This document shows, one piece after another, positions 1-57,651 of a DNA stretch of 57,651 nucleotides. The first letter of the stretch is position 1. The number at the start of each line of letters is the position of its first letter. The stretch comes from an uncultured Verrucomicrobiota bacterium. Its GTDB lineage: Bacteria; Verrucomicrobiota; Kiritimatiellia; RFP12; UBA1067. Location of the stretch: the NCBI GenBank assembly GCA_937901395.1, contig CALCDB010000017.1:1-57651 (forward strand), given 5' to 3'. A program made the translations under genes and the position numbers. The notes beneath the pieces are model-generated. The model was not told where the DNA came from and did not search any database. It saw only the letters and a list, made by a program, of their open reading frames with translations.

Positions 1-834
1 CTGCCGGTCATCGATCTCACGACGGCGAAGCTCATCAGCGCGGCGGCGGTGAAGGCGAAGACGGTTGCGAAGGTGCACTTCAAGCTCGACACGGGCATGG
101 GACGGCTGGGTATCCTGGCGAAGGACGCGCTTCAGGTGATGCGCGAGGTGAGAAAGCTGCCGAACCTTGACTGCGAAGGAATCTTCTCGCACTGTCCCAT
201 GGCATATGCGCCCAAGGATCCATTCACCAATCGGCAGATAGCGAGATTCAAGGCGATCGTATCAGAGGCGGCGAAAGAAGGTTTCACCTTCAAGAAGGTG
301 CACATCGCAGCATCGGATGCGATTAATAATTTTCCACTTACGGCGAAGGCGCCATTCACGATGGTGCGTACGGGCATTAATCTGCATGGCTCGTTTGATC
401 CATTGGGACGCAAGGCGCTCAAGGTCGAGCCGGTATTGAGCTTAAAGACGAGAGTGGCGCAAGTGAGGGAGTTGCCTGCGGGCACGACTCTCGGCTATGG
501 GCGTACATGGTGCTTGAACCAGCCGACCAAGGTAGCCACGATTTCGGCGGGTTATGCGGATGGGTTGCCGCTCGCGCTCACGAATCGTGGGTTCGTGTTC
601 ATTGGCGGCAAGAGGTGTCCGATAATCGGCAGAATCTCCATGGACTACACGACCGTAGATGTGTCGGGCGTGAGGAATGTTCGCGCTGGAGACGAAGTAA
701 TATGCTTCGGCAGATGCGGTAACGATACAATCACGCCAGATGATTGGGCGGCCTTAAAGGGCACGCATGCGTATGACATAATCTGCTCGCTTGGCAACCG
801 CGTCGAGCGTGTGGTCAAACAAGGTGGCATTTGA
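1..834 (+). CDS. alr: alanine racemase, C-terminal part (5' end lies upstream of the window)
   Basis: Frame-1 ORF is open from base 1. KLDTGMGRLG, GYGRTW and GRISMDYTTVDV segments match the PLP-dependent alanine racemase family. Confidence 0.85.
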   Translation: MPVIDLTTAKLISAAAVKAKTVAKVHFKLDTGMGRLGILAKDALQVMREVRKLPNLDCEGIFSHCPMAYAPKDPFTNRQIARFKAIVSEAAKEGFTFKKVHIAASDAINNFPLTAKAPFTMVRTGINLHGSFDPLGRKALKVEPVLSLKTRVAQVRELPAGTTLGYGRTWCLNQPTKVATISAGYADGLPLALTNRGFVFIGGKRCPIIGRISMDYTTVDVSGVRNVRAGDEVICFGRCGNDTITPDDWAALKGTHAYDIICSLGNRVERVVKQGGI

Positions 835-840
835 TATAAT
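832..840 (+). promoter_or_regulatory. extended -10 element TGATATAAT (overlaps alr stop)
   Basis: TGATATAAT lies 6 nt before ATG 847, leaving no room for an SD. Predicts a leaderless mRNA. Confidence 0.6.
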
Positions 841-846
841 ACGCGT

Positions 847-3066
847 ATGTATTCTCGCAAGTTTATTATCGTAGTTGCAGTTGCAAGCACCATGATGAAT
901 GCGTTGGCGATGAAGCTTACGCAGAACGATGGAGAGTTTGCGCTTTCCGGCAAGGTATCATCAGCGTTGGCAGGAGTAAAGATTCCTCCAATATTGTGCA
1001 ATGAGACGGCGAAGTTTGATGTTGAGGATTTCGCGCGTCATTGCGAATCGGCTGTCGCCGCGCGGCTGAAGAAGGGAAAGTTGAAGGAGCTGGTAAATGA
1101 TCGGCGCTTCATCGTCAACGTGCTCGCCTTGGATGCGATTCGGACTGCGGGAGCGACAAACCTAAGCGCGCTGGTAGCGAAGGACGCTAAATACGCCACC
1201 TTCATGAAAAGCTTCTTTGCGGATGCAGAATTCCTCACGCTCTACGCTGGCGCAGGTTTGGTTCCTCGCGATACGGGAGTTGGCATTCGGGTAATGGCGG
1301 ATATTTGGTTTCGCGATGGCAAGAGCGCAGATTTCGACAAGCGGCTTGCCGCTGGAATAGGCGCAGCTTGGGGCGCGGGGCCACTAAGCGATACCTTGCA
1401 GCAAGGCGAGTTGTTGCCACACGGCGATGGCAATCGGTGCGATCCGGTATGGCGGTATTTCTTCTTTCGGCAGAGTGAACGCGAAGGGCTCTTGCACCCA
1501 AACTATTCATCGCTGCGGCCATGGGAGATACGCTTTATCGTTGGCAATCGCTGGGATGATGAATCGCTTTGGTGGTTGCAGAAGCGCGTGAATCTACCAT
1601 GGGATCAATATGGTTGGGCGTGTTGGGTAGCGAAGTATACGGGGATGAGCATCTTCGGGGCGACGGTTCAGGGCGCATTGTTTACGGTGCATGCACCGAC
1701 CGCAATGGGAAGCGGTGAAAACACAGTCTTGCACGGTGGAGTATGCGGGGCGTTGAGTCATACGGGTTGTCATGCGGCGGCGGCACATGGCATTCCGGCT
1801 TATACGGCTGGGCAACCTGGGCATTGCGCGTATGGTTTTCGCCTTGAACGCGGAAAGTGGATCGGTGGATTCGGCGGGCCCGATGGTAGCCCCCATAATT
1901 GGATATTCCCGGGAAATGCGCCAGACATGGTGGATTTGATGGAGAGCGCCTTCAAGAATGATACGCGCGTGGATAGGTGCGTAGTGTTGTTGGCAATCGC
2001 GCGGGCGGGATCGGATGAAGCTTGGAAGGAAGTGGTAAAGGCCTGGCCGTATAATTATTATGTGCAACAGGAGTACCTTGGTAAGCTTCGTTCCGAGGGT
2101 AAGGATCTCGCCAAATACGCTACTACATTGCTCAAGCCATACGCGAAGAAGGGCTTTGCCTTGGTTGAGGTATTAAAGCCATTCAACGGCGATATCGTTA
2201 GGCGAATGGACGATGCGAGTAAGGTAAAGTGGTATCTCGCGCTCAACAAGGCGATTGCGTCTTCACCCGCGAGTTGGACGGCCAAGAATCTATCGGAGAT
2301 TCTTGATGGCGAGGCGAAGTCGCTTAACAATGACAATGAGGCAGATTTCGTAAGCGGACTTTTCTCGCTTTACAACGCTGGCAGCAATAACGAGGCGTTC
2401 GGTACTATGCTGGGGTGGACAATCGACAGGTATGTAGGCAACGGGAGAGACGAGGTGTTTACGAAGGCGCTCAGCGGTATTTCGTCGGCACAATCCACCA
2501 AGGGCGGCAAGCCGGTCGATGGAGGGATTTTCTCAAAGGCGATTATTTCGGCGGAGAAGGCGGGCAGCATTACCGCCGTAACTGCGCTTACGCAATTGGC
2601 GAAGAGCAATGGCTTGGGCGGAAGTGGGGATAACGGGAGCAAATTGGAATTGCCTGCGAACGAGAAGTTGGTATCCGACAAGGGAATGCTTTCAATCTCG
2701 TCCACATGTAATTGGGATAAACCAGTTGCGCACTTAGATGTGCTTAGCGACGTTGGCGGGGTATTCCACACTGACAAGGAGACGGGCAACTGGGCGCTCG
2801 TGAAGCTACCGGAAAGCGTAGCGGTTTCATCAATAATACTGGCAAAGAATGCTGGCAATGAATCGCGGACTCGTCATGTGAAGGTTTCGCGCAGCACGGA
2901 TGGAGCCACATTCTTCACGGTGGCGGAAACGAACGATATGGGCAAGGAATGGCGGATTGACGCGAAAGGCGAGATGGCACAGTGGATCAAGGTCGAGCGG
3001 CTTGATAACGAGCCGGATTTCTTCCATCTGCGTAATATCCTTATTTTCACGGGGGTGAATAAATGA
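847..3066 (+). CDS. secreted hypothetical protein with C-terminal F5/8 type C (discoidin)-like domain
   Basis: 739-aa ORF with a signal-like N-terminus (MYSRKFIIVVAVASTMMNALA). The last ~130 aa (WALVKLPESVAVSSIIL..HVKVSRSTDGATF..FFHLRNILIF) look like a discoidin beta-sandwich. The central part is unassigned. Confidence 0.65.
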   Translation: MYSRKFIIVVAVASTMMNALAMKLTQNDGEFALSGKVSSALAGVKIPPILCNETAKFDVEDFARHCESAVAARLKKGKLKELVNDRRFIVNVLALDAIRTAGATNLSALVAKDAKYATFMKSFFADAEFLTLYAGAGLVPRDTGVGIRVMADIWFRDGKSADFDKRLAAGIGAAWGAGPLSDTLQQGELLPHGDGNRCDPVWRYFFFRQSEREGLLHPNYSSLRPWEIRFIVGNRWDDESLWWLQKRVNLPWDQYGWACWVAKYTGMSIFGATVQGALFTVHAPTAMGSGENTVLHGGVCGALSHTGCHAAAAHGIPAYTAGQPGHCAYGFRLERGKWIGGFGGPDGSPHNWIFPGNAPDMVDLMESAFKNDTRVDRCVVLLAIARAGSDEAWKEVVKAWPYNYYVQQEYLGKLRSEGKDLAKYATTLLKPYAKKGFALVEVLKPFNGDIVRRMDDASKVKWYLALNKAIASSPASWTAKNLSEILDGEAKSLNNDNEADFVSGLFSLYNAGSNNEAFGTMLGWTIDRYVGNGRDEVFTKALSGISSAQSTKGGKPVDGGIFSKAIISAEKAGSITAVTALTQLAKSNGLGGSGDNGSKLELPANEKLVSDKGMLSISSTCNWDKPVAHLDVLSDVGGVFHTDKETGNWALVKLPESVAVSSIILAKNAGNESRTRHVKVSRSTDGATFFTVAETNDMGKEWRIDAKGEMAQWIKVERLDNEPDFFHLRNILIFTGVNK

Positions 3067-4256
3067 AGCGTTTCCTGTTGATTGGTTTGATTGGTCTTGC
3101 GGGCATATCGCTTCAGGCGGGCGAGGTTATGGAATATGCGAAGGCGTTGAAGCGCGATAAGCATATTGCCGTATTATGCGTGGGCTCGGATTGGATGGTG
3201 GACGCCAATAAATACAAGAATGAATTTAAGGTTTTGGCCGCACGGGGATCGAGCGAGATTTCGTTTGCGCTTTATGATCGCGCCTCGGGGCTTAATGACG
3301 AGCAAGTGAAGGCATTAGGTAAATTGCCAGTGGAGTTCTTTGATTATCCATGCTTGATATTCATTGATGCGAAGGGGAATCCAATTAGGCAATACGAGGG
3401 GATAACTCTCACCGAATTGCATCAGATGGGGCCTAAGTTGATTGAGCTCGTGAAGCTTTGCCAAACGCGCGATGAAGCGCTTAAGAATGCGCGTACCGCC
3501 AAGGACCCGAAGACGCGTGCGCGATTAATCGGCATGGCGATTGCTCCGTGGATGGACCCGATAATCGATACGTATTCCGAGCGTGCGATTGGCGGGTATC
3601 AAAATGCCGTCAAGTCGTTGGTGGATGAAATGCGCGCCGCGGATCCCGTGGATGCGGAGGGCTGGGCGGAGAAGTATAGCTTTTGCTATATGCCGATAAT
3701 GGAAGGCAAGATTGCCAAGCAAGGCGGAGAAGCCGCGCGAAAGGAGATTGACCGTCTGCTCGGCAAGTCAGCGTTTCGTCCCGTTCAGCGCCAATTGGTA
3801 TATTGCATGCTTTTCAAATATGAGCTTGATCAGGTGAAGAGCGATGACGAGCCATTGGATCGCGCCATTAGAGCGTTACGCACCGGCATTGACATCGCCC
3901 CCTCGACGACAATCGCCGAGGCGATGCGCAACATAATCAATTATTACACGGAGCCAGTGCAGCTTAGAGATATGCGTTGGGTCAGTAGGGATAATCGTCC
4001 ACGCTGGCAAGCGGCGATGAGCGATGTATCCAAGGAGGTGAAAAACAAGGGCACTTATGTAGTCGAGTTTAGGCATCGCACGGGAGGAACGCAGATTCGC
4101 AAGGTGGCTTTCGCCGGCAACAGACCGGGCAAGCAAATCGCGGGAACCCAGAAATGGGAATGCGAATATACGGGCGATACGAAGCCGATAGTTACTTTTG
4201 AACTTAAGGGCTCGGGCTGGTTCTCGGGCACAGGTGAAATAATCATAACTAAATAG
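3063..4256 (+). CDS. secreted thioredoxin-like-fold protein without CxxC, with C-terminal beta-rich domain
   Basis: ATGA stop-start overlap with the upstream gene and a signal-like N-terminus. VLCVGSDWMVD..CLIFIDAKGNPI resembles a thioredoxin-like fold. Same layout as the 28019..29182 protein. Confidence 0.65.
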   Translation: MKRFLLIGLIGLAGISLQAGEVMEYAKALKRDKHIAVLCVGSDWMVDANKYKNEFKVLAARGSSEISFALYDRASGLNDEQVKALGKLPVEFFDYPCLIFIDAKGNPIRQYEGITLTELHQMGPKLIELVKLCQTRDEALKNARTAKDPKTRARLIGMAIAPWMDPIIDTYSERAIGGYQNAVKSLVDEMRAADPVDAEGWAEKYSFCYMPIMEGKIAKQGGEAARKEIDRLLGKSAFRPVQRQLVYCMLFKYELDQVKSDDEPLDRAIRALRTGIDIAPSTTIAEAMRNIINYYTEPVQLRDMRWVSRDNRPRWQAAMSDVSKEVKNKGTYVVEFRHRTGGTQIRKVAFAGNRPGKQIAGTQKWECEYTGDTKPIVTFELKGSGWFSGTGEIIITK

Positions 4257-4263
4257 GAGGAAG

Positions 4264-5049
4264 ATGATCGTGAAGAAGTTAATGCTTGGTATGCTAATGA
4301 TGTTGCCGATGATAGTCGTTGCGGCTACGTCCACGCCCAAGGGGTTTACGGATAATTTGGATGAAGCGCTCAAACGCGCCAAGGATTCCGGTAAGTTCGT
4401 TTACGCGTGTTTCTCGGGCAGTGATTGGTGCGGATGGTGCATTCGCTTGGAAAAGGAAGTATTCGCCGATGAGTCGTTCGTCAAGTCGCTCAAGGATGAT
4501 TACGAATTCGTGTTCATCGATTCGCCTCGTGATCAGTCGCGTCTTTCGGAATATGCGAAGGCGCATAATCGCGAGACCACCAAGAAGTATGGAATTCAGG
4601 GCTTCCCCTCGATGATTATCTTCGATGGCAAGGATGGCTCGATAGTCGCTCAAGATGCCGCCTATCGTCAAGGTGGAGCTCCGGAATATATCAAGTACCT
4701 TAAGGGCATTCGCAAGGATCCTGCGAAAATCAAGCTCGCCAAGCAATTGCGCGAAAAGTGGGTCGGGGCGCTGGAGAAGGAATATGATGTGCTTTTTCGT
4801 GAATTGGATGTCGAGTGCGGCAAGTACATCAACAAGAAACTCAATGAGCCGGGTAATACTCGCACTCGTGAAGAGCTTCGCCAAGATACGCTTTGCGTAG
4901 TCAAGGAGATGCTACCGAAGTTCCGTTCATTGCAAGAGAAGGCTGAGAAGCAGTCGAAGAAGGCGCCGCCGGAGATAAAGCCCGAAGTCGTCGAGTTCGC
5001 TCAAAGCATGGCGGATTGGATAAAGCAAATTGAAGGCATGAAGAAGTGA
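4264..5049 (+). CDS. thioredoxin-fold protein (CGWC active-site motif), exported or membrane-anchored
   Basis: AGGAGG SD upstream and a hydrophobic N-terminus. FSGSDWCGWCIRLEKEVF and GFPSMIIFD are typical of thioredoxin-family (thioredoxin_7-like) proteins. Confidence 0.8.
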   Translation: MIVKKLMLGMLMMLPMIVVAATSTPKGFTDNLDEALKRAKDSGKFVYACFSGSDWCGWCIRLEKEVFADESFVKSLKDDYEFVFIDSPRDQSRLSEYAKAHNRETTKKYGIQGFPSMIIFDGKDGSIVAQDAAYRQGGAPEYIKYLKGIRKDPAKIKLAKQLREKWVGALEKEYDVLFRELDVECGKYINKKLNEPGNTRTREELRQDTLCVVKEMLPKFRSLQEKAEKQSKKAPPEIKPEVVEFAQSMADWIKQIEGMKK

Positions 5050-6254
5050 AGTCATTAAAAGAGTTGTTCCGCATCGGCAAGGGCCCCAGTTCCAGTCATA
5101 CGATGGGGCCGGCCGCCGCAGCTCGTCAATTCTTGCTTGCGCATGGCGAGCTTGACGCGAAGGAGATGCGCTTCGAGGTAACGCTCTATGGATCATTGGC
5201 GGCTACGGGACGCGGACATCTCACGGATAAGGCGATAGTTTCCGAATTGGGCGAGAAGCGCACTTGCGTATTTTGGCGCGCCGATGAGGAGCTGCCGTTG
5301 CACCCCAATGGATTGGTAATTAGCGCGCTTTCGGCGAATGGCGAAAAACTCGCGGAGGAAACGTATTATTCAATTGGCGGTGGTGAAATACTGATTAACG
5401 GCAAGCGCGATGATTCGCCCGAGGTTTACGCATTTAAATCGACCGAACAGATATTGAGGCATTGCGATAAAACCGGTCTCGCGCTTTGGCAGGTCGTGGA
5501 AAATGCGGAAGGGACTGAGATCTGGAAGTATCTTGATAAGGTATGGAAGGTGATGCAGGAGGCGATTGAATCGGGCTTATCGAAGGATGGCGCATTGCCG
5601 GGCGGTCTTCACTTGCCGCGTCAGGCGAGAGCCAATTACCTCAAGGCGCGTTTCCATCGCAAGGACTTGCAACGCACTGGCTTGTTGGTATCGTATGCGC
5701 GGGCGGTGGCGGAGGAGAATGCCTCGCTTGGAACTATCGTTACGGCTCCGACTTGCGGCAGTTGCGGAGTATTGCCCGCCGTGCTTAGGTATCTTAAGGA
5801 TTCTCTCCACGCTTCGAAGACCGAAATATTGCATGCGCTGGCGACTGCCGGACTTTTCGGCAATGTCGTTAAGACAAATGGATCCATCTCCGGGGCGGAG
5901 GTTGGTTGTCAGGGCGAGGTCGGCGTCGCTTGCGCGATGGCTTCCGCCGCCGCCTCCTATCTATTGGGTGGCTCGCCGCGCCAATGCGAAGCGGCGGCGG
6001 AGATCGGACTCGAACATTTTCTCGGGCTTACCTGCGATCCCGTGATGGGGCTTGTGCAAGTTCCATGCATCGAACGCAATGCGCTCGCCGCCAATCGCGC
6101 GATGGTAGCGGGGGAAATGTCCGTTCTTTCGGATGGCTCGCATATCGTCTCGTTCGATGCGGTCATCAAGACGATGGTTGAAACTGGGCATGATCTGCCA
6201 TCGCTATATCGCGAAACGTCTACTGGCGGACTTTCCCGTCACGTGCGGAGATGA
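5046..6254 (+). CDS. sdaA: L-serine dehydratase, iron-sulfur dependent, single-chain
   Basis: The GTG start overlaps the upstream TGA. Signatures are FRIGKGPSSSHTMGP at the N-terminus and APTCGSCGVLPAV / GAEVGCQGEVGVA in the alpha domain. Confidence 0.9.
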   Translation: MKSLKELFRIGKGPSSSHTMGPAAAARQFLLAHGELDAKEMRFEVTLYGSLAATGRGHLTDKAIVSELGEKRTCVFWRADEELPLHPNGLVISALSANGEKLAEETYYSIGGGEILINGKRDDSPEVYAFKSTEQILRHCDKTGLALWQVVENAEGTEIWKYLDKVWKVMQEAIESGLSKDGALPGGLHLPRQARANYLKARFHRKDLQRTGLLVSYARAVAEENASLGTIVTAPTCGSCGVLPAVLRYLKDSLHASKTEILHALATAGLFGNVVKTNGSISGAEVGCQGEVGVACAMASAAASYLLGGSPRQCEAAAEIGLEHFLGLTCDPVMGLVQVPCIERNALAANRAMVAGEMSVLSDGSHIVSFDAVIKTMVETGHDLPSLYRETSTGGLSRHVRR

Positions 6255-6670
6255 AACGCGCCATTGTATCGTTAGGGTCGAACATTGAGCCGCGCCTAAC
6301 GTATCTTGATTGTGCCATCAAGGAGTTGGAGAAGTTGTCGGGCACTCGCCTCGTCGCCGCAAGTTCGGTCATCGAGACCGAACCTGTGGATGTGCCGGAC
6401 GAGTTCCGCAATCTTAAGTTCCTTAATCAAGTGGCCATCTTCGAGACCGATTTGGAAGTGCATGAGTTCGCCCGTCAAATGCACCTTATAGAAGATCGGT
6501 TGGGGAGGGTTAGAACGGTGCGTAATGGACCCCGCACCATCGATATCGACCTTATCGACTTTGACGGCATCGTAATCAACGAACCCGACCTCATCTTGCC
6601 CCATCCGCGCGCAAATCAGCGCGATTTCGTAATGAAGCCACTCGCCGAATTATCCCGTCTTGGTTATTGA
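6251..6670 (+). CDS. folK: 2-amino-4-hydroxy-6-hydroxymethyldihydropteridine diphosphokinase
   Basis: ATGA overlap with sdaA. HPPK motifs present: AIVSLGSNIEPR, ETEPV, GPRTIDIDLI, LILPHPR..RDFVMKPL. Confidence 0.9.
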   Translation: MKRAIVSLGSNIEPRLTYLDCAIKELEKLSGTRLVAASSVIETEPVDVPDEFRNLKFLNQVAIFETDLEVHEFARQMHLIEDRLGRVRTVRNGPRTIDIDLIDFDGIVINEPDLILPHPRANQRDFVMKPLAELSRLGY

Positions 6671-6694
6671 GACATTTTTATTGAAAGTGTCGTA

Positions 6695-6723
6695 TTGACT
6701 TTTGCGACAGAATATCATATAAT
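6695..6723 (+). promoter_or_regulatory. sigma70-type promoter (TTGACT - 17 nt - TATAAT)
   Basis: -35 TTGACT at 6695-6700, a 17-nt spacer, then -10 TATAAT at 6718-6723. An AGGAGG SD and ATG 6764 lie downstream. Confidence 0.6.
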
Positions 6724-6763
6724 GTCACCCTGATGTTCCCATTAGGGAGATTAGGAGGAAAAG

Positions 6764-7966
6764 ATGAGAAAAAGAGCGATATATGCGGTAATTTGTGGCT
6801 TTCTGGCAAGCGATGTTGTTGCGAGCGGGTTTGGTCTATATGAGGCCTCATCCTCGACCTATGCGCTTGGCGGGGCGGTTATTGGCAAGGCGTTTGATGC
6901 ATCGGCGAACTTTTACAATCCAGCGACGTTGAGTGATATTACCAACATTACCATTACGGCTGGTTTCATGAGCGAGCATCCGCGTGGGCGCATTAAGGTG
7001 AATGGCGGGCCTTCCGAGGTAATGAACCCCGGAATGTTTTATCTGCCTCACGTTCACTTCGCCATTCCGTTGCCATGCGATTTCACCTTTGGTTTGGGGG
7101 TGATGCCTGAATATGGGTTGGGCTCGAAGTACGATGACAATTGGTCGTTGGCGTATAATTCATTGGAGACGACGGTTACGAGCTTTACGGTGAACCCGAA
7201 TGTCGCGTGGAAGTGGGGAGATTTTTCCATTGGCGCCGGTCTGAGATTCCTTTACTTTGATTTTGAACAGTATTCTTATCCATCGCCGATTCATAATCGT
7301 CTTAAGGGAGATAATCGGATGGGCGACTTCGGTTATCAGGTGGGTATTAAGTATGATGTTACGGAGAGTTTCGCGCTTGGTTTGGCGTATAAGTCGCAGA
7401 CGATTGTGCGGGTGGATGGCAGCACCGCCAATACCTCCGATATCCCGGCGTTATCCGCGCAGGCGCTCAAGGCGAGCGGAAACGCGTCCACCGAGATTAC
7501 CTTGCCGCAATCGATTGCAGGTGGCTTCAACTGGGATATCACCGACGATTGGCATTTGGGCGGAGTGGTGATGTGGACTCAATGGTCGTCGATTGGCGAT
7601 CTCGACTTCAATCTCAACGGAACTCACAAGCAGGTGCGCTTGCGGTGGAATGATACCTGGCGAGTAGGGCTTGCGCCAAGTTGGGATTTCGCGGAAGATT
7701 GGACGGCGATGTGCTCGTACGTTTACGAGAACGATTGTTGCGGCGATCAGGAGTCGACGATGCTGCCGGCCGCGGATCGTCACATGCTTTCGTTGGGCTT
7801 GTGTTGGAGAGTTTCGGCTAATTTCGACATCGGCATTACGTATGGCATGATTTTGATGGATGGCAAGCTCACGAATGCGCGTAATCCGGCGGGTGCGCTT
7901 GATACGTATCGTGCGTATCGCGGAATCTCGCACGCGGCTGGCATTACCTTCACCTATCGTTTCTGA
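6764..7966 (+). CDS. outer-membrane transport protein, FadL/OmpP1/TodX family
   Basis: Signal peptide, then GFGLYEASS at the mature N-terminus. Amphipathic beta-strand pattern and a C-terminal ..ITFTYRF. Confidence 0.8.
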   Translation: MRKRAIYAVICGFLASDVVASGFGLYEASSSTYALGGAVIGKAFDASANFYNPATLSDITNITITAGFMSEHPRGRIKVNGGPSEVMNPGMFYLPHVHFAIPLPCDFTFGLGVMPEYGLGSKYDDNWSLAYNSLETTVTSFTVNPNVAWKWGDFSIGAGLRFLYFDFEQYSYPSPIHNRLKGDNRMGDFGYQVGIKYDVTESFALGLAYKSQTIVRVDGSTANTSDIPALSAQALKASGNASTEITLPQSIAGGFNWDITDDWHLGGVVMWTQWSSIGDLDFNLNGTHKQVRLRWNDTWRVGLAPSWDFAEDWTAMCSYVYENDCCGDQESTMLPAADRHMLSLGLCWRVSANFDIGITYGMILMDGKLTNARNPAGALDTYRAYRGISHAAGITFTYRF

Positions 7967-7991
7967 TCTCGTCTATCCATCTTCGCTCCTT

Positions 7992-8097
7992 GGAGACACT
8001 TGGCCTTTTTGATACCGACACATTAGGCGGACTATAGGGACACTTTGCCTTTTTGATACCGACATATCGGCCGGACTATAGGGACACTTTGGGTCGG
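7992..8097. repeat. ~44-45-bp head-to-tail tandem repeat, 2.4 copies
   Basis: Copy 1 at 7992-8036: GGAGACACTTGGCCTTTTTGATACCGACACATTAGGCGGACTATA. Copy 2 at 8037-8080: GGGACACTTTGCCTTTTTGATACCGACATATCGGCCGGACTATA. Partial copy 3 at 8081-8097: GGGACACTTTGGGTCGG. Confidence 0.9.
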
Positions 8098-8289
8098 CAA
8101 CCCCGAGAGATTGGCATGAGGGCTCAGAGGGGTTAAGATATTGACAGGATTAACAGGATTTACATGATTGGAGAGGTGAATGTGGAGATATTGACAGATT
8201 GCTTTTTGGTATAGTGATATTGCCAAACCCCAAAGAAGACAATAGAAACTGGTAATTGGGGAAAGTAATTGCGGGAATGGCAGTTAAAA

Positions 8290-8298
8290 TGATATAAT
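8290..8298 (+). promoter_or_regulatory. extended -10 element TGATATAAT
   Basis: Lies 7 nt before ATG 8306, with no SD. Confidence 0.55.
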
Positions 8299-8305
8299 AT
8301 ACACG

Positions 8306-10024
8306 ATGAATATGACGAGCGATGATTTTGAGTTTGCTGTTTTAGCAAATATGGTCGACTACCCCGACAAAGCATTTACGGGGATTCGAGACATTGGTAT
8401 AGACGAAAGTTATTTTCATAACCCTGTCTATGTTAGCGCTTTCACCGAATTGATGCAAATTAGTGAAGAACCTGATAGAGATACGCGACGGAAAAAACTT
8501 TCTTCTGTTTTGCGTGATAAGTTCAACCCAGACGAGTTTCGTGATCGTTTCGCCTCGTTCGTCGCTAATCCTGCTAAGGTCAACTATTATCTGTGTGGCT
8601 TAGCCGAACAGGCAATTCGATACAATTGCAAAAAATCCATCAGCGAGGTGTTTAACAACGCATCACTGCAGAGCGACATGATTCCAGAATATGTCGCCAG
8701 TATCACCTCGGAGATGAATGCCCGACTCGATGCACTTAAGGCGTTTCGCAAATTGCCCGTCGAAAGCGACAAGAACGAAATTGACGGCACTAAGCCAATT
8801 CCCGAAGAGTTGCTTAACGCCCCTGGATTCATTGACGAGTACATAAAGTTCACCATGCGCACCGCTCAACGCCCCAATCGTGTGCTCGCATTCTCAGGCG
8901 CGCTTGCTATACTCTCAATTCTTACTGCTCGTAAGTATCAAAGTGTTCGTAAGGCAACGCCCAATCTCTATATCGTGGCGCTTGCTGAATCTGGGGTTGG
9001 CAAAGCTCATGCTCGCCATATCAACAAATCAATCGCTTCCGCTTGTAATATGTGCGATGCGATCGCTGATCGTATTGGCTCGGGGGAAGGACTTGAAGAT
9101 GCGCTTCGGCGCACACCAGCGATGCTCTTTCAAATTGATGAATTTGATACCTTGCTTAACGCAATGAAAAGTCCAAGCAACATCAGCGAGGGAATTTATA
9201 CCTATATTCTTAATCTATTTTCCGAAGCGCGTGAAGTTCATCACATTCGCAAGAAAGCAATGAGTGGCGAGCGAACAACCGCTCCAGACAAAATATATGC
9301 GCCCTCGGTTACAATCTACGCTACCGCTACCCCACAGCATTTCTACGACTCCCTTTCAAAGCGGGCGTTAGACAATGGTTTTATTGCCCGTTTGTTGATT
9401 TTCGAAGTCGGTAAGCGCGGAAAAATTGGCGACCTTACGGCAAGTGAAACTCTGCCATCTGAAATTTTGGAGCCGGCGCGAGTTTTCACCAATCGGCTTT
9501 GCCCCATTGACCAAATGCCAAATCCATACGTTGTGCCAGACGATGTCGGAGCCGATGGACGCGCTAAGGCCATTTCAGATGAAGCCGATGCGCTTTACGA
9601 TAAAAGCTGTGAACAACACGATGGCGCAGGTTTGGCGATATGGAATCGTGGGTTTGAGATGACGGATAAGCTTGCGCTTCTCTATGCATTGAGCGAAAAT
9701 CCTGCAATGCCGAAAATTACCGCAAAGGGACTTGATTGGGCGTGGAAAATTGTGCGCTACTGTTTTGAGCGTATGCTCGCGATGTCAAAGGAATACGTCT
9801 CAGCCGACCAGTATGATGCCGACGCAAATGCGGTATTGCGCAAGATTCGCTCTTATGGTGCAAAAGGCGTAATGCACAGCGAGATTTCGAGAGTATTGGG
9901 CTACACCTCAAAACGAATGGAATCTGCCATTAAGACGCTAATTGACCGTGAGTCGATTATTGTAACCTCGGGCAATCGAAATGCGAAAATTTATCGCATC
10001 AAGCAGAAAGGTAAGTTGAAATGA
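8306..10024 (+). CDS. replicative helicase-like protein: DnaB N-terminal-like domain + DUF3987-type P-loop NTPase + C-terminal wHTH-like tail
   Basis: N-terminus DFEFAVLANMV..YFHNPVYVSAFTELM resembles the DnaB N-domain. Walker A-like LAESGVGKAHA, Walker B-like LFQIDEFD, and NGFIARLLIFEV are present. The layout is typical of YfjI/P4-type mobile-element helicases. Confidence 0.65.
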   Translation: MNMTSDDFEFAVLANMVDYPDKAFTGIRDIGIDESYFHNPVYVSAFTELMQISEEPDRDTRRKKLSSVLRDKFNPDEFRDRFASFVANPAKVNYYLCGLAEQAIRYNCKKSISEVFNNASLQSDMIPEYVASITSEMNARLDALKAFRKLPVESDKNEIDGTKPIPEELLNAPGFIDEYIKFTMRTAQRPNRVLAFSGALAILSILTARKYQSVRKATPNLYIVALAESGVGKAHARHINKSIASACNMCDAIADRIGSGEGLEDALRRTPAMLFQIDEFDTLLNAMKSPSNISEGIYTYILNLFSEAREVHHIRKKAMSGERTTAPDKIYAPSVTIYATATPQHFYDSLSKRALDNGFIARLLIFEVGKRGKIGDLTASETLPSEILEPARVFTNRLCPIDQMPNPYVVPDDVGADGRAKAISDEADALYDKSCEQHDGAGLAIWNRGFEMTDKLALLYALSENPAMPKITAKGLDWAWKIVRYCFERMLAMSKEYVSADQYDADANAVLRKIRSYGAKGVMHSEISRVLGYTSKRMESAIKTLIDRESIIVTSGNRNAKIYRIKQKGKLK

Positions 10025-10659
10025 AAAACTATTTGGACTACGACGAAGACGCTGAACACGACAAGGCTCAACAAGCCCGCCACAAGGAATTCGTGGCTGG
10101 GTTAAGAAAGAGCATGAGTTTTGGACAGGATGACCCCAAGGAAATCATTCAGCGAGCGATGAAATTCTTACAAGATTGCACGACCGAACTCGATGAGGGC
10201 AAGGTGTCGACACTTGAATTTACAACTTGGGATACGATAAAATACATCCTTTCTTTTGATATGGAATACACCTATGCTGGCTTCGATAAGGATCAATGCC
10301 TTGGTGGAGATAAGCCAAAATTGTGCATTTTCGGGGCGAGTGATATGTTGAGCGAATCAGCCGATCAAGAGCGACTACGCAAATTGCTTAAAGCGTATCT
10401 TACCGCAGGGGCGGCACTATCAAGAAAAGCATCGTCTTCTGCCTATGAAGAGTGGATTAAGCTATTAATGGAACTTGAATTCACTGGTAGACACGGAATC
10501 TGCCAGTTTTCGCGAAAAGATGACGCAAATAAGTTCTTTAATCGTATGCGCGTTGCCTTAAAGCGTACTTGGGCGGATAACGAGGTTTATCAGCATATTT
10601 TGATTACAAGTAAACCCCCTACCCCCACACGGAAAAAGGGCCAAAAAAACGCGGTGTGA
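10021..10659 (+). CDS. hypothetical protein (island 1)
   Basis: 212-aa ORF with ATGA overlap to the helicase gene. No recognisable motifs. Confidence 0.55.
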   Translation: MKNYLDYDEDAEHDKAQQARHKEFVAGLRKSMSFGQDDPKEIIQRAMKFLQDCTTELDEGKVSTLEFTTWDTIKYILSFDMEYTYAGFDKDQCLGGDKPKLCIFGASDMLSESADQERLRKLLKAYLTAGAALSRKASSSAYEEWIKLLMELEFTGRHGICQFSRKDDANKFFNRMRVALKRTWADNEVYQHILITSKPPTPTRKKGQKNAV

Positions 10660-10666
10660 GGGGGGT

Positions 10667-10872
10667 GTACTTGTGGTCAAGGTAAAAAAGGTAGATAATT
10701 AATAATATATTTATTTATTATTACTATTATCATCAAATAACGCACTTTCTTGACCACAAGTTAATAGCAAGTAGATAACAAGTAGACCACAAGTAGCACT
10801 TGTTATCAAGCCCCATTTTTCGTCTAAAACCCCAATTTTCACTTGTGGTCTACTTGTGGTCTACTTGTGGTC
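10667..10872. other. origin-of-replication-like region: ACTTGTGGTC iterons flanking an AT-rich tract
   Basis: ACTTGTGGTC at 10669-10678. AT-rich tract at ~10693-10740. Inverted copies at 10750-10761 and 10783-10795. Three direct copies at exact 11-bp spacing (10841-10850, 10852-10861, 10863-10872). Confidence 0.6.
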
Positions 10873-11001
10873 ATTTTGCAAGATGTTTTGGTGTCTCAGA
10901 AGTAACATTTTTACTTTTAACCATTTGCAAAAAGTTTATCACGCAAAATTTACCTATAAAGAAAATTTGCGCAGAGATGTGGACACTACACGCCAATTTT
11001 T

Positions 11002-11010
11002 TGGTATAAT
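11002..11010 (+). promoter_or_regulatory. extended -10 element TGGTATAAT (island cassette copy 1)
   Basis: Lies 6 nt before ATG 11017. Part of a ~45-bp sequence repeated at 40458-40502. Confidence 0.55.
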
Positions 11011-11016
11011 ATAGCC

Positions 11017-11085
11017 ATGTCGTATGAAGAAGCGATAAAGAAAAATGAGTTATATTCCTCCATATACAATAAGCGAATATTATGA
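11017..11085 (+). CDS. putative leaderless mini-ORF (22 aa, MSYEEAIKKNELYSSIYNKRIL)
   Basis: ATG lies 6 nt after the -10 box. The first 9 codons are near-identical to the mini-ORF at 40476. Coding status unproven. Confidence 0.3.
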   Translation: MSYEEAIKKNELYSSIYNKRIL

Positions 11086-11157
11086 TACGATGAGAGCGTT
11101 TGATTGATGAGAAAAGGTATTGAATGAAGATGCTTGTGATAGTCGAAAGGGAATAAG

Positions 11158-11472
11158 ATGAGCATAGCGGTGTGTAAAAGCTGTGGATTGCAATTCTTCG
11201 TGGAAAATCATCCGTTGCCACGTGTTGAGCAATGTCCTCAATGTGGAGAAGCGGTGCTGCTGTCTAAAGACGAACATAGAGATAATGACGAGTCTTCATT
11301 CTGGCTCGGTGCACTTTTTGGAGGGTGGGGTGTGTTGTTTTCCGGTGCTGTAAAGGGCAAATCAGGAATCGATCATGCTCTTGGCGGCGTCTTTGTCGTG
11401 TGGTTGGGCCGTATTCTCGTAATGGCCATCTTGTTTCTGGTTGTTTTAATTGCCTTGTGGCTAAAGTTCTGA
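11158..11472 (+). CDS. small zinc-ribbon membrane protein
   Basis: CKSCG..x19..CPQCG zinc ribbon followed by two hydrophobic helices, with a GGGAA-type SD. Same architecture as 45104..45412. Confidence 0.6.
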   Translation: MSIAVCKSCGLQFFVENHPLPRVEQCPQCGEAVLLSKDEHRDNDESSFWLGALFGGWGVLFSGAVKGKSGIDHALGGVFVVWLGRILVMAILFLVVLIALWLKF

Positions 11473-11523
11473 TGACGAAAAGGAAAAAAGATGGAATGGC
11501 CCCGAAATAAGCGTTAAGATCCT

Positions 11524-11982
11524 ATGAAATGCGTATTCTCTCTACTGCTGATAGTCACCATTGGTTGTTGCTCGTCAACGGCTCTAGAACAGGGTTTGTG
11601 CAAAGGTGATAATTCGGCTATCAAATATTCCATTGGACAATTAGATGGTGTTATTGACGCAAAATCCGTCGATGAGATTTTAGCGATTTTAGGCCCACCT
11701 TCATATATCATTGGAAGTGGTATTGTACGGTACATATGGGCTTTTGATAATGGTGAGCGTTTGCAAGTGAATTGGCCTTATAGTAATGGAAGATGGCCAG
11801 CTGCAAATGTAATTCCTGCTTGGCATATCGATCCTCCAGTAATATCGCTAAAATCTAATGATAATAGTGTTGCAATTGTTAAAATCAATCATAAGCGACC
11901 AAATTTTACATATGTTGTTGAGTCTGATTCACCTTTTGTTGATGTTGAAGGCTGTTTGTTGCGGATAAAAGGGCACTTCTAG
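11524..11982 (+). CDS. putative lipoprotein (island 1)
   Basis: N-terminus MKCVFSLLLIVTIGCCSS is a signal peptide with a lipobox-like IGC. No other motifs. Confidence 0.55.
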   Translation: MKCVFSLLLIVTIGCCSSTALEQGLCKGDNSAIKYSIGQLDGVIDAKSVDEILAILGPPSYIIGSGIVRYIWAFDNGERLQVNWPYSNGRWPAANVIPAWHIDPPVISLKSNDNSVAIVKINHKRPNFTYVVESDSPFVDVEGCLLRIKGHF

Positions 11983-12317
11983 AATCTGGAGTCTCTACAA
12001 CAAATATTAACTGTAGACTTTGGGTGATTAGAGATGTTGATCCTTATCCAAAATGTTTCGATGTCAGAAACATACTTATAGATATTTCAGGCGATTTTGG
12101 AGACACATCCCCGAAATAACTAGAAAAAGTGAAGCCAAGATGAATACAATTGTAAGAATATTGCTTTTTGCTGGTTTGATGAATTTATTCGGGAAAAGGA
12201 GTGAAAAGTCTGTATGGTAAAGAAGGGTGTCCCCAATGGGATGTTGGAGAGGAGGAGGTTGAATTTGAAAAGATTGTGCAAGGGATGGAAAAGTTTTCAG
12301 ATTCGCGCAATGAATTA

Positions 12318-12326
12318 TGATATAAT
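12318..12326 (+). promoter_or_regulatory. extended -10 element TGATATAAT
   Basis: Lies 8 nt before ATG 12335. The TTG at 12332 listed in the ORF track is too close to the -10 box. Confidence 0.55.
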
Positions 12327-12334
12327 ATCGCTTG

Positions 12335-13411
12335 ATGACGTATGATGATTTGAGTTTAAGCGAGTTTCGTGGTTACTTTCAAGCGAAGGAGCCAGGAAAG
12401 CGCGAACGGGCGTTCGCGTGGTCTACGGCCATTGGATTACAAGATGTTGACGGACTTTCCGTCTCTCGGTATTTGGTTGAGACAGCTAAGGACCATATTG
12501 AGGGACGAATTACTCAATCCCAGGCGCGACGACGCATACACGACTATTACGAGGCGAAGAGCGAACAGCGTGCGCCAAATCTCGAGTTGCTTGAACCAGA
12601 TAAGGTGGCGGAGCGAATTGCAGCTGTCATCAATGATGGAGGGTTTGCCTTTACTCCGGAATATTTCATTTCACTCCACGCCAAATTATTCCGTGGAGTC
12701 TTATCATCGGCAGGGAAACTGCGGACACACAACATCCGCAAGCATGAGTGGGTATTGAAGAATGATTCGGTTATTTATGGCGACAAGGCGACGCTGAAGG
12801 CCTCGTTAGTGAGGAACTTCGCGGATGAACGTGAATACGATTACGGCGGTAAGTCGTTGGCAGAGATCATTCCGCATTTTACGCGCTTTATCGCACAGGT
12901 TTGGCAGGTGCATCCTTTCGGTGAAGGCAATACGCGCACGACTGCGGTCTTTGCCATCAAGTATCTGTGTGCACTTGGTTATCGCGTTGCAATCGACATA
13001 TTTCGAGATAACTCTTGGTATTTTCGTAATGCGCTTGTCAGAGCCAATTATGCCGATTATGCGCGGGGGGTGAAGCGAGATTGGGGGTATCTTGAATTGT
13101 TTTTCCGCAACTTGCTTTTGGGCGAAAAGAATGAGCTTAAGAACCGCTATTTGCTAATTGGCTTCAATCGTCCGAAGGAAGATGGCAAAGGTTGTCAGAA
13201 AAAGGTTGTCAGAAAAGGTTGTCAGAAAACGGTTGAACGCTTATTCGGTTTGCTTAAGGCACGTCCGCATTTGACGCAAATTGATATGGCTACGGCATTG
13301 GGGATTTCGCGTCAAGCGGTGCAGAAGCATCTCGCCAACTTGAAGGCCGCAGGGCGTATCCGCCGTGTGGGCCCCGACAAGGGTGGTCATTGGGAGACGA
13401 GGGTAATTTGA
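12335..13411 (+). CDS. Fic/DOC family protein with C-terminal winged-HTH
   Basis: Fic motif variant HPFGEGNTRTTAVF. C-terminal LTQIDMATALGISRQAVQKHLANLKAAGRIRRVG is HTH-like. Confidence 0.85.
   Translation: MTYDDLSLSEFRGYFQAKEPGKRERAFAWSTAIGLQDVDGLSVSRYLVETAKDHIEGRITQSQARRRIHDYYEAKSEQRAPNLELLEPDKVAERIAAVINDGGFAFTPEYFISLHAKLFRGVLSSAGKLRTHNIRKHEWVLKNDSVIYGDKATLKASLVRNFADEREYDYGGKSLAEIIPHFTRFIAQVWQVHPFGEGNTRTTAVFAIKYLCALGYRVAIDIFRDNSWYFRNALVRANYADYARGVKRDWGYLELFFRNLLLGEKNELKNRYLLIGFNRPKEDGKGCQKKVVRKGCQKTVERLFGLLKARPHLTQIDMATALGISRQAVQKHLANLKAAGRIRRVGPDKGGHWETRVI
13187..13229 (+). repeat. 3x tandem AAGGTTGTCAGAA repeat with 14- and 13-nt spacing, inside the Fic gene linker
   Basis: Core copies at 13188-13200, 13202-13214 and 13215-13227. 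They are read in different frames (KGCQK / KVVRK / GCQK). Confidence 0.9.
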
Positions 13412-13447
13412 GGGTTGGAATGGGTATGGACGATGTGAGTTAAAATG

Positions 13448-13456
13448 TGGTATAAT
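13448..13456 (+). promoter_or_regulatory. extended -10 element TGGTATAAT
   Basis: TGGTATAATATAGCCATG is identical over 18 nt to the island cassette promoters. Lies 6 nt before ATG 13463. Confidence 0.55.
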
Positions 13457-13462
13457 ATAGCC

Positions 13463-14272
13463 ATGATTACATTGATTATTGCTATTGTAGTTGCGGGGGG
13501 CGTTTTCGCTTCCACGCATTATGTTTTTGATTGGAGTCTCATCTGGAGCATCGTGATGGGAGTCGTCGGATTTGGCGTTTTTCAAGTGCTGATGAGCATC
13601 TTGATTCAACGTCGAGTAAAGGCGGATATGTTGCGAGTTCAGGATATCCTTATGGGCGGGCAAAAACGTTTGCAACAGAAGATGCAACGTTGGCAGATGC
13701 GTCCACCGGGTTCGCTTCAAGCGGCGCAAAAGGAGATTTTCGAAGATACGAAGTTGTTCGTGAAATCGGCATTGGAAGAGACGGAAAAGCTCAGCAAGTA
13801 CAGACTTTGGGTGCCGATGATGGAGAGGCAGATCGCGACGGCGAGGGTGCAGCTTAGTTGGATGATAAAAGATTTCAAGGCGGTTGATAACAACATGAAG
13901 AAGGCGTTGTTATTGGATCCAAGCATGGCGGCGATTAAGATGGCGCGTATGTATATGCTCGATGAGCCGATAGATGCGATTATGAAGGTGTATCACAAGG
14001 GCGTCGCGAGAGTTCGCTACAATGGGAATGTGCTTTTGGCCGCTACGATGAGTTGGATTCAAGTGCATAGAAATGATGCGGATGGCGCATTCAAGACATT
14101 GACGGAGGCGCTTAAGAAGAGCGACAACGCGACATTGAAGCAAAATCACGAGCATCTTATGAATAATCGAGTTGCGCACTTCTCCAATTCGGGCATTGGC
14201 GATCAATGGTATTCGCTATTATTGGAAGAGCCGAAAGTTCATGTGCAGCGTCAGAGGAGCGTTTATCGTTAA
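13463..14272 (+). CDS. membrane protein (two N-terminal TM helices, helical C-terminal domain)
   Basis: The ORF-track start at 13445 lies inside the -10 box, so the next in-frame ATG at 13463 (MITLIIAIVVAGG..) is preferred. Confidence 0.65.
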   Translation: MITLIIAIVVAGGVFASTHYVFDWSLIWSIVMGVVGFGVFQVLMSILIQRRVKADMLRVQDILMGGQKRLQQKMQRWQMRPPGSLQAAQKEIFEDTKLFVKSALEETEKLSKYRLWVPMMERQIATARVQLSWMIKDFKAVDNNMKKALLLDPSMAAIKMARMYMLDEPIDAIMKVYHKGVARVRYNGNVLLAATMSWIQVHRNDADGAFKTLTEALKKSDNATLKQNHEHLMNNRVAHFSNSGIGDQWYSLLLEEPKVHVQRQRSVYR

Positions 14273-15866
14273 GAAAGCCATAGTTTTGGCGGCGGGGTTG
14301 GGGACGAGATTGCGACCACTCACTTGCGCCGTGCCGAAGCCCCTGATGCCAATATGGGGCGAGCAGATGCTCGCGCGAATCGTGAGGATGCTTAGGGAAT
14401 GGGGAGTTGACGATATCGTAGTGAATTGTCATTATCTGCATGAGCAAATCGAGCGGTGGTGCGCGGAAAATGGATGTAAGGCGAGTTACGAGCCGACGAT
14501 TTTAGGTACGGGTGGGGTGCTTAATCCCTTGCGCGATTGGATTAAGGACGAACCATTTTATTTGGTGAATGGCGATATCGTAGTCGAAGGAGCGAAGAGG
14601 TTGGAGCTGCCGGCGGATGATAGCGTAATCGGGTGTTGTTTGGTATCGCAGATGGGGCCGCGCACAATTGAAGTCGAACCCGAATATGGGTATGTGACGA
14701 ATTGGCGAAGCGATGATGCGGGAATGGAAGGAACGTGGACGTATTGCGGGATTGCGGCATTAAAGCCAGCAATCCTTAATTATGTGGAGAGAGAGGGTGA
14801 AGCCAGCATCGTTAGCGCATACACGAAGGCAATGATGGATGGACGATTCATCAAGGCCATCGCTCCAGATGATTTATTATGGGAAGACGCTGGCAGCATT
14901 GAACGTTATATCGAGCTTAATCACGACGACAAGGACAATGCATTCGCGGATATACCAGCGTTGAAGGCGGCTGGCGCGACGGCATCGGTAGAGTTCATTG
15001 GCGCACGAGGAAGCGAGCGGGTGTTCTTCAAGGATGGCGATAAGGTGTTCATCATCTATGACGATGCGAAGCGAAAGGAAAATGCTCGTTATGCGGGGCA
15101 CGCGAGGTGGTTGAAAGCGAAGGGGATTCCGGTTCCATCGGTGATTGCCGAATTGCCGGAATGGAAGACGATAGTAATGGAGAATGCGGGTAGCGAGCGC
15201 AAGTTCTCGCTTGAAGAATATGTCAAGATAGTCGAGGGCTTGGTGAAATTCAACGCATTGGGAGCGGAGAAGGATATGCCTGAACTTGAGCCGCCCTTCG
15301 ATATGAAGATATGGACATGGGAACAGAATCTATTCGCGGAGTATTGCTTGCAGGGCAGATATTTTATGGAGATGCCAAAAGCGGTAAGCGACGAGTTGAA
15401 GAATGTCGCATCGCTGTTGGAGCGTGAACCCAAAGCGCTGGTGCATCGTGATTTTCAATCGACGAATGTGCTATGGAAGAATGGAGATTTTAACTTCATC
15501 GATTTTCAGGGGATGCGATTGGGTCCGGCAGCGTATGATCTGGCTTCGCTCGTATATGATCCATACGTGCGGTTTACGGAAGGCGAGCGGAGGGCGTTGA
15601 TTAAATTATACGCAAGAACCGCGGGGCGCGAAGAGATCGTTAACATTATGCCATACGCGGCGGTTGAGCGTTTGGTGCAGTGTTTGGGAGCATACGGGCG
15701 ATTAGCATCGGTAGGTCAAAATCAATTCGAGAAGTATGTATTGCCGGCATTGGAGAATTTGTTGGATGTAGCGGACAAGGCGAATCTTGATGCGTTAGGC
15801 GGATTAGCCGAAGATTTGATAGCGAAGGAATCGCCGCATCATTGTCACCATCATCACCACGAATGA
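14241..15866 (+). CDS. bifunctional MurU-like nucleotidyltransferase / AmgK-like sugar kinase (peptidoglycan recycling), His-rich C-terminus
   Basis: N-terminal KKAIVLAAGLGTRLRPLT is a nucleotidyltransferase signature. C-terminal LVHRDFQSTNVLW..FIDFQGMRLGPAAYDLASLVYDP is an APH-type kinase as in AmgK. The tail is SPHHCHHHHHE. The start is uncertain (14241 ATG preferred over 14172). Confidence 0.8.
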   Translation: MCSVRGAFIVKKAIVLAAGLGTRLRPLTCAVPKPLMPIWGEQMLARIVRMLREWGVDDIVVNCHYLHEQIERWCAENGCKASYEPTILGTGGVLNPLRDWIKDEPFYLVNGDIVVEGAKRLELPADDSVIGCCLVSQMGPRTIEVEPEYGYVTNWRSDDAGMEGTWTYCGIAALKPAILNYVEREGEASIVSAYTKAMMDGRFIKAIAPDDLLWEDAGSIERYIELNHDDKDNAFADIPALKAAGATASVEFIGARGSERVFFKDGDKVFIIYDDAKRKENARYAGHARWLKAKGIPVPSVIAELPEWKTIVMENAGSERKFSLEEYVKIVEGLVKFNALGAEKDMPELEPPFDMKIWTWEQNLFAEYCLQGRYFMEMPKAVSDELKNVASLLEREPKALVHRDFQSTNVLWKNGDFNFIDFQGMRLGPAAYDLASLVYDPYVRFTEGERRALIKLYARTAGREEIVNIMPYAAVERLVQCLGAYGRLASVGQNQFEKYVLPALENLLDVADKANLDALGGLAEDLIAKESPHHCHHHHHE

Positions 15867-17962
15867 ATTGCATACGACAGTTTTTGAAAAGAGTAAGAAC
15901 CACGGGGGTGAAACTGAGTGGGGAAAAGAAAATTGTCTCAATGGGCAAGGAGCGTATCTTCGAGGCATTTGACATAGGGGATGACACCTTTATATTTGAG
16001 CGCGGGTTGTGCAGTCATTTAGATGAAAGACCAAGCGTATTAATCGTTAAGAAGAGCAAGTTGAGGCGGAGCGCGAATTGTGGGCGAGTAATGACAATTT
16101 CCACCGGCAATCATTCGGTAGCGGCTTTTCCATTGCTGGACGGCAGGTTTTGGAAACTTTCGCATTTGCAAAGCAATGCACGCAGCGGGGTGCTGATGAA
16201 TTCGATATTGTGCGCGAATATAGTCGATAATGGCATTGAAATATCGCAGCGAGAAATCTCCACCGCCGACTTGGTAGCTCATGATAAGTGGTTAATGGAG
16301 AAGGTAAACTTCGCCATGAACGATATTATCATGGGAGATCGAAACGATGGGGCGCTTGAGTATTATCGACATTTAGGGCAGGAATGGAGAGTCAAACCCT
16401 TGGCGTGGACCGACTTGGAGATGCGCACTGCGTTAAACGCGTCGCGCAAGCGAATCGCCAGTAAATTAAATTATTATCATTCCGCTCGTGGCGTGCATTT
16501 TCTTTCGTTTTCAGAATTCCGTAGATTTTCAAATTTAGCCGAGCAGAATTTAGATGAATTCATCTTGGGCTTGAAGGAATTGGTAAGCGTATATGAAGGC
16601 AACGATAGTTCGTTTACGAGAATGCCAAAATATCGCGGACATCATGAAATTGAGTTCTTTGGGATTCGGCGTGGCGTGGCATTAGAGCGGCTCATACCTG
16701 AGATCGAGCGACTTATGGAGGCGGTGGTTTTGCACCGAATGGGACAGCTTGGGATTATACAAAAGGCACAAGAAATAGTGGAGTTATACGCGTCGTTATT
16801 AACGCGTTCGGAATTGGGGGATGAGGAGAGCAAGGTATTCACGGAAACATTGTATATGTACATAACTGGTGAAATATATGCGGTGGTAGGAGAGGGCTCG
16901 ACGCCCGCATTCGATGATCGGCGCACCGCATTACCAGGAGCTACATACGTGAATGGACGGTTGGCGCTACATCCAGGCGCGGATGAGCGAACGGAAGTGT
17001 TGCTATCGAATCTACGTTCGATGATGTCGAAGGATGAGATAATTGAATACGCCAATGTATATGAGTTGCGCAATAATGATGACGGTGTGCAGTTGGGCAA
17101 GGGCTCTACGCGTGAAGTAGTATATAAAACCAATCGTCGTCCGCTTGAAAATAGTATGATTGAAAAGCGTCTCTCGCGCAGTTCCGTAGGCTATGGTTGC
17201 TATATGCTCTCGCGCATCGGCGCCTTGCGCGCGTTGGGAGTATCCTTAAGTTCGTTTTATCTGCTTTTGCGGCGGCGGGCTGGAACGGGGAAGAGACCTC
17301 ATGAATTTTATATCCGTCGGCGTTGCGAGGGCGAGCCGATGTGGGCGATTCCCGCCAATTATTTCCGTAATGCGGATGGAACGGGCGGAGAAGAGCGCGA
17401 GATAGTCTTGGCATTGGCGGTTTTGATGGGAGATGCGGCCGCGCAGAATATGGCGATGAAGAAGTTCGATCCCGAGACGGAATCGCCACTATATGGCATC
17501 GGGAAGGAGATATATGAATTCGAGTACGATATTACCAGGGAAATGGTAATACCCAAGAAGGTTTCCACATGTTCGATTAGAGGTAGTTTCGGTTGGCCCT
17601 CGCTTGAATATACGGATGAAAACTTATCGGCGTTGGCGAATTTCTATTTTGGACATTTTGCGCATGCGGTCAAGGATTATCAGCGCGTGCATAATTCGCT
17701 ATCGATGGCGGAGATCGCGGAAAAATTCATGGATGGTTTTGAATATCGCACGCATGCGATGGATTGGCAGTTATCGGTAATGCGAGATAAGTTTGAAACA
17801 TTTAAGCCAGATGTGCCATCGCGTTATAATTTTGAGCGAAAGTGGAGGTTTGTGATGTGGGCATTGGAGCGTCAGGAACGACGCTTGCCGATGTTGCGAA
17901 AACTATTTTTCGAGAAAGTGAGGGTAGTAGAAAATGAAGATATACGGAATAATCCCCAGTAG
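15842..17962 (+). CDS. large conserved-looking hypothetical protein (function unknown)
   Basis: 706-aa uninterrupted ORF within the operon, overlapping both neighbours by ~25-29 nt. The start is uncertain. Confidence 0.6.
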   Translation: MSPSSPRMNCIRQFLKRVRTTGVKLSGEKKIVSMGKERIFEAFDIGDDTFIFERGLCSHLDERPSVLIVKKSKLRRSANCGRVMTISTGNHSVAAFPLLDGRFWKLSHLQSNARSGVLMNSILCANIVDNGIEISQREISTADLVAHDKWLMEKVNFAMNDIIMGDRNDGALEYYRHLGQEWRVKPLAWTDLEMRTALNASRKRIASKLNYYHSARGVHFLSFSEFRRFSNLAEQNLDEFILGLKELVSVYEGNDSSFTRMPKYRGHHEIEFFGIRRGVALERLIPEIERLMEAVVLHRMGQLGIIQKAQEIVELYASLLTRSELGDEESKVFTETLYMYITGEIYAVVGEGSTPAFDDRRTALPGATYVNGRLALHPGADERTEVLLSNLRSMMSKDEIIEYANVYELRNNDDGVQLGKGSTREVVYKTNRRPLENSMIEKRLSRSSVGYGCYMLSRIGALRALGVSLSSFYLLLRRRAGTGKRPHEFYIRRRCEGEPMWAIPANYFRNADGTGGEEREIVLALAVLMGDAAAQNMAMKKFDPETESPLYGIGKEIYEFEYDITREMVIPKKVSTCSIRGSFGWPSLEYTDENLSALANFYFGHFAHAVKDYQRVHNSLSMAEIAEKFMDGFEYRTHAMDWQLSVMRDKFETFKPDVPSRYNFERKWRFVMWALERQERRLPMLRKLFFEKVRVVENEDIRNNPQ

Positions 17963-18677
17963 ATTCGGGTCGAGCAGATTTCCTGGCAAGCCTTTGGCCA
18001 TGTTGGCCGGCAAACCATTGGTTGCGTGGGTCGTCGAGGCGGTAAAGAAGGCGAAAAGCTTAGATGAGGTTCTTGTTGCCACTGATGATGAGCGCATAGT
18101 TGCGGCGGTGGAAAAGTATGGTGGGAAAGCGGTGATGACGCCATCAGAATTGCCGAGCGGCACGGATCGTATAGCATGTGCAGCGGGGGATTTCGCCGAT
18201 GATGATATTTTAGTAAATATTCAGGGCGATGAACCATTGATTGATCCCAACTTGATTGACGAGTTGGTAAGAAAATTGAAGAGCGATGATCGTTGGTCGA
18301 TGGCGACGGCGGTGACGCCGATCAAGAGTATAGCAGATTTTAATGCGAAGAGCGTGGTGAAAGTAGTAATGGATCGTGATGATGGCGCGTTGTATTTCTC
18401 TCGCGCACCAATACCCTGTGATAGAGATCATGAAAGCGATCTCGAGAATGGATTATACGTGCGACATTTAGGCATATATGCGTATCGAGGAGCGTTTTTG
18501 AAGCGTTATATCGCGGAACCGCCATGCGCTTTGGAAAAGATTGAAAAATTGGAACAGTTGCGGGCATTATGGATGGGCGCGAGGATTGCGGTAGTGAAGA
18601 CAACTGATGAAGGCATAGGCGTAGATACTCCGGAAGATGCAGAACGAGTAGCCAAAATACTTGCAAATCGTGAATAA
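17934..18677 (+). CDS. kdsB: 3-deoxy-manno-octulosonate cytidylyltransferase (CMP-KDO synthetase)
   Basis: Motifs present: IIPSRFGSSRFPGKPL, VATDDERI, SGTDR, NIQGDEPLI. Confidence 0.9.
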   Translation: MKIYGIIPSRFGSSRFPGKPLAMLAGKPLVAWVVEAVKKAKSLDEVLVATDDERIVAAVEKYGGKAVMTPSELPSGTDRIACAAGDFADDDILVNIQGDEPLIDPNLIDELVRKLKSDDRWSMATAVTPIKSIADFNAKSVVKVVMDRDDGALYFSRAPIPCDRDHESDLENGLYVRHLGIYAYRGAFLKRYIAEPPCALEKIEKLEQLRALWMGARIAVVKTTDEGIGVDTPEDAERVAKILANRE

Positions 18678-19281
18678 TAGACAAGAGCATAAGGCAATAT
18701 TAAAGCTGGCATTCGTCGATTCCGTGCCAGTCTTGATGGGCTACATATCGATGGGCTTTGCGGCGGGGGGGTTGTTGGCAGCGAAGGGAAATCTTCTGCT
18801 CGCGCCGGTATGGGCATTTCTTACTTCATTGACATGGATAACCGGAACAATGTCAATCGCTTGCGTTCCAGCCGTGGCGGCGCGAGCCTCCTTCGGGGCA
18901 TTGGCGCTGATGACACTCGCGGTGAACTTTCGTTATTCGTTTTATGGCTTTTCGATGCTACGCCCATGGAGAGGGCTACCGCTTCTACACAAGCTTTATC
19001 TGATTTTAATGTTGACGGATGAGACGTATGCGTTGGAAGAGGCGAGTGTTTTTAGGAATCCACATAAGAATCTACGGTATTGCACTTATATTTCAATGTT
19101 CAATCACATATATTGGATTGTCGGGGTTACATCTGGCGCGTTGGTGATTTTCCTGCTTGGGATGATAATTGACGAAGAGACGGTTCGTCGTTATACCAAT
19201 GGAATGGAGTTTTCAATGGTGGCGCTGATTATGGCGATTTTCACAGATCAGATTGTGGGGTTCATTCGACATGAAGGATGA
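18661..19281 (+). CDS. azlC: AzlC family branched-chain amino acid exporter subunit
   Basis: Polytopic membrane protein with FVDSVPVLMGYISMGFAAG at the N-terminus, followed by an azlD-like gene. Confidence 0.7.
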   Translation: MQIVNNRQEHKAILKLAFVDSVPVLMGYISMGFAAGGLLAAKGNLLLAPVWAFLTSLTWITGTMSIACVPAVAARASFGALALMTLAVNFRYSFYGFSMLRPWRGLPLLHKLYLILMLTDETYALEEASVFRNPHKNLRYCTYISMFNHIYWIVGVTSGALVIFLLGMIIDEETVRRYTNGMEFSMVALIMAIFTDQIVGFIRHEG

Positions 19282-19912
19282 AATTCTTTATATGCTTGGG
19301 GTATTGGCTACGGTGTTCGCAGTGAATTATACATTGCGAGCCCTGCCCTTTATACTCTTTCATAGACGCGATCAGGAATTGCCGAAGTGGGTAGCGCAAT
19401 TTGGCAGGATTATCTCGCCGATAATTTTCGGCGGGCTCATCATCTATTGCTATGCAGGTTTGCAGTGGCGTTCTCCATGGCCATACATTGCGGGGTTTGT
19501 TACGATCGCGTTGCAAGTATGGAGGCACAACGCGCTTGTTTCAATTGTGACGGGGACTATCCTATATATGATTTTGATTAACTGTTGCGGGTGTTCGACA
19601 GTTCATCGTTCAATTCAAGTCGATGCGAGGGAGCCTTCATTGCGCGTCACTACGAAGGGAGTGATGTTGGGTAATGAATACGTTGACCCATACGAAGTAG
19701 CCGATATTCTTGAGGATTTTGACATACCATACGATCGCACGATCCATATCCGCATCGATAACGACGTGACCGATCTCATGCCTTCGCGTACTTTGATGGG
19801 GCTTTTGGCCAAGGCTGGGTATACTAGCCCGGTGTTGGTAACGAAGCGTCATGCAGAATCGCGGGCTCTTGGGGATATGAAGAAGCAAGAGAAGGTGATA
19901 CGGCGGCGATGA
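19253..19912 (+). CDS. azlD: AzlD-like membrane protein with ~110-aa C-terminal extension
   Basis: The first ~105 aa are hydrophobic and AzlD-like (..YTLRALPFILF..). The soluble C-terminal part (TIHIRIDNDVTDLMPSRTLMGLLAKAGYTSPVLVT) is not part of canonical AzlD. Confidence 0.6.
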   Translation: MWGSFDMKDEILYMLGVLATVFAVNYTLRALPFILFHRRDQELPKWVAQFGRIISPIIFGGLIIYCYAGLQWRSPWPYIAGFVTIALQVWRHNALVSIVTGTILYMILINCCGCSTVHRSIQVDAREPSLRVTTKGVMLGNEYVDPYEVADILEDFDIPYDRTIHIRIDNDVTDLMPSRTLMGLLAKAGYTSPVLVTKRHAESRALGDMKKQEKVIRRR

Positions 19913-21975
19913 ACTTTGATGAGGCGCAATTACGAGTAAAGGAACTTCGTCGGCTGATCATCGAGGCGAATCATGCTTACTACGATCTCCATGCGCCTAC
20001 GGTCGGCGATGCTGATTATGATGGATGGGAGCGAGAACTGCTGAGATTAGAAAGCCTATTCCCCGCGCTTTCAACGGCGGATTCACCAGTCAAGAATGTA
20101 GCGGGGGGATTATTGGAGGGCTTCGCAAAAGTTGAACATAATCCACCAATGCAGTCGTTGGATAAGACCCATGCGAAAAGCGAATTGGCCGCCTTTGGAG
20201 AATTTTTGGAGCGTGAGTTGCGCATGGAAGCGAAGGGTTCGTGGCATTATATAGTGGAGCCAAAAGTGGATGGGGTTTCATTATCATTAAGGTACGAAAA
20301 CCGTATGCTTGTTCAAGCCGCAACGCGTGGAAATGGGCGGATAGGAGATGACATTACCGCCAATGCGAGAACTATCCGTACGATTCCGCAAGTATTACCA
20401 GCTACGGCGCCAGATTTGCTGGAAGTGCGTGGAGAGGCATATATGACGCGTGAAGGATTTGTGGAGCTTAATGCACGTCAGGCGGCAGCTGGACTTGACG
20501 AATTCGCCAATCCTCGGAATGCCTGCGCGGGATCGTTGAAACAACTTGATAGTCGCATTACCGCGGAGCGTCCATTGGATGTGGTAATATATAATGCGGG
20601 CGGAGTCGGGTGCGATGGTTTTGATAGTCACGCGGAAATGATTGAGGCATTCAAGAGTTGGGGTTTTCCGGTGACACCTTGGTCGCGTATGTGCGATTCA
20701 ATGGACGATGCATTCGCGGCGATTGATGCATTAGAGGAGCGTCGGCATAGTTTTCGATTTGAGATTGACGGGGCGGTATTGAAAGTGAATGAACGGCGCC
20801 TTTATGCCCGTTTAGGAACAACCGCGCATGGTCCGCGCTGGGCTAGAGCATATAAATACGAGCCAGAGCGCGCAGAAACGGAGATAGAAGATATTACGGT
20901 GCAAGTCGGGCGAACGGGGATTCTGACCCCGGTTGCGGAATTAAAGCCGACGGAATTGGCGGGTTCGGTAATTTCGCGCGCAACTTTACATAATGCCGAT
21001 CAAATCTCGCGTCAAGATATTCGCATTGGGGATCATGTATGGCTTGTAAAGGCGGGCGATGTAATACCTGCGATAGAATCGGTGATCATTGAGCGCCGCA
21101 CAGGCAAAGAACGGATGTTTACGATGCCAACGAATTGTCCTGTTTGTGGCGGCTTTGTTGAACGAAAAGAAGGCGAAGTTGCGATACGATGCATTAATTC
21201 GTTATGCCCAGCACAACTTTCGCGCAGGGTGGAACATTTTGCCAGTCGCAATGCATTAGATATTCGAGCTTTGGGCGAGACGGTCGTGGAGGCATTGGTA
21301 GATAAGCAGATGATTTCCGATCCATTGGATCTTTTTAATCTCAGAGAAGTGGATTTATACGCATTGGAGATTTCGGGGCATCGTTTTGGCGTTAACGCCA
21401 CGAAAGTGATAAATGCGCTTAAAGCCTCTCGCGAATTGCCATTGCATCGTTGGTTATTTGCCATTGGAATACCCAATGTCGGGGTAACCGTTGCGAAGGA
21501 TATTGCAGCCGAGCATTCATCATTGAGCGAATTGCCGGATTCTTCAATATTAAAGGAAGTTCTTGATAATGAGAATAGGAAGGGCAAGGATCATAAGGTT
21601 CTCAAGATCAAGGCAGAGGCGGCAAGGGCGGTTTTGAAGTTCTTTGATTCGCCATCGGGGAGGGGATTTTTGGAGAAGATGCTTGCGTTAGGGATTAATC
21701 CAAAATCAGAAGTCGCGATACCGAAGCAATCAAAGGGGCCATTGGTTGGAATGGGTTGCGTGCTCACGGGGACGCTATCGCGGCCAAGGAGTGAATATGC
21801 AAAACTCATCGAGGCGGCAGGTGGCATTGTGCAAAGTGCAGTTACGTCAAAGACCAGATATCTAATTGCCGGTGCAAACACGGGAGCGACGAAGATGGAG
21901 AAGGCTCGACAACTCGGCACTGAGATTATTGACGAACAACAATTGCTTGCCTTGACGCAAGATGAAGGGAAGTGA
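19909..21975 (+). CDS. ligA: NAD-dependent DNA ligase
   Basis: Adenylation motif EPKVDGVSLSL, zinc finger CPVCG..C.NSLCPAQ, HhH region and a C-terminal BRCT (GCVLTGTL..). Confidence 0.95.
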   Translation: MNFDEAQLRVKELRRLIIEANHAYYDLHAPTVGDADYDGWERELLRLESLFPALSTADSPVKNVAGGLLEGFAKVEHNPPMQSLDKTHAKSELAAFGEFLERELRMEAKGSWHYIVEPKVDGVSLSLRYENRMLVQAATRGNGRIGDDITANARTIRTIPQVLPATAPDLLEVRGEAYMTREGFVELNARQAAAGLDEFANPRNACAGSLKQLDSRITAERPLDVVIYNAGGVGCDGFDSHAEMIEAFKSWGFPVTPWSRMCDSMDDAFAAIDALEERRHSFRFEIDGAVLKVNERRLYARLGTTAHGPRWARAYKYEPERAETEIEDITVQVGRTGILTPVAELKPTELAGSVISRATLHNADQISRQDIRIGDHVWLVKAGDVIPAIESVIIERRTGKERMFTMPTNCPVCGGFVERKEGEVAIRCINSLCPAQLSRRVEHFASRNALDIRALGETVVEALVDKQMISDPLDLFNLREVDLYALEISGHRFGVNATKVINALKASRELPLHRWLFAIGIPNVGVTVAKDIAAEHSSLSELPDSSILKEVLDNENRKGKDHKVLKIKAEAARAVLKFFDSPSGRGFLEKMLALGINPKSEVAIPKQSKGPLVGMGCVLTGTLSRPRSEYAKLIEAAGGIVQSAVTSKTRYLIAGANTGATKMEKARQLGTEIIDEQQLLALTQDEGK

Positions 21976-21981
21976 TATAAT
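21973..21981 (+). promoter_or_regulatory. extended -10 element TGATATAAT (overlaps ligA stop)
   Basis: Lies 12 nt before the ATG 21994 of a 6-codon mini-ORF. Confidence 0.5.
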
Positions 21982-21993
21982 ACCCCTCAAACA

Positions 21994-22014
21994 ATGAAAA
22001 TCAAGCAACGATGA
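21994..22014 (+). CDS. putative 6-codon mini-ORF (MKIKQR) overlapping the downstream start by ATGA
   Basis: ATG AAA ATC AAG CAA CGA TGA. Its stop overlaps ATG 22011. Coding status unproven. Confidence 0.25.
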   Translation: MKIKQR

Positions 22015-23141
22015 TTCATTTCAATAGACCTTATATGACTGGAAATGAGACGGAATATATCCGTCAAGCCGTTCGGGATGGCAAGATTTCTGGTAATGGT
22101 GAATACACGAAGCGTTGTCAGCGGTTCTTTGAAGAGCGTTATGGTTTTGGCAAGTGCTTATTGACAACGTCTTGTACTGATGCATTGGAGATGGCGGCGA
22201 TATTGACTGGGGTTGGTCCAGGTGATGAGGTTATAGTGCCATCTTATACGTTTGTTTCTTCTGCCTTGGCGTTTGTCAGATGCGGAGCGAAGATAGTGTT
22301 TGCGGATAGCGGGTCGGAGGAGCCGAATTTGGATGTAAGCAAGCTTGAGGGATTGATTACTCCAAAGACGCGAGTAATTGTCCCGGTTCATTATGCTGGT
22401 TGTGCATGTGATATGGATGGAATCATGGCATTGGCGGAGAAGTATGGGTTATTGGTAGTCGAAGATGCAGCGCAAGCAATTGATTCGTATTATATCGGGA
22501 GGGATGGTTCGCGGCGAGCGCTCGGTTCAATTGGACATTTCGGTTGCTTTTCATTTCATGAGACGAAGAATATTATTTCCGGCGAGGGGGGGATGCTGAC
22601 GATTAACGATCCTCGATTTGTCCGTAGGGCGGAGATAATCTGGGAAAAGGGAACTAATCGCGCGGAGTTTTTCAGAGGCGAAGTCAATAAGTATGGATGG
22701 GTGGATATAGGTTCTTCGTTTTTGCCGACTGAGATCGTGTCTGCTTTTTTGTGGGCGCAGCTTGAGCATATTGAAGAGATTCAAACCGAGCGCAAGCGAC
22801 TTTGGTCGGTTTATCACGAAATGCTTGTGGATTATTTAGATCGCATCAAACTCCCAGTGATTCCGAGCTGGGCTACGAATAATGCGCATATGTTTTATGT
22901 GCTTTTCCCAGATTTGCAACGGCGTAGTGATTTTATCGCGAAGATGCGTGCGCAGGATGTGCTTTGCGTATTCCATTATCTGCCGCTTCATTCTTCGGAA
23001 TACTACAAGGCGAATCATGATGGTAGGGTGTTGGAGAATTGCGACCGCTATGCCGATACATTAGTAAGATTGCCATTGTATTGCGGATTGAAGAATGATC
23101 ATGAGCGCGTTTTGATGGCGCTGAAGAATGCCTTGTTATGA
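22011..23141 (+). CDS. wecE: dTDP-4-amino-4,6-dideoxy-sugar transaminase (DegT/DnrJ/EryC1 family, WecE-like)
   Basis: MIHFNRPYMTGNETEYIRQAV..GEYTKRCQ..LLTTSCTDALEMAA..GDEVIVPSYTFVSSA closely parallels the WecE N-terminus. Confidence 0.85.
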   Translation: MIHFNRPYMTGNETEYIRQAVRDGKISGNGEYTKRCQRFFEERYGFGKCLLTTSCTDALEMAAILTGVGPGDEVIVPSYTFVSSALAFVRCGAKIVFADSGSEEPNLDVSKLEGLITPKTRVIVPVHYAGCACDMDGIMALAEKYGLLVVEDAAQAIDSYYIGRDGSRRALGSIGHFGCFSFHETKNIISGEGGMLTINDPRFVRRAEIIWEKGTNRAEFFRGEVNKYGWVDIGSSFLPTEIVSAFLWAQLEHIEEIQTERKRLWSVYHEMLVDYLDRIKLPVIPSWATNNAHMFYVLFPDLQRRSDFIAKMRAQDVLCVFHYLPLHSSEYYKANHDGRVLENCDRYADTLVRLPLYCGLKNDHERVLMALKNALL

Positions 23142-24193
23142 AGGTAATTCATCTCGTACCCGCATTGGAACAGGGGGGCGTCGAAACAGTCGTCTGCGAG
23201 CTTAGCCGCGCACTGGTTGAAAAGGGCTGGCAGAGCGTAGTTATCTCCAAAGGCGGTAGATTGGCGGCGCGTATTGATTCATCCGGGGGGCGACATCTTA
23301 CACTGGATTTGAAATCGAAGAATCCGTTTACATATTTTCAGCGTGCTTTTAAGTTACGCGCATTAATCAGCAAAGAAAAGCCAGATTTAGTATTGGCGCA
23401 TTCGCGAGTTCCCGCATGGCTTTGGGTATGGGCGAATCGTACTCTTCGCATTCCGTGGATAACTTATGCGCATGGGGCAAACAGTGTTTCTCGCTATTCA
23501 AGCGTGATGACTTTTGGAGCTTTGACGATTGTCCCTTCGCATTTTCTCGCTGATTATCTCAAAAAGAATTATTCGTTGCAAGAAGAACGATTGCGTATCA
23601 TAAATCCATCAGTGGATTTCGAGCGATTTGATCCGCATCGATTGGATATCGAGTTCGTAGAAACAAAGAAGCGAGAGTGGGGGATTAAGGCGAATGATTT
23701 TGTGGTCATGGCAGTAGGTAGGATAACTCCGCTTAAGGGTTATGATACATTAATCAAGATGGTTAAAGACTATAAGTGCATAATTGTTGGGGATGCGGAT
23801 GAGGACCACAAGGAGTATCTTGACTATTTGAAGAGCATCGCCGGGCGAAATGTTGTCTTTGCTGGCGGGGAGACGAAAATTCCTGAATGTTTATCCATCG
23901 CGAATGTGCTTATATCGGCTAATGTGCGCAAGCCGGAGTCGTTTGGTCTATCAATGGCGGAGGCATTGGCGATGGAGGTTCCGGTTGTGGCGAAAGCATT
24001 TGGCGGAGCGTTAGATGTTGTCAATGATGGCGATGATGGTATTTTAGTGAAGTCGGAAGATGAATTTCTCGCGGCCATCGATAAGGCGAGGACGACGAAA
24101 TTCATTGGTCTGCGGGAGCGGGCAATGGCACGATTTAATCGCGAGCTCATGATTGAAAATACAATCGCCGCATATAGGGAGATCGTGAAATGA
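23138..24193 (+). CDS. glycosyltransferase family 4 (GT-B)
   Basis: ATGA overlap with the upstream gene. N-terminal GGVE motif and C-terminal E-x7-E (ESFGLSMAEALAMEVPVVA). Confidence 0.8.
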   Translation: MKVIHLVPALEQGGVETVVCELSRALVEKGWQSVVISKGGRLAARIDSSGGRHLTLDLKSKNPFTYFQRAFKLRALISKEKPDLVLAHSRVPAWLWVWANRTLRIPWITYAHGANSVSRYSSVMTFGALTIVPSHFLADYLKKNYSLQEERLRIINPSVDFERFDPHRLDIEFVETKKREWGIKANDFVVMAVGRITPLKGYDTLIKMVKDYKCIIVGDADEDHKEYLDYLKSIAGRNVVFAGGETKIPECLSIANVLISANVRKPESFGLSMAEALAMEVPVVAKAFGGALDVVNDGDDGILVKSEDEFLAAIDKARTTKFIGLRERAMARFNRELMIENTIAAYREIVK

Positions 24194-26118
24194 GGGATGT
24201 TGCGTTTTCCTGTGATGACAATGGGGCGAAATTTCTTCGGGTAACGGTATGGTCGTTGTTAAGCCATTATCATGGATCCGAGCCGATTCGTATTAATGTG
24301 TTGGATGGCTTTGGCGGACATTCCGCGGAGAATCGCGAGAAGTTACGAGAGTTAGTGGCTAAGTTTTCCAATGCTTCTGTTCGACATATCAATGTTGAAG
24401 GCGCGGTTGAGCCGTATAAAGATTTGATAATGAATCGTGAACATTCACGGTGGAATATCTTTACTTGGACGCCGATATTCGCGCCGCAATTAATTGCAGA
24501 TTCAACAGGCAACATCGTTCACTTCGATATTGACATGCTTTTTAATGACGATGTTTCTGAGCTTTTCGAGCTTGATCTTGGGGATAATTTAATAGCGGCA
24601 GTAGCTGAATACGGGCGTGAAGATAAGGATGTAAGCAACGCGGTTTGGGGTAGAGGTATCTTGCCGCCAGAAGCAGAGCGTTACTTCAATACGGGAACAT
24701 TGGTTTTTAATGCGGAGAAATGTCGCGCTGAACGCACTTGGGAAAAGATACTTGCCTGGTATCGCGAGCATTACGATATCGCCGATCGAATTGAGCAAGA
24801 TGCATGGAACGCATTATATTGGCGTAGAACTCAGCTGCTACCGTTAAGGTGGAACTTCCATGATCGGTTAATCAAGAGCTATCCAAAATGGAATCTTGCG
24901 GAAAAGTATTGGCTCGGCAATCCACCGCGCGAATGCTTAGAGGCGGCGCTTAACCCAGCGGTTCTGCATTTTTGGGGACCGAAAAAACCATGGAAGGTAT
25001 CGCATCGGCCATATCGTTCGCTTTATCACGAGGCCATGCGAGCGGTGGGGATGATTCCCCCAAGAGAACCGCGATTGGCAATTTGGCATAACCTTGTAAA
25101 TCGTCGTAATTTGAACGCGATTGCCAAACGATTGAGATTCATCAATGACACGACTTTACAGCAGGCCTTTTTCAACCAAAGGGCAGTGCGCAAAAAAGTG
25201 AAGCGGTTATTGGCTTTGCCTTTTGAATGGCTTGGCATTTTGCTTGCGCTGGCGATAATAGTTCCTTTGCCGCATTGTCTTATGCTTAGGATATGCGATC
25301 TCATATCGTCCGTTTATCATGCATGTGATAGAAAAGGAAGAAAAATAGCGGCCATTAATCTCGCCTTGATAGCTCCGCGCCTAAGCGAGAAATCGGCGCG
25401 CCTCATAATTCGCCGAGCATATCGTAATATGACTCGTTCGGTAGGGCATGCATTTTGGACGTGTCTAAACGCGAGAAGACGAGTCGAGCGAGTTGGTGAG
25501 ATTAATGAAAAGATCAAGAATTTTCTTCTGGTCAACAAACCTGCGGTTACGGTATCAGCGCATCTCGGATGCTGGGAGATACTTTCGCAACTTGCATATC
25601 TCAATGGACATTCGATGATGTCGGTTGCCAAAGATATTGGCACGCCTGCGATGACGAAACTGCTAATGCGAGCTCGGCGTTCAATTGGACAAGAGATTGT
25701 ACATGCGGAAGGGGCGTTCAAGGCGCTGATGAATGGCATACGTGCTGGAAAGTCATTGGGGCTATTGGTCGATCAGCGAGTCTCTCCATCAGATGGAGGA
25801 ATATGGATTCGTTTCTTGTCGCGGCCGATGCCGGTATCTGCGGCGCCTGCTTTCTTTTCCGCCAAGACGAAAAGTCCAATAATCATTGCTTGGTCGCGTC
25901 CATTGAAGAATGGTAAGTATCGTTGTGAATACATCGCTTCGTATAGTCCTGAAGAATCGCGTGATATTTGGCTGCAGACGCAACGTTGCGCTTCAGACTT
26001 AGAGCGTGTAATCAAGCGGCATCCATCTTGTTGGATTCTTAACTATGATTATTTCTGCTATGCGCCGACTCCGAAAATGTTAGCAGAACTTGTCAATCGG
26101 GAGCTTGCGCATAAATGA
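24190..26118 (+). CDS. fusion protein: glycosyltransferase family 8 + LpxL/HtrB-type lipid A (lysophospholipid) acyltransferase
   Basis: N-terminal GT8 motifs IVHFDIDMLFNDDV (DxD) and YFNTGTLVFN. A central TM helix. C-terminal VSAHLGCWE (HX4E) and LGLLVDQRV are typical of late acyltransferases. Confidence 0.8.
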   Translation: MRDVAFSCDDNGAKFLRVTVWSLLSHYHGSEPIRINVLDGFGGHSAENREKLRELVAKFSNASVRHINVEGAVEPYKDLIMNREHSRWNIFTWTPIFAPQLIADSTGNIVHFDIDMLFNDDVSELFELDLGDNLIAAVAEYGREDKDVSNAVWGRGILPPEAERYFNTGTLVFNAEKCRAERTWEKILAWYREHYDIADRIEQDAWNALYWRRTQLLPLRWNFHDRLIKSYPKWNLAEKYWLGNPPRECLEAALNPAVLHFWGPKKPWKVSHRPYRSLYHEAMRAVGMIPPREPRLAIWHNLVNRRNLNAIAKRLRFINDTTLQQAFFNQRAVRKKVKRLLALPFEWLGILLALAIIVPLPHCLMLRICDLISSVYHACDRKGRKIAAINLALIAPRLSEKSARLIIRRAYRNMTRSVGHAFWTCLNARRRVERVGEINEKIKNFLLVNKPAVTVSAHLGCWEILSQLAYLNGHSMMSVAKDIGTPAMTKLLMRARRSIGQEIVHAEGAFKALMNGIRAGKSLGLLVDQRVSPSDGGIWIRFLSRPMPVSAAPAFFSAKTKSPIIIAWSRPLKNGKYRCEYIASYSPEESRDIWLQTQRCASDLERVIKRHPSCWILNYDYFCYAPTPKMLAELVNRELAHK

Positions 26119-26819
26119 GAACTTTTGTAATCAACTTGAATCGTAACCCCGAGCGATTAGAATTCATGCGTTCGCAATTGACGCGATTGGGGATTGACTT
26201 CGAGCGGTTCCCCGCGATTTACGGGAAAGAGCTTTCACCGGAGATTCGTGCGCGTGATTTTGCCAAGAAGCGTTCGTTAATCGCGGCCAAGAAGCGGCTT
26301 AGTGACGCGGAAATTGGAGTGGCGTTATCGCATCTTGGTTGTTATAAGCGCATGATAGAAGCGAAAACACCGTACGCGTTAATTCTTGAAGATGATGTTG
26401 TTATTGCAGAAGAAATACATGAAACTCTTTCAAGGGTAACGAAATTCTTAAATTGTGACGAACCTCAGGTAGTGGTTCTTTCTGGATATGGCGTTGAAAA
26501 CGCCGAAAGACTTGCTCCGCAAATTCGTGAAGAGTCGTCAATATGGTGTGCTGATGCATACTGCCTTAATCTCAAGGCGGCGCAGTTGATATACGATGCG
26601 AACTATCCAGTAAGGACCGTTGCGGATTCTTTCAAGCGGTGGAGAAGATTTTATGGGCTAAAGTTGTATCGTGCGCTTCCCGCTACAGCGAGGCAAGATG
26701 ATGTACGTTTCGGCAGTGAGAATTTGGTGTTGCCCAAATCGAATTGGCTTGTTCGAAATTTGCTATGGCTCATCGACCGCGTGCTAATCGCGCTTGAAGG
26801 CGGCAAGCATAGCGTTTAA
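26115..26819 (+). CDS. glycosyltransferase family 25 (LPS core-type)
   Basis: MRTFVINLNRNPERLEFMRSQL..GIDFERFPAIYG is typical of GT25. ATGA overlap with the upstream gene. Confidence 0.8.
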   Translation: MRTFVINLNRNPERLEFMRSQLTRLGIDFERFPAIYGKELSPEIRARDFAKKRSLIAAKKRLSDAEIGVALSHLGCYKRMIEAKTPYALILEDDVVIAEEIHETLSRVTKFLNCDEPQVVVLSGYGVENAERLAPQIREESSIWCADAYCLNLKAAQLIYDANYPVRTVADSFKRWRRFYGLKLYRALPATARQDDVRFGSENLVLPKSNWLVRNLLWLIDRVLIALEGGKHSV

Positions 26820-27753
26820 GTAGCCAATGATACGCATCGAAGAATGCGCCCTCAATTGTTTTTAGCGGAGTCTCGCAGGGTAGGCGTTTCTTTATTAGCC
26901 CCAATTTGCGTAGGGTTGCACGATATTCAAGGCGTTCTGGACGATGTGTATAGTTCCATGGTTTGAAGCGGCCCATAAAATGGACGATACACGGATCGAT
27001 TGTAGCATCAATTACATCTTTAGGACGGTGCGAGAGCCAATTGTCGGCGAAGATATCGCGCTTAGGAAGTTGTTCGAGCCAAGTATCGCTATAATTCCAC
27101 TTAAGAGGCAAGCGTAAGGTTTTTGCGCCTAAGGTTACATTCTGCAAATCTTGATCGACGCCATAGAATTTCTGTTTATACTTGTCATAGAGCTCTGGTA
27201 TACGTTCGGCGATATGTTCGCGGCGATACATATCAGCATTCACGACCATTGTGCCATTGTTGAAGTATACGCCGGCTGCTTTTGGCCATTCACAATCTTC
27301 CAAAGCGGCGCGCATTTCTCGCGGACATTCATTGACCGCAGCGGCGATATATCCCATTCCAGCAAGATCAAGCGAGTAGAGCTCCTCTAGATCCTTGCGA
27401 ATGAACATATCCACATCAAGGTATACGACATTCCCCGTGATTTCTGGTAAGAGCTCGGTAAAGAGCGGGAAAGCCCATACGAGCGGGGGCCACTTACTTT
27501 CAGAACAGAGTTCATTCTGATGGCGCTTGAAAATTGGGCTGAAGTCGTGGAATTCGACTTTAGCGAATGGATATCGGGAAACGATTGCTTCAATGCGCTC
27601 ATTTAGCCGCGCATTAATGAACTCGGTATTTGTGGCAATATGAATAGTGAGCGGCTTATCGGCGTTACTATGAACCAACAGAGAATCAATCACCACGCAA
27701 AGTGGGGTAATGAAGTTCGGCTCGCAATTGAAGAATACTTGGCGTTCATTCAT
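26770..27753 (-). CDS. glycosyltransferase family 8
   Basis: VVYLDVDMFIRKDLEEL (DxD) and YFNNGTMVVN. The 3' end overlaps the convergent GT25 gene by 50 nt. Confidence 0.8.
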   Translation of the reverse strand: MNERQVFFNCEPNFITPLCVVIDSLLVHSNADKPLTIHIATNTEFINARLNERIEAIVSRYPFAKVEFHDFSPIFKRHQNELCSESKWPPLVWAFPLFTELLPEITGNVVYLDVDMFIRKDLEELYSLDLAGMGYIAAAVNECPREMRAALEDCEWPKAAGVYFNNGTMVVNADMYRREHIAERIPELYDKYKQKFYGVDQDLQNVTLGAKTLRLPLKWNYSDTWLEQLPKRDIFADNWLSHRPKDVIDATIDPCIVHFMGRFKPWNYTHRPERLEYRATLRKLGLIKKRLPCETPLKTIEGAFFDAYHWLLKRYACRLQARLARGR

Positions 27754-27872
27754 AAATCGTGAGATTCACCGCTGATTAATAACCAAAGTATTCAACAATG
27801 ACTTAATTTCACGAAGAAGGGGGATGATGGTGTTGGCCAGTGCGTCAGTCATTTGAATCTTTCTCTCGAAAT

Positions 27873-27949
27873 TGGTCGGGGCGGCGGGATTTGAACCCAC
27901 GGCCTTCTGCGCCCAAGGCAGACGCGCTACCAGACTGCGCTACACCCCG
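27873..27949 (-). tRNA. tRNA-Pro(UGG): tRNA-Pro (anticodon UGG), CCA encoded
   Basis: Reverse complement reads CGGGGTG TA GCGC AGTCTGGTA GCGC G TCTGC CTTGGGC GCAGA AGGCC GTGGG TTCAAAT CCCGC CGCCCCG A CCA. This folds as a full cloverleaf with a 7-nt anticodon loop holding TGG. Confidence 0.9.
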
Positions 27950-27964
27950 ACTTAGATGGCGCGT

Positions 27965-27973
27965 ATTATATCA
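27965..27973 (-). promoter_or_regulatory. extended -10 element TGATATAAT for tRNA-Pro
   Basis: Reverse complement of 27965-27973 is TGATATAAT, with 15 nt between the hexamer and the mature tRNA 5' end. Confidence 0.5.
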
Positions 27974-28002
27974 AAAATTTTTGCATTTGTGCGAATATAA
28001 TT

Positions 28003-28011
28003 TGATATAAT
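28003..28011 (+). promoter_or_regulatory. extended -10 element TGATATAAT
   Basis: Lies 7 nt before ATG 28019. A second TATAAT sits at 27996-28001. Confidence 0.55.
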
Positions 28012-28018
28012 ATTGCTC

Positions 28019-29182
28019 ATGAATTTAAAAATGCTATTATCAATGGGGTTGGCATTATTGCCAATTTGTAACTTTGCGGCTTCGAAAGTTCGACTGGTCT
28101 ATGGTGAGAAATGGTCGAGAGCGGGGCGTGATGTAAAGAAGATGCTACAGTCTTCGGAATGGAAATCATTGGCGAGGAATAATTATCTCGTTGAGTTTGT
28201 TGATGACAGCGGGGATAAACCGCCTGAGGAAAACATCGGTTCGTTGAAGTTGCCGTGCATTTTCGTATTGGACGAAAAGGGGCATTGTTATTTTGTCTAT
28301 GAGAATGTGCCCTATAACATCTCGGCGGAAAGACTTTTCCGGACGATTGTCAAGGTTGACAAGAAGAAGGATGAGATCATAAAGGAATATGGAGCGAACA
28401 CGATAGATGGGTGCGGCAAGTTATTGTTTGCAATGGAGCGTTATGTGGGCGGGCCTAAACGCGTAATTGACAAGAACTTTTACGCAGATGTATTCGATAA
28501 GCTCAAGACGTTGGATCCTCAAGATGTCGAGGGCTGGCAGCGCCACTTCTTGATGGGGGACGGCATTGAAATCGTCACGAAGGCGAATGAATTTAGGGAG
28601 GATAAGGATTTTGCAGGCGGGGCGCAATATATTGAGAATCAGTTCAAGTTGCCGCATAAGCATCTGACGGTAGAACAACAACAATCTCTATTTATGGCGA
28701 AGTTCGCGCTTTATCGGGAAGATATGACGAAGCGTCAGGAAATGATAGAGCTATTAAAGAAGGTAGCGGAAAAGGACGAGTCGACCTTATGGGGAACTGC
28801 GGCGGTAGGATGGTTGAACATTTTCAAAGAACCTCCGCTTTCGGTATATTGGGGGTGGCGCAAGGGGGATTTTCCAACGGGAGCGTTTAAGGATAAAAAG
28901 CTCAAATATGGGGTTCAGCATGCTTTCCCCAAGGCAGGGACTTGGACGATTACCTTTCAGACAACGAGTGGCCCGAAGGTGGAGGTAAGCTCGCTTTCAC
29001 TATATTGCGGAGACGAAGAAATCGCGAAGATAAATCGTCCTCCATTTGAAGTGAAGATATCGAGAGCGCAGGCCGGCAAGGTTACGCATATGATGTTGAC
29101 TGGTCATTCAGGCGGAGATAACTCGACAGGCGTAATCAAAATCGAGCGCAATATGTTGCGGCCGCGTAAGAATATAAAATGA
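28019..29182 (+). CDS. secreted thioredoxin-like-fold protein (paralogous layout to 3063..4256)
   Basis: Signal-like MNLKMLLSMGLALLPICNFAA. LKLPCIFVLDEKGHCYF is thioredoxin-like, and the C-terminus is beta-rich (GTWTITFQTTSGPKVEV..). The ORF-track TTG at 28013 is only 1 nt after the -10 box, so ATG 28019 is preferred. Confidence 0.65.
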   Translation: MNLKMLLSMGLALLPICNFAASKVRLVYGEKWSRAGRDVKKMLQSSEWKSLARNNYLVEFVDDSGDKPPEENIGSLKLPCIFVLDEKGHCYFVYENVPYNISAERLFRTIVKVDKKKDEIIKEYGANTIDGCGKLLFAMERYVGGPKRVIDKNFYADVFDKLKTLDPQDVEGWQRHFLMGDGIEIVTKANEFREDKDFAGGAQYIENQFKLPHKHLTVEQQQSLFMAKFALYREDMTKRQEMIELLKKVAEKDESTLWGTAAVGWLNIFKEPPLSVYWGWRKGDFPTGAFKDKKLKYGVQHAFPKAGTWTITFQTTSGPKVEVSSLSLYCGDEEIAKINRPPFEVKISRAQAGKVTHMMLTGHSGGDNSTGVIKIERNMLRPRKNIK

Positions 29183-31200
29183 GCGAGAGCGCGTTTTTCC
29201 AGGATTTGGCAATGTTGATGACTATCGCCGGCGCGGTGGCGGTAATCTTCGCTCGCTTAAGGTGGCCCAAGGTGCTTGGCTATATCTTGGTGGGCATTAT
29301 CATGAGTGAATACACATGGGGAGGAGGGTTTATCTCCAATGTGGAATCAGCGCGCACGATTGGTCAACTTGGCGTGGTATTTCTAATGTTTGGCATGGGG
29401 TTATCGTTCTCTTCGCGGGATATGGTAAAGATACGTGCGGTAGCGTTGCCAGCCGCGATTATCGATACGCTAATAATGATATGGCTTGGCTATATCATTG
29501 GCACGAAAGTAATGGGATGGGGAGCGGTGCCGTCTTTTTTCTTGGGCGTGGCAATATGCGATTCCGCTACCACGTTGCTCGCCAAGGTGATTGACGAGAT
29601 GAATTGGGGAAGCCGTCCATTCGCCAAATATGTATTGGGGACATCCATTTGCGAGGATATAATCTGCGTAGGCGCGATTGCGGTGGCGACTGGTTTTGCG
29701 AATGGCGGCGGGATGTCGGCAAGTTCGTTCTTCGCTTCCCTGGCGGGCTTAGGGGTTTTCTTTCTTACGGTATTGGTCGCCGGTTACATATTAGTTCCAA
29801 GATTGTTGCTTTCTGTATCTAAGCGCAATGATGATGAATCGCTGGTGCTGGCGTTATTGGGGTGTTGCTTTTTCGTTTCGTATATCGCATATCGTTTTAA
29901 TTATTCTCTGGCGTTGGGTGCATTCTTGGTTGGGTTGATAGGCGCGTCAAGCGATGTGCGCGATAAGCTCGCACGTTTGGTGGAGCCGCTCAAATCGATG
30001 TTTGCGGCGGTGTTCTTCGTGTCCATTGGTCTATTGGTCAATCCCATTGAGCTATGGCAGAATCTGCCTATGATATTGTTGCTTTCGGTGGTTGTGATTA
30101 TCGGCAAGGCATTTAATAATTTCATGGCGGCGATATTTTCCGGCATCGATATTAAGACCTCGGTTCAGATGGCCTTTTCATTGGCGCAGATTGGAGAATT
30201 CGCCTTCATGGTGGCGATTCTGTATGCGGATCTTTCGGAAGACGGAGGGGGCGATATGTTCCCAATTGCGATTGGTGTATCGTTATTGACCACGTTGCTG
30301 AATCCCTTCATGATACGTATCTCTGATAGAGTGGGGAATTTCGCGGAGCGCAAGGCGCCGGAGAAAGTTAAGAAGTGGCTTAATTCATATCATATCTGGC
30401 TTGAGAAACTTATGGTTTCAGCTGATCGCCGTGAGTTCATACGACTGAAGAACTTTGCACTCAAGTTGGGGATATATGCGATATTGATATTGTCGACATC
30501 GGTAGTGTGTTCGATATTATATCGTTTCGACTACACGAGATTCTCCAGTTTCTTCGAACGGTATGATCGGCTATTCTTCTTCGTGATTGCGAATGTGTTT
30601 TCGATTGCCATGTTACCGATGATCGTGTTTGCCGCGAGAGGCTTGGGCGATGAGGTAGCGGTGTTGTTGTCTGGAGATGGTAACAACAAGTGGCAAATGT
30701 CGGTTCGCCAATTGATAAGACTATTCATACTATGCGCGGTGATGGTGTTGTTCTTTTTCGAATGGGCGCTACTTAATGTGGCGACCTTCCCGGGGGAAAG
30801 GCATCTATTTTTGATAGTGCTTGCGATAATCATTGGCATCGGACTCGTGGGCTGGCGATTCTTTCTCAAGGCTGGCAGAAGGGCGACGCAACGATTTAAT
30901 GATGCCTTGAGCGCCGAGGAGCGTCGCGAAGGGTTCAAGAAGATGATGACGATTACGATTCCGGAAGGGACGTTGAACGAACTCAAGTTGGGCGCAAATT
31001 CTCCGGCGATTGGCGGCAATGTGGTTACGCTCAATATTCGCGCGAAGACTGGCGCTTCCATCGTTTCGGTTATTCGTGGCGGCAAGGCGTTTAGGAACAT
31101 TGGACCAGATTGGGAATTTCAGATTGGGGATGTGTTGGTAGCGATTGGAGACGCCCATGAAATCGCCGCGCTTAAGGATCTATTGGGGGTGATGGTATGA
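29179..31200 (+). CDS. cation:proton antiporter (CPA2 family) with C-terminal TrkA-C/RCK_C domain
   Basis: ~12 TM segments and a C-terminal LNELKLGANSPAIGGNVVTLNIRAKTGASIVSVIRGG..GDVLVAIGD. ATGA overlap with the upstream gene. Confidence 0.85.
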   Translation: MSESAFFQDLAMLMTIAGAVAVIFARLRWPKVLGYILVGIIMSEYTWGGGFISNVESARTIGQLGVVFLMFGMGLSFSSRDMVKIRAVALPAAIIDTLIMIWLGYIIGTKVMGWGAVPSFFLGVAICDSATTLLAKVIDEMNWGSRPFAKYVLGTSICEDIICVGAIAVATGFANGGGMSASSFFASLAGLGVFFLTVLVAGYILVPRLLLSVSKRNDDESLVLALLGCCFFVSYIAYRFNYSLALGAFLVGLIGASSDVRDKLARLVEPLKSMFAAVFFVSIGLLVNPIELWQNLPMILLLSVVVIIGKAFNNFMAAIFSGIDIKTSVQMAFSLAQIGEFAFMVAILYADLSEDGGGDMFPIAIGVSLLTTLLNPFMIRISDRVGNFAERKAPEKVKKWLNSYHIWLEKLMVSADRREFIRLKNFALKLGIYAILILSTSVVCSILYRFDYTRFSSFFERYDRLFFFVIANVFSIAMLPMIVFAARGLGDEVAVLLSGDGNNKWQMSVRQLIRLFILCAVMVLFFFEWALLNVATFPGERHLFLIVLAIIIGIGLVGWRFFLKAGRRATQRFNDALSAEERREGFKKMMTITIPEGTLNELKLGANSPAIGGNVVTLNIRAKTGASIVSVIRGGKAFRNIGPDWEFQIGDVLVAIGDAHEIAALKDLLGVMV

Positions 31201-31883
31201 TTCGCAAATCGTTGCTTGGCGTAGTCATAGTAATTCTATTGGGGCTCACGATATGGGGCGAGGTGTATTTGCGCGGCAAGCGAGCCGAGGCGGCGCCAGC
31301 GCTGATGGAAGGGACCTTGGCGACGATAGGCGGGTTGCGGAGTATCGCGGCGGAGATCGTGTGGTTTCGTGCGGATCGTCTGCAAGAGGAAGGGCGATAT
31401 GTGGAATTGGCGCAACTATCCAACATGCTGACATTCTTGGAGCCGCACACTCCGGAAGTGTGGAGCCATACCGCTTGGAATCTTGCATATAATGTTTCCA
31501 TAATGATGCCGACGGAGGAGGATCGTTGGCGCTGGGTAGAGGCTGCCATTCGCCTATTGCGGGATAGCGGATTGAAGCTCAACCCGAATTCTCCCGAGAT
31601 TTGTCGAGAATTGGCATGGCTATTCGAGATAAAGATTGGCACGGATGTGGATGCAGCGGCGCATGTCTATCGGGAAAAATGGCGTGCGATCGTGGAAGAC
31701 GTAAAGGCGCGGGGAGCGTGGGAGGAATTGGCGATGAAGCCGTATTTAATGTTGGAAATTGAACGTGATACCGGGTTTACGGATTGGGGAGATCCGCAAA
31801 TGTCGGCGATATATTTCGCAAGAATCGGGAAGTGCAGGGATATCGAAGCGTTGGCGGAGAGAATTTACAGGCGGAATCACTAA
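31197..31883 (+). CDS. membrane-anchored hypothetical protein
   Basis: 228-aa ORF with ATGA overlap and a single N-terminal TM helix. No motifs recognised. Confidence 0.55.
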   Translation: MIRKSLLGVVIVILLGLTIWGEVYLRGKRAEAAPALMEGTLATIGGLRSIAAEIVWFRADRLQEEGRYVELAQLSNMLTFLEPHTPEVWSHTAWNLAYNVSIMMPTEEDRWRWVEAAIRLLRDSGLKLNPNSPEICRELAWLFEIKIGTDVDAAAHVYREKWRAIVEDVKARGAWEELAMKPYLMLEIERDTGFTDWGDPQMSAIYFARIGKCRDIEALAERIYRRNH

Positions 31884-31895
31884 CTTCAAATTTTA

Positions 31896-31904
31896 TGATA
31901 TAAT
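31896..31904 (+). promoter_or_regulatory. extended -10 element TGATATAAT
   Basis: Lies 9 nt before ATG 31914. Confidence 0.5.
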
Positions 31905-31913
31905 AAGGATACT

Positions 31914-32396
31914 ATGAACTTGATATTGGCGACAATGTTGGCGACCGCTACGACGGTAGGCAGTACCGCGAAGATAACCGCGCAGACTACTTATTATGAT
32001 CGCAAGGAGGGCATCGCTTCGTTCAATGGCGGAGTTACCGTCGATGACGAACAGTATCAGCTCCACGCGGATCGCGCGTATGTATTCATGGATGAAAGCA
32101 ATGAGTTGAAACGAATTGTGGCGTTTGGCGATGTTGCGGTAACGAACGGCACTAAGCGCGCGTATGGCGGCAAGGTTTCGTATTATCGCGACCCGGGAAT
32201 GGTAGTCTTGTATGCGCCTGAAAAAGGCGTGGCGGAAGTGCGTGACGAAAAACCAGAAGGCGCGCAAGTAGTGCGAGGAAGAAAGATCAAGTTCTGGACG
32301 AATACCGAACAGGTGGAGGTGTTGGAGGCGGAGTTGTCAGCGCCAGTAACGGCGAGAGAACTCGGTATCGGCGATAAGTTGAGCATAGGGAAGTAA
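31914..32396 (+). CDS. LptA/OstA-family periplasmic protein
   Basis: Signal-like N-terminus. Repeating beta-jellyroll pattern ..ADRAYVFMDESNELKRIVAFGDVAVTNGTKRAYGGKVSYY.. as in LptA/OstA_N. Confidence 0.65.
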   Translation: MNLILATMLATATTVGSTAKITAQTTYYDRKEGIASFNGGVTVDDEQYQLHADRAYVFMDESNELKRIVAFGDVAVTNGTKRAYGGKVSYYRDPGMVVLYAPEKGVAEVRDEKPEGAQVVRGRKIKFWTNTEQVEVLEAELSAPVTARELGIGDKLSIGK

Positions 32397-32397
32397 A

Positions 32398-34902
32398 GTG
32401 ATGTTGAAGAAACTCTTGATTGTGGAATCACCGGCGAAAGCCAAGACGATTGGCAAGTATTTAGGCGGTGAATATATCGTGAAATCCTCAGTTGGGCATA
32501 TTCGCGATTTGCCGACCGAATCATCTGCGATTAGGATCGAGCCCAAAGACGAAGGGAAGTGGGAGTTCATTCCAAGGTATGAAGTTTCCAAAGACAAGGA
32601 AAAGGTCGTCAGCGATCTCAAGAACGCGGTGAAGTCGGCAAAGGAAATTTATCTCGCGAGCGATCCTGACCGAGAGGGAGAGGCGATTGCTTGGCATCTC
32701 AAGAATGTGCTATGCGGTGTAGCGGGGGATAAGCCATTTCATCGTGTTACCTATAATGAAATAACGAAGAATGCGGTATTGAAGGCGGTGGCTGCGCCGC
32801 GTGATATCGATATGCCGCTCGTCGATGCGCAACAGGCGCGAAGAATTCTCGATCGTCTGGTTGGCTACAAGGTATCGCCGCTATTATGGAAGAACATCAG
32901 TTGTCGTGATAACCGCACATTATCCGCAGGGCGAGTTCAGTCCGTGGCGCTGCGATTGCTGGTAGAGCGGCAACGCGAGATTGATGCGTTCAAGCCCGAG
33001 ACGTACTTCCTGATGGGCGTTGAAGCGCGCAAGGATGGTGACGAGCGCAGCTTCATCGCGAAGCTCGCGCGGTTCGATGGAAAGAAACCTGAGATTCGCG
33101 GCAAGGAAGAGGCGAACAATATTCTTTTGGATTTGGCGGATGCGCAACTTGAGGTGACAGGCGTGAAGGCGCAGCCTAAGGTTCGCCACGCATTGCCGCC
33201 ATTCACGACCTCCACATTACAACAGGCGGCGTCCAGCGTGCTGGGCTTCTCGCCTGGCAAGACGATGAAACTCGCGCAGTCGCTATACGAGCAAGGCCGC
33301 ATTACATATATGCGAACCGACTCGGTCAACATCTCGGTCGATGCGCAGTCCGCCGCCAAGAAGTACATCATCGATAATTTCGGCGAGCGTTTCTATCCGG
33401 AGAAGCCGAATTTCTTCAAGTCGAAGGCGGATTCGCAAGGCGCCCACGAAGCGATACGCCCGACCGATATCGGGTTAAGCCCGCAGTCCGCGGAGTTGGA
33501 AGCGGCGGAGCTTAAGTTATACGATCTCATTTGGCGTAGATTCATGGCCTCGCAGATGGCGGATGCGCAGACCACGGTGAATACGGTGACGCTCGAGGCG
33601 ACGCGCGGAGGGATGGTGCATAGATACGACTTCACGGCTTCGGCAACAGTCATCAACTTTGAGGGCTTTCTGAAGGTAATGAAGCTTTCGTTGAAGAAGA
33701 AGACGGCTGATGGCGATGAGGATGACGAGAGCGACGAGGTTGCGTATCTACCAACGGTAGTTCAGGGCGATAAGCTGATGGCATTGAGGTGGCTATCGGA
33801 TGAGAAGCAAACTAAGGGGCCTACGCACTATTCCGAGGCGTCGCTCATCAAGGCGCTGGAAGAGAATGGAGTGGGGCGTCCTTCGACATACGCCGCGACG
33901 ATCGAGACCATCAAGGCGCGTGGATATGCCAAGAGCGAGAAGCGCAAGTTGGTTCCCACCGAGCGCGGCATCATGGTCTGCGATTGGTTGGTAAAGAAGT
34001 TGGATTCGCTTTTCAACGTCGGCTACACTGCGCAGATGGAAGCGGAGTTGGACAAGGTGGAGGGCGGCGGCGAGCCGATGAATCAGATGCTCAGCGAATT
34101 CTACGCCAAGTTCCTGAAGGCGTTGGAGGCCTGCGCCGAACCATCGCCGGATATCTCCAAGTTCAGATTCGTGTTTTCGTTGCTGGATCAAGTCAAGGAA
34201 TGGAAACCCTCGAAGAAAGTAGGCCGGCGTACGTATGACGACAAGGCATTCGTCGAGAGCGTCAAGAAGCAGGCGATTGATGGCAAGCATCAGTTAACCG
34301 CGCGGCAATTGGAGTTCTTGGTGAAGATGGCGGTGATGTATGCCGATCAGATTCCGGAGGTGGAAGTGAAGCTGCGTGAAGCCGGGCTGGGCGCGGGAGC
34401 GTCGCTCGTCAAGCGCGCCGACCCGGAATTGGTAAAGTATTGCTTCGATGTAATGAACCGCATTCCGGAATTGGATGAAAACCCATTCTTGCATTCATTG
34501 CGCGACCAGAACGATCATGGCAGACCGCTTTCGATTCGTCAGCTTCAGGTATTAGGCAGGACGGTTGCGGAGAACGCCAACGTGTTGGAGGACGGTGCTG
34601 AGATACGCAAGCGCTTGGCGGACTTCCTGCCGGAGAATGTCAATGAGCGCGACTACGATCCCATAATCGATGGCTTGTTGGAATTGCTCAAGCAAGTCAA
34701 GAAATGGCGCCCGAAGGCGAAGCGCGGTAAGAAGATGTATGATGATGAATCGTTCGTGAAGTCGTTGGCCGATCAATATCGGCGGAGGCATACGCTTTCG
34801 CAGCGCCAAGTGCTGGCGCTTAAGAGCGTGTTGGCTACGTATCATGAGCAAATTCCGGATTACGTCGCGCGCACGAAAGAATTAGGACTCGCCCGAGGAT
34901 GA
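32398..34902 (+). CDS. topA: DNA topoisomerase I with non-zinc, internally repeated C-terminal domain
   Basis: Toprim motifs LLIVESPAKAKTIGKYLG and ASDPDREGEAIAWH. Active-site GRITYMRTDS. The C-terminal ~250 aa lack Cys4 ribbons and hold two ~75-aa repeats. Confidence 0.9.
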   Translation: MMLKKLLIVESPAKAKTIGKYLGGEYIVKSSVGHIRDLPTESSAIRIEPKDEGKWEFIPRYEVSKDKEKVVSDLKNAVKSAKEIYLASDPDREGEAIAWHLKNVLCGVAGDKPFHRVTYNEITKNAVLKAVAAPRDIDMPLVDAQQARRILDRLVGYKVSPLLWKNISCRDNRTLSAGRVQSVALRLLVERQREIDAFKPETYFLMGVEARKDGDERSFIAKLARFDGKKPEIRGKEEANNILLDLADAQLEVTGVKAQPKVRHALPPFTTSTLQQAASSVLGFSPGKTMKLAQSLYEQGRITYMRTDSVNISVDAQSAAKKYIIDNFGERFYPEKPNFFKSKADSQGAHEAIRPTDIGLSPQSAELEAAELKLYDLIWRRFMASQMADAQTTVNTVTLEATRGGMVHRYDFTASATVINFEGFLKVMKLSLKKKTADGDEDDESDEVAYLPTVVQGDKLMALRWLSDEKQTKGPTHYSEASLIKALEENGVGRPSTYAATIETIKARGYAKSEKRKLVPTERGIMVCDWLVKKLDSLFNVGYTAQMEAELDKVEGGGEPMNQMLSEFYAKFLKALEACAEPSPDISKFRFVFSLLDQVKEWKPSKKVGRRTYDDKAFVESVKKQAIDGKHQLTARQLEFLVKMAVMYADQIPEVEVKLREAGLGAGASLVKRADPELVKYCFDVMNRIPELDENPFLHSLRDQNDHGRPLSIRQLQVLGRTVAENANVLEDGAEIRKRLADFLPENVNERDYDPIIDGLLELLKQVKKWRPKAKRGKKMYDDESFVKSLADQYRRRHTLSQRQVLALKSVLATYHEQIPDYVARTKELGLARG

Positions 34903-35852
34903 ACTTCTGTCCGCTGAATGGTTTCGCAGGCGATGATCCATTGGTCATCGCGTTTCGTGAATATCTGTTGGCGGAGCGAAATGTATCCACGCATACGCTT
35001 AATGGGTACATGGCGGATATCTCGCAATTGGTGGCATCGAAGTGGGGCATTTCGGCGCAGGCGCCATTCGCGTGGAATGATTTGAGCGAGAGTGATGCGA
35101 GAAATCATTTCATGAAGTTGACGAAGGCGGGGGCGAATGCGACGACGATAAGGCGCAAGTTGGCGGCGGTAAGAACATTCTGCCATTTCCTGTTGAGAGA
35201 AGAAAAGATTTCGGATAATCCATTTTCGATGATAAGGGGACCTCGCAAGGCGAAGGTGCTGCCGAAGATATTGTCGGTAGAGGAGGTTCGTCGGTTCTTG
35301 GCGCAGCCGATGAAAGACCTTCGCAATGGGCTGATTGGCGAATACGATGCATTGCGCGACCTCGCCATCTTCGAGGCGCTGTATTCCACGGGCTGTCGAA
35401 TTAGCGAGATGCTATCGGTTACGTGGGGCGAGATAAATTTCAAGCAGGGAACGCTATTCGTTACCGGCAAGGGGAACAAGGAGCGCTTGGTGATTCTGGG
35501 GCGTCCCGCCATGGAAGCGCTGAATAATTTGCGGCGTAAAGCGAGCGAAGATATCCCGAATGGCGATGCTGGAGGGCAGCGCGTATTTCTTACGTCTCGT
35601 GGTTTGCGACTCTCTGCGCGTGCGGTGGAGCGGCGGATGAAGCGGTATCTGGCGGAGGCCTCGCTTTCGACCGCGCTCACCCCGCATAAGCTTCGGCACA
35701 GTTTCGCCACGCATCTATTGGATGCAGGCGCGGATTTGCGCTCCGTTCAGGAGATGCTCGGCCATTCTTCGCTTTCCACTACGCAGATATATACCCATGT
35801 ATCCATCGAGCGCTTGCGCGATGAATATGCAAAAAGCCATCCTCGGGCTTGA
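34899..35852 (+). CDS. tyrosine recombinase, XerC/XerD family
   Basis: ATGA overlap with topA. SAM-like N-domain, then catalytic RISE.., HKLRHSFATHLL and LGHSSLSTTQIYTHV. Confidence 0.9.
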   Translation: MNFCPLNGFAGDDPLVIAFREYLLAERNVSTHTLNGYMADISQLVASKWGISAQAPFAWNDLSESDARNHFMKLTKAGANATTIRRKLAAVRTFCHFLLREEKISDNPFSMIRGPRKAKVLPKILSVEEVRRFLAQPMKDLRNGLIGEYDALRDLAIFEALYSTGCRISEMLSVTWGEINFKQGTLFVTGKGNKERLVILGRPAMEALNNLRRKASEDIPNGDAGGQRVFLTSRGLRLSARAVERRMKRYLAEASLSTALTPHKLRHSFATHLLDAGADLRSVQEMLGHSSLSTTQIYTHVSIERLRDEYAKSHPRA

Positions 35853-35869
35853 TTATTGTGCGAATAATG

Positions 35870-35878
35870 TGATACAAT
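35870..35878 (+). promoter_or_regulatory. extended -10 element TGATACAAT (infC promoter)
   Basis: TGATACAAT is followed ~25 nt later by an AAGAGG SD at 35901-35906. Confidence 0.5.
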
Positions 35879-35912
35879 ATCAACATCATTAACCAAAAAG
35901 AAGAGGTGTGTT

Positions 35913-36491
35913 ATCGGACAGTTCACTCGTGTAAACTATAAGATTCGCGTTCCGCAGGTTCGCGTTCTTGATTCGCAAGGACAAATGCTCGGCGTTATGG
36001 CAACGCGAGATGCAATACGCTTAGCGGAGGATCGCGGGCAAGATTTGGTGGAGATTACGCCGAATGCGACTCCGCCAGTTTGCAAGATAATGGATTACGG
36101 TAAGTTCAAATACGAAGAGTCCATTAAGGAGAAGCAGGCGCGCAAAGCCCAGAAGGTGCAGAAGGTGAAGGAGATCAAGTTCCACCCAGGAACTGATACC
36201 AACGACTTCAACTACAAACTCAATCAGATACGCGGGTTCATCAAGGATGGTTGCAAGGTAAAACTCACGCTTCAGTATCGTGGACGCGAGAATGCGCACC
36301 GCGAATTGGGCGAGGATGTAATCAATCGCGTATTGGAAGCGCTTCAGGGCGAATGCTTCGTTGAACAGGCGCCGAAGACGCTGGGCAAGGTGCTTGGCGC
36401 ATTGATTGGTCCGCCGCGCAAGAATGGTCCGAAGTCTACGGGAAGTACGACATCGAGCAATTTCGGCGGCATTAAGATATCGGTATCATGA
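35913..36491 (+). CDS. infC: translation initiation factor IF-3, predicted non-AUG (AUC) start
   Basis: The reading frame is open from 35868. The conserved N-domain (VNYKIRVPQVRVLDSQGQMLGV) lies upstream of the first ATG (35985). In-frame ATC 35913 sits 6 nt after AAGAGG. PPVCKIMDYGKFKYE and the C-domain are present. Confidence 0.8.
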   Translation: MGQFTRVNYKIRVPQVRVLDSQGQMLGVMATRDAIRLAEDRGQDLVEITPNATPPVCKIMDYGKFKYEESIKEKQARKAQKVQKVKEIKFHPGTDTNDFNYKLNQIRGFIKDGCKVKLTLQYRGRENAHRELGEDVINRVLEALQGECFVEQAPKTLGKVLGALIGPPRKNGPKSTGSTTSSNFGGIKISVS

Positions 36492-37372
36492 GCAAATTCA
36501 GATTCAGGGGGCATAGGCATCGGCCTTTTGATCGCGAAGAACGACACGCCGAGAGAATTCCGCTTCGCTCGATCGTGCCTAATTTGGTTACTTCACTGGC
36601 CGCATGCGCCGGAATCACATCGATTGCGCTTTCTTCGGAAGGGCGTTTCTCCACTGCGCTATGGGCGCTATTGGTAGCCGCCGGCTGCGATGGAATGGAT
36701 GGCCGAATCGCGCGCTTGTTGAACGCGAGTTCGAAACTTGGCGCGGAACTTGATTCGCTTGCCGACTTCGTCAACTTCGGTGTCGCTCCGGCGATGTTCA
36801 TGTTTTACTGGCTGACGGGTAAACCTGGTGATGGCGCGGTGTCGAATACGATGGTGAGAGTGGTGTTAGGCTGTTCGCTGTATTATGCGATGTGCGATTG
36901 TTTTCGGTTGGCGCGTTTCAATACGATGCTTGAACAGGAGACCGCGCCATATTGGAAGCACTTCTTCACTGGCGTCCCCGCGCCTGGCGGCTGTTGGATG
37001 GTGCTTTCGCCTGCGATCCTCGCGGAGGAATTAAAAGCGAATGGATCCTCACTATCAATCGCCAACTTCATGCAAAATCCATGGACGGGTATCTTCATGT
37101 TGCTGTTCGTGGGTTCGCTGATGGCTTCGCGCTTGCCGACGATATCGCTCAAGCATCTGCATATCCACCGTACTTGGCTACCAGTCGTGCTGGCGGGGTT
37201 GCTGTTGCTGATTGCCTTCATGGTGTCAAACTTCTGGCTCACGGTCGGCTTCGCGGGGCTTCTTTATATTTTGACGATTCCAATTACGGGATTCATCTTC
37301 ATAAGAGTGCGCGCGAAGTATGCGCAGAATGAGTCTAATATCGCGCTTGACGCGAACGCAAAGAAAGTGTAA
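36488..37372 (+). CDS. pssA: CDP-diacylglycerol--serine O-phosphatidyltransferase
   Basis: CDP-alcohol phosphatidyltransferase motif DGMDGRIARLLNASSKLGAELDSLAD. Polytopic membrane protein with ATGA overlap to infC. Confidence 0.85.
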   Translation: MSKFRFRGHRHRPFDREERHAERIPLRSIVPNLVTSLAACAGITSIALSSEGRFSTALWALLVAAGCDGMDGRIARLLNASSKLGAELDSLADFVNFGVAPAMFMFYWLTGKPGDGAVSNTMVRVVLGCSLYYAMCDCFRLARFNTMLEQETAPYWKHFFTGVPAPGGCWMVLSPAILAEELKANGSSLSIANFMQNPWTGIFMLLFVGSLMASRLPTISLKHLHIHRTWLPVVLAGLLLLIAFMVSNFWLTVGFAGLLYILTIPITGFIFIRVRAKYAQNESNIALDANAKKV

Positions 37373-37418
37373 AATACCAACATTAAATTTCTACTATTTC
37401 TAAGGAGGTAAAAGTTAA

Positions 37419-38138
37419 ATGAATAAGCATATCAAGTTCGGTCTTATGGCAGTGGCGCTCGCTATGGTCGCGCCGGCCATCGCGCAGCAAGGTGAAGTAG
37501 TCGAGAATGAAGATGAAGTCGTGGGTTGGACGCCTATCGCGTTTGGTCTCGCTTCGCCAGTTCAGTTGCCTTGGGGGCATGCGAAGTGGGATGTGTTTGG
37601 TCTCGATCTCAACTTGCTCTATTCTGGCGCGCCGAAGATGTATGGTCTTGGCATCGGCGGCTTGGCGATGACTACGGCCGATGATATGATGGGATTGCAG
37701 GTTTCCGGGCTTTGCAACTGGAACGCCAAGGACGTGTATGGTATGCGCGTTACTCTCGGCGCCAACTTCTCGTTCGGCACGACGTACGGTTGGGATGCTG
37801 GCGGTTTCGCGTATCGCGAAGGGGAGATGTGGGGTCTCGACACCGAGTTCATCGGCTCGTATCAGAAGGATTTCTGGGGTGCGCAGTTCTCGGGCATCGT
37901 CAACTTCACGGATGGTCAGAGCTATGGCTGGACTACTTCCATCGGCGGCAACATGGCGCAGACGGCGTATGGCTTGCAGCTCGCGGGCGTCTTTAACTTC
38001 ACCGAAGAGCTTCACGGCTTCCAGATCGGCATCGTGAACTTCGCGAAGGAATGCCCATGGGGACTCCAGATCGGCATCGTTAATGTGATCATGGATAACA
38101 AGATCAAGGTGTTGCCAATCGTCAACTGCTATTTCTAA
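37419..38138 (+). CDS. secreted repeat protein with G-x-Q-(I/L/V)-(G/S/A)-G/I-x-N repeats
   Basis: AGGAGG SD and a signal peptide. Repeats: GLQVSGLCNWN, GAQFSGIVNFT, GLQLAGVFNFT, GFQIGIVNFA, GLQIGIVNVI. Confidence 0.7.
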   Translation: MNKHIKFGLMAVALAMVAPAIAQQGEVVENEDEVVGWTPIAFGLASPVQLPWGHAKWDVFGLDLNLLYSGAPKMYGLGIGGLAMTTADDMMGLQVSGLCNWNAKDVYGMRVTLGANFSFGTTYGWDAGGFAYREGEMWGLDTEFIGSYQKDFWGAQFSGIVNFTDGQSYGWTTSIGGNMAQTAYGLQLAGVFNFTEELHGFQIGIVNFAKECPWGLQIGIVNVIMDNKIKVLPIVNCYF

Positions 38139-39115
38139 TGGCGAAGGCGAATCCATATCTTAAGAAGGCGACGGGGGCTGGTAAAAAGGCCCCCGTATTG
38201 AATGGTGGGCATAATCGGCATCTTGGGCGCGGCTTGGATGGTCTGTTATCGAGCGCGAAGCCGGTAGCTGTATCTGGGGTAATCGCGCCGGCGCAAACGC
38301 CAAGCGCTTTCTTGGAACTCAAGATCAACGATATCGCGCGCAGCCCATATCAACCTCGTCGTGATTTCCGCGAGGAGGAATTGCGCGAATTGGCGGAATC
38401 GTTGAAGAACAATGGTTTGGTGCAGCCGCCAACCGTCCGCAAGAATTCAAACGGTAGGTATGAGCTTATCGCCGGTGAGCGTCGGCTTAGGGCGGCGCAG
38501 ATGGCGGGTTGGAGCAAGATTCGCGTTACGGTAGTAGAAGCCGATGATCAGACCGCGGCGGTAATGACCACTACGGAGAATCTTCAGCGCGAAGACCTCA
38601 ACCCCATCGAAGAGGCGGTATCGTATCGCACATTGCAGGATAAGTTCAAGTTGACGCAGGCGGAAGTCGCCGAGAAGGTAGGCAAGGGACGCGCCACGGT
38701 TGCCAACTCGATAAGATTGTTGGAGCTTCCTGAAGAAGTACGGCTACTTTTGGCCAATGCCACGATCTCCACCGGTCACGCGAAAGTGCTGCTTTCGGTC
38801 GATAGTGAGAAGGATCGTATCTTGCTCGCGCGTGATTGCGTGAACGAGCAACTTACCGTGCGTGCGCTTGAGAAGAAGGTGGCGAAACTGCATGCGCCTG
38901 TGGTTGAGCGCAAGGCGGGAACGCCGGATCTTTCAGATGCGTATGTGCGCAATCTCGTGGACAAGATGAAGCGCTATCTCGGGTGCGCGGTGCGGTTAAC
39001 GCCGGGCATTACCCATCAAAATGGTAATCATACCAAGGGCGTGTTGGAGATTGACTTCTTCGATAACGATGATCTCGACCGCATCATCCAGATGCTCGGC
39101 GTCAAGATCGATTGA
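38138..39115 (+). CDS. parB: ParB/Spo0J chromosome partitioning protein
   Basis: Motifs present: LGRGLDGLL, GLVQPPTVRK, YELIAGERRLRAA, and HTH LTQAEVAEKVGKGRATVANSIRLL. Confidence 0.9.
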   Translation: MAKANPYLKKATGAGKKAPVLNGGHNRHLGRGLDGLLSSAKPVAVSGVIAPAQTPSAFLELKINDIARSPYQPRRDFREEELRELAESLKNNGLVQPPTVRKNSNGRYELIAGERRLRAAQMAGWSKIRVTVVEADDQTAAVMTTTENLQREDLNPIEEAVSYRTLQDKFKLTQAEVAEKVGKGRATVANSIRLLELPEEVRLLLANATISTGHAKVLLSVDSEKDRILLARDCVNEQLTVRALEKKVAKLHAPVVERKAGTPDLSDAYVRNLVDKMKRYLGCAVRLTPGITHQNGNHTKGVLEIDFFDNDDLDRIIQMLGVKID

Positions 39116-39124
39116 TACTGAAAA

Positions 39125-39973
39125 ATGATTCCATTCCTTTTGGCGGCGGCTCTGAGCTTTTCTCCAGTGGATGCGCAGTTCGCATACGACGAAGCGAAGG
39201 AATTGGTAACGAACCACACTCCTCGTGACGCGGGGACGATTCGCGGCAAATTGGCCGCCAACCATATTCTGGATGTGGCGAGCGCGATTGGCGCGAATGT
39301 CCGGCGCGATGCCTTCAGGGCAGATGCGCCGAATGGCGCAATGGACTTCACCAACCTCTATGCGGAACTCAATGGCGCGAAGAATGATGATCGTTGGGTA
39401 GTAATCGTATCGCATTACGACACGAAGCGTGGGGTCGCGACGCCTGGCGCGAATGATGGGGCTTCGACTTCCGCGCTACTAATCGCGCTCGCCAGAGCGT
39501 ATATCAATTGGAAGGATAGTAAGGGCAATTTGCTATTGGTATGGACGGACGGCGAGGAGTGCATCAATAGTTATGGCGAGAATGACGGATTCTGGGGCTC
39601 TCGCAGAGCGGTGGAATATCTGCAAAGCAAAGATCGCAAGGTAATGGCGGTAATTTGCATCGATATGCTCGGCGATCGTGATTTGGATATTATGATTCCA
39701 TCCAATGTAACGCCGGAGCTCGCCTCAATTGCTATGCATGCGGCCAGAAGGGCTGGCTGCCAAGATGTAATTAGGCGGTCGGAATTCACGGTTAAGGATG
39801 ATCACATGGCATTCTTGGAAAAGGGATATAATTCCATCGTTTTAATCGACTTTAATTATGGTCCCAATAATGCATATTGGCATACGGCTGAAGATACGAT
39901 AGATAAGATTTCGGAGGCCTCGCTCCTTAAGAGCGGTAAGATACTTGCCGAATTGCTTAATATCTTACTTTAA
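39125..39973 (+). CDS. M28 family zinc peptidase (glutaminyl-cyclase-like)
   Basis: Motifs present: VVIVSHYDTK, GANDGASTSALLIALAR, LVWTDGEE. Confidence 0.8.
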   Translation: MIPFLLAAALSFSPVDAQFAYDEAKELVTNHTPRDAGTIRGKLAANHILDVASAIGANVRRDAFRADAPNGAMDFTNLYAELNGAKNDDRWVVIVSHYDTKRGVATPGANDGASTSALLIALARAYINWKDSKGNLLLVWTDGEECINSYGENDGFWGSRRAVEYLQSKDRKVMAVICIDMLGDRDLDIMIPSNVTPELASIAMHAARRAGCQDVIRRSEFTVKDDHMAFLEKGYNSIVLIDFNYGPNNAYWHTAEDTIDKISEASLLKSGKILAELLNILL

Positions 39974-40049
39974 TAGTAAGAAAGTAATGCCGACGCATTG
40001 GGCTTACCATATAGGCACTAAATCTTTTTGATGTCGTTATATCGCCTTT

Positions 40050-40093
40050 CCCATACCGTTGCATGGTTCATTCCATACCGTTGCATGATTCGT
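40050..40093. repeat. 22-bp tandem direct repeat x2 (CCATACCGTTGCATG core), followed by further GTTGCA(T) motifs to ~40130
   Basis: CCCATACCGTTGCATGGTTCAT at 40050-40071 and TCCATACCGTTGCATGATTCGT at 40072-40093. These are followed by CGATGCATGA, GCGTTGCATA and AGTTGCAC. Confidence 0.85.
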
Positions 40094-40137
40094 TGCTCCC
40101 CGATGCATGAGGCGTTGCATATAGTTGCACGGGTGAG

Positions 40138-40174
40138 AAATGGCGCCATTTGTGGGGTGAAATGCCGCCATTTC
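40138..40174. promoter_or_regulatory. pair of 14-16-bp palindromes (operator-like)
   Basis: Perfect palindrome AAATGGCGCCATTT at 40138-40151. Near-palindrome GAAATGCCGCCATTTC at 40159-40174. Their centres are 22 bp apart. Confidence 0.45.
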
Positions 40175-40460
40175 TGAGTCGTGCACTTGCTCAACATGAA
40201 AAATGCATATTTTTAGCATTATTTCGTCATATTTTAACTATCGATTCAACATACGCTCAAGTTTGCAGATTGGTGGTTGAAGAGGGAGATTTCGACAGGA
40301 TTAACTTCGATTGGAGATGTGGGAGGTTGAAGGTAAACAGTGGCATTTAAATTGATTTGTAAGATATTTCGCTTTCCTTTGCTGACCCAGTAGATATTAC
40401 CATTCTTTGGAAAAAATTGGAATAATATATTATTAGAATGAAACATGAAAGAAAAAATTT

Positions 40461-40469
40461 TGGTATAAT
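40461..40469 (+). promoter_or_regulatory. extended -10 element TGGTATAAT (island cassette copy 2)
   Basis: Lies 6 nt before ATG 40476. Part of the ~45-bp repeat shared with 11001-11045. Confidence 0.55.
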
Positions 40470-40475
40470 ATAGCC

Positions 40476-40514
40476 ATGTCGTATGAAGATGCAATAAAGA
40501 AAGCGGAGGAATGA
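40476..40514 (+). CDS. putative leaderless mini-ORF (12 aa, MSYEDAIKKAEE) translationally coupled to the next gene
   Basis: Its codons GCG GAG GAA TGA supply a GGAGGA SD and an ATGA overlap with ATG 40511. The peptide start is shared with the mini-ORF at 11017. Confidence 0.3.
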   Translation: MSYEDAIKKAEE

Positions 40515-41227
40515 GCGAGAATAGAGGCGATAGTGGGGCTAGAGATTCTAGAAGCTTTAGTTCTTCTAGAGGGACGATGGGTTCTAGTACCCCGCCTCGC
40601 ATTCTTAGGCCTCAGGCGAAATGGGAAGACCTTTATTTTTACAAAAAGGCGGTGGTTCTCGATCAGCTTACTTTTATTTTTTGTCAGAGGTTTTTGCCGA
40701 AGTATGGCGATAGAACAGTAGATCAAATGATCCAAGCGGCGCGGAGCGGAAAGCAAAATATCGTTGAGGGGCTTGCTGATGGCGTTACTTCGACCGAGAT
40801 GGAACTTAAGCTACTCAATGTCGCGAGGGCGAGTTTGAAGGAACTCAAGGAGGATTACCTCGATTATCTTAGACGGCATGAGCTTGAACTTTGGAATGCG
40901 AAGCATCCGCGCTATGATGGGCTATTGAAGTTTTGCCGTGAACGCAATGAGCTTGCCGACTATCAGCCGTTTTTGGGGAAGTGGACGGATGAGGAGCTTG
41001 CGAATTGTGCGAATACGCTTTGTCACATGGTAGATAAGATGATGTCGACATTTCTTGCGAAGAAGGAAAAGGATTTCACGGAGAATGGGGGAATTAAAGA
41101 GCGCATGATGGCAGCGCGTCTTGGTCGGCGACGGACGCAAAGCGAGGAGATTGCTGCGCTCAAGGCGGAAAATGCGTGGCTTAAGCACAAGATTGAAAGT
41201 TTGAAGCGGGGGATGGGAAATGATTGA
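40511..41227 (+). CDS. four-helix-bundle protein (23S rRNA intervening-sequence protein family) with C-terminal suffix/coiled-coil region
   Basis: LYFYKKAVVLDQLTFIFCQRFLP..DQMIQAARSGKQNIVEG..ELKLLNVARASLKEL matches the four-helix-bundle family pattern. The N-terminus is disordered and Ser/Arg-rich. Confidence 0.7.
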   Translation: MSENRGDSGARDSRSFSSSRGTMGSSTPPRILRPQAKWEDLYFYKKAVVLDQLTFIFCQRFLPKYGDRTVDQMIQAARSGKQNIVEGLADGVTSTEMELKLLNVARASLKELKEDYLDYLRRHELELWNAKHPRYDGLLKFCRERNELADYQPFLGKWTDEELANCANTLCHMVDKMMSTFLAKKEKDFTENGGIKERMMAARLGRRRTQSEEIAALKAENAWLKHKIESLKRGMGND

Positions 41228-41282
41228 TGCCGGATTGCTTTGTCGCAAGCTTCTTTTGCTAGCAGCCATATAGGGAAAGGTC

Positions 41283-43391
41283 GTGAGAGGAAATATAAGT
41301 TTGAGCGATAAGTGTATAAGCCCTGATTTTTATCATGCGAGCATTGCCGATTTTTGTTTGGCGAATGCTGGGAATGTCTTTGCTACTATTCAGACTACAA
41401 ATAATAATGACCTTAAGCAACAGCAATCTGCGACTTGGGAGACCGAGATCAAATGTCTGCAAGATGCGTTGCTTAGTATAAAGGATGGTTCGATTTCTTT
41501 TGAATATAATATTCCCCGTTTGGGTAAGCGTATCGATGTAGTAATTCTTGTTAATGGGATTGTCTTTGTTCTTGAATTCAAGGATAATGCAGATAAGATT
41601 TTGACGGAAGATGTGAATCAAGTTTGGGATTATGCGCTTGATCTTAAGAACTTCCATTCAACAAGTCATACTTTGCCGATAGTGCCGGTTTTGGTTGGAA
41701 CAAATTATGAGCTTAACGGATTTGGAGTGATTGAAAAAGGTGAGGGTGAAGTTTATCGTCCTTTGGTTATTAATGAGCAAGATATTGCATCTTTAATACA
41801 TGAAGTATCCCAGGTAATTGGGGCAAGTGATTTTGATTATACCGATTGGCGCAAAGGCGTTTATTCTCCAACGCCGACAATTATAGATGCTGCACGAACA
41901 TTATATTCGCGTCATAGTGTGGCTGAAATTAAGCGCGCAGATGCTGATGCAAAGAATCTAACTGATACGTGTGCTGCGATTGATAAAATCATTGAACGCG
42001 CTAAATGGAATAAAGAAAAGATAGTTTGTTTTGTAACTGGTGTGCCTGGTGCGGGCAAGACATTGGTTGGGTTAAATGTTGCAACCAGTTTTACTCCTGA
42101 AACAAGTAAATCCGCTGAAGATAATATGGCGGTATATCTTAGCGGGAATGGCCCTTTGGTGAAGATTCTCATTGAAGTTCTAACGCGAGATGCTTGCGCG
42201 AAGCAGAAAGCATTGATTGCTGCTGGCAAAATGGAGAAGAAGTCGGCGGAGACCAAAAAGAGCATTGGGTCGAAAATAAATAAGTTTATACAAGCAGTTC
42301 ATCATTTCAGAGACGCTTATCTTATTGGCATTAAAGTTGACAATGGTGAGATTGTGCCGGATGAAAATTATTGGGGTTCACCTGAGAGCGCAAAGCATAA
42401 GTGGTGTCCACCTGAGCATATAGCAATCTTTGATGAAGCTCAGCGAGCATGGAATCATGAAATGCTGTTTGATTTCATGAAGCGCAAGAAGCATTTTGAT
42501 GGCTTTCCGATGAGTGAACCAGAGTTTTTAATTTCCTGCATGGATCGTCGCGATGATTGGGCGGTTGTGGTTTGCTTAGTCGGTGAGGGTCAGGAAATTA
42601 ATCGTGGTGAGATGGGAATAAATGGGTGGGTTGAGGCGTTGCAAAATAGATTCTCGAATTGGAAGGCGTGTATTTCGGAGGAAATGTTTGACGAACGATT
42701 TGGCGCAAAAGAGTCGCTGACGAAGTTAGAAGCAGAGGGGCGTATTGAGCGCTCAAAAGATTTGCATTTAAGTGTAAGTTTGCGAAGCTTTAGAAGCGGG
42801 CATTTAGCGTCATTCGTTCAATCGGTCTTAGATCACGATATTGAAAACGCTAAAGAAACATATAATAAGCTTGAAAAGTATCCGATTGTATTGACGCGTG
42901 ATATTGATAAGGCTAAAAGTTGGCTTCGGGTGCGTGCTCGTGGTACGGAGAGATATGGGCTTGTTGTAAGTTCGCAAGCTTATCGATTGAAACCAATGGC
43001 AATTGATGTTCGTGTTAAGGCAGACCCTGTCCTTTGGTTTCTAAATGATTATACAGATATTCGTAGTTCCTATTACATGGAAGATGTTGCGACTGAGTTT
43101 GATATTCAAGGGTTGGAATTGGATTGGGTTGGCGTTGTTTGGGATGGTGATTTCCGTAGTATGGGCAGTGATTGGGCGAATTTTAGCTTCAAAGGCAGCA
43201 AATGGCAAAAGGTCAATAAAGAGGAGCGCAAGCAGTATCAGAAGAATGCTTATCGTGTGCTTTTAACTCGTGCTCGGCAGGGAATGGTAATTTGTGTGCC
43301 CAAAGGAAGCGACGACGATCCAACCCGCAAGCCAGCATTTTATGATTCAACATATAACTATCTCAAGTCGCTTGGAATGAAAGAGATATAG
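41283..43391 (+). CDS. PD-(D/E)xK nuclease-like N-domain fused to DUF2075 (Schlafen-type) P-loop ATPase/helicase
   Basis: N-domain GKRIDVVILVNGIVFVLEFKD (D..ExK). Walker A VTGVPGAGKTLVG and Walker B IAIFDEAQRAW. Also VVCLVGEGQEINRGE and YRVLLTRARQGMVICVP. GTG start with an AGGGAAAGG SD. Confidence 0.8.
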   Translation: MRGNISLSDKCISPDFYHASIADFCLANAGNVFATIQTTNNNDLKQQQSATWETEIKCLQDALLSIKDGSISFEYNIPRLGKRIDVVILVNGIVFVLEFKDNADKILTEDVNQVWDYALDLKNFHSTSHTLPIVPVLVGTNYELNGFGVIEKGEGEVYRPLVINEQDIASLIHEVSQVIGASDFDYTDWRKGVYSPTPTIIDAARTLYSRHSVAEIKRADADAKNLTDTCAAIDKIIERAKWNKEKIVCFVTGVPGAGKTLVGLNVATSFTPETSKSAEDNMAVYLSGNGPLVKILIEVLTRDACAKQKALIAAGKMEKKSAETKKSIGSKINKFIQAVHHFRDAYLIGIKVDNGEIVPDENYWGSPESAKHKWCPPEHIAIFDEAQRAWNHEMLFDFMKRKKHFDGFPMSEPEFLISCMDRRDDWAVVVCLVGEGQEINRGEMGINGWVEALQNRFSNWKACISEEMFDERFGAKESLTKLEAEGRIERSKDLHLSVSLRSFRSGHLASFVQSVLDHDIENAKETYNKLEKYPIVLTRDIDKAKSWLRVRARGTERYGLVVSSQAYRLKPMAIDVRVKADPVLWFLNDYTDIRSSYYMEDVATEFDIQGLELDWVGVVWDGDFRSMGSDWANFSFKGSKWQKVNKEERKQYQKNAYRVLLTRARQGMVICVPKGSDDDPTRKPAFYDSTYNYLKSLGMKEI

Positions 43392-43412
43392 AGTTGCATT
43401 GAGTGTAGTGGA

Positions 43413-45089
43413 ATGAGCGGAAGCAGTCGAGAAATATCTTCTATGGGAGTAAGCCTACCAGCAATCAGGGGTAGGAGTAGAATTAAGACAATAATTTCGC
43501 GCGACGGTGGATTTTCTGACAAGGAATTGTTGCTAGACTGGGACTGGCAGAAGAATAGTGAAAGACCTGAGAATTATACAAAGCATAGCAGTTTTTATGT
43601 GTGGTGGAAGTGTCATGTGTGTGGATATGAATGGAAATCAAGAATCTCAAATCGTGTTAATAGACGAGGGTGCCCAGCATGTTCTGGTAGGGTGTTGCAT
43701 GTCGGGCACAATGATTTTGCGACAACAGAACCAGAACTTGCCAAAGAATGGCACCCTGTAAATAATGGATTATTGAGACCGACTGATGTTATGCGGGGGC
43801 AGGCGAGGTTAGTATGGTGGCTTTGCCCGAATGGGCATTCGTATCGGGCTTCGTTAAATAAGCGGACATCAGACAGAACAGGATGCCCGATTTGTAATAG
43901 TGGGCGGCAAACATCATTTCGAGAACAGGCATTTTACTACTACATCAAGAAGATATATCCTAGCGCGATTAGTCGGTATAAGCCAGATTGGCTAAAACGT
44001 ATGGAGCTTGATATTTACATCCCAGAGAAACGATTGGCGATTGAGTATGATGGGGCAGCATGGCATAAAATATCAAACTTTGATCGTGAACGGCTTAAGT
44101 ATGAGTTATGTACAAAACATGGTGTTAAACTTTGGCGTGTTAAAGAGCATATGCCAGAATCTGGTTATGGACTTGCGCATCAACTATTTAGTGTGCCTAA
44201 TGTGGAGACAGCGCACGGCTTTAAGACATTGTTGATGGTTGTCGTGTCGGCCCTGGATCCAAAGTGTAATATGTGGACAAAAAACAATCCACTTAAGGTA
44301 TGGACGGATGTTGATATTGATATTGAACGAGATCGTTATGAAATTAATCAATATCGGTTTGTGGTTAAGAACTCATTACAAGAGATGCGGCCAAATATTG
44401 CGAAGGAATGGCATCCGACGAAAAATGATGGATGGTCTCCAATTGGTCTTTCATGGAAGAGCGAACGAAAGGTTTGGTGGCTGTGTGACAAATGTGGCAA
44501 TGAATATGAAATGACGGTTGCACATCGTGTAACTGGTAATGGATGTCCAGTTTGTGCAAAAGAAAAGTTCGCAAGAACTTACCGTAAAAACCGAGTCAAT
44601 AAATATGGTGGAATAGTTGATTCAAAGTTACTTAATGAGTGGAATTACGAAAAAAATAAAGGTCTAACACCAGATGCATTCCCTAAAGGATCTAATGATA
44701 AGGTATGGTGGAAATGTGAGAAATGCGGATATGAATGGAAGGCGAAGATATCTAACCGACATCATGGAAGGGGGTGCCCATGTTGCTCAAATCGTATTGT
44801 GGTCAAGGGTAAAAATGACCTCTTGACGCTATATCCAGAATTGTGCAAGGAGTGGGATTACGAGAAGAATGGGTTATTATTGCCAAATCAGATTACTCCT
44901 GGAAGGAATGCTAAGGTTTGGTGGAAATGCTCTAAGTGCGGACATTCTTATGCGGCTCCACCTAATAGAAGAACTTCGCAAAGGTCTGGTTGTCGTAAAT
45001 GTGCTGATAAAATGATATGGGATATTCGTAGGGCTAATGTCTTAAAGCGCATGCAGGTTGGTCGAATTTCACAAAGTCTTAGTAATTAG
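43413..45089 (+). CDS. five-fold zinc-ribbon repeat protein with central Vsr/DUF559-like PD-(D/E)xK endonuclease core
   Basis: Five copies of (V)WW(K/L)C..CG..W......R.....GCP.C, for example VWWKCHVCGYEWKSRISNRVNRRGCPACSG. Central core is MELDIYIPEKRLAIEYDGAAWHK. The exact start is uncertain. Confidence 0.8.
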   Translation: MSGSSREISSMGVSLPAIRGRSRIKTIISRDGGFSDKELLLDWDWQKNSERPENYTKHSSFYVWWKCHVCGYEWKSRISNRVNRRGCPACSGRVLHVGHNDFATTEPELAKEWHPVNNGLLRPTDVMRGQARLVWWLCPNGHSYRASLNKRTSDRTGCPICNSGRQTSFREQAFYYYIKKIYPSAISRYKPDWLKRMELDIYIPEKRLAIEYDGAAWHKISNFDRERLKYELCTKHGVKLWRVKEHMPESGYGLAHQLFSVPNVETAHGFKTLLMVVVSALDPKCNMWTKNNPLKVWTDVDIDIERDRYEINQYRFVVKNSLQEMRPNIAKEWHPTKNDGWSPIGLSWKSERKVWWLCDKCGNEYEMTVAHRVTGNGCPVCAKEKFARTYRKNRVNKYGGIVDSKLLNEWNYEKNKGLTPDAFPKGSNDKVWWKCEKCGYEWKAKISNRHHGRGCPCCSNRIVVKGKNDLLTLYPELCKEWDYEKNGLLLPNQITPGRNAKVWWKCSKCGHSYAAPPNRRTSQRSGCRKCADKMIWDIRRANVLKRMQVGRISQSLSN

Positions 45090-45103
45090 ATAAGGGGAAA
45101 AAG

Positions 45104-45412
45104 ATGATTATTAAATGTTTAGAGTGTGGCCATGATGTGAGTGATAAGGCGATGGCGTGCCCAAATTGTGGTGCGCCAATTGCACAAACGCGCGATTACA
45201 CGCCAGTTCGTTATGATGTAAAAGCGGATGAGCAGTATGGGACATTTTGTTGGTGGTTAGGTTTTTTATTTAATCTATTTGGCATCCTAATTGGAGCGAT
45301 AATTTCTCGTGGATATGGCGCAAAGAAAGCATTTATTGGGATGTTGTGGAGCTGGCTGTTGTTCGCTATTTTAGCTATTGGCGTTGTTATACATGGGATG
45401 CGCACATATTGA
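45104..45412 (+). CDS. small zinc-ribbon membrane protein
   Basis: CLECG..x11..CPNCG zinc ribbon plus two TM helices, with an AAGGGGA SD. Same architecture as 11158..11472. Confidence 0.65.
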   Translation: MIIKCLECGHDVSDKAMACPNCGAPIAQTRDYTPVRYDVKADEQYGTFCWWLGFLFNLFGILIGAIISRGYGAKKAFIGMLWSWLLFAILAIGVVIHGMRTY

Positions 45413-45450
45413 TTTTCTCATTCAGTGACAGCGGTTCCGCATGGTGATTA

Positions 45451-46101
45451 ATGATTATTGTGTTTGAGATTGTACTTCTATTTGCACTTTTTGGTGCCGT
45501 TTTTGCGTTGCGACGATGGATTAGCAATCCAGCGACCATTGGCAAGTTAGGCGAAAGGGTAATTGCCAAGCGGTTGAGGGCGGGGTTGCCAAAAGATGAG
45601 TATTTGATTTTGAGTGATATTTATTTACCGATTGAGGATAATGCGACGACACAAATCGATCATGTGGTCGTAAGTAGATATGGGATCTTTGTTGTAGAGT
45701 CGAAGAATTATAGCGGATGGATTTTCGGAGATAAGGATTCGCCTAAGTGGACACAGACGATGTTCCGCAAGAAAAGCACTTTTCAGAATCCAATTCGTCA
45801 GAACTATCGCCATATTTGCGCCATAGCTGAAAATTTGGGAATTCCGAAAATGTATTTGAAAAGTGTGGTTGTGTTTACGGGGGACTGCGAATTCAAGACG
45901 GAAATGCCGGAATGTGTGGTTTATTCACACAAGGTCGCGACTTATATTTGCACATTTACCGAGCCAATCATTAATGAGAAGCAAGTGTCTGAAATAGCCG
46001 AGGTTATGCAAGAATGGAATCAATGTGTTACTGATGCGCAGCGAAAGAAGCATGTTAGCAATTTGAGGCGAAAGCATCAATTGCATGCCGAACTGCCTTA
46101 A
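45451..46101 (+). CDS. membrane-anchored NERD (nuclease-related domain) protein
   Basis: N-terminal TM helix, then GKLGERVIAKRL..YLILSDIYLP..QIDHVVVSRYGIFVVESKNYSGWI, the NERD D..ExK core. Confidence 0.8.
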   Translation: MIIVFEIVLLFALFGAVFALRRWISNPATIGKLGERVIAKRLRAGLPKDEYLILSDIYLPIEDNATTQIDHVVVSRYGIFVVESKNYSGWIFGDKDSPKWTQTMFRKKSTFQNPIRQNYRHICAIAENLGIPKMYLKSVVVFTGDCEFKTEMPECVVYSHKVATYICTFTEPIINEKQVSEIAEVMQEWNQCVTDAQRKKHVSNLRRKHQLHAELP

Positions 46102-46274
46102 TGTGCATTGTGGGCGATTCAGATAATTTGAGGGACATACCCTCGGAAAGGCAATAAAATCAGGGGGTTGGGAAAATTGAGGTTGGAAGGGGAAGAGAAG
46201 ACACGATTGGAAAGGTGGAAGAAGAGTTGGATGCGAAGAGCCAAAATATAATTTCACACGGAGACGGGAAAATA

Positions 46275-46283
46275 TGGTATAAT
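46275..46283 (+). promoter_or_regulatory. extended -10 element TGGTATAAT
   Basis: Lies 8 nt before ATG 46292. Confidence 0.55.
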
Positions 46284-46291
46284 TCTCGGCA

Positions 46292-47983
46292 ATGGATCAG
46301 ATTCTTCAGTTGTTAGTACAGAATGGCTATATCGATGAGGCCAGTGCGAAAGATCTTCAAGATCTTTCAAAGACGGAGTCGAAGACAGTTCGTCAGTTGG
46401 TCATTGACCAAGGGATTGTCGATGAGGATACTTTGTTGTCGGTGATGGCGGCGTATCAAGACACCGAGGCGATAGACTTGGGGTCGATGACGATAGAATC
46501 CGAAGTAACCGAGGCGATACCCGCATCCACTGCGCGGATGTATAATGTATTTCCGATTAGCAGTGATGATAGTTCGGTTACGTTGGTTACCTACGATCTT
46601 ATCGATCCGCGGATATCGGACGAGTTGCTGTTTTCGCTTTCGAAGGAAGTGAAGTTCGTCTTTGCGCGCGAGCAGGACGTAAGGGAGCGCATCGCGCAAT
46701 ACTATGGCGACTCAAACGATTCGGTCGCAGATATGATCAAGTCGTTGGGCGAGGGGATGACGGATGACGAGAGCCTCGCGGCGACGGCGAATTCGAACGA
46801 TATCGCCTCGATGGAGAATGCGGCGAATTCGAGCGCGATCGTGAAGTTCGTGAATTTAGTTTTGTATCAGGGGGTAGTGGATCACGCGGCGGATATTCAT
46901 ATCGAGCCATTTGAGAATGATTTCAAGATTCGTTATCGTGTAGATGGCGCGCTTTACGAGATGAAGGCGCCGGACGTTAAGATGGCGCCAGCGATTATTT
47001 CACGCGTGAAGATTTTGGCGAACTTGAATATCGCGGAGCGTCGCGTGCCGCAGGATGGGCGCATCGCGCTCACGGTCGCGGGAAGGCCGGTGGATTTGCG
47101 CGTTTCGTGCTTGCCGACTTCGCATGGCGAATCGGTGGTAATGCGTATTCTCGACCAGACCACGACATCGTTGGATTTGGAGAACGTTGGGTTGCCGGAA
47201 GACGTGTACGAGCAAATCACGATGGATATCGAGAAGCCGAATGGCATCTTCATCGTGACTGGTCCGACGGGTTCGGGCAAGACGACTACATTGTATTCGG
47301 TATTGCGGCGCATCAACACGATTGATTCGAAGTTGCTTACGGCGGAGGAGCCGGTTGAATACAACGTCGATGGAATCGTGCAAGTTCCGATTGATGCGCA
47401 TGCCGGCAATACCTTCGCGAAGGTGTTGCGCGCATTCTTGCGTCAAGACCCCGATATCATGATGATTGGAGAGATTCGTGATTTGGAGACGGCGGAAATC
47501 GCGGTCCAGGCGGCGCTCACTGGGCACTTCGTATTCTCCACTCTGCACACCAATGATGCGGCGGGCGCGGTAATGCGTTTGGTGGATATGAACGTTGCGC
47601 CATATTTGTTGTCTTCCACGCTGGAGGGTGTCTTGGGGCAGCGCTTGGTAAGAACCTGCTGCAAGGAATGCAAGCAAAGCTACGAGCCGGATGACGAGAC
47701 ATTGGAGCGCATCGAAATGACGCGCGATCAGATCGGCGGGCGTCCATTCTATTTCGGCAAGGGCTGCAAGACGTGTAACGGCACCGGATACAAGGGGCGC
47801 AAGGGGGTGTTCGAATATTTGCGGATGTCGAATCCATTGCGCGAGCTGGTGAACAACCGTGCGCCTACCTTGATTATTCGCGAGAAGGCGCGAGAGTTGG
47901 GGATGCGGACGATGCGTGAGGATGGTATACGTTCCATTCTCGACGGTTACACGACCGTTGACGAGGTATTGCGTTACACCTAA
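46292..47983 (+). CDS. GspE/PilB-family secretion/type IV pilus assembly ATPase
   Basis: N-terminal GSPII_E_N-like domain. Walker A GPTGSGKTTTLY, Asp box MIGEIRD, His box FSTLHTNDA, and tetracysteine CKECK..CKTCNGTG. Confidence 0.9.
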   Translation: MDQILQLLVQNGYIDEASAKDLQDLSKTESKTVRQLVIDQGIVDEDTLLSVMAAYQDTEAIDLGSMTIESEVTEAIPASTARMYNVFPISSDDSSVTLVTYDLIDPRISDELLFSLSKEVKFVFAREQDVRERIAQYYGDSNDSVADMIKSLGEGMTDDESLAATANSNDIASMENAANSSAIVKFVNLVLYQGVVDHAADIHIEPFENDFKIRYRVDGALYEMKAPDVKMAPAIISRVKILANLNIAERRVPQDGRIALTVAGRPVDLRVSCLPTSHGESVVMRILDQTTTSLDLENVGLPEDVYEQITMDIEKPNGIFIVTGPTGSGKTTTLYSVLRRINTIDSKLLTAEEPVEYNVDGIVQVPIDAHAGNTFAKVLRAFLRQDPDIMMIGEIRDLETAEIAVQAALTGHFVFSTLHTNDAAGAVMRLVDMNVAPYLLSSTLEGVLGQRLVRTCCKECKQSYEPDDETLERIEMTRDQIGGRPFYFGKGCKTCNGTGYKGRKGVFEYLRMSNPLRELVNNRAPTLIIREKARELGMRTMREDGIRSILDGYTTVDEVLRYT

Positions 47984-48816
47984 TGAAATTCTCGGTGCGG
48001 ATATGCCTAATCGCGCTTGCGATTTATTTGGCAGCGGCGATTTTTGGGGAGATACAATATCGCATTGCGGAATATAGGGATGTAACGGCGGCGTATAACA
48101 TAGTCGATGCGGAGCATCGTTACGAGCCGCCCAGCGCTCAACATTGGCTGGGCACGGATAATTTAGGACGAGACGTTGGGCTACGGGTAATTCAGGGGGC
48201 GCGAATCGCCTTTCACGTAGGCATAGTAACTTCGTTAATCGCAATTCCATTGGGTGTAATACTCGGCTTGTTGGGAGGATATTTTGGCGGTAAGACGGAT
48301 GCGATCGTAGTTTGGTTATGCGCTACGGTAGCATCGATGCCTGGGTTGCTGTTCATATTGGCGATTTCGTTAGTAGTAGGTCAGGGGTTGATGGGGATTT
48401 ATATGGGCATTGGGCTTACGACTTGGGTAAGCACCTGCAGAACCATTCGTGCGGAAGTAATGAAGCATAAGGATCGCGCCTACATTCAGGCCGCGCGAAC
48501 GCTTGGATATTCGCATGCGCGAATCATGTTTCGTCACATCTTGCCGAATGTGGCGCATATCATACTCATTCAATTTTCCATTCGCTTTCCCTCCGCGGTA
48601 TCAACGGAAGTGTTCATTTCCTTTTTAGGCATTGGGGTTCAGGGCGAGCCGAGTTGGGGGATCATGATCAATAATGCGCGAATGCGTCTTTGGCAGGGGG
48701 TTTGGTGGGAGATGACATTTACTACTCTCGCGATTTTCATTTTAGTATTAATCTTCAATCATCTTGCAGATTATCTACGAGATCGGTTAGACCCCGCGCT
48801 AAGAAATGAGAGGTAA
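47983..48816 (+). CDS. ABC transporter permease (DppC/OppC type)
   Basis: HWLGTDNLGRDV at the N-terminus, six TM segments, and the EAA-like loop IQAARTLGYSHARIMFRHILPN. Confidence 0.85.
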   Translation: MKFSVRICLIALAIYLAAAIFGEIQYRIAEYRDVTAAYNIVDAEHRYEPPSAQHWLGTDNLGRDVGLRVIQGARIAFHVGIVTSLIAIPLGVILGLLGGYFGGKTDAIVVWLCATVASMPGLLFILAISLVVGQGLMGIYMGIGLTTWVSTCRTIRAEVMKHKDRAYIQAARTLGYSHARIMFRHILPNVAHIILIQFSIRFPSAVSTEVFISFLGIGVQGEPSWGIMINNARMRLWQGVWWEMTFTTLAIFILVLIFNHLADYLRDRLDPALRNER

Positions 48817-48819
48817 AGT

Positions 48820-49602
48820 ATGTTAGCGATGAAACGTCCATTAGTGGTTTTCGACATTGAATCCACGGGACTCTCCCCGCGCAAGGATCGCATTATTGAA
48901 TTGGCGGCAGTCAAGGTTTTCCCAGACGGCAGGGAGGAAAAGCGTTGCTGGTTGGTTAATCCCACGGTTCATATTCCAGAAGAGACGACGTCGATTCACG
49001 GGATATCGGATGAAGACGTGAAGGAGTGTCCGACATTTGCAGATTATGCGAAGGAGATATTCGAGTTCTTTCGAGATTGCGATTTATCGGGTTTCAACAT
49101 AGATCGATTTGACGTTTCATGTCTTGAGGAAGAATTCGCGAGGGTAGGGTATAATTTTGGGGCGGCGTTGCGCAAGCATGTTGACGTGATGCGGTTATAT
49201 CATCGCAAGGAGAGGCGAGATCTATCGGCGGCGGTTGAGTTCTATTGTCATCGTTCGCATGATGGCGCGCATGGTGCCGAGGCCGATGCGGTTGCTACAT
49301 TGGACGTATTGAAGGCGCAACTTGAGCATTATGCCGATCTACCGAAGAGCGTGGACGAGATGGATGAATTCTTAGTTCCGCACGATCCATTGAACGCAGA
49401 TCGCAATGGGATGTTCCGCTGGCGCGATGGGGAATGGTGCATTAACTTCGGCAAGAAAAATGGGGAGAGTCTAAAGCGGATAATGCTGGAGGAGCCGAAT
49501 TTTCTCAAGTGGATGGTGAAGGGCGATTTCGATACCGATGCGCGTATGATCGCGGCCGATGCCTTAGAAGGACGCTTACCACCACCGCCGAAAAACGTAT
49601 GA
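48820..49602 (+). CDS. DEDDh 3'-5' exonuclease (DnaQ/epsilon-like) with C-terminal extension
   Basis: ExoI VVFDIESTGL, ExoII ..IHGISDEDV.. and ExoIII HGAEADAVAT. Confidence 0.85.
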   Translation: MLAMKRPLVVFDIESTGLSPRKDRIIELAAVKVFPDGREEKRCWLVNPTVHIPEETTSIHGISDEDVKECPTFADYAKEIFEFFRDCDLSGFNIDRFDVSCLEEEFARVGYNFGAALRKHVDVMRLYHRKERRDLSAAVEFYCHRSHDGAHGAEADAVATLDVLKAQLEHYADLPKSVDEMDEFLVPHDPLNADRNGMFRWRDGEWCINFGKKNGESLKRIMLEEPNFLKWMVKGDFDTDARMIAADALEGRLPPPPKNV

Positions 49603-50696
49603 AGCGATACAAGCGCATCATATACACGATATTGATTTTTCTACCGGCGACCTTAATTACCGCGGTTGGCGCCTATTTGGTATTCACTTTCGTTCCGTCC
49701 GCGATAAAGAACGCGCCACGAAGGATAAGTTTGGAGTATCGTACATACGCCGAGAATTTGGCGGAGAATCCCGCGGCGGCCACATATATCGGCGAGCGCA
49801 AGCGGGGATGGCGGCAGATTGGCAAGATTGATGGACATTCTTGGGGAATCGACAAGGATGATGGCAACAAGTTGGCAGTGGTTTGGCTCAAGATGGCGGA
49901 TGATGAGTATCGGGCAATTGAGACGACGCGACTGAAGGCGTTTCCATACGAGATCGTATTCTACGGCGGGGGATTACTGGTAGCAATAATACTCTTTTGG
50001 CTGTCGGCGATAGCGGCAGAATATTTTCATAAGTTCATACGTGAGCGCGATGATTTTCTCGCGGCGGTAGCGCATGATTTGACGACGCCACTATTGGGGA
50101 TGCGGCTTATCATTGGCAGGGATGAAATGGAGGCGAAACGACTCACGGAGCGCATGTTGGTAATCGTGAATAATCTCAAGGAATTCCTAAGGTTAGATGG
50201 TCAGAAGGCGAAGCCAAAGCGCGAGCGCATCGATCTCGAGGCATTGGCGCACGAAGCATATACGCTTTTTTCGGCAGATTACGAGGCGGAGGAATGCGGG
50301 GCGGTGGAATTCGACAATTCGGAATTGGGAGGAAAGGCACTCATGGCATTGGGGGACGAGGGAATGACGCTACAGATTCTCTGGAATCTATTTGGCAACG
50401 ATCTAAAGTACGCAGCGCCATTTGGCAAGGTGAGGGTAAAGTTTTTGGCGGCGGAGAAGGGGATGGTTGGCGTGGAGTTCATAGACGATGGGCCAGGAAT
50501 GAGCTTATTGGCGCGTCATCGGGCATTTGATCGATACTATCGGGCGCAGACTGTACTGGCATCCGGCAAAGGCGGTTTCGGCATCGGGTTATGCAACGCG
50601 CGTGAACATGCAATCGCAATGGGAGGGATGCTTTCGTTGCGAAAGAATCGTCCCCATGGTTGTGTATTTACCTTGAAGTTGCCAATCGCTTCGTGA
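49599..50696 (+). CDS. sensor histidine kinase (orphan)
   Basis: The start is moved to ATG 49599 (ATGA overlap with the upstream stop; MKRYKRIIYTIL.. TM helix). H-box FLAAVAHDLTTPL, N-box LFGNDLKY, G-boxes DDGPGM and GGFGIGL. Confidence 0.8.
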   Translation: MKRYKRIIYTILIFLPATLITAVGAYLVFTFVPSAIKNAPRRISLEYRTYAENLAENPAAATYIGERKRGWRQIGKIDGHSWGIDKDDGNKLAVVWLKMADDEYRAIETTRLKAFPYEIVFYGGGLLVAIILFWLSAIAAEYFHKFIRERDDFLAAVAHDLTTPLLGMRLIIGRDEMEAKRLTERMLVIVNNLKEFLRLDGQKAKPKRERIDLEALAHEAYTLFSADYEAEECGAVEFDNSELGGKALMALGDEGMTLQILWNLFGNDLKYAAPFGKVRVKFLAAEKGMVGVEFIDDGPGMSLLARHRAFDRYYRAQTVLASGKGGFGIGLCNAREHAIAMGGMLSLRKNRPHGCVFTLKLPIAS

Positions 50697-50699
50697 GAA

Positions 50700-51002
50700 T
50701 CAATGGCCGGCGTGGTCGTTGGTCTTCTCGGGGAAAACTACCTTGACGCCCGCTTCATCAAGCGCATATCGAATATTCGATTGGGCGGTCTTCATAGAAT
50801 CGTAGCTAAGGGTAAGGGTGCGCTTGGCGAGATCGAAGCAAAGGGAATTCGTGTTAACCCCATTGCAATGAGTGACGATCTCAATGATCTTAGGCTGGAG
50901 GGCTTCGTTGAGATCCGGTAATTGAACGGACATTTCGCGAATGTCGCTTTGGCGGCAACCGATCAGCATCATCAAGGATAGGGAAAAGAATAGTTTTTTC
51001 AT
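50700..51002 (-). CDS. small lipoprotein, ferredoxin-like/HMA-like fold without CxxC (tentative)
   Basis: MKKLFFSLSLMMLIGC lipobox. The start is taken at the internal ATG 51002, just downstream of the nifS stop. Confidence 0.5.
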   Translation of the reverse strand: MKKLFFSLSLMMLIGCRQSDIREMSVQLPDLNEALQPKIIEIVTHCNGVNTNSLCFDLAKRTLTLSYDSMKTAQSNIRYALDEAGVKVVFPEKTNDHAGH

Positions 51003-51006
51003 AAGC

Positions 51007-52182
51007 TTATTTGAAGGTAGTGACATTTGAGTTAGGTCCGAAAGGAGAGAGCGCACGAAGATTCTTTATTATTGGAGGCAGCTTCTCAAGTACGTAGTCG
51101 ATATCCGCCATCGTATTGTAGCGAGAGAGGGAGAAGCGGATGGAGCCGTGAATTGCGGTGAAGGGAACGCCCATCGCGCGAATCACGTGGCTGGGGTCGA
51201 GCGAGCCGCTCGCGCAAGCGGAGCCAGTGGAGATGCAAATGCCAATATCCGAAAGATGATAAGCGATGGCTTCGCCTTCAATATATTCAAACGACACATT
51301 AAGGGTATTGGGCAAGCGAGAGGTCTTATCGCCATTCACGCGAACATTTGGGCAGGTGGCGAGGATGCCAGATTCCAATTTATCCCTAAGAGCGGCGAGC
51401 TGTACCTGTTCTGCGTTCATCCCGAGGCGAGCCAATTCGCAAGCTTTGGCGAGTCCGACGATATAGGGCACGTTTTCCGTTCCAGCGCGGCGAGAATGTT
51501 CTTGATGTCCGCCAAGCATGAATGGCTTAAGTTTGGTTCCCTTGCGCACATAGAAGATACCGACGCCCTTAGGCGCATGGAATTTATGGCCTGACATCGA
51601 AAGCATATCGACGGGAACTTTTTTTACATCCACTGGAATCTTACCGGCAACTTGTACCGCATCGGTATGGAGAATTGCGCCAGCTTCCTTGCAAAGCTCG
51701 GCAATCTTATCAATGGGGAAGATAACGCCAGTTTCATTATTCGCCCACATGATACTGACCAAAGAGCCGGGCTTCAACTCGCGGCGTAATTGATCGAGAT
51801 CGAGGCGGCCGAGAGAATCGACAGGCAGTTCGACGACTTCATGGCCAAGCGCTTTGAGACGGCGACAGGGCTGTAGCACGGCGGGGTGCTCGACGGCGCT
51901 GGTAATTACCTTAAGGTCTTTGCCATAATATTCGGCGGTTCCGCGAATTGCGGCGTTATCGGATTCGGTGGCGCAAGAAGTGAAGATGATTTCGTCGCTT
52001 TCGGCGTTAATGAAACGTGCGACTTCTTCGCGCGCCTTGTCGATGTATTTTGCGATTTCACCGCCAAAGGCGTGCATGGAACTGGGGTTGCCGTATAATT
52101 CGCCGAAAAACGGAAGCATGGCTTCGCGAACTTCAGGGGCAATCCGAGTCGTGGCATTGTTATCAAGATATACTGTTTTCAT
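51007..52182 (-). CDS. nifS: cysteine desulfurase, NifS/IscS class
   Basis: MKTVYLDNNATTRIAPEV..YGNPSSMH, PLP-lysine region SMSGHKFHAPKG, and the active-site loop STGSACASG. The ORF-track start at 52239 lies upstream of the -10 box. Confidence 0.9.
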   Translation of the reverse strand: MKTVYLDNNATTRIAPEVREAMLPFFGELYGNPSSMHAFGGEIAKYIDKAREEVARFINAESDEIIFTSCATESDNAAIRGTAEYYGKDLKVITSAVEHPAVLQPCRRLKALGHEVVELPVDSLGRLDLDQLRRELKPGSLVSIMWANNETGVIFPIDKIAELCKEAGAILHTDAVQVAGKIPVDVKKVPVDMLSMSGHKFHAPKGVGIFYVRKGTKLKPFMLGGHQEHSRRAGTENVPYIVGLAKACELARLGMNAEQVQLAALRDKLESGILATCPNVRVNGDKTSRLPNTLNVSFEYIEGEAIAYHLSDIGICISTGSACASGSLDPSHVIRAMGVPFTAIHGSIRFSLSRYNTMADIDYVLEKLPPIIKNLRALSPFGPNSNVTTFK

Positions 52183-52194
52183 AATGTAAGCGAT

Positions 52195-52203
52195 ATTATA
52201 CCA
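52195..52203 (-). promoter_or_regulatory. extended -10 element TGGTATAAT for nifS
   Basis: Reverse complement of 52195-52203 is TGGTATAAT, 12 nt before ATG 52182. It sits back-to-back with the dnaE promoter. Confidence 0.5.
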
Positions 52204-52209
52204 CAAATT

Positions 52210-52218
52210 TGATATAAT
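52210..52218 (+). promoter_or_regulatory. extended -10 element TGATATAAT for dnaE
   Basis: Lies 7 nt before ATG 52226. Confidence 0.55.
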
Positions 52219-52225
52219 ATCCGCA

Positions 52226-55200
52226 ATGTCTGAATTCATTCATCTTCATTTGCATACGACATACTCATTGCTCGATGGGCAATGTCAGATCGTGCCATTG
52301 ATAGCGAAGGCGAAGAAAATGGGGATGAATGCGGTTGCGGTAACCGACCATGGCAATCTTTTTGCGCTCAAGGGGTTCTATGACGAATGTCGCGCCAAGG
52401 GGATCAAGCCGATTCTCGGGGTCGAGGCGTACGTGACCTCAAGCGGCGATTATCGTAGCCGCGATAAGAATGAGCGGCGGCATCACCTTTGCCTGCATGC
52501 GAAGAACTTGACGGGGTATCATAATTTGGTGAAGCTCATTTCGGAAGCGCATATCAATGGGTTTTATCACAATGCGCGTATTGATCACGCGTTATTGGAG
52601 AAGTATCATGAGGGCTTGCACTGTTCTTCGGCTTGCATTTACGGCGAAGTAGCATACTATCTTGACGATGACTTGGAGTCAGGGGGGAATGATCCGGCGA
52701 AAGCGGAGGAGATAGCGAGGTGGTATCACAATTTATTTGGCGATGATTATTCATTGGAAGTAATGTTGCATCCATCTGGCAAGGGCGAGGGGGTATCTTC
52801 GATACCGGCGAAGGAGCCGATACCAGTGGAAGCGATAGCCGGTTTTCGTAGCCTGTATCAACGCCAGAAGCGCATTACCGAAAAGATGATTGCGCTTGGC
52901 AAGAAACTTGGGATACGGGTAATTGCAACGAACGACGTGCATTTTCTGGAAAAGGAAGATGATGATTCGCATGATGTATTATTAGCGCTTTCGACGGGCA
53001 AGAAGATGTCAGAATCGGGGCGCATGATCTATACGGGGCAGGAATATTTCAAGTCGGAAGAGGAGATGCTGGAATTATTCAAGGAATATCCAGAAGTAGT
53101 CGCGGCAACGAAGGAAGTAGCGGATAGGGTCGAGGAATACGAGCTTAATTCCGATCCGATTATGCCGAAGTTTCCGATTCCCGAAAGCTTTGGCACGGAG
53201 GCGCAATATGCCGAACGTTACGACGAGGCGGCGTTAAGAAAAGAGTTCAACACCGAGGAAAAGCCGAAGAACTTCGAGCGTCTGGGGGGCTATGACAAGG
53301 TCTTGCGAATCAAGTTCGAGGCGGATTATCTATCGGCGTTAGTTTACGAGGGAGCCAAGCGCAGATGGGGCGAACCGCTGGATAGCGATATCAGGGAACG
53401 AATAGATTTTGAATTGAATGTAATCAAGACGATGGGTTTTCCTGGGTACTTTCTTATCGTCAACGATTATATTTCGAATGCGCGCAAAATGGGAGTATGG
53501 GTAGGACCGGGGCGTGGTTCGGCGGCTGGCGCGGCGGTAGCTTATGCGCTTGGTATAACCAATGTGGATCCGCTAAAATATGATTTGCTATTTGAACGCT
53601 TCCTCAACCCCGATCGAATTTCGATGCCAGATATCGATGTCGATTTTGATGATGCCGGACGCGCCAAGGTGTTTGATTTCATAACCGCCAAATATGGTCA
53701 AGATCATGTAGCGCATATCGTTACCTTTGGTCAGATGGCCGCGAAGAGCGTAATCAAGGATGTGGGGCGGGTAATGGGGTATAAACTGGCAGATACGAAC
53801 AAGTTGGTTTCGTATGTTCCCGATACTCCAAAGATAACCTTCAACAAGGCGATTGAGGTGTCGCCAGAATTAAAGGCGGCCTTTGAATCGAAAGATCCAG
53901 TAATCCACCTTCTGATGCAACGCGCGAAGCGACTTGAGGGGGGAATGCGTCAACCAGGAGTGCACGCTTGCGGAGTGATTATTTCGCGAGATCCGTTAAT
54001 TGACACCTTGCCGGTAATGCCGACGGAAGGCGAGTCATTAATGACTACGCAATATGATGGACATTTCGTGGAGCCGGTTGGGCTGCTCAAGATGGATTTC
54101 TTAGGGCTTAAGACGCTCACGGTGGAAAAGGAATGCGTGGAACTATTGGGGGCGAACAATCCGCGAGTTCCGAAAGAGCTTTGGGGCAAGGACGGAAAGT
54201 TGGACCCAGATAAGATACCTGATGACGATCGCGAAACCTACGAGTTATTCGGACGAGGCGAGACGACGGGACTATTTCAATTTGAATCTGACGGGATGAA
54301 GAAATGGTTGATCGCCTTGCAGCCGGAGAAGCTTACGGATTTGGTGGCGATGAACGCATTGTATCGTCCGGGACCGATGGATTATATTCCAACCTTCGTT
54401 CGGCGTAAGCAAGGCGAGGAGCCGATTAAATACGATCATCCTTTGATGGAGCGGTATTTGAAGGATACGTATGGCGTATGCGTATATCAAGAGCAGGTGA
54501 TGTTGCTTTCGCGATTATTGGGAGGATTCACGCGCGGGATGTCGGATGCGCTTCGCAAGGCGATGGGCAAGAAGAAGCTTGATGTAATGGAGGCGCTGAA
54601 GGTTAAGTTCATAGACGGGTGTTTGGCGAACAAGGAATTCAGGGTAGACAAGTGGGCCGATGAAGCGGAAGCGCGTGCGTTAATCGATAAGATATGGAAT
54701 GATTGGCGGGCATTCGCATCGTATGCGTTTAACAAGTCGCATGCAGTGTGCTACGCGTGGATAGCATATCAGACGGGATACTTAAAGGCGCACTATCCAT
54801 CGGAGTTCATGTGTGCGCAAATCAGTTCGGAAATTGGCAACTTCGATAAGCTACCCGGGTTCGTTGCTGAAGCGCAGGAGATGGGCTTAAAGTTGATGTT
54901 GCCAGAAGTAAATGAATCGGGTTCACGATTCGTTCCAACGAAAGATTCGAAGGGTATCCGTTATGGGCTTTCTGGCATCAAGGGCGTTGGGAATGCGGGC
55001 GAGATAATCGTTGCGGAGCGCAAGAAGAATGGTCCATACGCGGGATTTCTTGATTTTTGCATGCGGTTAGCGGGCACGCAGGCGGCGAACAAGCGAGTAT
55101 TGGAGAATCTGACGCGCACGGGAGCATTTAGTTCCCTTGAGCCCAATCGTGCATTGCTTTTCAACAATATAGAATTTGCCTTACGCAAGGCGCAGCAACG

Positions 55201-56134
55201 CGCGAAGGAGCGGCAAAGCAATCAGGCGAATTTCTTCGATTTGATGGGAGGCGATGAGAAGCCCTCCGATTCGGAACTTGTAAAATCGCCACCATTCGCG
55301 CCGACGGAAGACCTTAAGCACGAACGAGATTTTCTCGGGGTTTACATTTCTGGGAATCCGCTGCAAAGTTGCAGCAGGGTAATTTCGGAGGTAGCTACTT
55401 TTCGAGCATCGCAACTTGGTGATGTGGCGGTAGTCGACGCGCTATTGAAGGCGCAGCCAGTTGACGAGTGGAAGAAGAAGGGGAATCCGCATCTCAAGGA
55501 TCATCGAGGGTTGACGCATCTTGATGTGCGGATGGTTGGCATTTTAAGCGCATGCACGATAAAGGTAGGCAAGGCAAGAGCGAATGGCGCGCCTGGACAG
55601 AAGTGGGCGATTTTGCAATTGGACGATGGATCTACGATAGATGCGTTTTGCTTTGCGAAGGCCTGGGAAAAGTATGGAGAGGGAATTGAATCTTCGGTTG
55701 ACAAGTTGGTGTTGCTTTGCGGAGAGGTATCGCATAGGGTTGATTACGAGAAGGACGATAAGATAACGAAGCTGAATCCAAGCGTAGGCGATCTCAACTT
55801 CACCGTTCGCGAGGCGTATCCGTTGGATGTGGCGATGATGAAGCTTTCCAAGGGCGTGTACATAAGAATGCAATACGTAGACCCAGAGATTAAGGCGAAG
55901 GTCGACAACATTCGTGAGATCGCGACGCATAATTCGGGGTCGATGCCGATTTACATAGAATTGCATTATCCCAACGGCAAAGTCCTAGATGTGGATTTGG
56001 GGCCTAAGTTTCATGTTAGCTGTTCAATTGGTTTTATCGCAGAGCTTGGCAAGATCGTAGCGCAAAATGAGATATCGTTTCGTCCAAGTTCGACGATATA
56101 TCTAAATCCACCAGAACCTTACTTCAAGCATTAG
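52226..56134 (+). CDS. dnaE: DNA polymerase III alpha subunit
   Basis: PHP domain IHLHLHTTYSLLDG. Also GFPGYFLIV, GPGRGSAAGAAVAYALGIT and PDIDVDF, with a C-terminal OB-fold region. 1302 aa. Confidence 0.95.
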   Translation: MSEFIHLHLHTTYSLLDGQCQIVPLIAKAKKMGMNAVAVTDHGNLFALKGFYDECRAKGIKPILGVEAYVTSSGDYRSRDKNERRHHLCLHAKNLTGYHNLVKLISEAHINGFYHNARIDHALLEKYHEGLHCSSACIYGEVAYYLDDDLESGGNDPAKAEEIARWYHNLFGDDYSLEVMLHPSGKGEGVSSIPAKEPIPVEAIAGFRSLYQRQKRITEKMIALGKKLGIRVIATNDVHFLEKEDDDSHDVLLALSTGKKMSESGRMIYTGQEYFKSEEEMLELFKEYPEVVAATKEVADRVEEYELNSDPIMPKFPIPESFGTEAQYAERYDEAALRKEFNTEEKPKNFERLGGYDKVLRIKFEADYLSALVYEGAKRRWGEPLDSDIRERIDFELNVIKTMGFPGYFLIVNDYISNARKMGVWVGPGRGSAAGAAVAYALGITNVDPLKYDLLFERFLNPDRISMPDIDVDFDDAGRAKVFDFITAKYGQDHVAHIVTFGQMAAKSVIKDVGRVMGYKLADTNKLVSYVPDTPKITFNKAIEVSPELKAAFESKDPVIHLLMQRAKRLEGGMRQPGVHACGVIISRDPLIDTLPVMPTEGESLMTTQYDGHFVEPVGLLKMDFLGLKTLTVEKECVELLGANNPRVPKELWGKDGKLDPDKIPDDDRETYELFGRGETTGLFQFESDGMKKWLIALQPEKLTDLVAMNALYRPGPMDYIPTFVRRKQGEEPIKYDHPLMERYLKDTYGVCVYQEQVMLLSRLLGGFTRGMSDALRKAMGKKKLDVMEALKVKFIDGCLANKEFRVDKWADEAEARALIDKIWNDWRAFASYAFNKSHAVCYAWIAYQTGYLKAHYPSEFMCAQISSEIGNFDKLPGFVAEAQEMGLKLMLPEVNESGSRFVPTKDSKGIRYGLSGIKGVGNAGEIIVAERKKNGPYAGFLDFCMRLAGTQAANKRVLENLTRTGAFSSLEPNRALLFNNIEFALRKAQQRAKERQSNQANFFDLMGGDEKPSDSELVKSPPFAPTEDLKHERDFLGVYISGNPLQSCSRVISEVATFRASQLGDVAVVDALLKAQPVDEWKKKGNPHLKDHRGLTHLDVRMVGILSACTIKVGKARANGAPGQKWAILQLDDGSTIDAFCFAKAWEKYGEGIESSVDKLVLLCGEVSHRVDYEKDDKITKLNPSVGDLNFTVREAYPLDVAMMKLSKGVYIRMQYVDPEIKAKVDNIREIATHNSGSMPIYIELHYPNGKVLDVDLGPKFHVSCSIGFIAELGKIVAQNEISFRPSSTIYLNPPEPYFKH

Positions 56135-56141
56135 TCATTTA

Positions 56142-56150
56142 TGATATAAT
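56142..56150 (+). promoter_or_regulatory. extended -10 element TGATATAAT
   Basis: Lies 6 nt before ATG 56157. Confidence 0.55.
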
Positions 56151-56156
56151 ATTGGC

Positions 56157-57014
56157 ATGGAAATATCTTCACCCAGTAATCCAAAACTTAAATACGTAGT
56201 TCGCCTACGTAATTGTTCCGCTCGCGAAGAATCGGGGGAGATGATAGTCGAGGGGTATCGTGAATGTCGGAGAGCGCTCGATAATAAATACAAGCCGCGA
56301 GCCATCTTTCATTGTCCGGAACTTTATTTGAAGAATGAGAATGAGCCAGAATTAGTTGAAGAATGCAGGAGGATCGGGGCTGAGGTGTATACATGCTCAA
56401 AGGTCTGTTTTGAGAAGATCGCATATAAGGAGCGGCCAGACGGGTTGTTGATGATCGGTCCGCATATATCGATTACGTTGAAGGATTTGAAGTTGCCAGA
56501 AAATGCGTTGGTAATCGTGACGGAGGCGATTGAGAAACCGGGGAATTTGGGGACGATTCTGCGTTCTGCGGATGCGGGGAAAGTTGCGGCGGTAATAGTA
56601 TGCGATCGGACTACTGATATTCACAACCCCAATGTCGTTCGCGCATCCACTGGTACGATGTTTTCAGTTCCGATAGTGGAGGCGACGAGCGAAGAGGCAT
56701 TGGCGTATTTAAAGGCGCATGATTTTAAGATATTGGCGGCCACGCCACATGCGGAGAAGTTGCATTTTGAAGAGGATCTTACGGGGAATGTAGCGATAGC
56801 ATTGGGGGCAGAGCAATATGGGCTTACGGCGAAGTGGATGGATGGAGCGGAATTAAGAGTAAGAATTCCGATGTTAGGATTGGCAGATTCGCTTAACGTA
56901 TCGGCGGCGGCGACGATTTTGGTTTACGAGGCGGTTCGGCAACGAATCGCGAAGGGGATAGACAGTGTTCCAGGCTTCATTCCTTGGCATGGCGAGAGGA
57001 GGCATGATCACTAA
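56157..57014 (+). CDS. SpoU/TrmH-family RNA 2'-O-methyltransferase
   Basis: Motifs present: PGNLGTILRSA, AIALGAEQYGL, IPMLGLADSLNVSAAATILVYE. Confidence 0.85.
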   Translation: MEISSPSNPKLKYVVRLRNCSAREESGEMIVEGYRECRRALDNKYKPRAIFHCPELYLKNENEPELVEECRRIGAEVYTCSKVCFEKIAYKERPDGLLMIGPHISITLKDLKLPENALVIVTEAIEKPGNLGTILRSADAGKVAAVIVCDRTTDIHNPNVVRASTGTMFSVPIVEATSEEALAYLKAHDFKILAATPHAEKLHFEEDLTGNVAIALGAEQYGLTAKWMDGAELRVRIPMLGLADSLNVSAAATILVYEAVRQRIAKGIDSVPGFIPWHGERRHDH

Positions 57015-57651
57015 ATGAATTTTGCATATCCAGTAATGCTGATCTTTACGGCGTTAGTCCCCATCGTCGGATTGTGGTGGGCGTTTCTCAAGGCTCGTCG
57101 AGAGAAGGCGCTAACGCGAATAACATTCAATGTGCCAAAGACTTCGACGGCGGGTTTGCAGATGTGGCTGGTGATCATAGGTTTGGCGTTGACATTATTT
57201 GCGGCGGCGCGTCCACAATGGGGAAGGACGATGGAAAAGACGGCTGAGCGCAGTCGCAACGTGGTGGTGGCGATCGACGTGTCGCGTTCGATGCTGGCGC
57301 AGGATGTGCGGCCGAATCGGCTGGAACGGGCGAAGGCGGATGTTGCGGACCTCGTCGATTCGCTCGAAGGTGACCGCTGCGCGCTTGTCGCGTTCCGGCG
57401 AACGGGTGTGGTGATTTGTCCCCTTACGACGGATCATGCCTATCTCAGGAGCGCCTTGGAGCAGCTGACGCCCGAGAGCGCGCCGCGCGGCGAGACGGAT
57501 CTCGGAAGCGCGATCCGCGCATCGCTCGACGCGCTTGATCCGGCGGCGGACGACCATAATGCGATCATCCTCATCTCGGATGGCGGAGACCTGCGCGGCG
57601 AGGCGCTCGCAAACGCGGAGCTTGCGAAGAAGCGCGGCATACCGATCTTCA
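57015..57651 (+). CDS. VWA domain protein, BatA-like (3' end outside the window)
   Basis: ATG follows directly after the TAA at 57012-57014, and the ORF stays open to the window end. Two N-terminal TM helices, a MIDAS motif VVVAIDVSRSM, and IILISDGGD. Confidence 0.8.
   Translation, partial: MNFAYPVMLIFTALVPIVGLWWAFLKARREKALTRITFNVPKTSTAGLQMWLVIIGLALTLFAAARPQWGRTMEKTAERSRNVVVAIDVSRSMLAQDVRPNRLERAKADVADLVDSLEGDRCALVAFRRTGVVICPLTTDHAYLRSALEQLTPESAPRGETDLGSAIRASLDALDPAADDHNAIILISDGGDLRGEALANAELAKKRGIPIF

Follow-up and report, generated by a model that had tools for sequence, protein, structure and literature searches.

Two accessory islands of an uncultured Kiritimatiellia bacterium share a generic leaderless promoter and what are probably truncated 5' ends of a small 55-aa gene

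Two accessory islands of an uncultured gut or rumen Kiritimatiellia bacterium are each headed by nearly the same 45 nucleotides, a predicted promoter that runs directly into a very short open reading frame (ORF), which raises the question of whether the shared stretch is a regulatory leader or has arisen in another way. The window analysed here is the whole 57,651-nt stretch of contig CALCDB010000017.1, to which all coordinates refer unless another contig is named, and searches were extended to the complete assembly (210 contigs, 1.55 Mb, 52% G+C, 71% complete). Both copies of the repeat lie on the forward strand, at 10999-11043 and 40458-40502, and are identical at 43 of 45 positions. The first-pass annotation of this DNA had described a 45-nt repeat with two differences, and this was borne out, apart from a first coordinate that was off by 2 nt (10999, not 11001). 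As described there, one difference is a synonymous change in an alanine codon (GCG to GCA) and the other a conservative one (GAA to GAT, E5D). Exactly two occurrences of the 30-mer TTGGTATAATATAGCCATGTCGTATGAAGA were counted in the window, where 100 shuffles gave an expectation of zero.

Each copy contains a TATAAT hexamer (11005-11010 and 40464-40469) preceded by TGG, which together make up extended -10 boxes of the form TGn-TATAAT at 11002-11010 and 40461-40469. The hexamer is followed by ATAGCC and by an ATG (11017 and 40476), placed 6 nt 3' of TATAAT, and codons 2-9 read SYEEAIKK in the first copy and SYEDAIKK in the second. The first of these stub ORFs, MSYEEAIKKNELYSSIYNKRIL, occupies 11017-11085 on the forward strand and has 22 codons plus a stop, and the second, MSYEDAIKKAEE, occupies 40476-40514 on the same strand, has 12 codons and ends GCG GAG GAA TGA, its stop, TGA, being part of the ATGA with which the next gene starts (ATG at 40511). 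Searching the rest of the genome for the 45-mer, as the first-pass annotation had proposed, showed that the assembly has a third copy, on contig C91. This copy has about 150 nt of upstream sequence in common with island 1 and the nine nucleotides GCGGAGGAA after the repeat in common with island 2, and its stub ORF reads MSYEEAIKKAEENAKFFPWDRSGV followed by a stop.

The two halves of the repeat behave very differently. Positions 1-21 (TTTTGGTATAAT-ATAGCC-ATG, that is, TTTTGG-TATAAT-ATAGCC-ATG) have the makeup of a generic extended -10 promoter and start codon. Throughout the assembly, 108 ORFs of at least 60 aa are preceded by TATAAT with an ATG 6-10 nt further on, and the upstream consensus of these sites is aaaTnTG(a/g)TATAAT. 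The pattern TGnTAnnnT, 5-10 nt before an in-frame ATG, was found near the 5' end of 88 of 1,298 long ORFs (approximately 7%), as opposed to 15 occurrences at internal ATGs, which served as control, and an extended -10 box with a nearby ATG is common across the genus. Some 90-100 long ORFs display the same geometry, for example dnaE at 52226 (MSEFIHLHLH..., with a conserved N-terminus), and a gene of the T2SS-E type at 46292 is another example of the leaderless pattern. The core GGTATAATATAGCCATG is present in identical form at 13448-13465 on the forward strand, where it heads an unrelated gene for a 269-aa membrane protein; this control indicates that the promoter part is generic. When a 197-nt query containing promoter and stub was compared with 60 related genomes, the only matches were to the string TTTTTGGTATAATATAGCCATG, which in genomes of the same genus heads gatB, secreted-protein genes and other unrelated genes.

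At both sites, the -10 box ends about 5-10 nt before the start codon and no Shine-Dalgarno (SD) sequence lies between them (TGGTATAAT, ATAGCC, ATG). The leaderless geometry noted earlier, with the ATG 6 nt after TATAAT, fits a pattern that holds genome- and genus-wide. These promoters lack a match to the -35 box and were for this reason missed by a simple -35/-10 consensus scan of the window. A full-text literature search yielded no description of leaderless initiation in Kiritimatiellia. Judged by these comparisons, repeat positions 1-21 are a genus-wide standard promoter used by many unrelated first-in-operon genes. Since it matches the local consensus perfectly, the promoter very probably drives both island operons, and translation of the stubs as leaderless mini-ORFs is plausible.

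The 24 nt after the ATG are specific. A comparison of 102 sites in this genome that consist of TG[AG]TATAAT, 5-10 nt and an ATG (5,151 pairs) showed that the three MSYEE copies agree at 22-23 of 24 positions, whereas all other pairs agree at 16 or fewer, except for one pair belonging to a second such family (23/24). The first-pass annotation had proposed a dedicated cassette of promoter and mini-ORF, and had itself held that a generic promoter in front of many unrelated genes would speak against it; this is what was found for the first 21 nt, and a dedicated cassette is not supported. The second family of promoters with leaderless short ORFs is located on contigs C76 (two copies) and C132. Here TATAATACGAG(G/T)CG-ATG leads into MGAVEASVVKLALISLLGIGG..., in versions of 26 and 31 aa, with a 43-aa paralogue, MSWEIEVSVVKLALMSLLGIGGAIIWIAWIKWRNLLSWLDMGV, that resembles a small membrane protein; one copy of this family uses the promoter module of about 80 nt that also precedes island 1.

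The similarity of the three MSYEE copies ends with the shared part, and local alignments of the regions 3' of it were no better than shuffles (p 0.12-0.83). The search in related genomes suggested by the first-pass annotation did not yield the stub: it had no match in 36 genomes of the same genus and 24 of the same order, with 3 mismatches allowed, nor among GTDB species representatives. From these searches, the stub appears to be absent outside this species. Several candidate sources of the short ORF were rejected. In metagenomes, the peptide pattern MSYE[ED]AIKK was matched by chance, at the N-termini of XseB proteins and in internal aminoacyl-tRNA synthetase motifs, and the genome's own xseB starts MKFEDN behind its own leaderless promoter. 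A longer parent was not found, as no protein of 66-210 aa among approximately 5.8 billion cluster representatives contained three 5-residue words of the 24-aa peptide of C91. A phage origin was also discarded, as neither the stub nor the promoter module had an exact match in viral contigs and the small-protein family described below had no PHROG match. Rfam detected only a tRNA-Pro in the window.

A search with the 24-aa peptide of C91, padded to 45 residues, identified two called ORFs in other samples, P0121 and P0122. On L155, a 1.7-kb contig from another metagenome, the same promoter and ATG lead into an intact ORF of 55 codons, MSYEEAIKKAEENAKFFPCGKEEGGREWIEVEGKRYPKDWFIQHAARMMAGGELG. Counting against the explanation given below, an intact parent gene was found on this contig only; there is none in the present 71%-complete assembly. 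Positions 1227-1376 of L155 and 40361-40511 of the window are 94.7% identical over 151 nt, so that island 2 and L155 also have about 105 nt upstream of the promoter in common, and C91 is 100% identical to L155 over 74 nt.

The 55-aa ORF has 11 relatives detectable with HMMER among 1.84 billion representative proteins. Eight of them were retrieved, with lengths of 53-99 aa (53-60 aa in seven cases), and most start with M(T/S/N)Y(E/D)(E/D)A. The family consensus, MTYEEA..EA...FP...G..WIEVEG..YPKDWF.RHAARMK..GE., begins with an N-terminal helix of the form M(T/S)YEEA(L/I)..A, and the stubs, MSYE(E/D)AIKK(AEE), fit this helix. In one member (L157), GTG is the start codon and is preceded by an ordinary SD. 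The family profile recognizes the C91 stub with E = 2e-5 and found nothing in the 60 relatives. AlphaFold predicts a helix, three strands and a second helix for the 55-aa protein, with a mean pLDDT of 86.6. The protein had no match in Pfam, NCBIfam, PHROG or PDB sequences and no significant fold match, apart from a weak and short resemblance to the AP2-like sheet-helix modules of HNH homing endonucleases. Taken together, these comparisons argue that the 55-aa ORF is a real gene of an uncharacterised family of 53-60 aa. None of the three copies in the genome has the three-strand core and C-terminal helix of a full-length member, and they are best read as remnants of the family and not as members in working order.

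The copies end at different points of the parent gene. Island 1 tracks the parent through codon 9 and continues with unrelated sequence, so that only codons 1-9 of its 22-codon ORF derive from the parent. The 12 codons of the island 2 ORF correspond to parent codons 1-12, and the similarity extends through GGAGGA(A) of codon 12, after which ATGAGCGAG... marks the start of a gene encoding a four-helix-bundle protein with a suffix domain. C91, and likewise L154 from another sample, follow the parent to ...TTCTTTCCTT, which is succeeded by the 32-nt palindrome GGGACCGCAGTGGGGTCTGACCCCATTGGTAC; C91 is cut after codon 18 by this palindromic dispersed repeat, and removing these 32 nt restores the FFPCGK junction of P0122 and of the intact gene. 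The palindrome has the core TGGGGTC-T-GACCCCA and seven copies in the genome, on C91, C27 (two), C132, C156, C165 and C182, and L154 carries another at its positions 5146-5177, inserted in the small gene as in C91. The element could be REP-like or a binding site for a protein, linked to rearrangement breakpoints.

Differently truncated copies of a real gene indicate that the apparent cassette is a set of pseudogene stubs. We consider it probable, with some confidence, that the shared 45-mer is a generic leaderless promoter joined to the truncated 5' end of the 55-aa gene, that is, a recombination scar and not a regulatory leader. According to this explanation, transcripts from the promoter half would begin at the start codon or right beside it, as they would for many unrelated first-in-operon genes, and the following 24-33 nt would be the first 9-12 codons of a small accessory gene. 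Three different rearrangements would have cut the copies at codon 9 (island 1), codon 12 (island 2) and codon 18 (C91), when accessory or defence cargo recombined behind an existing promoter and left pseudogene stubs over. The promoter of the scar would still fire and may drive the neighbouring genes.

Traces of an insertion sequence accompany one of the copies. On L155, the divergent neighbour of the 55-codon ORF encodes an IS30-family transposase (NF033563, 162 bits, cut-off 80), and an 11-bp inverted repeat pair, TGGGTCAGCAA and TTGCTGACCCA, is located at 19-29 and 1245-1255 of that contig, near the ends of the transposase gene. A remnant of an IS30-family terminal inverted repeat, TCCTTTGCTGACCCA, is present at 40375-40389 of the window. 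The block shared with L155 (40361-40511, forward strand) consists of this IS30-end remnant, a flank of about 85 nt, the promoter and the first 12 codons of the small gene. Transposase and inverted repeats occur together on L155, whereas the window keeps only the terminal 15-29 nt of the element (40361-40389), 70 nt upstream of the island 2 promoter, and the assembly contains no IS30 transposase.

Strain variants in other samples document how the stubs are combined with their surroundings. The arrangement of promoter, stub and zinc-ribbon gene found in island 1 is reproduced in independent assemblies of other samples (L031-L036), and in one of them, L033, a TAC to TAA change creates a nonsense codon at stub codon 17. 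Two Logan contigs start inside the island 2 stub and run on into the four-helix-bundle-suffix gene, and in L029 different cargo, namely genes for an ORF6N protein, a DNA methylase and a HATPase_c_3 protein, follows behind that gene. Across strains, the stub has at least three upstream contexts, the promoter module of about 80 nt, the IS30 flank and the L154 flank, all of which join at TTTTGGTATAAT; this is what recombination at a generic promoter core would give.

In island 1, the dispersed promoter module (AAAGTTTATCCACGC...GCGCAGAGATGTGGACAC...CGCCAATTTTTTGGTATAAT) covers 10931-11010 on the forward strand, and a blastn search against the whole assembly located it also on contigs C91, C76, C197 and C109. 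Its left boundary at 10931 recurs in the strain variants L031 and L033, and the module has the same left junction on C76 and C197. In L031 and L033, both from other samples, an insert of about 260 nt that contains four tandem units of the ATTCCAAAATTTGGA type separates the iteron origin from the promoter module. Within the module, an imperfect inverted repeat, TCCACGCAAAATTT ... AAATTTGCG..GTGGA, lies at 10940-10990, its centre some 45-50 nt 5' of the -10 box; it has the look of an operator and could place the five module-bearing loci under one regulator.

The first cargo gene of island 1 encodes a 104-aa zinc-ribbon protein with two transmembrane segments (11158-11472, forward strand) and has its own weak SD, GGGAA. 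It begins 72 nt after the stub, in agreement with the 22 codons and the spacer of about 70 nt described earlier. In both the minimum free energy (MFE) and the centroid fold of the island 1 leader, UAUUCCU inside the stub pairs with the GGGAAUA SD of the zinc-ribbon gene, but the folds of the three leaders are no stabler than those of shuffled sequences (z = -0.67 for island 1, -0.33 and -0.31 for the others). Terminator-like sites were detected neither in 10600-12400 nor, in island 2, in the interval that separates the promoter from the first gene.

The first gene of the island 2 operon encodes the four-helix-bundle protein with a suffix domain (TIGR04258/TIGR02436; 238 aa, 40511-41227, forward strand). 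An alternative start at M23 (40577) corresponds to the 216-aa call of the record itself and to the start of 218-aa homologues. The 238-aa protein has 7,757 matches, the best 120 of which are 72-100% identical, an unusual degree of conservation. Most sampled homologues belong to type I restriction-modification operons, in which they are flanked by hsdM and hsdS (in two sets with 4-nt overlaps); others lie between ubiA and folC-like genes or head other loci. The closest sampled homologues (85-87% identity) overlap hsdM as ATGA, and an ATGA start is present in every sampled homologue. The N-terminal extensions of the homologues are rich in Ser, Arg and Gly like that of the window's protein and contain no internal Met, which supports the start at 40511.

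Repeats of the form (N)CTAGA make up the 5' region of the four-helix-bundle-suffix genes, at 40535-40580 in the window and also in L117-L153. Where the gene encodes a 218-aa homologue, the repeats precede the start codon, are non-coding and follow one another at exactly 11 nt; in the gene of the window and those of its closest homologues, the spacing is a multiple of 3 and the repeats can be read as an N-terminal extension rich in Ser and Arg. They look like a conserved element acting at the nucleic-acid level.

The first-pass annotation had proposed translational coupling in island 2 through an SD and an ATGA overlap. The overlap is present at 40511-40514, with stop and start on the same strand as in a coupled pair, and parallels that of the closest homologues with hsdM, which lends the coupling idea comparative support. 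The proposed GGAGGA could not be upheld as SD: GGAGG ends 1 nt before the ATG at 40511, and this spacing is too close for a normal SD. It is plausible that, in island 2, ribosomes terminating at the UGA of the stub re-initiate at the overlapping AUG of the four-helix-bundle-suffix gene. If the true start were M23 at 40577, the argument for coupling would be weaker, and this possibility counts against that part of the scar explanation.

Some observations run counter to a scar without function. None of the three rearranged copies has lost the promoter or has fewer than nine in-frame codons, which could reflect selection for a 5'-terminal AUG, and the junction between the stub and the four-helix-bundle gene is kept in at least two other samples, with different cargo in one of them (L029), which fits a maintained head. 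Selection might in this case preserve promoter and first codons as an exapted device in which translation of the stub delivers ribosomes to new cargo, the 5'-terminal AUG being the main route of ribosome loading, with AUGA re-initiation in island 2 and unmasking of the SD in island 1. The stub would then be a reusable expression head spread by recombination at the promoter core, from which defence cargo is translated by re-initiation, and the four-helix-bundle-suffix gene would be pre-adapted to such coupling by the ATGA start of all its sampled homologues. Further points in favour are other very short leaderless ORFs that overlap or abut main ORFs, on C196 (4 codons, ATGA), C13, C146 and C206, and the pairing of the island 1 SD with the stub. 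We nevertheless regard this device, and equally the spread of a reusable head, as unlikely. The copies are young (96-98% identical), so that no conclusion on selection can be drawn from the fact that they persist. The 19 short ORFs counted after TGnTATAAT compare with about 12 by chance (an estimate made without a shuffle control), a weak enrichment; the folds do not exceed shuffles in stability (z -0.3 to -0.7); and the peptides diverge after codons 9-12, one variant having a premature stop.

The first-pass annotation had hinted at a regulatory leader peptide; such a leader or attenuator would adjust the expression of the island genes to a signal sensed by the peptide or through its translation. 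In favour of it are the location of the short ORFs at the head of two accessory operons and the fact that the sole amino acid change between the copies is a conservative E to D. The conserved residues are, though, explained by descent from the conserved N-terminal helix of the family, and the ORFs contain no runs of regulatory codons. Neither mutually exclusive hairpins or terminators nor conservation of the short ORF before orthologous operons in relatives was found, the stub being absent from the 60 relatives and the GTDB representatives, and the C-termini are unrelated. With three cut points in a 55-aa gene, a nonsense variant and no attenuator fold, we judge this interpretation very improbable. 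That the repeat marks chimeric joins in a metagenome-assembled genome is, in our estimate, extremely unlikely. The assembly does consist of 210 contigs, and C91, C197, L029, L030, L034 and L035 have an end within or beside the repeat; against this, L031, L032, L033 and L036 from other samples span the junction of promoter, stub and zinc-ribbon gene, L155 and L154 span the passage from the island 2 flank through promoter to stub, and the identical stretch is just 30 nt long, below the k-mers given in those contig names (k141, k119).

The preferred scar explanation may be compared with known systems. Mycobacterial transcripts can begin with leaderless short ORFs (Shell et al. 2015, PMC4633059; Smith et al. 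2022, PMC9094748). The present loci resemble them in having a -10 box a few nucleotides before the ATG, no SD, and an ORF ahead of or overlapping the main gene. They differ in that the short ORFs, known here from sequence alone, are the cut 5' ends of one 55-aa gene at three loci, and in that the host belongs to the Kiritimatiellia of the PVC group and is not an actinobacterium. Coupling by termination and re-initiation at overlapping AUGA has been described (Huber et al. 2019, PMC6728339), and island 2 shares with it the ATGA at 40511-40514 and a gene family that overlaps hsdM elsewhere, whereas its upstream partner is a 12-codon remnant and not a full gene, GGAGG is 1 nt from the AUG, and the coupling is putative. 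Like trpL-type attenuators, the short ORFs stand at the 5' end of an operon, but they lack alternative hairpins, a terminator, regulatory codons and conservation beyond the species. The IS30-end remnant upstream, the sharp breakpoints and the intact arrangement elsewhere recall IS30-family rearrangement and promoter capture in accessory islands; unlike in promoter capture from an insertion sequence, the promoter lies outside the IS and belongs to the neighbouring small gene, and the stubs of island 1 and C91 have no IS30 trace.

Our findings offer an explanation for what appeared to be a regulatory cassette: the islands of this uncultured Kiritimatiellia bacterium would be rebuilt by joining cargo behind a leaderless promoter, and the displaced gene would leave short stubs when new cargo joins. 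For annotation, they point to a uniform extended -10 promoter of the genus that -35/-10 scans miss and gene callers read through, to a previously unnamed family of small proteins, and to four-helix-bundle-suffix genes that habitually overlap the preceding gene. If the stubs were indeed selected as launch pads for re-initiation, they would represent a modestly new way to express acquired genes.

Two further features of the window concern its repeats and its flanks. A 44-nt unit, GACACTTGGCCTTTTTGATACCGACACATTAGGCGGACTATAGG, is present in tandem at 7995-8082 and 39980-40035, right after the stops of the genes flanking both islands. Copies of it also stand at the ends of at least 25 contigs, so that it is a dispersed tandem repeat of high copy number at which the assembly breaks up. 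Synteny at the island 2 site was not detected: in 80 related genomes, the 1.5 kb lying upstream of the gene for the T2SS-E-type ATPase (46292-47983 in the window) had nothing in common with the window. In many relatives (L043, L049, L053 and others), the match to this gene spans about 2.5 kb and not 1.7 kb, and an inserted sequence (perhaps an intein), a segmental duplication or another paralogue next to the gene could account for it.
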